Source: a virus
Taxonomy: Duplodnaviria; Caudoviricetes
Virus record (IMG/VR): IMGVR_UViG_3300037295_000528
Span: 1 to 34,416 of that record
DNA length: 34,416 nucleotides
Reading direction: 5' to 3' (one strand)
Part shown: positions 1-34,416 of the stretch, in pieces
Layout: each line of letters opens with the position of its first letter
Numbering within the stretch: the stretch's first letter is position 1
The notes under the pieces: model-generated
Database searches by the model: none
The model's input: only the letters and a program-made list of their open reading frames with translations
What the model was told of the DNA's origin: nothing
Position numbers and translations under genes: made by a program

Positions 1-335
1 ATTATTGTACTATTTGCCAATTGTTAATTTCCGTACCATATCCCAACGATCCATTCGGTAAAAAGTCAGAGCTAAAGTGCAAATAAAACGCCACATCCAA
101 TCTTTTAACTTCTCTTTGAAGTGTAGTCAAATGCGGATAATGTTCGTCCATGTACAAATTGCTAGCTTGAAATAGCTGTTCGTATTGTTCAGAATTAATG
201 TTTATTTGCTTGTTTCTTAACTCTTGAAATTCCGTTTCGTAAGTTGAAACAACTACTCCATTTTCATCTAAAACATCATGTTCCAACATTGCCACGTCTC
301 TAATTTGAAACGTGCATCCGCTTTCGTTTTTTACC
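1..335. repeat. Direct repeat copy A of 34082..34416 (8 mismatches in 335 bp)
   Basis: Manual alignment; differences at positions 128, 131, 132, 133, 242, 281, 305, 311. Confidence 0.95.
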
Positions 336-424
336 AATTCAGTAGCCGTACTGATAATTGTATTTTGAATATCAGGATTAAATCCACCCCAATTAATTTT
401 TGTTTTTGTTCTAATTTTTGCCAT
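2..424 (-). CDS. Hypothetical tail-tip associated protein (possible fibre assembly chaperone), copy A
   Basis: 140-aa ORF after the fibre and propeller genes; half of the differences from the second copy are synonymous. Confidence 0.7.
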   Translation of the reverse strand: MAKIRTKTKINWGGFNPDIQNTIISTATELVKNESGCTFQIRDVAMLEHDVLDENGVVVSTYETEFQELRNKQININSEQYEQLFQASNLYMDEHYPHLTTLQREVKRLDVAFYLHFSSDFLPNGSLGYGTEINNWQIVQ

Positions 425-426
425 TG

Positions 427-621
427 TTATAAAGTTTGTGTTTCATTTATTTTTAATAGTAAAATAGCTTCCAAAGTTGTCAAGCCAACCCATTTTGATG
501 TTTTTTGGGTGGCGCCACTCATTTGTGCAATAATCTCAATACCAGTGATTCCTAGCCATTTTGGCGCTAAAGGATTAGGCTTTACTTGACCAATCTTTAT
601 TTTTGTTCTAATTTGTGCCAT
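427..621 (-). CDS. Small hypothetical protein sharing its N-terminus with 2..424
   Basis: MAQIRTKIKI vs MAKIRTKTKI; 2-nt gaps to both neighbours. Confidence 0.55.
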   Translation of the reverse strand: MAQIRTKIKIGQVKPNPLAPKWLGITGIEIIAQMSGATQKTSKWVGLTTLEAILLLKINETQTL

Positions 622-623
622 TT

Positions 624-1670
624 TTATAGTTTGTTATAAAGTTTATTATAATTTGAAGTTGGTAAATTTGCCAAATTTGCTGGTATTTGAGCTTCTATAC
701 CTATTATGTTTGGAATATTTACACCTAATATTTCTAAAATTTGTGTGTCATTAAAAGGAGCGCAATAAATTTTCCCGTTTGGTGCTAAAGAGCTTCCTGC
801 ATACTTATTGCTTCCACCTGTGATATTACCAAACAACTGTGTTGTGTTATTTGAAGGGTCTATTACTAAAATTTGGGCGGCACTAAACGGAACGCAATAT
901 ATTTTTCCATTTGGCGCTAAAACACCGCCAGAATATTTTTCTAATCCTGAAAAATTTCCAAATAAAGAAGTTGTGTTTGTGGAGGGGTCTATTACTAAAA
1001 TTTGGGCGGCACTAAATGGAACACAATATATTTTTCCATTTGGTGCTAAAACACCGCCAGAATATTTATTACTTCCTGACAAATTTCCAAATAAAGAAGT
1101 TGTATTTGTAGAGGGGTCAATTTCTAAAACTTGCGTAGAATTACGAGGTACACAATATATTTTTCCATTTGGTGCTAAAACTCCTCCTGCCCATTTATTA
1201 CTTCCTGAAAAATTTCCAAATAAAGAAGTTGTATTTGTAGAGGGGTCAATTTCTAAAATTTGGGCGGCACTAAATGGAACACAATATATTTTTCCATTTG
1301 GTGCTAAAACTCCTCCTGCCCATTTATTACTTCCTGAAAAATTTCCAAATAAAGAAGTTGTGTTTGTGGAGGGGTCTAATACTAAAATTTGGGCGGCACT
1401 AAATGGAACACAATATATTTTTCCATTTGGTGCTAAAACACCGCCAAACCAGCTGCCACTTCCTGACAAATTTCCAAATAAAGAAGTTGTGTTTGTGGAG
1501 GGGTCTATTACTAAAACTTGAGCAGAAAGATGGGGAACAAAATAAATTTTTCCATTTTGTGATAAAACACCGCCTATCCACTTATTACTTCCTGAAAAAC
1601 TTCCAAATAAAGTTGTTTCTGGCTCTACTTTATAAATTCTACCAAAGGTCATTACATTTGCTACTATCAT
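624..1670 (-). CDS. Beta-propeller repeat protein, putative receptor-binding/tail-tip protein
   Basis: Seven ~42-aa repeats GGVLAPNGKIYCVPFSAAQILxIDPSTNTTSLFGNFSGSNKW; ATGA overlap with the fibre gene. Confidence 0.75.
   Translation of the reverse strand: MIVANVMTFGRIYKVEPETTLFGSFSGSNKWIGGVLSQNGKIYFVPHLSAQVLVIDPSTNTTSLFGNLSGSGSWFGGVLAPNGKIYCVPFSAAQILVLDPSTNTTSLFGNFSGSNKWAGGVLAPNGKIYCVPFSAAQILEIDPSTNTTSLFGNFSGSNKWAGGVLAPNGKIYCVPRNSTQVLEIDPSTNTTSLFGNLSGSNKYSGGVLAPNGKIYCVPFSAAQILVIDPSTNTTSLFGNFSGLEKYSGGVLAPNGKIYCVPFSAAQILVIDPSNNTTQLFGNITGGSNKYAGSSLAPNGKIYCAPFNDTQILEILGVNIPNIIGIEAQIPANLANLPTSNYNKLYNKL
770..1620. repeat. ~126-bp coding tandem repeats (propeller blades); boundaries approximate
   Basis: Near-identical blocks such as acaatatatttttccatttggtgctaaaac recur at ~126-bp intervals. 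Confidence 0.85.
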
Positions 1671-3202
1671 GATACTGTCATTTCACCTATGATTATAACT
1701 GTATTCAGTCCATCTGAAAATACACTATTTGTTGCTCCGTCCTTTAAAACCAAACCTTTAGAACTTGTAACCGTTTCGCCCGCGCCTGCTACAAAAGTGG
1801 CCGTTATCGTTGGATATGCAAAGCATACAAAATCTATTCGTCTATTTAGACCTGCTGGAATTGTAATTGTGGACGTCGCTCTTATTCTAACAATAGACTT
1901 GTACCAATCGTTTGTAACTGTCGCGTTTGCCGTTACGTCAATGTATTTTTGCCCGTTTGGTAAATTGGTTAAATAAATTGTGCCGTCAAAATAACGCTCT
2001 ATTGTTTCGCCCTTGCCGTAAATTTGACCACCAATTGTAGCAAGTCCATTTATAACTACCACTTTATAAACGTCTCCCGCAACCGCACCAACTATATCCG
2101 TAATAGTTGCATTCGATGTTACGTGCAAAATTTCGTTGTTTAAAGCGGTTGTGCTTGCGTTTACTAATCGAGGAGTTGTCTGAAAGAAGCCTTTTAAATA
2201 ATCTTTATCAACATAAATAACTGGATATTCGGGAAGCGTTCTGTCAATTTCAATGCCGTTGGTTTCAAATAATTCGTTTTGCTTTTCGCCCAATAAACCA
2301 TCGGTATCTTCAGCGGTGTAAACGAGTGGATCAGCTTCATTTGAGGTAACCTTGACGCCACCACGCGCTGAAGTTGTCGCTTTTACCACATAACTTGAAC
2401 TGGCCACAAACTGCTTGTATCGAATTCCTGAAATTTCAACTTCTACAAATAAAGCTATCTCGTTTTGTCTTAAAAATAAATTTTCATCGTTCGGAAAAAT
2501 CATTTTTAAATTTGAATTTAAATTTCTGTTTTGTAATTCTAACACTCCAGCGGTTCTGTTATGCACAAAAAATGGAGCTCCGATTACAAAATTATTTGAA
2601 TTCCTTTGAAACCCTCCCAAAGATGGAATTGTGCCCGTAACTATAACTCCACCTCTTTTTTCCGACAATCCAAGCGTTCCTAATGGAGCGTCACCCAAAA
2701 TAGTTTGGTTGGATAAATATGCTTTTTCGAAGAACAACCCTACTGGCGACGGCTCGTCGTCAACGGTTTCACCAAAAATATAATGTTGCATAACTGGAAG
2801 CGTGTTGTTCGGAACTTCTGGACCTTCCACAACATCAGGACTTGCCGTTCCTACTACTTTTTGAAACGTGTTTAATTTTGTGGCCACCAGAAGATCAATG
2901 CGATTCATTCCTACACTTGCAGGATTTACGGTGTACGTAAAGTCAGAAACATTTGAATATAAAGCTCCGTCAATTCTCCAAGTGGCTCCGGCTGGAACGG
3001 TTCGATTATTTCCAAGTTTAGTGATAATTCCAATAGAAATAAGCTGGTTGGGCAATACGGTATTGCCAATTTGCTGTTGTAAGTCAAATAAAAGACGTTC
3101 TTTCGTCGTTTTATAATCAACGCCTTCGGAAATTACGTAAATAAGAGCCTCGTTCGGAACGTTCTGTAAGGGATCTAAATCATTTACTTTAATTTCGCTC
3201 AT
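1667..3202 (-). CDS. Tail fibre / tail-tip protein
   Basis: Position after the distal tail genes; N-terminal 'EIKVNDL' anchor-type motif; G/T/V-rich modular sequence. Confidence 0.7.
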   Translation of the reverse strand: MSEIKVNDLDPLQNVPNEALIYVISEGVDYKTTKERLLFDLQQQIGNTVLPNQLISIGIITKLGNNRTVPAGATWRIDGALYSNVSDFTYTVNPASVGMNRIDLLVATKLNTFQKVVGTASPDVVEGPEVPNNTLPVMQHYIFGETVDDEPSPVGLFFEKAYLSNQTILGDAPLGTLGLSEKRGGVIVTGTIPSLGGFQRNSNNFVIGAPFFVHNRTAGVLELQNRNLNSNLKMIFPNDENLFLRQNEIALFVEVEISGIRYKQFVASSSYVVKATTSARGGVKVTSNEADPLVYTAEDTDGLLGEKQNELFETNGIEIDRTLPEYPVIYVDKDYLKGFFQTTPRLVNASTTALNNEILHVTSNATITDIVGAVAGDVYKVVVINGLATIGGQIYGKGETIERYFDGTIYLTNLPNGQKYIDVTANATVTNDWYKSIVRIRATSTITIPAGLNRRIDFVCFAYPTITATFVAGAGETVTSSKGLVLKDGATNSVFSDGLNTVIIIGEMTVS

Positions 3203-3330
3203 GATAATTTTATTTTTTGGCCGCTTTCGGTCATTATAAACTGATTTGATTCGGTTGTCAAAAACTTTAATCTTTTAGGGGTTTTTCGTTTTTTAGGACT
3301 AAAATTTATTCTGTGGACGGTATTGTTCAT
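3199..3330 (-). CDS. 43-aa small protein not in the ORF track (MNNTVHRINFSPKKRKTPKRLKFLTTESNQFIMTESGQKIKLS)
   Basis: Manual translation; ATGA overlaps with both neighbours; duplicated (L/I)xTESxQ motif. Confidence 0.65.
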   Translation of the reverse strand: MNNTVHRINFSPKKRKTPKRLKFLTTESNQFIMTESGQKIKLS

Positions 3331-3911
3331 GATGGTTGCATTATTTGATCAGCGTTATTAAAATCGATTGCGTAGGTTTCTAAAACACCAACTGGCTTGC
3401 TAAATGATACTTTAGTTTCAAAAGTATTCGTGATACTAAATGAAGATCCATTGCCAGTTAATACAATTCCAATTTCTTCCAGGGCTTCCAATTCTAATGG
3501 ATTTAAAGCATCATTGTAATACAAGACTATTTCTCTAAATTGCGTTCCTGAAAAACTAGCTATTTGAAAACGTGCAATGATTTCTTGACCATCTGCTAAA
3601 GCTGTCAAAGGCCGTCCCGTTGAAACAATATCCCGAACATAAGATTGAGAAAAATCGAACGATTTAGTATTTTGGATGATTATATAAAATATACTAGTGC
3701 TCATATATTGAAAGCTCGCAGCATCTAAGACTTTTAATAATGCTTCAATTAATACCGAATCAGTTGGCAAAACATTAAGAACAACTTGGGTTGGTAAATC
3801 AAGTGCATAATTGTTGTTTATATCAATTGGAAAACTGCCATCAATAGCAAGGTCATTACTAATAGACAATTGATCTACGCTTTGTTCAAATATAATTTTA
3901 ACTTTACTCAT
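3327..3911 (-). CDS. Hypothetical tail-region protein
   Basis: 194-aa ORF overlapping the stop of the large tail gene. Confidence 0.6.
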   Translation of the reverse strand: MSKVKIIFEQSVDQLSISNDLAIDGSFPIDINNNYALDLPTQVVLNVLPTDSVLIEALLKVLDAASFQYMSTSIFYIIIQNTKSFDFSQSYVRDIVSTGRPLTALADGQEIIARFQIASFSGTQFREIVLYYNDALNPLELEALEEIGIVLTGNGSSFSITNTFETKVSFSKPVGVLETYAIDFNNADQIMQPS

Positions 3912-6579
3912 AAATAATATCTGTTAATCGTTGGGTTTTTCGTTCGGTTGCCACAACGCTTGTTTCGGCATTTGCCAAGTCTATTGTTAGTGATGTCGTT
4001 ATAAATATTTTATCCTGGTTGTTGTACCGAAATCGAATTAAATCATCAGGAAATAATAAATCTTTTACAGATCCTTCCAAACGAAACATGACATCTGGCT
4101 GCACACTAATTATTGCATTTCCCAACACGGATGCATAATTTTGCACCAGAGTTGGTTCCGGCACTTCATTATCGTAATTTCTAGCAATCAAGACCCATTC
4201 AGACCGTTTGTCAAAGTTTTCTATATTGTATTTTACAAACATTGCTTTTAGGACATCTGATGGCTCTAGGATATCTATATTTCTGTATTTTTTTGGCAAA
4301 AGTGGTTCATCAGTAAAACTTAACAAATATCCCATGCGGTACGTATATCCAACAAAAATTGCGTGCTTAACCCTGCCCCACAACTTATAAAACGATTTTT
4401 GAACACCTAAAATGTTTTGCGAAAAAACGCCTTTGCGTAAATTATTTTTAAAAATAGCATCTAAAATAGTTTGCTCAACTTGAAATGTTTGCAAGGTTAA
4501 TACGGAATCTCCGGTTGGAAATTCCTGCAAATCAGTAAAAATTTGAGGTTGGTTATTTCTTGCAATATCAAACGTGTACGGAAAAACATTTGTTGGAAAT
4601 CCAATTCCAAAACTATTTTCAATGCTTTCATCCTGTGAACAAGTAAATTTTGCAGAAACTTCTTTTTCTAGTGTGTAGTTAATTGGCCGTTCTAAGCGCA
4701 CAATATCTTCGGTATCTTCATCATCAAGAACATTAATTTTCAATACATCCCATTCAAAACTTTCTTCAGGAGGCAAAGCGTAAAGATTAAATGTCGTTTT
4801 TGGATGTAAGATTCTAAATTCAATACGTCCACTGATATTGAGACGGAATTTTGAAGTAATTCTAAAACGCAAAACAGTATCATCACCTATAGTATCAAGT
4901 GATCGGTTATAGACAAATTTTTTAATATCGTATTGTGCTGGAACATTTGTTAAAACAACTAATCCGTTTATTAATAATTGAAACCTAAATAAAGAATCCA
5001 TAAATCTTTGTTGCAAATAACTGCTAAGGATATCTTCAGGTAGACTACTTTTAAATGTATATTTTGCCTCAATTTCTATTTCATACTGAATATCCTTTTT
5101 AAGAAAAGGACGCTCTGGCGCAATAAAATAATTTTGTAAAGTGAAAGGTCCAAAAATATCGATAATATTTAAATTAGAATCATTTTGAAACAAGTGTTTA
5201 AAATTAAATGATTCCTTATATTTACGGATATCACTGGTTCTGTATGCTAGTGCTGGACATCCCACTTTTGTCCAATCTCTTAAATATCCATCTCTATAGG
5301 CATTACCTGATAAGTTTGCCGTTTCTATGACTTCATTATAGACAGTTAAGAAAATTTCTTTTTGAACGATATGATCGCTAAACACGTTGTCATTACCTTC
5401 TGCTGTAAAATCTACATTTACCGCTTTCCAAGGCGTTATTGCCGATAAAGTTGGATTTGTAGCAAAGAAATATTTATTGACATTCTTAATAAAATTTATA
5501 TCCGGCAAAGAATTTCCAGCGTAATCAAATTGTAAGGCAACACCCGATCTGTCGCCTTTTCGCGTGCAACCTTCAAGCCACCAATATCCTCGATAACTGT
5601 ATAAAGTCAAGGCTTGAGATTCTAAAATATCAGTCAAAATTGTGTAGACGTCGGTCAATTTTCCCTCTTTATCGTAGTGAGATAAAGGAACGTTTATATT
5701 TTTCCATTCATTTAAATGCGGCACAATAGAAGGCTTGACCACTAGGTTTTGTTCTAAGCCGGTTTGCTGCAAAATAATTGCTATTAATTCTGCAATAGGA
5801 AAGCGGTTTACGTAATACCATACAGGAAGATACTTTCCTTTTAAAGAACCTATTCGATCCACGGCCGTGAATTCGACTGGCAAAACACCATTTTTATAAG
5901 GCTCATTGTACTGGTCTGGCAAAAGAAAACCCTGCCAAATCAAAGATTCTACTTGTGCCGCGTTATAGCTTAATAATTTAACCTTATAACGGTTTTCATC
6001 ACCAGTAAGAAGATGCAGAAAAACACCATCTTGAAAGTTGGCCGCCAACATATTAAATGATAATTCACTATTCATTAATGATTGATAAAGATCATCGCCG
6101 GAATCATATTTAAGCGTTGGAGAACCACTCAATGTAACTTCATCAATCAATACACGATCATTGTCGTAGGTATCGATTATTTGGATAGAAAACGATTCAA
6201 TCTCAATTGCTGGAATGGTGACATTAGAAGGAAGTAAAACCGGAACGGATGTTACTACACTATTTGCAATTTGGCTTTGGACATTAAATATATAAATTCC
6301 AGCAGGGTTGAATGACATCAAAATTCCATTGGTAATTCTGGTAAATACAATAGTTCCGTCCAGATCAAACGTATTTAAAGATAAAAGTAAATTGTCAATA
6401 CTTTGATCCATTGTTACTCCAACAGGCACATAATAAGCATCAAGAAGTGTTCCTGGCACAAATACTTTGATGATCGTTTTTTGATACAAAACGATATTAG
6501 ATGAACGACTGATCGAAATAGACCAGAAAGTAAATGATCCGATGTTTTCAGAAAATAGTATTTGAATGTTATTTGCCAT
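3904..6579 (-). CDS. Large tail/baseplate hub protein
   Basis: 891 aa directly after the tape measure gene; 'LIWQGFLLPDQYNEPY...AVDRIGSLK' motif as seen in Bacteroidota siphovirus tail proteins. Confidence 0.7.
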   Translation of the reverse strand: MANNIQILFSENIGSFTFWSISISRSSNIVLYQKTIIKVFVPGTLLDAYYVPVGVTMDQSIDNLLLSLNTFDLDGTIVFTRITNGILMSFNPAGIYIFNVQSQIANSVVTSVPVLLPSNVTIPAIEIESFSIQIIDTYDNDRVLIDEVTLSGSPTLKYDSGDDLYQSLMNSELSFNMLAANFQDGVFLHLLTGDENRYKVKLLSYNAAQVESLIWQGFLLPDQYNEPYKNGVLPVEFTAVDRIGSLKGKYLPVWYYVNRFPIAELIAIILQQTGLEQNLVVKPSIVPHLNEWKNINVPLSHYDKEGKLTDVYTILTDILESQALTLYSYRGYWWLEGCTRKGDRSGVALQFDYAGNSLPDINFIKNVNKYFFATNPTLSAITPWKAVNVDFTAEGNDNVFSDHIVQKEIFLTVYNEVIETANLSGNAYRDGYLRDWTKVGCPALAYRTSDIRKYKESFNFKHLFQNDSNLNIIDIFGPFTLQNYFIAPERPFLKKDIQYEIEIEAKYTFKSSLPEDILSSYLQQRFMDSLFRFQLLINGLVVLTNVPAQYDIKKFVYNRSLDTIGDDTVLRFRITSKFRLNISGRIEFRILHPKTTFNLYALPPEESFEWDVLKINVLDDEDTEDIVRLERPINYTLEKEVSAKFTCSQDESIENSFGIGFPTNVFPYTFDIARNNQPQIFTDLQEFPTGDSVLTLQTFQVEQTILDAIFKNNLRKGVFSQNILGVQKSFYKLWGRVKHAIFVGYTYRMGYLLSFTDEPLLPKKYRNIDILEPSDVLKAMFVKYNIENFDKRSEWVLIARNYDNEVPEPTLVQNYASVLGNAIISVQPDVMFRLEGSVKDLLFPDDLIRFRYNNQDKIFITTSLTIDLANAETSVVATERKTQRLTDIIYE

Positions 6580-8867
6580 TATCCTTTGCGATTTTTAGCT
6601 TTATTAGCCCGATCCATAACGAGCACTAAATCATTTCCTTTTACGGTAAGTTGGCCTACTAGATTCGCAATCATATTGCCTTCAGAAACCGCAGGGTTTA
6701 TCATTCCGTAAAGGCTTTTTTGTTGTTTTTGGTTTAGGATTAATTCTTTACTATTGACCCGCGCCAGGATCTTATCACCATAAGTAGAAGTACCACCCAC
6801 AATACCACCATTGGCAAAAGCTTGTGGTCCTTGCTGAAATTGATTTTTAAAAATAGAACCTAATGCCACTAATGCAATACCAGCTGCTAATGCCACAGTA
6901 GGATTTGCAAATGCTTTTTTGAAAGCTGCAGAGGCAATACCAACCGCAATTAATGATTTTCCTAGTTGCACCATAAAATCAGCTACAATAAGTATCAATC
7001 CTTGAAAAATACCTGAAATGCCTTCTGAACCAGTGACAGCATTGGCTAGCAATTCACCAAATCCCGAAGCCACATTAAATTTAAATTGCTCTACAGATTC
7101 AAAAATAATTTCACCTATTTCGACCATTTCATCACTAAATGACCTGTATGAACTAGCCATTGATTTAAGTCTTATATCAAAACCCTCGACATTAATTAAA
7201 GACGTTGGATCTGCTAATAATGTTTTTTGAAATTCAAGTTTTTCAATTGCTTTTTTTGCGTTTGCAATTTGCACTGGTGTAGTCGCTACTGCCCTAATAA
7301 ACTCGGTAATTTTGGCTATTTCTTCATCATAGCTAGCTAGTGTTTTGCCGCTGGTGCCTCTTGATTCTGGTGCTGCAAGATCCTCTAATTTTATGCGCTT
7401 CATTCCTTTTCCAACTCCAGCAACAACAGCATCTTCCAATTTGGTTTCTAAACCAGTTGTATTGACATTTTCAGAAAGAATATTTATCTTTTTTCTACCG
7501 ATAATATTTTGAGCTGCTTTCGCAAAATCGGCACCCACGTTTTTTCCAAATTTGCTAAAAACTTCACGGGATTGTTGCAAAGATTTTGATTGTTGCAAAA
7601 CCAACTTTTTCATGCCTTCAGCAAAAATAGAAGGAAGGGAAGTAATTCGCCCCGTTAAAACCGCTGAAATAAGTTCGCCGATAATTCCAACCGCTATTTT
7701 AATACCAGATACCAAACCTTTAAAACCTACTTTTAAAGCTTCAAAAACAAAAACCGCAGTGTTATATAAGGTTTTAAATGTTAAAATAACATTTTCTACA
7801 CCAATCCGAAATAATATGCTTTCGTTGTATAAATCAATAAAGTAGTTGGCTGTATCAATTAGCGCTTTTTTGACATCATCCCAATTGGCTACAATTAATG
7901 CAATTAATGCACCCACACCAATAACCGCTAAACCAATAGGACCAGTCATTAAAGTAAATCCAGAAGCAATAGCGGGAAGTAATTTTACTAACGTTCCGAT
8001 GGCTAGTAATGCTGGACCAATAACCGTTGCTATTCCAGCAAAAACAAGAATAACTCTTTTTATTTCAGGTGATAATGCTTTAAAACTTTCAGCAATAGAC
8101 GAAGCGGCATCACCAATTGATGATATAATTTCTTCCAAATTAAAAGCTTCATTAATTTCATTTCCTATTTTTGCTAAGGAAATTTGAATACCATCCCTTA
8201 AATTTTCAAAGGCGTTATTAATACCGCCAGTCATTTTCGGAAGCTTTTCAAATTCAGCTGTCAAACGCCTTACAACTTCCGAACCTGTAATACCTAATTT
8301 ACTAATTGCAGCGGTATCTGAAGTGCCAAAAGCATCTTTTAAAGCCCCACGTAGCTGCGGCAATTGTTCAGTCAATTGTCTTAAATCTTGACCAAAACCG
8401 CTAGATTTGTTGTTTAATTGCGTTAAAGCTAGATTTACTAAATCTAATTGTGGTGCTCCTTTTCCTACCGTCGCTAACGCATTACCAAAAGCAAGTAATG
8501 TTTTTCTGGCTTGTTCAGCGCTAAAACCAGCCGCTTGCAAGTTTACCGAACCACGAACGGCTTCTTCTAATCCAAGCCCTGGAAGCTTGGCTACTTCTTT
8601 TAAAAGTTCAAATTCTTTGGCGGCGGCTTCGCTAGATCCCATGACAGATTCTAGTCCTTTTTGTAGTTTTTCTAAATCAGCAAAGCTCTTAATTGAAGCA
8701 ACGCCTAATGCAGCCAAAGGAACTGAAAGAGATAAAGACAATGATTTACCAAGGTTTTGAAGCTGTTGACCTTGTCTATTTAATGAACGGCTAACATTTT
8801 GCATTTCAGAACTGAACTGACTAAGGTCCGCACGAAAGAGAATGTTTATACTGGATAAAGAAGCCAT
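6579..8867 (-). CDS. Tail tape measure protein
   Basis: Ala/Gly-rich helical protein with tape-measure N-domain, hydrophobic segments and C-terminal 'FANGGIVGG...GDKILARVNSKE'. Confidence 0.92.
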   Translation of the reverse strand: MASLSSINILFRADLSQFSSEMQNVSRSLNRQGQQLQNLGKSLSLSLSVPLAALGVASIKSFADLEKLQKGLESVMGSSEAAAKEFELLKEVAKLPGLGLEEAVRGSVNLQAAGFSAEQARKTLLAFGNALATVGKGAPQLDLVNLALTQLNNKSSGFGQDLRQLTEQLPQLRGALKDAFGTSDTAAISKLGITGSEVVRRLTAEFEKLPKMTGGINNAFENLRDGIQISLAKIGNEINEAFNLEEIISSIGDAASSIAESFKALSPEIKRVILVFAGIATVIGPALLAIGTLVKLLPAIASGFTLMTGPIGLAVIGVGALIALIVANWDDVKKALIDTANYFIDLYNESILFRIGVENVILTFKTLYNTAVFVFEALKVGFKGLVSGIKIAVGIIGELISAVLTGRITSLPSIFAEGMKKLVLQQSKSLQQSREVFSKFGKNVGADFAKAAQNIIGRKKINILSENVNTTGLETKLEDAVVAGVGKGMKRIKLEDLAAPESRGTSGKTLASYDEEIAKITEFIRAVATTPVQIANAKKAIEKLEFQKTLLADPTSLINVEGFDIRLKSMASSYRSFSDEMVEIGEIIFESVEQFKFNVASGFGELLANAVTGSEGISGIFQGLILIVADFMVQLGKSLIAVGIASAAFKKAFANPTVALAAGIALVALGSIFKNQFQQGPQAFANGGIVGGTSTYGDKILARVNSKELILNQKQQKSLYGMINPAVSEGNMIANLVGQLTVKGNDLVLVMDRANKAKNRKG

Positions 8868-8891
8868 TGCAAAAATAATTTTAAGATGGCT

Positions 8892-8943
8892 TAAAAGTAC
8901 TTTTGATGTGTTTTATTTCAGGGTACAAAATGTACCTTTGTTA
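8892..8943 (-). promoter_or_regulatory. Putative late promoter for tape measure: 24-bp box (8920..8943), 20-nt spacer, TACTTTTA
   Basis: AGGGTACAAAATGTACCTTTGTTA is identical to 18843..18866, with the same spacing to the -7-like element. Confidence 0.7.
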
Positions 8944-9060
8944 AATGAAAGATATAATTATATCGATTTTAGGATTTATTTTTGTTGCAATTATATTGCG
9001 TCAATATTATAAGCGGCATCCCTCCGATAAATATTGCAATAAGACCTGGCGGGAAGATCG

Positions 9061-9089
9061 AGAGAAAAGGCGTCGGAACAGACGCCTTT
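9061..9089 (-). terminator. Intrinsic terminator after the HTH gene
   Basis: 9-bp stem AAAGGCGTC/GACGCCTTT ending in a pyrimidine-rich tail on the minus strand. Confidence 0.65.
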
Positions 9090-9095
9090 GATAAT

Positions 9096-9404
9096 TTAGT
9101 TTTTTGGTAATTTATCGGCACGACGGCCGAGGGCTTCCATTGCTTTTTCCATGCACAGGTTTAGATCACTTTTACTTTCTTGATCTTCAAAAAAGAAATT
9201 TACTTTGATTGCTTTTGCCACTTGGATAAATGTATCTAGTGTTGGCTTAAATTTTAACGAGAAAAAACGACTAACCGCTGATTGAAGCATTCCAGTGTGT
9301 TCAGAAATTTCATTTTGAGAAATGTTTTTTTCGTCAGCAATTTCTTTGAGAAGTAAAACGAGCAACTTCCATTGCTCGTTTTGGTTTATTGGATTTACGT
9401 TCAT
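9096..9404 (-). CDS. XRE/Cro-C1-type HTH regulator (start revised to MNVNPINQ)
   Basis: ISQNEISEHTGMLQSAVSRFFSLKFKPTLDTF is an HTH_3-like motif. Confidence 0.85.
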   Translation of the reverse strand: MNVNPINQNEQWKLLVLLLKEIADEKNISQNEISEHTGMLQSAVSRFFSLKFKPTLDTFIQVAKAIKVNFFFEDQESKSDLNLCMEKAMEALGRRADKLPKN

Positions 9405-9414
9405 AATTTTAAAT

Positions 9415-10077
9415 TTAGCAAACGAAATGATTATTATTTGTAGTTTGCCCAACTAAACTAGCATAAGGAGCATTTTGCCATTCTTCGGATTTGAAGCCAT
9501 TCATCATTTCCTTAGTTGCTAATTCAACATGAATATTTAGCGCATTGCAATCTAAAGACGAATGGTATAATTGATAAATCAATCCATCTTCTGATTTTGC
9601 AAAAACATAGGTTTTACCTACGGAATTCAAAAGCAATGCATCTTCAATATTAATTTTTAAAGTGTTTGCTAATCTTGCTGCATCAAAATTTTTATTTTCA
9701 CTTTCATTTTCTGAAAGTTCAACATATCCACCTGGGTTTATCGTGTAGATTTTATTTTTTTTTGCCTCTTTAAGTCTCAATTCAAGTGCTTTTTCATTTT
9801 TTCTGTATTGAATAATTCTTGCCGCTCTTTCATTTAGTTGCAAAACATAATCTTTTACATGAGATAAAGAAATTACTACATTTCCCAATAATTGATGGTT
9901 AATTGATTTGTTGTACTTTACACCGCGTCCAGAGTAGTATGTTCTGTCATCAAAATAAAAGGACATTCCATTTGGGAAAACAACCGTTTGCGTTCCACCC
10001 ATCGCAGCTGAATAGCTTGCTTTAAAATTGATTGCTACTTCTTCTGTAATTGCTAAATTTTTTACTGTATTTTTCAT
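9415..10077 (-). CDS. Hypothetical protein, first gene of a two-gene accessory operon
   Basis: 220-aa ORF with its own promoter; family not recognised. Confidence 0.75.
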   Translation of the reverse strand: MKNTVKNLAITEEVAINFKASYSAAMGGTQTVVFPNGMSFYFDDRTYYSGRGVKYNKSINHQLLGNVVISLSHVKDYVLQLNERAARIIQYRKNEKALELRLKEAKKNKIYTINPGGYVELSENESENKNFDAARLANTLKINIEDALLLNSVGKTYVFAKSEDGLIYQLYHSSLDCNALNIHVELATKEMMNGFKSEEWQNAPYASLVGQTTNNNHFVC

Positions 10078-10154
10078 CTTAATTTTTGCCGTATTTTCGA
10101 GTTGCCGCCTCTATTGATGAGTTTGCCGTGTAAATCACTTCCTTAACTCTTATA

Positions 10155-10184
10155 CAAATATATAACATATGTGTTATATAACAA
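10155..10184 (-). promoter_or_regulatory. Bacteroidota housekeeping-sigma promoter TTG-N19-TATATTTG with overlapping palindromic operator
   Basis: Consensus match; TATATAACA-tatg-TGTTATATA at 10159..10180. Confidence 0.75.
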
Positions 10185-10203
10185 TACATCAAATGTTAAA
10201 GTT

Positions 10204-10515
10204 TTAATAAAAGTTGTGTTTTTTTATTAGCACTTCTTTGACAAAAGAGGCATTAAATTTATCGGCCGAACCGTATTTAATTAGCTTGGTTTTTTCAATT
10301 TCCAAACCGTTTTTAATTCCAGTTGCAAAATCAGCATCTGTTTCAATTAAAATTTGAAGATCCGAATGCAGCATTTTCTTTTCTAAAATTAGAAAGTCAT
10401 CAATAAAAACGTGCTCTGGCTTTTCGTGCATAAATTCATAAAGTTCGAGAATGACTTGTTTGAGTTCCTGGTCTGTAAATTCGCGTGATGTGTTTTTTGC
10501 TTTTTGCTTTGCCAT
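10204..10515 (-). CDS. Second small-terminase-like protein (resembles P22 gp3-like DNA-packaging proteins)
   Basis: Pattern 'FTDQE..ELYEFM..VFIDDFL...EIEKTKLIKYGSADKFNASFVKEVLIKKHNF', recognised by eye. Confidence 0.5.
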   Translation of the reverse strand: MAKQKAKNTSREFTDQELKQVILELYEFMHEKPEHVFIDDFLILEKKMLHSDLQILIETDADFATGIKNGLEIEKTKLIKYGSADKFNASFVKEVLIKKHNFY

Positions 10516-10517
10516 GG

Positions 10518-11150
10518 TTATTGTGTTTGAATATTTTTATCAATCAATTCGTTAATCCATTTGTAATGAAAGTCATAAGTGTCTTTACTTTCTTCAAAAA
10601 TATATTGTTCATAGTTTGTGTTGGTACTTAAATTTCCGGAACCTTCATAAATATAGTAATTACCCAGATTTGTTTTTGCCAACATTATTTTTACGTGAAT
10701 TCGTTCAATGCCAATTTTACCCGATGGAAAATTATCCGTTAAGAAAAGATAGTCGGATTCTTTTTTTAATTTGGCCCACATGTCAGAAACTAGAATATTG
10801 ATTTTTGGATTTATTTTGCCTTCATCCATCAATGCTGTAATTCCGGTTATAATTTTTCGAGATACAGAAAATATGGCAATAGTCATTTCTTCAATGATTT
10901 CTGATTCTGTAATTTTATAGATAAAAGTTTGTGAAGGAATTCTTTTTACAATTACTCTGATCATCGAGTTTTTAGCTGGAAGTTGAATGTCGCTTTTATT
11001 TTTTAAATAAGTATAAATTTGACTTTGAATTTTTTGCTTATGCGTAATTATTATTTCTGAATCTTTTGGGTCTTTTTTTTCTTCTTTGTTCCAATTGATT
11101 TCGAAAATTTTATTATCCCGGTTGAGCTTTTTGATGTTTGATCTAAACAT
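10518..11150 (-). CDS. PLD-superfamily (single HKD-like motif) protein, putative nuclease
   Basis: IHVKIML...EGSGNLS...EQ matches HxK...GSxN...E. Confidence 0.75.
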   Translation of the reverse strand: MFRSNIKKLNRDNKIFEINWNKEEKKDPKDSEIIITHKQKIQSQIYTYLKNKSDIQLPAKNSMIRVIVKRIPSQTFIYKITESEIIEEMTIAIFSVSRKIITGITALMDEGKINPKINILVSDMWAKLKKESDYLFLTDNFPSGKIGIERIHVKIMLAKTNLGNYYIYEGSGNLSTNTNYEQYIFEESKDTYDFHYKWINELIDKNIQTQ

Positions 11151-11164
11151 AATAATTTGAATTT

Positions 11165-11193
11165 AAAAAAATCCGACACCTTTCGATGCCGGA
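11165..11193 (-). terminator. Intrinsic terminator
   Basis: Minus strand TCCGGCATC-GAAA-GGTGTCGGA followed by T7. Confidence 0.75.
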
Positions 11194-11247
11194 CCCCTCA
11201 CTTAAAAAAACACAATTTAAAAACAATTTAATCACAAATAAAGATTT

Positions 11248-11490
11248 TTATATAAATATCGTTATAAATAAATAACCAAATAAAGCGCCAAATCCCGCGC
11301 CAAAAGAATAGATCAATTTATTTCGAAAGTCCGATAACGCTATTTTAGAAACGTTGTAACTCCAAAGCATACTGATTGTAAATGATGCCAGAAAAATTCC
11401 TACAATATAACCCCTGTTAATAAGCAAGGTATTAATTGCAACCAGTGCAATTTGGAAAAAGGCTGTAAAGAAAATTTTAATATTGGCCAT
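11248..11490 (-). CDS. Small membrane protein (about 3 TM segments)
   Basis: 80 aa, strongly hydrophobic. Confidence 0.7.
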   Translation of the reverse strand: MANIKIFFTAFFQIALVAINTLLINRGYIVGIFLASFTISMLWSYNVSKIALSDFRNKLIYSFGAGFGALFGYLFITIFI

Positions 11491-11500
11491 TTTTTTAATG

Positions 11501-11968
11501 CTAACAGTTGTTCCTGATCAAAATTTTAGTTTGAAACAACTTTACATTAGAATCGCACCAACTATCAGTCAATTTCTTTGAACTATAATTACTTTTATTT
11601 TTAGCTGTAATCGATGTACATTTTATTAAATCAATATCAGGCAATTTTGGCTGTCGTTCTAAAATGTAAATAAAATCAGTCAATTCCTTTGCACTATAAT
11701 TACTTTTGGTTTTAGCTGTAATCGATGTACATTTTATTACACGAATATTAGGCGGTTGCAGCTGCCGTTCTAAAATGTAGTTAAAATTCCTGGAATTAAA
11801 ATAAAAAATGGTAACCTCAAAATTCATTTGTACGTTTACAACATCGTTTGTCATTTCTGACTTACAAAATGTTGCTTCTTTGTTTTTCTCCAGCAAGGGT
11901 GTACTTCCCATCGCCGTCAAACTAATCATCCCGATTAGAAAGATAAAGAGCGTTTTAAATAACTGCAT
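11501..11968 (-). CDS. Secreted/membrane-anchored protein with an internal 37-aa duplication
   Basis: N-terminal signal-like segment; two copies of YILERQ...IKCTSITAKxKSNYSxKxLTD. Confidence 0.65.
   Translation of the reverse strand: MQLFKTLFIFLIGMISLTAMGSTPLLEKNKEATFCKSEMTNDVVNVQMNFEVTIFYFNSRNFNYILERQLQPPNIRVIKCTSITAKTKSNYSAKELTDFIYILERQPKLPDIDLIKCTSITAKNKSNYSSKKLTDSWCDSNVKLFQTKILIRNNC
11564..11785. repeat. 111-bp tandem duplication, 2 copies
   Basis: Copies start at 11564 and 11675; about 16 mismatches by manual count. Confidence 0.9.
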
Positions 11969-12294
11969 TATACTTTAAAAATTTGTTTAGTTTTTTTCTT
12001 TTGATCCATTTCCTTCCAGAACTTTTTATTTTCATTTTCGACGGTATCAATTTCCGTTTGAATATCAATTTCGGTTGTTTTTGGATCCCAAGGAAAAACC
12101 ATTATATCTGTAACTTTTGTATTTCTGTTTTTTAAATTTGGCGACAAAATCGCAAACATAAGCTGCCGGGTTTGTTCCCAAGTTGTTTTTGTCAGTTCAG
12201 TCTGCCTGTTGGTATAACCGCCCACACAATTGTTAAATTGTCGCGGTGTAAGGTCATACAATTCATTTATTTTCAATCCTGATTCAAACGCCAA
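11968..12294 (-). CDS. Tail assembly chaperone, gpT-like part (probably reached by -1 frameshift)
   Basis: 'ELYDLTPRQF...WEQTR...DIMVFPWD' motif; only a TTG start; frame stays open up to 12363. Confidence 0.75.
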   Translation of the reverse strand: MAFESGLKINELYDLTPRQFNNCVGGYTNRQTELTKTTWEQTRQLMFAILSPNLKNRNTKVTDIMVFPWDPKTTEIDIQTEIDTVENENKKFWKEMDQKKKTKQIFKV

Positions 12295-12314
12295 ACTCTC
12301 GAGTTGGTCCCAGG

Positions 12315-12698
12315 TTACTGTCGTTTGTTTTTCAAGGACTTCGCCGCTGGAATCTTTGCTGGCTCACTTGCCTGCCTTGGCATTGATTCGTTTAGGTATT
12401 GGAATAATTCAGTAAGACAATTTACGTTTTGCAAAATATATTCGCAAAAATCATCATAGTCAAAGTTTTCTTTGTCATCTGGAGCGTCTCCGGCATGAAT
12501 ACCGCAAACTACAAGATCAGCTATATTGTCAAATGCCTCAAATTCCAAAGTTTCAAGACTTTTTGTAAGACCTTGTATTTTTTCAAAAACTTCGGTTAAA
12601 GAAGTTAATTTCCAAATTTCAGCCAACTGTCTAAAACATTTGTAACTGAATTTTAAATCAAGTGTTTGATCCTTGGTTTTAAATTTTAGTGAATTCAT
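12315..12698 (-). CDS. Tail assembly chaperone, gpG-like
   Basis: Position right after the tail tube gene; acidic helical protein with basic C-terminus. Confidence 0.75.
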   Translation of the reverse strand: MNSLKFKTKDQTLDLKFSYKCFRQLAEIWKLTSLTEVFEKIQGLTKSLETLEFEAFDNIADLVVCGIHAGDAPDDKENFDYDDFCEYILQNVNCLTELFQYLNESMPRQASEPAKIPAAKSLKNKRQ

Positions 12699-12732
12699 TG
12701 TGTGTGTGTTTTTTTGTGAATTTAATTGAAAT

Positions 12733-12767
12733 AAAATCCTGCATTATAATATTGAATGCAGGATTTT
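12733..12767 (-). terminator. Terminator after the major tail gene
   Basis: 13-bp stem AAAATCCTGCATT/AATGCAGGATTTT. Confidence 0.7.
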
Positions 12768-12797
12768 TTTTATTCTGTAAATTTTAAATTTACTGTA

Positions 12798-13484
12798 TTA
12801 AGCAACAAAAATTGTTATTGCATATTGTGAAAAACCAGCATTACTAAAAATTAGCAATTGCACAACATAAGTGCCAACAGAAGCTGTATCTGTCCAAGAA
12901 AATAAACCTGTAGTAGGATCTAATGATATACCAGTTCCTGGCAAAGGATTTGTTCCCGTAATTCCAAAAGAAGTAAAAGGTCCATTAGTACCAGTTACTT
13001 GAAAAGTTCCCTCTAAACCCTGCTGAATATTAATAACATTTTCACTTGTCATAATCGGATTTGGTGAAACAATCACTGCTAGTTGTAAATCTCCATTTCC
13101 TTTAAAAGAGAAATCACCAGTAACAGTATTACCGATTTCTGATGTAATGTTACAAGATTCAATAAATGCTTTACCCGATAAAATGAAATCACCAATTTCA
13201 TTACTTGTAAATTCAATATCCACTTCAGTTCCAGCAAGCTGCAAACCAAGTACACCCATAAAATCCGTTTGAGCCACATTCGCAGTATCTTTATCAGCTA
13301 CTAAAGAACTTGTTCCTAAAGTCCATGCATAACTTCCTGGAGTGGAAATTGTACCATTGGTATCTTTTGTGGCAATTTCTTCTAAAGTTGTCGTTAATCC
13401 TAACGAACATGATGTTGCATGAAATATTGCTTTTCCGTTAACGGCAATACGCACATTTTTACCTCGATAAATTTTTTCTGACAT
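12798..13484 (-). CDS. Major tail tube protein with C-terminal Ig-like domain
   Basis: 'HATSCSL...ATKD...FSFKGNGDL' tube motif; C-terminal 'LPGTGISLDPTTGLFSWT...GTY' resembles He_PIG. Confidence 0.88.
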   Translation of the reverse strand: MSEKIYRGKNVRIAVNGKAIFHATSCSLGLTTTLEEIATKDTNGTISTPGSYAWTLGTSSLVADKDTANVAQTDFMGVLGLQLAGTEVDIEFTSNEIGDFILSGKAFIESCNITSEIGNTVTGDFSFKGNGDLQLAVIVSPNPIMTSENVINIQQGLEGTFQVTGTNGPFTSFGITGTNPLPGTGISLDPTTGLFSWTDTASVGTYVVQLLIFSNAGFSQYAITIFVA

Positions 13485-13504
13485 AGTTTCTATGTATTAA
13501 TTGA

Positions 13505-13870
13505 TTAATTTTTAAAATTTAAAATTCCTATTAATGAATAATCTTCATCATTCACTTCCATATCTGACGTAATAAAATCATACTCATTACTTTCGTCAAT
13601 TACGTCTTTTATTGCATCTAGAAAATCAATGCATTCGTCGTACTGATCGGCTGCAAAATAAAACGAGAGCGTAAAATCAAACTCACTACCTTGTTTAGAC
13701 CGGGCACTTTCTCGCATTCCATAAATGCTTAACGGCAATTCAATAGTACCGTCAGACATTAAAGGAAATAACTTTGTAATCATCTGGCCATCCACTTCCT
13801 GATTCATTACATTCGTAAACGCTGGTGTGTTTACTAAAAAAGCAAATAATTGTAAGCCCGCGTTTTTCAT
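13505..13870 (-). CDS. Tail terminator/completion protein
   Basis: Synteny and size. Confidence 0.65.
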   Translation of the reverse strand: MKNAGLQLFAFLVNTPAFTNVMNQEVDGQMITKLFPLMSDGTIELPLSIYGMRESARSKQGSEFDFTLSFYFAADQYDECIDFLDAIKDVIDESNEYDFITSDMEVNDEDYSLIGILNFKN

Positions 13871-14388
13871 AATTTTTCCAGTTTTCTTTGAATGTATTTT
13901 GCAATTCTATCGGCACTTTCGCCGGTGGCACGTCCTTCAGTTTGCTGGAAGGTTTGTTTCATAAAAAACTGACCTTGCACAGAACCAGTAGCGTTTGTGG
14001 CTCTAGTTCGAGAATTACGACTTTTACCTTTGTAGGTTTTATGTCCGTTTTCGACAAAATTTCCATAAAAGCCATCATTCTTTATTTTGGCTCTAGGTCC
14101 TACAGCTACAGTTGGATTTACAGCGGCTTTGCCTCGCTTAGCCACGATAGTTCCAATTGACTTTGATAGGTTACCTGGTTGCACCATTCGACGTGTTCTG
14201 CTTCCGGAAATAAGATGTGACTTTTTAGATCTTGGTGCATTTCGCTTGGCAACCCTCACGGTTCCCGAAGCAACTTGCCGTAAAATGCCAATCATTTCCC
14301 GCTTTTTGGATTTGTCGTTTGTAATTTTTTGAATCTTACCAACGAGTTCTTGAAATCCAGTTATTTCGATGTCGATACCATTACTCAT
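13867..14388 (-). CDS. HK97 gp10-like tail completion protein
   Basis: 'IEITGFQEL...GNLSKSI...FYGNFVENGH...QFFM' motif. Confidence 0.82.
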   Translation of the reverse strand: MSNGIDIEITGFQELVGKIQKITNDKSKKREMIGILRQVASGTVRVAKRNAPRSKKSHLISGSRTRRMVQPGNLSKSIGTIVAKRGKAAVNPTVAVGPRAKIKNDGFYGNFVENGHKTYKGKSRNSRTRATNATGSVQGQFFMKQTFQQTEGRATGESADRIAKYIQRKLEKL

Positions 14389-14713
14389 TTACCGTAACTT
14401 TTAAGGTTAAAAATCTTCGACGGCCTAATTCAGCAACGTGTAAGATTCGGTATTTTATTAAAGCATCTTGCAAAATGTAGTCTTTGCCTTTTGCCAATAT
14501 ATCGCTATTAAAGCGGATGGTGTATTCTCGATTGACCACATTTATGATTTTGCCTTCCAATTGTTCATCACCGCCTTTTTCAGCCAGCATTGCAGCACAT
14601 TTTATAACTAATTGTTCAACAGGTTTTGTTGATCCAGTTGTAGTTTGCACTTTGACCGTTTTTAAAATAGATACTTTGCGGTCCATTTGACCGATGTAAG
14701 GTGTTTTTTGCAT
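14381..14713 (-). CDS. Head closure (SPP1 gp16-like) protein
   Basis: 'IGQMDRKVSI...YTIRF...GRRRFLTL'. Confidence 0.85.
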   Translation of the reverse strand: MQKTPYIGQMDRKVSILKTVKVQTTTGSTKPVEQLVIKCAAMLAEKGGDEQLEGKIINVVNREYTIRFNSDILAKGKDYILQDALIKYRILHVAELGRRRFLTLKVTVNE

Positions 14714-15255
14714 TAGTATAATTTGTAAGGTCGCAAAAGTGCATGCACCGCTGTTGAAACTACTTCAGTACGATCTTCCCTTCTTTCGTACATATCACCA
14801 ATGGATAGTAAAACCGCTTGGATGATCGGTTTAGGAATTGCAGCAAAACCAACAGACACTTCCACTTTTAAAGCATCAAAACGAGTGGCTGTATGTGGCA
14901 TGTCATCAATGACTAAATATGCAGACTTGCCGTCGACTTTCATCAACCGATAATCCGAATTTGGCATAACCACTAATTCTGATCCATCAATAGGAAAATA
15001 GCTTACAGATGTGATTGTTTGCACTGGATAAACGGGAAGTTTACCAGGTGAAACAAATTTGTCCATCAGCACCGTTGCCGTTGCTGAAAGACTACCACCA
15101 ATGAAATCTTCACAAATCACAACTGAAGCTTCGATGTATGCAGCAATCAAACTATCTTCATCCACGTAGCTTGGTTCAATTCGCAAATGTTGTTTTGCTA
15201 ATTCTAACGAAACAACTTCAATTTCTCCTGGTGTGATTGTCACATCTGTAATCAT
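14713..15255 (-). CDS. Head-tail connector (gp6/gp15-like)
   Basis: 'VSLELAKQHLRI...EDSLIAAYI...IIQAVLLSIGDMYERRE...LLRPY'. Confidence 0.9.
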   Translation of the reverse strand: MITDVTITPGEIEVVSLELAKQHLRIEPSYVDEDSLIAAYIEASVVICEDFIGGSLSATATVLMDKFVSPGKLPVYPVQTITSVSYFPIDGSELVVMPNSDYRLMKVDGKSAYLVIDDMPHTATRFDALKVEVSVGFAAIPKPIIQAVLLSIGDMYERREDRTEVVSTAVHALLRPYKLY

Positions 15256-15260
15256 ATTTC

Positions 15261-15596
15261 TTAATTTACGTATTCAGCGTATTTAGCCTCGACCATTTCT
15301 TGGGCTTGGTTTACATTGATTTCAACTTCGTCTCCCACGTTCCACGGCAGCAAAAAAGCACCACAAGGAGAAAGTAAGAACCGAATTAAAACGTTATTTG
15401 CATCAGCAGTTACTGTTTCATTAGCCTTATTTGCATCAGCAGTTACTGCTTCATTAACCGCATTTACATCAGCAGTTACTGCTTCATTAACCGCATTTAC
15501 ATCAGCAGTTACTGCTTCATTAACCGCATTTACATCAGCAGTTACTGTTTCATTAGCCGCTTCAGTACTTGCGTTTTTATTATCAGAATTTTTCAT
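15261..15596 (-). CDS. Small post-capsid protein with 11-aa repeats
   Basis: About 5 copies of NEAVTADVNAV plus C-terminal 'GDEVEI...AQEMVEAKYAE' domain. Confidence 0.7.
   Translation of the reverse strand: MKNSDNKNASTEAANETVTADVNAVNEAVTADVNAVNEAVTADVNAVNEAVTADANKANETVTADANNVLIRFLLSPCGAFLLPWNVGDEVEINVNQAQEMVEAKYAEYVN
15401..15561. repeat. 33-bp coding tandem repeat, ~5 copies
   Basis: Units start at 15401, 15434, 15467, 15500, 15533; the middle three are identical. Confidence 0.92.
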
Positions 15597-15619
15597 ACTA
15601 CTATATTTTAATTAGAATT

Positions 15620-15657
15620 AAATAAAAGTCCCCAAAATAGATTAGGAACTTTTATTT
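15620..15657 (-). terminator. Probable terminator after the major capsid gene
   Basis: Imperfect stem AAATAAAAGTCCC/GGAACTTTTATTT. Confidence 0.55.
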
Positions 15658-15667
15658 TTATCTGTTA

Positions 15668-16954
15668 TTACGTTGTAATAAATTTATCTACTGCAAAGGC
15701 ACCTGGTTGTGCAATTGCAATATCAGCATAAGCATTTGCAACCATTTCTAGTTGACCAGACTTCAATTTTGACCAAGGATTTACCACAAGTGATAAAGAG
15801 CCCCATTCTCCAATGAATAATTGAGAAAAGTCACCATAAATAAGTGGACGTTGTCCAGCTAAAGATGGAACTATAGATGAAGAAACCGTTCTTTCTCCAT
15901 TAATCGTATTGTTTTCCAAAAGAAAACGACCTGAACCAGCATCGATAGGAGTGCCCATCAAAGCATATTTAACAGAAGGATGCATCAAGAAACCTAAAGC
16001 TTGTTCTGTAGAATCTGCATTTTCAACAGCTGCTTGCAAAGCCAAAAGCATTGCACGAGTTGCTGGAGCAGCGGCATGAGCAGCACTAAAAATACCAACC
16101 GTATTTAAAATACCTCTAGGAGTATTTCCAGTTCCTGATCCGTTTATTGCAGCAAGTTGCAAAGTGTTTTCATATCCATTTCGAAGGATATTTAAAACCA
16201 TTGTTTGCACGTCGATTGAAGTCTGAAGCAATAATCGGTTAGAAATAGGAATTGCAGCACCTAAACGTTTTGGAGACAAAACGGGACCGTTAATTGCTAC
16301 TTTTTGGTCTGCAATTTCTTCGGTTTCACCTAACCATTGAAATGTTGCCGCACCAGCTACAGGTAGAGGCACATCACCACCTTGAAGTCCAGACAAACGA
16401 GTTGCACCTAACGCTTCCAAAAATAATTTTGGAGTAAAAGATGCTTGCACTCTTGGCGCCTGGTCTGTTACTAAAAATCCACCGTAAGCTCCAGCATCTT
16501 CTGAAACACTTTGACCAGTTCCACGAAGTACAGACATTGGGATGTGAACAGTTGCATTTTCGTCAATTTTTACACCAGCAGCACGAGATTCAGAAATTCC
16601 AATATCATGGATTTCTTTTTCAATACCGTCTAAATCCTTACCTTCACGAGCCATTCTAATGTGACGGGTGATTGAATAAGCCAATTCCATTTTTCTTTTT
16701 TCTTTGCCTTCACCACCATCACCAGTTGGAACTGCACCAGCTGCACGACTAGCAATTTCCAATGCAATTTTCTCGGCTTTTAAAGCACGAGAAATTTGTC
16801 CTTCTAATGCAGTAGATTCTACATCTAATGCATCAAATGAAAGCACTTCTTCAGCGTTCATTTCTCGATTTTCAGCTTTACACTTGTCTAGGATTGCCGC
16901 TTGTGCATCTAGTTTTTGTGAACGCTGTTGTTTAAATAAATCAGATTTTTTCAT
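15668..16954 (-). CDS. Major capsid protein, HK97 fold with N-terminal delta domain
   Basis: Coiled-coil N-terminus; 'LSPKRL...ISNRLLLQ', 'NGSGTGNTPRGIL', 'YGDFSQ'. Confidence 0.93.
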   Translation of the reverse strand: MKKSDLFKQQRSQKLDAQAAILDKCKAENREMNAEEVLSFDALDVESTALEGQISRALKAEKIALEIASRAAGAVPTGDGGEGKEKRKMELAYSITRHIRMAREGKDLDGIEKEIHDIGISESRAAGVKIDENATVHIPMSVLRGTGQSVSEDAGAYGGFLVTDQAPRVQASFTPKLFLEALGATRLSGLQGGDVPLPVAGAATFQWLGETEEIADQKVAINGPVLSPKRLGAAIPISNRLLLQTSIDVQTMVLNILRNGYENTLQLAAINGSGTGNTPRGILNTVGIFSAAHAAAPATRAMLLALQAAVENADSTEQALGFLMHPSVKYALMGTPIDAGSGRFLLENNTINGERTVSSSIVPSLAGQRPLIYGDFSQLFIGEWGSLSLVVNPWSKLKSGQLEMVANAYADIAIAQPGAFAVDKFITT

Positions 16955-16959
16955 CTTTT

Positions 16960-17577
16960 TTAACGTTTTTTATTAATACTTAATTTACGTTCGTAAAGTG
17001 AACGCTGGCTAAAATTATCCGGTTCAATAACCTTAATATCTTTGATCATTTCGGCACGAATAGCTTCCATGTTATCTTCACTTCTTTTTAATGCATCGGG
17101 ATTTGACCCTAAAGGCACAATGGACCATTCGATTAGTTCGGCTTCATCAAAATAAATCAAATCCCGATTTTCACCCAATTTTTCATTTCCGTAGTGGCCT
17201 TTCTTTGGATTGGCTCCGATAGATGCCATTCTTAAAGTTCCGGCTTGCACTTTTCTCCAAACTTTATCAGCTAGCGGATTCATATCTTCGGTTTCGAAAG
17301 TAACAACTGCAATTAATTCGTTGTTTTCGATTCTTAAAACGGATGTTCCCAAAACCACATCTGGATTGTCAGAATAGGACCGGTGTGCATAAAAAACAAC
17401 TGGATTGTTTTCGTATCTTTTCAAATCCCAACCAGACATCAAAAAAACAGTTCCGTAGGAATCGGGCGTTTCATTTGAAATCACAAATTCCGCTTGGCGG
17501 TTTGTTTTGTTTTCTTCGGACAAAGCACGAATAACGGCTTGACGAATTACTGGGCTATTTAGTTTTAAATCTGCCAT
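16960..17577 (-). CDS. Prohead protease (HK97-type)
   Basis: 'NNPVVFYAH...MASIG...ELIEWSIVPLGSNPDAL'. Confidence 0.9.
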   Translation of the reverse strand: MADLKLNSPVIRQAVIRALSEENKTNRQAEFVISNETPDSYGTVFLMSGWDLKRYENNPVVFYAHRSYSDNPDVVLGTSVLRIENNELIAVVTFETEDMNPLADKVWRKVQAGTLRMASIGANPKKGHYGNEKLGENRDLIYFDEAELIEWSIVPLGSNPDALKRSEDNMEAIRAEMIKDIKVIEPDNFSQRSLYERKLSINKKR

Positions 17578-17578
17578 C

Positions 17579-18796
17579 TTACTTATTATTAGCGTTTTGC
17601 TTCATTTGTTCTAAAGCAATGGTTAAAGTTTGCATGTTCACTGGCTGCAATGGTTCTTGCAATCCATCAATAGGATTAAGATCTTCCAAGGCTCGAATTT
17701 CGTTTCTAGTCATGTAGCCAGAATAAATAGCAGCGGTGTAGTACTTTTGTTTCATATCTAAATCACCGCGTAGCAATGCAGAAATATTGAATTTGCAATA
17801 CACTTTATCAGCATCAGCTTCAGGAAACAACTTGTTATTTATTTCTTGCTCTTTGGAAATTACACGAGGCATAACGCTGTCTTGAACGTGCTCAATAGAT
17901 TGCTGATAAATGTTTGAGAAATTACCTTGAGATAAATCTTTTAATTTATGTGGTGCAATATTTAACCATCGGCATACTTCTATGACGCCGTTTTTGCTGC
18001 TTTCAAGAAATTGCGTTTCCATCGGATTTAATGAAATAGACTTGTATTTCATTCCAGCATCTAGCATCGGAACCTTCCACTTGTTTTTTTGCGACATTTT
18101 CTCGGTAAAACCGTTTTCTATGGCTCGCTTATTTCCAATTTCAACATCTTTATCAGATTCAATCACGCCATAACCTAAGCCACGATCTTTGTAAACTTCC
18201 TGTTGGTAGGTTTGTGCATCTAGGGAAATACCTAGTTGCTTTGCAGCAAAAGTTACAACGCCAACGCCCAATATTCCATCAAACGTAAAACCTTTAAAAT
18301 GCAAAATATCAGCACTTGAGTAGGTTTTGCCTTTGATTTTATAAAAAAGGCTGCCACTTAATTTAAAAACATGGACATCGTCATTTTCTTGCAAATTAAT
18401 TTGGGAAGGATAACCAGTAAAATCATTTCGCTCGATGATGGAATAAGCGTTACCCTTAACGATGCAAAGCAATTCGACTACCTTCCAGTATTCAAAAGCA
18501 TTCATAAGGTTGTTGGGTTTTTGAGAAATAAGGTAATTTACGGGATGTTCCGAAAATTTTAGGCGGTTTTCACCTTCTTTTTTTAATACATACTTAGGAA
18601 GTTTAGCAACATCATTCGACAATTGTTCGACGCCGTTATAAAATGCCGACAAGGTTAAGGCTGATTTATAATTGGCCACAGTGTTTACACCATCAGAACC
18701 ACCAAAAAACGGAAATATACTACCTAAAGCTGATGATACGAGACCATCGGCACTTCGTGTGGCAAACATTTCGGTAAAGGCTTGGTTTAATGACAT
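17579..18796 (-). CDS. Portal protein, HK97 family
   Basis: 'LSNDVAKLP...KPN...GNAY...ILHFK...LLRGD...MTRNEIRALEDLNPI'. Confidence 0.95.
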   Translation of the reverse strand: MSLNQAFTEMFATRSADGLVSSALGSIFPFFGGSDGVNTVANYKSALTLSAFYNGVEQLSNDVAKLPKYVLKKEGENRLKFSEHPVNYLISQKPNNLMNAFEYWKVVELLCIVKGNAYSIIERNDFTGYPSQINLQENDDVHVFKLSGSLFYKIKGKTYSSADILHFKGFTFDGILGVGVVTFAAKQLGISLDAQTYQQEVYKDRGLGYGVIESDKDVEIGNKRAIENGFTEKMSQKNKWKVPMLDAGMKYKSISLNPMETQFLESSKNGVIEVCRWLNIAPHKLKDLSQGNFSNIYQQSIEHVQDSVMPRVISKEQEINNKLFPEADADKVYCKFNISALLRGDLDMKQKYYTAAIYSGYMTRNEIRALEDLNPIDGLQEPLQPVNMQTLTIALEQMKQNANNK

Positions 18797-18814
18797 TATT
18801 ATTATATTTGACTG

Positions 18815-18866
18815 TAAAAGTATAATGCCATTAAAATAATTTAGGGTACAAAATGTACCTTTGTTA
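18815..18866 (-). promoter_or_regulatory. Putative late promoter for the head operon: 24-bp box (18843..18866), 20-nt spacer, TACTTTTA
   Basis: Box and spacing identical to 8892..8943. Confidence 0.7.
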
Positions 18867-18903
18867 TTTTAATGGCAAAATAGGGTTGGAAGGGAAGTAT
18901 TGT

Positions 18904-19131
18904 TTATACTAAGGCCCGGCAAATTGCAAAGGAATTATTAAAACATTTTGAAATAAAAATTGCGTGCGAATGTGCTTCATCAACGGCTTTGAAATCATAC
19001 TCTTTATTACCACTTAAAATATATGGAATTCGTGCAATTTTAAATTTATTGGCTAAATTTTCTCCGACCACGTTCCATGCTAAATTTGATTTAGAATGAA
19101 CCACTTTTGTTTTGATGTTTGGATCTTTCAT
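18904..19131 (-). CDS. Hypothetical protein (start revised to MKDPNIK)
   Basis: ATG follows the stop of the 58-aa upstream ORF after 1 nt. Confidence 0.6.
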   Translation of the reverse strand: MKDPNIKTKVVHSKSNLAWNVVGENLANKFKIARIPYILSGNKEYDFKAVDEAHSHAIFISKCFNNSFAICRALV

Positions 19132-19132
19132 T

Positions 19133-19309
19133 TTATCGTTTTTTAAAATTTTGTTTTGATTTTTCGATAAACTTACTTCCTGTTTCAGGTTCTTGAAAGG
19201 TCTTAATTTTATTAAAATCACTAAAACTAGTGTTTGCACGATTAATAGATTGTCCAAAATTTTCTACGATGCTTGATTCAATTAGAATCACTTTAATAAT
19301 TTTTCTCAT
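19133..19309 (-). CDS. 58-aa hypothetical protein not in the ORF track (MRKIIKVILIESS...SKFIEKSKQNFKKR)
   Basis: Manual translation; fits tightly between its neighbours. Confidence 0.55.
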   Translation of the reverse strand: MRKIIKVILIESSIVENFGQSINRANTSFSDFNKIKTFQEPETGSKFIEKSKQNFKKR

Positions 19310-19315
19310 GACTTT

Positions 19316-19504
19316 TTATTTTTTTAAGTTACTATTTTTAATTTCGACTTTCACATAAAAAAAGCCGGCTATTATTTCGATGGAAATTAAGATTGTTACC
19401 AGGGCTAGACGAACGTAATTTTGATTTATAAAATTCCAATCGTAGAGTAGGGATGTAGCTAGTGTTATCAAGAACACGGCTAAAATTGCTAAAATTATTT
19501 TCAT
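19316..19504 (-). CDS. Small 2-TM membrane protein
   Basis: Two hydrophobic segments and a basic C-terminus. Confidence 0.65.
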   Translation of the reverse strand: MKIILAILAVFLITLATSLLYDWNFINQNYVRLALVTILISIEIIAGFFYVKVEIKNSNLKK

Positions 19505-19511
19505 ATTTTTT

Positions 19512-19757
19512 TTATTTTTTAAAATAATGATTTATAGCACTTTTAAAAGAATGGTGATCTTCATAACGTTTTATGCCAAATAGGTTTTCATAAAGATCAT
19601 TCAAAAAATAAAATGCAGCTTGATTTGTTTTGTGCTCTGGAAGAATTTTAAAATAGTAATCACAAAAGCCTTGTCGGGTTGCAATTTTCTTCATCAATTC
19701 GTTTTGAGCGGTAAGTTTTTCAATTTGGGCTCGTAGGGCTAATTGTTCTTGGTTCAT
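19512..19757 (-). CDS. Small protein, candidate late-gene activator
   Basis: 'F..YY...AF..LN..Y..LFG..RY....SF' pattern between terL and portal; function is inferred. Confidence 0.5.
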   Translation of the reverse strand: MNQEQLALRAQIEKLTAQNELMKKIATRQGFCDYYFKILPEHKTNQAAFYFLNDLYENLFGIKRYEDHHSFKSAINHYFKK

Positions 19758-19805
19758 AAAGTGGTTGGTTTTTAGTGAACTTGTTATAACTTTTTTGTTA
19801 TCTGA

Positions 19806-20468
19806 TTATTGCTTAAAGTCCAGAGGCTTAGCAATAACTTCAAATTTATAAACCCAAACTAAAGGGTTTTCATCCCATGAATCAAAACCATTAATATTTG
19901 CCCAAAGTGATTGATAGGAACTGATCGCACTTCGCCAATCAGATTTTACATTGGAATAATCTTTATATCGAAATTCATCGAACATAGTATTAAACACTTT
20001 TTGTATGCCTTCATTAATTGCTCCTTTTTCGTCAATATCATGCAGTCTTTCGGCCTTGACTGAAGTGCATTTTAAGAAAATTCTACATGCTGTTTTTGGC
20101 ATGAATAAAGATGCTTTCCATCTGAATTTTATTGGACTTTCATCCGCTTTGTATTCAGTTTCTATTTCCTTACCATTTTTGCCAAGAACTTCGTATTGAA
20201 CGAAAGTTTCTCGAACCCAAATGACATCATTTTTTTTAACTTTTAATTTAAAAAAACTTTCTCCATATTCTCCGTTTGCATGTATGCCACGAACGGAAAA
20301 ATCACCTTCTTCTGTAAATGCTGTAAATCCTATATGAGGATTTACAATTTTTTTACTAAACTTTATGATTCTTCGGGTTTCGGTTTTGGTTCCGTTTAAA
20401 ATTGCTTTTACCATATCGGTAGAAAACAACATTGGAACAAATCGGGTTTTTGTAGTTTGTGTTTGCAT
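19806..20468 (-). CDS. ASCH/PUA-like phage protein (start revised to MQTQTT)
   Basis: 'PMLFSTDMVKAILNGTKTETRRII...WVRETF...ERLHDI...SWDENPLVWV'. Confidence 0.8.
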   Translation of the reverse strand: MQTQTTKTRFVPMLFSTDMVKAILNGTKTETRRIIKFSKKIVNPHIGFTAFTEEGDFSVRGIHANGEYGESFFKLKVKKNDVIWVRETFVQYEVLGKNGKEIETEYKADESPIKFRWKASLFMPKTACRIFLKCTSVKAERLHDIDEKGAINEGIQKVFNTMFDEFRYKDYSNVKSDWRSAISSYQSLWANINGFDSWDENPLVWVYKFEVIAKPLDFKQ

Positions 20469-20481
20469 AGTGGTTTTATAT

Positions 20482-22197
20482 TTAAACATGTATTTCATTT
20501 TTATCCAGCGGCTTGCTGTATTTTCCTTTATCTTCTTCAGGAGAGAGAGAGCCGCCAAGCGCCATTACCAGTGCTACAATTCCATCAATTCTGCGGCCGT
20601 TTCTTTGCGAATTTCCTTTGTGCAATTTTATATTGTCGTTTGCATCGGACCAGGTGATGCAACCGGAAAGCATCCATGACATGATCGGATTTCCATCGTG
20701 TAAAATTTTGCCTTGATAAATCAGTTTTTCAAGTTCCTTGGTTGGGAATGACATATTTGTAATGCTTTGGCTAAAGCCGGAAATATTGGCACCAATGGCA
20801 TCGAGATTTGTAATTAAATAACTGGAATTATGCAAATCGACTTCAATGCGTTTTATTCCGTGTGAACTGTAGTTTTCTTGCACTACCTTTTCGATGTATG
20901 CGTAGTCAATCATGTTTCCTGGTGTGGCAATTAGCCATCCTTGATCCATCCAATATCTGTAAGGCACTTTGTCATCGCGGCTTCGTTTGTCGATATTTTC
21001 TTTTGGACAAAAGAACCATGGTTTGCAATATCGATCGCCGTTATCGTCGGGTTCTGACAATGCCACAAAAGCGGAAATATCAGTGGTTGTGGATAAATCT
21101 AAACCTGCATAACTTCCAAGTGTTTGAAAAATACCTTCTGGAATTGCAACTACTTTGTTTGCATCCCATATTTCGGAAGGGATCCAAACATTGGGTGCAT
21201 CTACCCACATGTTTAAATGTTTGGTTTTAAAATTTGGAATTTTAGAAGGTTGCAATTTTGCATTTTCGTATTCTTCCAGAATTCTTTCAATTTTTAAACC
21301 TTGGCCCAAAAGCGGATTTGCTTTTGACCAATTCAATTCATTTTCCCAATCATCATCTGTATCTAAATCGTGAATCATAATCCAAAGATGGTCCATTTTT
21401 GCGCGTCCTTCGAGCACTTCTATAATAGAATCTTCATAACGTTTGCAGGCACTTTGCACGTTGGTTCCAGCTGTGGTGATGTGCCACAAAAGCGGCTGAC
21501 TTCTTTGAACGGATGATGATTCAAGGTTTTCTTTTACGGAATCATCTTTGTGGGCGTGGTATTCGTCAATGACTGAAAGAAAACTATTTATTCCATCTTG
21601 GGTTTTGCTATCACCACCCAAAGCCCGCATGGTTGATTTGGTCCGTGAATTTCCGATAATTCTCTGTTGGCAGTAAAAACCTAGTTTTTTTAAATTCTTA
21701 TTGGCCACTGGACTTTCAATAAACATTTTGGTTTGTTCCCAACAGATCCTGGCTTGTTCTTCTTTTGTCGCGCCAACGTATATTTGGGCTTCCATTTCCA
21801 TTTCAAAAGACATGCAGTATAATGCAAGGCCCGCCATTTCGGCTGACTTTCCGTTTTTCTTTGCGCGTTTGTCGTAAACCGCTTTGATCCGTCGAAGGTT
21901 ATCTGATTTTTTTTTCCAGGCAAAAACATTGTACATCGTGAATGCTTGAAATCCTGCTAAGTGAAACGGTTTTCCAGCTAGTAATCCAAGCGTGTGGTTA
22001 ATGAAAGTTGGATAAAAATTGACAATATGCATTCCTGCATCGTGGTCCAGATAGAACCCATCCTGATCTGCGGTTTCTATCCAGGAGTAAAAGCGGGCAA
22101 CGGCTTGTTTTATTTTTTTCCCAGCGGTTATTTTGCCGGACTGGACATCTGCTGCGTATTGGAAGGGAAGGGATTTTATTTGTGTTGGTGAAAGCAT
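20482..22197 (-). CDS. terL: Terminase large subunit
   Basis: Walker A 'AKKNGKS', Walker B 'VIDEYH', 'ITTAG', nuclease motifs 'GLDLS..D' and 'RIDGIVA'. Confidence 0.96.
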   Translation of the reverse strand: MLSPTQIKSLPFQYAADVQSGKITAGKKIKQAVARFYSWIETADQDGFYLDHDAGMHIVNFYPTFINHTLGLLAGKPFHLAGFQAFTMYNVFAWKKKSDNLRRIKAVYDKRAKKNGKSAEMAGLALYCMSFEMEMEAQIYVGATKEEQARICWEQTKMFIESPVANKNLKKLGFYCQQRIIGNSRTKSTMRALGGDSKTQDGINSFLSVIDEYHAHKDDSVKENLESSSVQRSQPLLWHITTAGTNVQSACKRYEDSIIEVLEGRAKMDHLWIMIHDLDTDDDWENELNWSKANPLLGQGLKIERILEEYENAKLQPSKIPNFKTKHLNMWVDAPNVWIPSEIWDANKVVAIPEGIFQTLGSYAGLDLSTTTDISAFVALSEPDDNGDRYCKPWFFCPKENIDKRSRDDKVPYRYWMDQGWLIATPGNMIDYAYIEKVVQENYSSHGIKRIEVDLHNSSYLITNLDAIGANISGFSQSITNMSFPTKELEKLIYQGKILHDGNPIMSWMLSGCITWSDANDNIKLHKGNSQRNGRRIDGIVALVMALGGSLSPEEDKGKYSKPLDKNEIHV

Positions 22198-22211
22198 GGT
22201 GGGTTATAGAT

Positions 22212-22598
22212 TTATAAAAGTTTTAATTGACTTTGCTCAATATCTTGGTAATGCTCTATGAGTGAAGGAATTATTATAAGCATGTGAAATTGCAAATTAT
22301 CTACATTGTAATCAGAAACATTTAGTTTCATTCCATCAATAGCATTTTTAACTTGCTGCTTATTTAATTCAGAAACCGCTCTGATATACCAAGCATACTT
22401 ATTCATTAATTGGTAATTACTATCAAAATTAGTTCGTGAACTATTGTAGGGAACAAAGCAATCTTCAATAAATTGATTTTTTGATTTTGATATTTCTGTG
22501 TAAAACACATATCCAATTTTTGCAATTTCGTTGTTATCAAAGTTGTTAATATTGTCATTTGAAATCATGTGGTTCTGGTATTCTGTGAATGTTTTCAT
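22212..22598 (-). CDS. Hypothetical protein between terS and terL (start revised to MKTFTEY)
   Basis: The revised start avoids overlap with the cassette-like unit. Confidence 0.6.
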   Translation of the reverse strand: MKTFTEYQNHMISNDNINNFDNNEIAKIGYVFYTEISKSKNQFIEDCFVPYNSSRTNFDSNYQLMNKYAWYIRAVSELNKQQVKNAIDGMKLNVSDYNVDNLQFHMLIIIPSLIEHYQDIEQSQLKLL

Positions 22599-22658
22599 CG
22601 GTGTGGTTTTGTGTTTTGGATTTATATTAAAAACGCAATAACATGTGTAAAGCTGGTA

Positions 22659-22945
22659 GTTAGCTGCAAGCTTACGGAACACGCTTAATAGGATCATCCG
22701 ATAGACATTCAGCAAGTGTAATATTAGGGTCGCATAAGAAACAGAACCCTTCTGTTCTTAAATTAAAATCCATTGGCAATTCGTGTTTACATCCTTGACA
22801 AATAAAGCCATCAGCTAACACATTATTGCCGACAATTGCGGGCTTAGTGGTTGGTTGAAAATTTTTGATTTTCATATACTTTTGTTTTAAGTGAAACATT
22901 TGTGCTTTTAATTCCGCAACTGCGGCAATAATCGGAACGTTATTT
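22659..22945 (-). mobile_element. attC-like hairpin (22812..22945) plus a single cassette-like unit (22659..22819)
   Basis: Minus strand AAATAAC..ATTATTGCCG-CAGTTGCGG...CCGCAATTG-T-CGGCAATAAT..GTTAGCTG; the unit ends in the complementary CAGCTAAC. Confidence 0.55.
22672..22899 (-). CDS. Small zinc-binding protein (CxxC...CxxC); start may be 22875
   Basis: CQGC and CFLC motifs; both possible start codons lie inside the hairpin loop. Confidence 0.55.
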   Translation of the reverse strand: MFHLKQKYMKIKNFQPTTKPAIVGNNVLADGFICQGCKHELPMDFNLRTEGFCFLCDPNITLAECLSDDPIKRVP

Positions 22946-23383
22946 TACTTTCAAATACTGCTCAAACAAATCAAATTGACCAGTTTCTGCAAGTCCTTTT
23001 AATTCGCTTTCAGATTTTGGATCAAGTCCAAACTGCTTAAAGCATTTGAAAAGAATATCTGAAGCGTTATTTCGTAGCACAATTTCTGTTGTAATATTTG
23101 TGGCACCGGTTTTATACACCTGGATAAATCCAGTTCCGGCAGCTTCTTTGTTTTTTAAATTGATTGCTTTACTTGCATACTCGAATTGGTCCATTGCCGA
23201 TGCGAAAATTTCTAAAGCTGGAAGATAGATGTCTTTAAGTCTTTCATTTTTTGCCAGCATTTTTCCCATCGCTAAATAATATTTTTTGGCAGCTGCCGAT
23301 AAATACATCGGCGGTTTTGGAACCAAAGAAAGTGTTTGTTTTCCTTCGCCAATATGTACAACATTCATGTTTTCATTTTTCAT
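22940..23383 (-). CDS. terS: Terminase small subunit, P27 family
   Basis: 'PKPPMYLSAAAKKY...QFGLDPKS'; follows the HNH gene. Confidence 0.88.
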   Translation of the reverse strand: MKNENMNVVHIGEGKQTLSLVPKPPMYLSAAAKKYYLAMGKMLAKNERLKDIYLPALEIFASAMDQFEYASKAINLKNKEAAGTGFIQVYKTGATNITTEIVLRNNASDILFKCFKQFGLDPKSESELKGLAETGQFDLFEQYLKVK

Positions 23384-23412
23384 AATTCAATAATTTAAAA
23401 TACTTATATCTT

Positions 23413-23510
23413 AACCCCCCCTCTAATATCTATCGTGAGTAAAAGTGTTTGTAATCAGCGATGTACGCCCGATTTTTTGTCTAGCGATTTGACCCCATAC
23501 CCCCACGCTT
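23413..23510. other. Candidate cos region
   Basis: HNH-terS intergenic region bracketed by C-runs (23415..23421 and 23493..23504), the usual cos location in HK97-like phages. Confidence 0.4.
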
Positions 23511-23807
23511 GCTTCCTGATTCACGTCCCGATTTAGAATCGTGGCACTTCTTACACAACGGTTGTATGTTTGATTCTTGCATCGGCTCACCGCCTTGGTT
23601 GATGGGAACTATGTGATCACCAACGGTTGCAACGGTTGTGATTCCTTTTCGTTCGCATTCGATGCATAAAGGATTCTTTTGCAAAACACTTTTTCGAAGT
23701 TTACGCCAGGCACGAGAGTTATAAAATGCCGAATTATCTGCTTCCCTATCGAATGCTTTGCGTTCTGGCACCCAGTTTCTTTTGATTTGATTTGGTTTAC
23801 TTGGCAT
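23481..23807 (-). CDS. Packaging-associated HNH endonuclease (HK97 gp74-like)
   Basis: 'FYNSRAWRKLR...PLCIEC...DHIVPI...NIQPLCKKCHDSKS'. Confidence 0.92.
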   Translation of the reverse strand: MPSKPNQIKRNWVPERKAFDREADNSAFYNSRAWRKLRKSVLQKNPLCIECERKGITTVATVGDHIVPINQGGEPMQESNIQPLCKKCHDSKSGRESGSKRGGMGSNR

Positions 23808-23809
23808 AA

Positions 23810-25339
23810 TTAAAAAGCTATTCCGTTATTGTCATCAAAGGCATCCGCTGGATTAACGCTTGGCAATGGTTTAGATTCATAGTGTTCCTCATAAACCTGC
23901 ATATCATCTGGACATGTAACATCCAAGTACTTGGTCTTGTCTCCTTGCCACTTTAACATGGTTGTGTTCAAAGAACCGCCACGGTATTTTGCAAAGATGA
24001 TCTCACTATCAGCACCCGCATCAATCAATGGATGCATATCTTCATCGTAATCATTCCGATCAATATCAATCTTGTAATATTCCGGACGGTAAAGAAACTG
24101 CACAATATCAGCATCTTGTTCGATAGATCCTGAATCCCGAAGGTCGGACAACATCGGCCGCTTACTTGATCCACGGGTTTCAACAGCACGGGACAATTGA
24201 GACAGTGCAATGATTGGAATGTTTAATTCTTTAGCCAAACTCTTTAACCTTCTGGATATAGATGATACTTCTGATTCTCGATTCCCCTTGACCATTCTAT
24301 TGGTCATTAGCTGTAAATAGTCAATGATTAGTACTTTAATACCGTACTTTCTGACCATCATTTTAGCCCGAATAACAACGTCAGCAATATCTGTTTTGCC
24401 TGAATCATCGACGTAAAACGGATATTTATTCATCCGATCTTGGTGCTCACCGTATGTGGTAAAGTATTCCTTTTTTTCGAATCCAGTTTTAAGCAATTGT
24501 TTTAGATGGAAATTAGTATCAATTGCCACGCATCGAGCAGTTAATTGTTCAATACTCATTTCAAGTGAGATCATTCCAACACCGACATTCAGCTTACAAT
24601 TCTCAATGGCACACTTCAACACATAAGAAGTTTTTCCCATCCCTGGACGTGCAGCTATTATCACTAAATCCTGTTTTCTATAACCACCGGTATATTTATT
24701 AATTCTACGAAAACCAGTGTGAATTCCCACCAACTTCACTTCATCTTTGTTGGCAGTAAGCATTTCGACTTCTTTCTTTAAATTCTGCAACGCTTGAGGA
24801 AAAGTCATTGTATCACGTCCGGTATTGATGTAATCCATCACACTGTCAAACTCATTTTGCCAGCGCGCTAGCAGTTCAAAAATATCAGTGTGCTCATCAT
24901 AAGCCAGATTGATCATGAGACTAGAAAAGCTAATCACTTGACGTGCCATGTATTTCTGTAAAATCAATCTTGAATGATACTCGATGTGAGCCGATGAAGC
25001 AATCTTTTGTGTAAATTGAATCAAATTGAAATCACCACCCGCACGTTCTAAATTTCCGTTTCTTCGAAGTTCAGCCGAAATAGTTAGTAAGTCAACAGGA
25101 TTGCCAGCATTGAATAAACTCATTGCAGCTTCAAAAATAACCCGATGATTATCTTTGTAAAACACATCTGGATTGATAAATACACCTGCAACATCTTCAA
25201 TTGCCTTTGCGTTTGCCAATATGCCGCCGATAACTCCAGCTTCAATATCGATTAATTGCGGTGGAAGTTTTCCTTTCTCTAAATCGATAATTTTGGTTTT
25301 ATCCACTTGAATAGCTTTAAATTGTTTTGAATTTTCCAT
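23810..25339 (-). CDS. dnaB: Replicative DNA helicase
   Basis: 'AARPGMGKT', 'SLEM', 'IDYLQL', 'LSQLSR', 'RPMLSDLRDSGSIEQDAD'. Confidence 0.97.
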   Translation of the reverse strand: MENSKQFKAIQVDKTKIIDLEKGKLPPQLIDIEAGVIGGILANAKAIEDVAGVFINPDVFYKDNHRVIFEAAMSLFNAGNPVDLLTISAELRRNGNLERAGGDFNLIQFTQKIASSAHIEYHSRLILQKYMARQVISFSSLMINLAYDEHTDIFELLARWQNEFDSVMDYINTGRDTMTFPQALQNLKKEVEMLTANKDEVKLVGIHTGFRRINKYTGGYRKQDLVIIAARPGMGKTSYVLKCAIENCKLNVGVGMISLEMSIEQLTARCVAIDTNFHLKQLLKTGFEKKEYFTTYGEHQDRMNKYPFYVDDSGKTDIADVVIRAKMMVRKYGIKVLIIDYLQLMTNRMVKGNRESEVSSISRRLKSLAKELNIPIIALSQLSRAVETRGSSKRPMLSDLRDSGSIEQDADIVQFLYRPEYYKIDIDRNDYDEDMHPLIDAGADSEIIFAKYRGGSLNTTMLKWQGDKTKYLDVTCPDDMQVYEEHYESKPLPSVNPADAFDDNNGIAF

Positions 25340-25341
25340 AA

Positions 25342-26016
25342 TTAAAAACCTCCTATTTTTTCTTTTCTTGGATTTAGCTCAATCACTGGATTGTCAAATC
25401 TTGATTGATTCTTAATCCAGTTCAAAGCATATTTCTTAAAACGACCAGAAAGCACGTTCAAATTAAATTCCAAACCTTCCTGCTCGACAGTCGCATTAAA
25501 CATTTGCGAAAACATGACGAATTCGTTTATTTGCTTTTTAAATTGCATCATCAAAATATCAAATTGAGATCTAAAATTAACCTCTAAAAAAGAGAGCGCG
25601 TCCTTCTCTTTATTCATTGTATTATTAATTGTAATATTATCATATATTGGAGTGACGATTTTGTCACTAGGTAGTGATGATTTTGTCACTACCCTAGTGA
25701 TGATTTTGTCACTAGGTAGTGATGATTTTGTCACTAGGTTACGAGCTGAATTTTTGATGAATATTTTTCGCATATTTCCTTTTTCTGGATAGTGCTCAAT
25801 AACTAAAAAACCAACATTTTCAAGTGAAGAAATCCAGCGTGAAATCGTTTTATGATCGACAGAATACAATGCAGCAAAATATTTATTATCGGCCCAGCAG
25901 AAGCCTTCCTGATTGCACAATGCCGTAATTTCACCATAAAGCAATTTTGCATTAGCGGTCAATGATTTTTCATATCTGACATCAGCTGGAATAATAGCAT
26001 AGAAACTTGGATTCAT
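25342..26016 (-). CDS. Replication initiator with N-terminal winged HTH
   Basis: 'YAIIPADVRY...AKLLYGEITALCNQEGFCWADNKYFA'; precedes dnaB; contains internal iterons. Confidence 0.88.
   Translation of the reverse strand: MNPSFYAIIPADVRYEKSLTANAKLLYGEITALCNQEGFCWADNKYFAALYSVDHKTISRWISSLENVGFLVIEHYPEKGNMRKIFIKNSARNLVTKSSLPSDKIITRVVTKSSLPSDKIVTPIYDNITINNTMNKEKDALSFLEVNFRSQFDILMMQFKKQINEFVMFSQMFNATVEQEGLEFNLNVLSGRFKKYALNWIKNQSRFDNPVIELNPRKEKIGGF
25651..25736. repeat. Replication origin iterons: 4 x AGTGAYGATTTTGTCACTA
   Basis: Copies start at 25651, 25673, 25696, 25718; AT-rich tract adjacent (~25610..25648). Confidence 0.85.
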
Positions 26017-26018
26017 AT

Positions 26019-26450
26019 TTATTTCTTTAAAGTTTGCAGCAAATTGGTTCTTGAATTTTCCATCGCAACAGCTGTTACACCAAGTTCTGTAATAACCTTT
26101 GCTTTTTTAGCTAAAACTTCCATTTTAGTAACATCAGCGGTGTTTACTTCATCCAAAATCGCTTCCATAGAAGTAAATAGCTTAGAATAAAAAGAATGTG
26201 TTTCTGGCAATGCAAATACCATATTTCCTGGTATCATTGCTTTTTGAACCGTTGGCTTTGTTTCGATGATTATAATATCGTCCAAGAAATCATCCACGTT
26301 GCTCACATCAACTTGAAGCGTTTTTTCGAGGCACTTAACCATAAAAAATAAATTAACCTTCTTACAGGCTGTAAAAGTCAGCCTTTCGTCATATCCATAG
26401 GAAAAGGATTTACCCTCTAGTTTATCGCTTATTCTCTGCAATTCGTTCAT
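26019..26450 (-). CDS. Hypothetical protein
   Basis: 143-aa ORF overlapping the HNH gene. Confidence 0.7.
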   Translation of the reverse strand: MNELQRISDKLEGKSFSYGYDERLTFTACKKVNLFFMVKCLEKTLQVDVSNVDDFLDDIIIIETKPTVQKAMIPGNMVFALPETHSFYSKLFTSMEAILDEVNTADVTKMEVLAKKAKVITELGVTAVAMENSRTNLLQTLKK

Positions 26451-27297
26451 TGATTCGATTTTTAATAATTAATTGTTTTTTTACTAATTCAACCGCCACT
26501 ATATTTTCACTTAAAAAGCCAGCAACATCTTCTTTTTTAACTGCAAAATGCTTTCTTGCAATGTAATTATCACGCAATTGTACACGCTTGACATGTTCTA
26601 TTTTGGTCATTAAAACAATGTTTTTTATTTCAAAGTTACTTTTGTTAAAATCTTTAAAACCACAGATCATGCCTTCTGGTATAGGTCCGTTGTGCTTTTC
26701 GTAAATGACACGATGAAGGAATTCATATGCACCATTTATTTTCCCATTTTGATGGCGGACCTTAATCTCATAAAACCCATCTTTTGAAAATCTGACAGCA
26801 CCAATTCTTTTACTGTTTTTTGGAATATGCCCTTTTTTAAATTGTGCTTTTTTAAATTTTACAATATTTTCTGGCGACATGTATTCCGAAATTGACCTCC
26901 CTTTATTGTGAGAAACCATCCCTTTTGTAAAACGACTGTTTATACTTGAATTTAATAATGCTATGTTGGTTTTTTCTTGCATAATTATTAAATAAGCATC
27001 TGATTTTTTCAAGCCTAAAGCATAGGATTTATAATTTACCTGGTATTTACTCAATTGCATAATTTCAGCTACTTCATTTGTTGAATTATTTGGAAATAAT
27101 GCTTTCAATTGCTCTATTTTTTCATCCGACCAAAGTTCGCGCTGAAATTCTTTTTTTAAATTTAAATTATTTGCTTTGGATTTAATTTGAAGTAAGGTTT
27201 TCGTAGGTATAGAGTTACAAATGTCTTTTCCTTTAACAATTGGATAAAACCTAAGCAATTGCTCTATTTCTGTATCGGTCCATGTTAGTACTGGCAT
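26422..27297 (-). CDS. HNH_3-like protein with two N-terminal Myb-like repeats
   Basis: 'WTDTEIEQL' and 'WSDEKIEQL'; 'FKKGHIPKN'; 'LHRVIYEKHNGPIPEG...FKD.N..N...NI'. Confidence 0.8.
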   Translation of the reverse strand: MPVLTWTDTEIEQLLRFYPIVKGKDICNSIPTKTLLQIKSKANNLNLKKEFQRELWSDEKIEQLKALFPNNSTNEVAEIMQLSKYQVNYKSYALGLKKSDAYLIIMQEKTNIALLNSSINSRFTKGMVSHNKGRSISEYMSPENIVKFKKAQFKKGHIPKNSKRIGAVRFSKDGFYEIKVRHQNGKINGAYEFLHRVIYEKHNGPIPEGMICGFKDFNKSNFEIKNIVLMTKIEHVKRVQLRDNYIARKHFAVKKEDVAGFLSENIVAVELVKKQLIIKNRINERIAENKR

Positions 27298-27586
27298 ATC
27301 CGGTTTGTTTTAAAATCGTTAATATTTTTTCCCTAAAATCTATATTTTGTAAATACTTATTTTCAAATGCATTTGCAATTGCTTTCACATACAAAGGACT
27401 AATTTTATAAACATTACCCAGCTGGTACAAATCGAACTTGTAAAAACTAAACAACACATAAATTAATACTTTTTTAGCATCCGTATCTGTCATAGATATC
27501 ATATCCAACACAGCACATTCAAAAACAATTGAAACACTGTTTTCAATCGATGTGGCTTTTTCTGCATCGAATATTTTAGCAATCAT
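27251..27586 (-). CDS. Hypothetical protein (start revised to MIAKIF)
   Basis: ORF track plus fit with the upstream small ORF. Confidence 0.6.
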   Translation of the reverse strand: MIAKIFDAEKATSIENSVSIVFECAVLDMISMTDTDAKKVLIYVLFSFYKFDLYQLGNVYKISPLYVKAIANAFENKYLQNIDFREKILTILKQTGYASTNMDRYRNRAIA

Positions 27587-27713
27587 TTTTTGGCAGTATT
27601 TGACGAAAAAACAAACGCACATATTTAAAAATATAAACCATCACCATTAAGATCAATAAAACCGAAATACTATTAATAATAGCATAATACATTACTGTCA
27701 ATACATCCATCAT
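27576..27713 (-). CDS. 45-aa single-TM protein not in the ORF track
   Basis: MMDVLTVMYYAIINSISVLLILMVMVYIFKYVRLFFRQILPKNDC. Confidence 0.5.
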   Translation of the reverse strand: MMDVLTVMYYAIINSISVLLILMVMVYIFKYVRLFFRQILPKNDC

Positions 27714-27725
27714 AATTTCTAGGTA

Positions 27726-27866
27726 TTAGATTAATTTGCCACAAACGCGGCATTTTTCAATGGTATCAAACCAAGGTTCTGGCATGCATGCTCCAGGATC
27801 ACAAACAGATAAATAAACAACTGCTTCAACTTCATTTTTCAAAGCAGTTGTTTTCATCTGGATCAT
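27726..27866 (-). CDS. 46-aa Cys-rich protein not in the ORF track
   Basis: MIQMKTT...VCDPGAC...EKCRVCGKLI; starts immediately after the upstream stop. Confidence 0.55.
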   Translation of the reverse strand: MIQMKTTALKNEVEAVVYLSVCDPGACMPEPWFDTIEKCRVCGKLI

Positions 27867-28577
27867 TTAAAATTCAAAGATTTTCAAATCAGCAGACAAC
27901 AATTTAATTGCTTCCAATTCAGCTTCAATAATTTGCTTGCTTTTTTCATCAATCATTTGCTTCAATTCAGGAGAAACAAGCATGCATTCGAATGATGCAT
28001 TAATATTTACTTCAACTTCAATGCGCAAAGCTTCTTGACCGATAAAAATAGGAAGATGAACAACAAAAGTTTCAGGAATATTACTCTCTACCACCTGGTG
28101 AATCAATGCACGCGTATTGGCACGATTATCCGCTTTCAATTCGATTTCTTTATTTACCTTGCCTTCAAAGTTGCGCAAATCACTAACGAGCTTCATTGCA
28201 TAATCCCGATTTTCAAAGTAATGGCGGTTCATTTTAATAAAATCAGACAATTCAATAGTATTGTACTTTTTATCAGAATTGATTTTGAATTTAATCAAAT
28301 CAGGATGAAGCCGCAAAGCGCCCTTTATAATATCCGGATTTCTCCGACGCACATCATAATACAAATTCAAATACAACCCATCAAAGGAAAATTCTACTTT
28401 TGAATTTACAATTTCATCTTCTGAAATTCCTTTTCTGCACAAATATTCTTTAACAGCACCAATCGACGCTCCAGTAACTTCAATTGCCTTTTCGTGGTAA
28501 ACCGGTTCCGCAGCACCGTTAAGAATCACCAATTCTTTAACACCATTTTCAACGGTAATTTTAATATCTTGTTCCAT
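27867..28577 (-). CDS. Early phage protein, possibly DUF2303/YfdQ-like
   Basis: 'LSDFIKMNR...NIPETFVVHLPIFIG...IEVEV'; family call is tentative. Confidence 0.55.
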   Translation of the reverse strand: MEQDIKITVENGVKELVILNGAAEPVYHEKAIEVTGASIGAVKEYLCRKGISEDEIVNSKVEFSFDGLYLNLYYDVRRRNPDIIKGALRLHPDLIKFKINSDKKYNTIELSDFIKMNRHYFENRDYAMKLVSDLRNFEGKVNKEIELKADNRANTRALIHQVVESNIPETFVVHLPIFIGQEALRIEVEVNINASFECMLVSPELKQMIDEKSKQIIEAELEAIKLLSADLKIFEF

Positions 28578-28579
28578 AA

Positions 28580-28996
28580 TTAATTGGATTTTCTCATTTC
28601 TGTTATTGAATACTGCATTTCACTTTGCATCAAAGGCCGGGATTGAATCAAATTACCGTCTTTGTTGTAATAACCAAGCATCTTTTCCGACATGTCGGCT
28701 ATCAAATACACTTCTTCGGTTACTTCTTCACCACCAGATCTAATGCATTGCATCAAATATGACATATCCTTCTTAATTGGTTTTGAAACCAATTTAAACA
28801 ATTCCCGTTGCACCTTCAATTCACCTTCAGCAATATTCAAATCAATTGCTTTTTGTGCAAATTCGGTTTGCATTTTTGCCACTTCCGCGTTATCTAGTGG
28901 CCTGCTGTAGGTTTTCTTTTCAATGCTTTGAGAGTTATCCCGAAGCATTTGTTCACGGTCCTTGAGACTGAAAGTCTCGAATAATTTCGAATCCAT
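28580..28996 (-). CDS. Early phage protein, coiled-coil, probable partner of 27867..28577
   Basis: 'LRDN......YSRPL...GYYNKDGNLIQSRPL..E.Q'. Confidence 0.7.
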   Translation of the reverse strand: MDSKLFETFSLKDREQMLRDNSQSIEKKTYSRPLDNAEVAKMQTEFAQKAIDLNIAEGELKVQRELFKLVSKPIKKDMSYLMQCIRSGGEEVTEEVYLIADMSEKMLGYYNKDGNLIQSRPLMQSEMQYSITEMRKSN

Positions 28997-29015
28997 ATGT
29001 AATTGTGTTTAAATT

Positions 29016-29231
29016 TTACTTATTTAAGATTTTACCGCATTCCATACAAGTGATTGGTGATCCGACTAAATCGGTCATTTGTCGCTGATTGTGACGGCAG
29101 TTTTTAACAAATAAATTGATGTAAAGTATTTTTAAGAACATCAATAAAAAAACAACCAGAAGAAAAACCAACCCAATTAAAATGGCCATCGCAGCAAAAT
29201 ACAATGTGTCCAACAAAGTTTCTTTTAACAT
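29016..29231 (-). CDS. Small TM protein with C-terminal zinc-ribbon-like motif
   Basis: Hydrophobic N-terminus; CRH...CMECGK. Confidence 0.6.
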   Translation of the reverse strand: MLKETLLDTLYFAAMAILIGLVFLLVVFLLMFLKILYINLFVKNCRHNQRQMTDLVGSPITCMECGKILNK

Positions 29232-29249
29232 ATATTTGTGTATTTAAGA

Positions 29250-29558
29250 TTAAACATAGCCTAAGCGTAGTATTTCGCTGGTCAAAACCCTGATGGTTCC
29301 ATTGGCATCACCGCCATAAATAACCGCCTCTTTCTTTATTTTTCCGCTAGAAATCCAAGACATGACGCCTTTTTTAGATTTTAATGGAAGAAACTCATTA
29401 TCTGCAATTTCTTTGACTGTAAGTGCCTTTCTTTTAAGTAGCTTTTGACGTTTCATAGCTTTACCCATTTCAAACTCGACCGCCGAAACAATAACCAAAC
29501 CGCGCTCTTTTAAAGCTTCTAAAAAATCATTCGCGTTTATGTAGGTAGCTTCTGCCAT
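29250..29558 (-). CDS. DNA-binding protein, possible excisionase
   Basis: 'LTVKEIA...SKKGVMSWISSGKI' resembles Xis/MerR-type winged helix. Confidence 0.55.
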   Translation of the reverse strand: MAEATYINANDFLEALKERGLVIVSAVEFEMGKAMKRQKLLKRKALTVKEIADNEFLPLKSKKGVMSWISSGKIKKEAVIYGGDANGTIRVLTSEILRLGYV

Positions 29559-29560
29559 TA

Positions 29561-29818
29561 TTATTCCGATTTAAGTTTCTCAAAAACATCATTCAATATT
29601 TGACAAAACTCATCGTCTACAATTCTAAAATGCCAGAAATCATAAAGTCTTTTTTCTGATAATTCAGGATTATAATTCAATACAATTGCCGACAATGCAT
29701 CAAAAGATTTAAAGCCTTTATCAAAAAAAACACGAAGGATTTTAGATTGCCTTTCGGCTATTTCAATACGACTTGACGTTTTGAAATCTCGCTGTTTTAA
29801 TCTTTCAGTAATATCCAT
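29561..29818 (-). CDS. First gene of the lytic transcript, possible Cro analogue
   Basis: Divergent from the repressor; small helical protein. Confidence 0.5.
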   Translation of the reverse strand: MDITERLKQRDFKTSSRIEIAERQSKILRVFFDKGFKSFDALSAIVLNYNPELSEKRLYDFWHFRIVDDEFCQILNDVFEKLKSE

Positions 29819-29955
29819 GGCACTGTTATTGTTTGAGTTGTGTTATTATTCTGTGTATTATTATGATACAAATGTAATACTAATATCACAATAATTACGG
29901 TATAATATTATATTATTTAAAAATTTAACAAATACAAACCATTAAATAGCTGATT
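29819..29955. promoter_or_regulatory. Divergent genetic-switch region
   Basis: AT-rich gap between divergent genes; minus-strand -7 box TACATTTG at 29869..29876. Confidence 0.6.
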
Positions 29956-30342
29956 ATGTACAACTTAACAAAAAAAGAAAAAGCCAATTTAGTATTGGAA
30001 AAGGTAAAAGAATTTGAAATTTCAGCCTATGAAATTGCCAAATCAACTAAATTAACAGAAGCTGGAGTCAAAAGAATTATAAATGGAACCTCTAAAAATC
30101 CACACGAAAATACATTAAATGCTATTTTAGAATTTTTAGAAAAGTATTTGACAGGTCGTAATATTGGCAAAGAAATACAAATAGTTTCGGAGCCAAAAGC
30201 AATTTATGACACTAAAGAAATTCAAAATAATTTAATTGAATGTCTGCAGGAAACAAAAATTGCTATGAATGAAATTCGAAAATTGCAAAACCTATTAAGA
30301 AAGAATAATATTGAGTTTGAAGATTACTTTGAAAATTTGTAG
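29956..30342 (+). CDS. CI-like repressor (HTH, no S24 peptidase domain visible)
   Basis: 'ISAYEIAKSTKLTEAGVKRIINGTSKNP'; C-terminal coiled coil. Confidence 0.8.
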   Translation: MYNLTKKEKANLVLEKVKEFEISAYEIAKSTKLTEAGVKRIINGTSKNPHENTLNAILEFLEKYLTGRNIGKEIQIVSEPKAIYDTKEIQNNLIECLQETKIAMNEIRKLQNLLRKNNIEFEDYFENL

Positions 30343-30369
30343 TATATTTATTGAATAAAATAAACAGTA

Positions 30370-30909
30370 ATGCAAAAAATACTACTATTTCTGCTAATAT
30401 CTACATTTTGTTATTCACAACAAGAATATAATGAAACTTATGACGACAAAAAAAACCTAATAAAATTTGAAAACTTTACAATAGAAGAAAAAATTATTGT
30501 TTGGAAAATGATTTTTGAAGGGGATAGCGTTAAAGTTATGAAAAACTTGAAAAGCAATCTAAAGTTGAATTTTACTCAAACAGCTATTGGTTCTGTAAAA
30601 GACTTATCACTTAATTGCGGATCTATATCAATACAATTAGCACCAAATTTCACACTTGATTTCAAAATAGAATTTAAGGAAAATAAATACAGAGTAATTG
30701 CCACAAATTTTGTTTTTGAAAATGCAATGAATGTAAATGCCGGATTATTTATTACCAGTCGGCAATATAACAATATTGAATACTTTTGTTTAAAAGATAG
30801 AACTGGTACGTTCAGAAAACAATCACAAATGAAACATGATCTAAAATGCATGGATGAACTTTTGAAAAACTTATTTACCAGCAAAGAAACAACAGAAGAA
30901 AAGTGGTAA
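30370..30909 (+). CDS. Secreted/periplasmic protein in the repressor operon (possibly DUF4468-like)
   Basis: Signal peptide MQKILLFLLISTFCYSQ; 'FKIEFKENKYRV' motif. Confidence 0.7.
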   Translation: MQKILLFLLISTFCYSQQEYNETYDDKKNLIKFENFTIEEKIIVWKMIFEGDSVKVMKNLKSNLKLNFTQTAIGSVKDLSLNCGSISIQLAPNFTLDFKIEFKENKYRVIATNFVFENAMNVNAGLFITSRQYNNIEYFCLKDRTGTFRKQSQMKHDLKCMDELLKNLFTSKETTEEKW

Positions 30910-32139
30910 TTATTCCTTGCATTCAAAGCTACTAATAATCTGAAATAGTGCCAAATCCCGATCTTTTTCGGGAAATTTATCTTTATAATAGTTATCAACA
31001 TCATCGCGTTCGTGGCCCACCAGTTCACGGATCAAGTCTGGTTCTATTCTGTACTGTTTTGCAAGGTTCATAAAAGTATGCCGCGCCACTTTTACACTTA
31101 AATTATCGCCATCTGGAAGCACTTCAATATCATGCAACTTTTGTATGGATATCAATCCACGCTGAAAGGTCCTTCTAAAAACTTCATAATTGCTTTTTTC
31201 CTTTCCAAAAGAGAAAATATAATTGTCATTTGATGTAAATTTTTGCAAGATTAGTAACGCTTTAGGGTGCAATTTTATATCAATCCGCTGGTTTGTATCT
31301 GTTTTTGTCCGCTCAAAAATCAGTCGGCCGCGGCGTATTTGTTTCTTCTGTAAAAAATAAAGGTCAATTAAATCACAACCCCCGCAATAAAACTGAAGTA
31401 AAAATAAATCCAAGTACTTTTGCTTCGCACCTGGTACCTCAATTTGCTCCAGTTTAAAAATTGTTTCTTTGTCCAAATATCTTTTTCGGTTACTAAAAGC
31501 CCGCACTTTCAATCCAGCAAACAATCCGGCAAAAGGTTTTGGATCCGGAAGTCTGTACATCAAAATACCTTTATTATAAATAGAACGAAGTGCTCTCAAA
31601 TATAGATTAATTGTACTTTTTGAATTTCCTAAACCCAATTGGTAGTTTTTAAAATTGGTCAAAATTTCAAAGCTTAAATTTTCCAAAGTCGTTTTTTGTC
31701 CAAAAAAATCAAATTGCGCCAAAACGTTTTTGTAAGACTTGACGGTTCCCAATATGTTGTCGGCTTTTTTCTTGTTTCCGTTTTTTGTCATCATCTGCGA
31801 CATTTTGACCATATCAGTCATCAGTTTTTCGCCGAATTCAATAAATGATATTTCAGTTAACGTAGTTCTAAAAATTTCAGCATGTGCCACATTTACATCC
31901 TTAATTTTTTTCAAAACCACTTTTTTAGCTCGAATTTTTAGGTCGGCAATGATTGGCATCAAAATATCATAGTCCGGATGCCTTTGTGATATAATTTGTT
32001 CTGAATCGATAAAATGGTGCTTAAATGAAAAACCAACGGTGACGTAACGTTTATTTTCATTTTGCACGATTTGTAAAATAATTGGAAAGCCATCGACAGT
32101 TTGATTTCGCTTTGTATCTAAAAAAAGTTTTACGGTCAT
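30910..32139 (-). CDS. int: Tyrosine integrase
   Basis: Arm-binding N-terminus, SAM-like domain, 'ARHTF', 'LVGH...YY'; adjacent to attP. Confidence 0.92.
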   Translation of the reverse strand: MTVKLFLDTKRNQTVDGFPIILQIVQNENKRYVTVGFSFKHHFIDSEQIISQRHPDYDILMPIIADLKIRAKKVVLKKIKDVNVAHAEIFRTTLTEISFIEFGEKLMTDMVKMSQMMTKNGNKKKADNILGTVKSYKNVLAQFDFFGQKTTLENLSFEILTNFKNYQLGLGNSKSTINLYLRALRSIYNKGILMYRLPDPKPFAGLFAGLKVRAFSNRKRYLDKETIFKLEQIEVPGAKQKYLDLFLLQFYCGGCDLIDLYFLQKKQIRRGRLIFERTKTDTNQRIDIKLHPKALLILQKFTSNDNYIFSFGKEKSNYEVFRRTFQRGLISIQKLHDIEVLPDGDNLSVKVARHTFMNLAKQYRIEPDLIRELVGHERDDVDNYYKDKFPEKDRDLALFQIISSFECKE

Positions 32140-32220
32140 TTTCTTTTTATTTTCTTTTTTAACTTAAAATAGCGCGTTTTTGCGCTGTAAAGGTAATTTA
32201 TAAAAAGTATATAAAACAAG

Positions 32221-32245
32221 AAAACCACTGAATATCAGTGGTTTT
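32221..32245 (-). terminator. Hairpin downstream of the tRNA fragment
   Basis: Perfect 11-bp stem AAAACCACTGA-ata-TCAGTGGTTTT. Confidence 0.7.
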
Positions 32246-32249
32246 AAAT

Positions 32250-32296
32250 GTGAAGATAGAAGGATTCGAACCTTCGACTTCCTGCTTAGAAGGCAG
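32250..32296 (-). other. attP core: 3' half of tRNA-Arg(TCT)
   Basis: CTGC-CTTCTAA-GCAG anticodon arm, GAAGG-TTCGAAT-CCTTC T arm and acceptor 3' strand; the 5' half is absent. Confidence 0.85.
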
Positions 32297-32380
32297 TAAC
32301 CTAAACAGTATAAGTAATTTAAAATCAATACATTAAAATAAAAATAAAAATGTCATTTTCTTTTTATTTTCTTTTTAACA

Positions 32381-32410
32381 AAAAAAAGCCATCATTTCTG
32401 ATGACTTTTT
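32381..32410 (-). terminator. Terminator after the lysis cassette
   Basis: Minus strand AAAAAGTCATCA-GAAA-TGATGGCTTTTTTT. Confidence 0.75.
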
Positions 32411-32443
32411 CCCCTAACTAAAACAAAACAATTATAAAAAAAC

Positions 32444-32974
32444 CTATTTTTTACTGTAATAAAATACAACACCACCTATAGGAACTAAAACAATTAACCA
32501 CCACCAGGACCAACTTATATTTTTTGTGTTTTTTTCGCTCGATGAACCGGTTCTTGCTTTATCTTTCTTTATTTTTAAATTAGATGACAAATTACTATTT
32601 CCTGATTCATCAATAAATTCCTTTTTATCTTCAGTAGTGGATTTCTCTGATTTATCCGTTTTTTTATTATTATCAACTCTGGCGTTTTGCCAAGTAGAAA
32701 TGGTTTTGCCATCTTTTGTTTCTGTGGTTTTGATCATTGGTTTATCCGGATCGATTGGCTCTAACTTTTCCGTTTCATCAATAACGTCCGTTTTTTCTGC
32801 AATAGCGGTTTTAGTATCGGTTTCCGTTTGCTTTTCTGTTTTAGAAACAGCAACGGTGGAAGCTTCGATTGTTGTGGAAGCTTCGGTTTTGATTTCAGTT
32901 TTAGACTTATTTGTTTTTCTGGTTCCGCAGCTGAAAAGCAATAGGGAAATTAAAATAAGTAGTAAGTTTTTCAT
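32444..32974 (-). CDS. Lipoprotein, putative unimolecular spanin (start revised to MKNLLL)
   Basis: Lipobox LFSC, S/T/K/E-rich body, C-terminal TM; follows the endolysin. Confidence 0.75.
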   Translation of the reverse strand: MKNLLLILISLLLFSCGTRKTNKSKTEIKTEASTTIEASTVAVSKTEKQTETDTKTAIAEKTDVIDETEKLEPIDPDKPMIKTTETKDGKTISTWQNARVDNNKKTDKSEKSTTEDKKEFIDESGNSNLSSNLKIKKDKARTGSSSEKNTKNISWSWWWLIVLVPIGGVVFYYSKK

Positions 32975-32978
32975 GATT

Positions 32979-33443
32979 TTATATATTAGATAATTCAAAA
33001 TGCATTCCGTCTTTTCTTTTCCAAGTTCCGCCCCAGGTGAAACCACAATCTGTAAAACATTTCACAAATGCTACCGACAATTTTGGTATCATATTTAGTT
33101 GATTTTCCGCCTGATTTACATCTACTGCAATCGCCCAACTATGCAAACTTAAAGAGAGTAACGCTCGTTTAGTTCGTATAACAAAAACGCCATCCCACGT
33201 TTTCAATTCTGCGGTCAATTTTCGACAAATAAGCGTTCGTAAAGCATTACGCAATGGGTTAAGCATATCTTTATTAAGAAAAATTTTCTTTGGAAAACCG
33301 ATTGTACCAAGTGCTGAAAACCGGACGTGTTTGAATGCTTCTAATATATCCGCTTCGACAATCCATAATTCAAAATGCTTTGATTGAGTTGCAAGTAAAT
33401 TTGGGTCTCCGTATTTTTTTAATGCTAGTGCTGATGTTACCAT
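32979..33443 (-). CDS. Endolysin, M15-family Zn peptidase (start revised to MVTSALA)
   Basis: 'R...SLHSWAIAVD...WGGTW...DGMHFE'. Confidence 0.9.
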   Translation of the reverse strand: MVTSALALKKYGDPNLLATQSKHFELWIVEADILEAFKHVRFSALGTIGFPKKIFLNKDMLNPLRNALRTLICRKLTAELKTWDGVFVIRTKRALLSLSLHSWAIAVDVNQAENQLNMIPKLSVAFVKCFTDCGFTWGGTWKRKDGMHFELSNI

Positions 33444-33444
33444 T

Positions 33445-34005
33445 TTATTCGTTTTTAAATTCATTAATATCTTTGTTTACCAAATCTCTAAAATCACCTG
33501 AAGCTTTATAAAGGCCTAATTTTTCCATCCACTTTTTTGGCGGAAATTTTTCGCCAGAAACTATGTAAATGTTTTCCCAAGCTGAAATAGCTGGGTACAT
33601 AAATACAATTACCCGGGTTATAATTTTAAGAGAAGTTTCTAAAAATGTTGCTTCTTTTGTTAAATGGGAAAGTCCCTCAAAAAGAAACCCACCCGCCACG
33701 GCCAACGTAAGTTTAAGCATCAGTCCAACGACGTTTCCTTTTAGCGTAAATGTTGGGCGGCCTTTGTCTGTTTTTGTAAACCAAACATGCTTAATTGTGC
33801 CAAAAATATAATCTACCAAAATTGCACCCATAACTATAATTATGTAGTCCTGGTTGTCTAAACCCCACTGAAACATTTTATCGTAAGCCCAAATAAATGG
33901 TGTTAGAATAATACTCAATTTAAAAGTGGCCAAAAGTGAATAAGCATAGCTGTTGCCTGTGCATTTTAGCAATTGTTTTAAGAGGTAAATTGTAAATATT
34001 TTCAT
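33445..34005 (-). CDS. Putative holin
   Basis: Several TM segments, 'ILVDYIFG', 'SAWENI'; directly upstream of the endolysin. Confidence 0.65.
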   Translation of the reverse strand: MKIFTIYLLKQLLKCTGNSYAYSLLATFKLSIILTPFIWAYDKMFQWGLDNQDYIIIVMGAILVDYIFGTIKHVWFTKTDKGRPTFTLKGNVVGLMLKLTLAVAGGFLFEGLSHLTKEATFLETSLKIITRVIVFMYPAISAWENIYIVSGEKFPPKKWMEKLGLYKASGDFRDLVNKDINEFKNE

Positions 34006-34081
34006 CTAATAATTTTCGTTTAAATCCGTCCAATACTTCCACGGATTTTTTTTTGTGAATAATTTAATTAACCATTTCATA

Positions 34082-34416
34082 ATTATTGTACTATTTGCCA
34101 ATTGTTAATTTCCGTACCATATCCCAACGATCCATTCGGTAAAAAGTCAGAGCTAAAGTGCAAATAAAACGCCACATCCAATCTTTTAACTTCTCTTTGA
34201 AGTGTAGTAAAGCTCGGATAATGTTCGTCCATGTACAAATTGCTAGCTTGAAATAGCTGTTCGTATTGTTCAGAATTAATGTTTATTTGCTTGTTTCTTA
34301 ACTCTTGAAATTCCGTTTCGTATGTTGAAACAACTACTCCATTTTCATCTAAAACATCATGCTCCAACATTGCCACGTCTCTAATCTGAAAAGTGCATCC
34401 GCTTTCGTTTTTTACC
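34082..34416. repeat. Direct repeat copy B of 1..335
   Basis: 327/335 identical. Confidence 0.95.
34083..34416 (-). CDS. 5'-truncated copy B of the 140-aa tail-tip associated gene
   Basis: Same protein as 2..424 except HL->SF; frame runs off the window edge. Confidence 0.7.
   Translation of the reverse strand, partial: VKNESGCTFQIRDVAMLEHDVLDENGVVVSTYETEFQELRNKQININSEQYEQLFQASNLYMDEHYPSFTTLQREVKRLDVAFYLHFSSDFLPNGSLGYGTEINNWQIVQ

Follow-up and report, generated by a model that had tools for sequence, protein, structure and literature searches.

How does a phage genome come to hold, between its two terminase genes, a hairpin that resembles an integron attachment site and leads a single small gene, and what would move such a unit? 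The locus lies in a viral record of 34,416 nucleotides (IMGVR_UViG_3300037295_000528), and this whole stretch is referred to below as the window. An initial annotation had proposed that phages capture cassettes here via folded-DNA sites, using a recombinase supplied in trans. Our follow-up bears out a cassette system and a genome devoid of a cassette recombinase, but the unit that moves is a different one. We consider it probable that a 280-bp stretch of hairpin plus gene is one mobile cassette, moved at AAC boxes by a short integron-like tyrosine recombinase of Bacteroidota that is related to the enzyme of the rAID-1 clusters and comes from another genome.

The window is apparently a complete 34-kb temperate siphophage encoding a helicase, an HNH protein, the small and large terminase subunits (terS and terL), portal, capsid and tail genes and an integrase. 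Its completeness as estimated in the record is 100%, and an end repeat of 98% identity (1-300 and 34082-34381) is consistent with a complete circular genome. The style of its genes and the taxonomic distribution of the site family and the enzyme point to a host among the Bacteroidota, and the best-matching sequencing runs are salt-lake metagenomes, with no RNA data set among the matches. No close relative of the phage was found in the annotated phage collection, either by DNA or by recombinase, and 401 genomes of one genus gave short weak matches only. The terminase genes terS (22940-23383; phrog_83, E 1.5e-15) and terL (20482-22197; phrog_9, E 3.5e-133) both lie on the minus strand, as does a 128-aa orphan gene (22212-22598) in the slot that related phages use for a cassette recombinase. 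This slot is variable: a relative (run X2, record 3) carries 523 other bases in place of the gene, whose sole homolog found was itself, beyond a weak 29% match in L031.

A profile search found no IntI in the window, which matched neither the integron integrase model TIGR02249 nor the cassette-recombinase profile, an empty answer that by itself shows little. The phage's own integrase (30910-32139, minus strand; phrog_1) was considered as the cassette enzyme and rejected, since it has an arm-binding-type N-terminus, with a weak Arm-DNA-bind_5 match, and does not match the profile of the cassette family. Upstream of the integrase gene lies a tRNA-like piece (32258-32318, minus strand) that scores 27.7 bits against a gathering score of 29 and in which ARAGORN finds no gene; it is probably the attP copy of a host tRNA. 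The window also contains six 129-nt repeats inside a 348-aa ORF (688-1632), five 33-nt repeats inside a 111-aa ORF (15396-15593) and iteron-like repeats within the replication initiator gene (25651-25736).

The hairpin and the gene behind it

Re-reading the sequence confirmed all coordinates originally assigned to the hairpin, the boxes and the ORF. On the minus strand, the terS stop codon TAA (22942-22940) lies within AAATAAC (22945-22939) and thereby supplies the TAA of the left AAC box. The attC-like hairpin that starts here (22817-22941, 125 nt) pairs the arm ATTATTGCCG-CAGTTGCGG with CCGCAATTG-T-CGGCAATAAT; the unpaired T at 22832 stands as described, but the supposed mismatch turns out, on the gene strand, to be a G-T wobble. 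The site ends in GTTAGCTG (22819-22812) and spans 134 nt in total, so that AAC and GTT core boxes and an attC-type hairpin are all present, in a geometry with spacers of 6 and 2 nt (6/2). Folded as DNA, this 134-nt strand reaches -19.8 kcal/mol (z = -3.4; 0 of 200 shuffles as good), and the strand bias of the site family, described below, makes the gene strand the likely folding strand.

The hairpin is not a chance structure. With a score of 33.5 it is the sole site of 6/2 or 5/2 geometry in the window, and 100 dinucleotide-shuffled windows yielded six sites scoring at least 22 and none reaching 33.5. A strong stem directly after a stop codon might suggest that what lies between terS and terL is a terminator or a known structured RNA, its likeness to attC being fortuitous. 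We regard this as extremely improbable: a scan for intrinsic terminators (a stem followed by a T-run) found no terminator-like site at the hairpin, no Rfam family was detected in the window or in seven array loci, none of the shuffled windows attained the score, and the mobility and the comparative data set out in the next section contradict it. The initial annotation had itself named a known RNA motif or terminator as grounds for abandoning its proposal. An exact search of viral contigs with the window's left arm returned 0 matches.

The loop of the hairpin carries the start codon (22872) of a 66-aa ORF (22672-22872, minus strand; stop 22674-22672), and the 3' arm of the hairpin encodes residues 9-19. 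The peptide has the pattern CxxC-H..CxxC..C, and besides the window's own protein we found 12 homologs at 77-92% identity, most of which are four residues longer, the window's copy ending at an early stop. It is probably a small zinc-binding protein; Pfam, NCBIfam and PHROG contain no family that matches it at cut-off, and its fold model (pLDDT 53) is unreliable and too poor for a structure search, the Atlas hits carrying no names.

Beginning 5 nt past the ORF stop, CAGCTAAC (22666-22659) is complementary to GTTAGCTG at 8 of 8 positions, and the extended complementarity previously reported (12/15) was confirmed. As had also been noted, no second hairpin follows this distal box (fold z = -0.45). 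In line with the suggestion of an attI-like distal end, positions 22640-22658 (minus strand) may be the resident half of an attI-like or secondary site that ends the array. Under a matrix built from 47 phage array-end sites, this stretch (22658-22640) ranks 19th among 1330 AAC sites, with a weak match (2.9 against a training median of 9.6), and a relative's variant of it is nearer to the array-end consensus than the window's. An AATAAC..GTTATT inverted repeat around this end site was considered as a mini-hairpin and rejected, as its pairing is broken in a relative.

The probable mobile unit and its junctions

A classical integron cassette is an ORF followed by its attC, and the locus might be read in the same manner: the gene strand would be the attC top strand, cut at G|TT, and the unit would be an ORF plus a following hairpin, here the last unit, with its hairpin lost. 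The original delimitation was similar, with a unit of ~160 bp and junctions at G|TT on the gene strand. Relatives do vary at the GTT/AAC boxes and similar hairpins recur beside unrelated ORFs, two outcomes on which the initial annotation had staked its proposal; the unit, by contrast, had to be redrawn, because the hairpin travels with the ORF behind it, in ~280 bp bounded by AAC junctions.

The evidence comes from 13 loci fetched by peptide homology (one of them, L211, is the same phage as the window) and from individual sequencing runs. Past the distal AAC, five different hairpin or end sequences are found in L209, L213, L212, L215 and L214: L209, L213 and L215 run on into other hairpins and L214 into array-end sequence. 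In L212 the window's hairpin and ORF are preceded, ahead of the left AAC, by other sequence and followed, directly past the distal AAC, by a new hairpin. A copy in run X6 (record 4) is identical over 22659-22840 (0 differences) and continues into a further hairpin exactly past 22659, marking the distal box (22659-22666, minus strand) as the right junction. On the other side, a terS relative (run X8, record 17) diverges immediately past 22940, with 29 nt beyond visible; this record and the L212 comparison assign the bases before AAC in the left junction box (22939-22945, minus strand) to the resident site and not to the cassette.

A wider comparison of 255 delimited cassettes agrees. The hairpin in front is common to all 15 homologous pairs (about 8 cassette families, with one pair, the window and L211, mis-delimited by the script), a figure favoured by the 127 loci in the sample that were fetched by their hairpin-arm pattern. 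Behind the cassette, 10 of the 12 judgeable pairs diverge, and ahead of the hairpin 10 of 15 do. These comparisons show, as far as sequence can, that the unit consists of hairpin plus ORF, about 22939-22660, with its junctions at AAC on the gene strand. The putative mobile cassette, 280 bp at 22660-22939 (minus strand), recurs in other contexts; the position of the cut within AAC, which sequence cannot resolve, is placed by analogy with integrons. What survives of the earlier cassette idea is a mobile cassette with the boxes as its junctions, but the order is reversed, a hairpin with the gene behind it. This definition accounts for the start codon in the loop and for the missing hairpin after the distal box.

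Hairpins are themselves exchanged as well, or cassettes are built on stock hairpins. In L214 the same ORF family stands behind another hairpin, a single type of hairpin precedes various ORFs, the breaks falling at 22812-22816, and the hairpin-encoded N-terminus differs in 4 of 13 homologous proteins. Such swaps at GTT (L214; P0010-P0013), together with the breaks just named, are what the classical order would predict, but that reading is quite unlikely, since the hairpin in front is shared and the sequence behind is not, the identical copy switches exactly past the distal AAC, and the gene strand folds better and often carries the start codon inside the leading hairpin (86 of 189 viral cassettes). 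In L209 and L213 the hairpin before the CxxC ORF has the right arm of the window's hairpin and a different left arm; it is poorly paired and looks chimeric.

The peptide gene family was likely captured more than once, to judge from sequence neighbourhoods: its homologs L219-L221 have no called sites nearby, and L210 and L218 have their own start within a different cassette. A search for the empty site returned two matches, both inside an unrelated gene and dropped as chance. Among the contigs of eight runs none joins across the cassette; contigs drop rare variants, so that absence is not implied.

Sites and recombinases in phages and Bacteroidota

The window's hairpin belongs to a site family with the architecture AAC, 5-6 nt, arm...arm, 2 nt, GTT; related phages carry such sites in arrays, often in the terS-terL interval. 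Eighty viral loci fetched by terL similarity alone contain 35 such sites on the terminase strand and one on the other, often in rows (five in L034, four in L010), and in 11 of these loci a site lies within 3.6 kb upstream of terL. Where both terminase genes are present (38 loci), the gap between them is below 100 nt in 28, longer and siteless in six, and longer with sites in four. A further 127 loci were added by the arm pattern, which biases the consensus; in all 80 + 127 loci (1.05 Mb) we called 271 sites, while 0.29 Mb of shuffled DNA yielded 4.

Scoring without a reward for wobble pairs gave 395 unique sites, 295 of type 6/2 and 100 of type 5/2. Read on the AAC..GTT strand, their arms oppose G to T 705 times and A to C 210 times, and this strand is the better-folding one in 351 of the 395; the G-T excess and the better folding make it the likely equivalent of the attC bottom strand. 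At positions 1-3 and 5-9 of the arms, Watson-Crick pairs make up 90-99% and are of several types, in part owing to how sites were called. Extrahelical bases had been taken as a hallmark, but apart from the one at 22832 they are uncommon in the family (82 bulges among 395 sites); the idea that the bulge always lies on the GTT arm was rejected, with 52 on the AAC arm and 30 on the GTT arm.

In 121 of 157 viral pairs, at least 6 of the 7 nt that follow GTT agree with the tail of the next site; a comparison with the own hairpin instead gives 6 pairs, and a reversed control likewise 6; in hosts the corresponding counts are 29/35, 1/35 and 3/35. Complementary ends of this kind are compatible with both ways of defining the unit. 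Of 208 viral or metagenomic cassettes, 186 have their ORF on the folding strand and 16 on the other, six being unclear.

A motif search found tyrosine recombinases of 267-277 aa behind the arrays. By tblastn the enzyme is present in 6 of the 80 terL loci (three nearly identical) and in 2 of the 127 pattern loci, in each case ~45-60 nt behind the AAC that ends the array, so that in phages the array lies upstream of the recombinase. L038 parallels the window in layout: the terS stop lies in AAC and is followed by a hairpin, another cassette, an end site, the recombinase and then terL. A bacterial assembly (L337:225-5480; G426:C48) contains seven sites, then an end site and a phage-type recombinase, and is probably a prophage.

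The recombinase at a fixed distance behind the array end also bears on the suggestion that the repeats are mere homology blocks through which phage homologous recombination shuffles small genes, with the tyrosine recombinase a bystander. Hairpin families common to several cassettes and the chimeric-looking hairpin of L209 and L213 would suit this account, which we nevertheless rate as very unlikely: the junctions fall at a 3-nt box without flanking identity, and the ends of the units are complementary over long distances.

On the host side, 80 genome loci were picked by their recombinase, mostly from Bacteroidota. Arrays of sites adjoin the recombinase in 39 of them; the other 41 have no called site, and many contigs end soon after the recombinase gene. 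Of 93 sites, 91 fall into two layouts, both of which point the array end at the recombinase: 59 sites in 24 loci are downstream of it and on the strand opposite to it, and 32 sites in 15 loci, among them a probable phage contig, are upstream of it on its own strand. The other 2 lie elsewhere. A conserved attI-like motif is found ~100-120 nt behind the host recombinase gene. Host cassette ORFs are in the classical orientation in 60 of 73 cases (9 reversed, 4 unclear), and in 60 of the 69 clear ones the strand that folds better runs antisense to the genes. Counting the enzyme only, a sample of 201 genomes from one order has close homologs in 92.

Three observations concern the distribution of the enzyme in bacteria. 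One genome (G512, contig C1) has 12 matches to the recombinase profile, most of them clustered at 1.87-2.04 Mb. The recombinase proteins of L262-L266 are identical across three Flagellimonas species, which suggests a recently spread mobile element. An Acinetobacter plasmid (L331:4004-6903; NZ_CP044520.1) encodes a shortened homolog that aligns with 81% of a Flavobacterium enzyme at 54% identity. It sits immediately 5' of tet(X5)-estT, and a GTT box is found a short way ahead of the start codon; the scan called neither a hairpin site nor a complementary end there, and a link between tet(X) and the cassette system is at most suggested.

Two Bacteroidales records, B. ovatus NZ_CP081918.1 and P. 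distasonis NZ_OY725747.1, have immunity-gene arrays behind a recombinase homolog and fit the description of rAID-1. Behind their genes lie hairpin sites with 2/5 spacing, ~45 nt and an ATT core, of which five were called in L329 (20 candidate ends) and five in L330 (14); the phage enzymes are 34-36% identical to these two homologs.

The array-linked recombinases match PF00589 and score best against XerA-type models; against TIGR02249 they reach 133 and 168 bits, with a cut-off of 265. They span 24 residues where IntI4 (2A3V) spans 66, some 42 fewer at the IntI insertion. This insertion has been linked in the literature to the recognition of folded sites, so for an enzyme that lacks it single-strand chemistry is a hypothesis. 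In a tree of 54 rows (6 of the 8 phage enzymes, the 39 host loci of 80 that have sites, and 9 others), the array-linked recombinases, the two of rAID-1 type included, stand apart from host Xer proteins with support of 100/98, and five phage enzymes form a group (99/95) with those of two phage-like genome loci; the tree contains no IntI and so does not place the family relative to it, and L099 forms a long branch.

A recombinase without the roughly 40-residue insertion, best matched by XerA-type models, might be thought to work the same units at ordinary double-stranded Xer-like core sites. The hairpin would then be a by-product or have a function in the RNA, in the start of translation or the stability of the transcript, and a start codon in the loop would be in keeping with that. 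We judge this unlikely, because the arms covary across diverse sequences while the spacer geometry stays fixed, and because the better-folding strand of the hosts is mostly antisense to the genes, which a role in mRNA does not explain.

A proposed mechanism and its place among known systems

The mechanism that we favour, a cassette moved at its AAC boxes by a recombinase from elsewhere, starts from what the compared sequences display: the unit, its AAC junctions, arrays, complementary ends, strand-biased folding and a recombinase beside the array ends in phages and hosts. The gene strand would fold as single-stranded DNA, and the recombinase would cut it within AAC, much as IntI cuts the bottom strand of attC. 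In the excised 280-bp circle CAGCTAAC would pair fully with GTTAGCTG, and the circle would insert at a short double-stranded site, here composed of the terS stop codon and 22658-22640. With the phage genes encoded on the folding strand, the hairpin comes ahead of the gene and provides its start codon, and the cassette is probably expressed from a transcript of the phage itself. The enzyme may come from the host or from a co-infecting phage; alternatively, the cassette may now be fixed.

Extended to the phylum, we give an even chance to the proposal that Bacteroidota and their phages share a second, phylum-wide system of integron type, in which an enzyme free of the IntI insertion acts on folded single-stranded DNA. 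The phages would have an enzyme lineage of their own and reversed cassettes whose hairpin serves as translation start and N-terminus, phages without the enzyme would collect cassettes at stop-codon sites in trans, and rAID-1 would be the gut branch. Standard surveys, as represented in the text of PMC9024848, find hardly any integrons in Bacteroidetes. Should the mechanism hold, this major phylum and its phages would possess a gene-capture system that IntI-based tools have missed, rAID-1 would acquire a testable mechanism, the hypervariable blocks of small genes in these phages would be explained, and folded-site recombination would not need the IntI insertion. The locus is a minimal test substrate for this, having one cassette with both junctions mapped by natural variants and a counterpart, L038, with the enzyme in the same slot.

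Integrons are defined by IntI, attI and attC cassettes, in the terms excerpted from Cury et al. (2016, PMC4889954). The present system resembles them in its AAC/GTT core boxes, in an imperfect hairpin that folds better on one strand, in chimeric sites with complementary cassette ends (121/157 viral and 29/35 host pairs) and in co-oriented arrays that end at a short site beside a tyrosine recombinase, which occurs in both orientations in hosts. It differs in its spacers of 5-6 and 2 nt and the rarity of bulges, in a recombinase that lacks the IntI domain (roughly 35 residues near patch III) and stays below the TIGR02249 cut-off, and in phage ORFs whose orientation to the site is inverted (186 of 202 clear cases) and which often start inside it. 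The order of ORF and then attC is not that of the present locus, where the hairpin precedes the ORF, although the hosts do show it. The window locus is a real, well-delimited cassette of an integron-like system; the system works like an integron but lies outside the IntI-based definition (IntegronFinder). Nor is the genome a CALIN, which comprises at least two attC sites without an integrase, since it has a single hairpin.

Phage-borne attC-like sites without an integrase were described by Qi et al. (2023), including those of Polaribacter phage P12002L (PMC9892861). According to the sections available from that paper, the two P12002L sites were read as divergent and tested with IntI1, and attC2 was recombined but attC1 was not (PMC9892861). 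By the present comparison, attC1 is a hairpin of our family with a shorter left spacer and attC2 an array-end junction read on the strand opposite to the genes; P12002L (L208, 14503-40948) has ten called family sites beyond the published two, several of them around methyltransferase genes. The inverted layout and the short recombinase set our cassettes apart from these phage CALINs and do not figure in the portions of that paper at hand (PMC9892861). Neither inverted phage cassettes nor their enzyme were found described in a literature search from which subscription journals were mostly absent.

The closest relative on the host side is rAID-1, which the text of Ross et al. (2019, 10.1101/471110) presents as clusters of Bacteroidales with an XerD-like recombinase and a co-directional array with repeated intergenic motifs. 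Membership there requires a 5' XerD-like recombinase more than 44% identical to BF9343_RS08045 and at least two co-directional genes downstream of it (10.1101/471110). The likeness lies in a recombinase homolog with repeated integron-like intergenic sites, in an ATT-core variant. The same text gives no site structure, junction, mechanism or phages, and its figure and supplements may show the motif (10.1101/471110). The cargo in the window is not an immunity gene, and the window has no such recombinase; in phages that carry one, the array lies upstream of it. To call the system undescribed, as the initial annotation tentatively did, is too strong, given that its host side overlaps rAID-1 and that a site in the Polaribacter phage had already been called attC: rAID-1 is the described host branch of this system.
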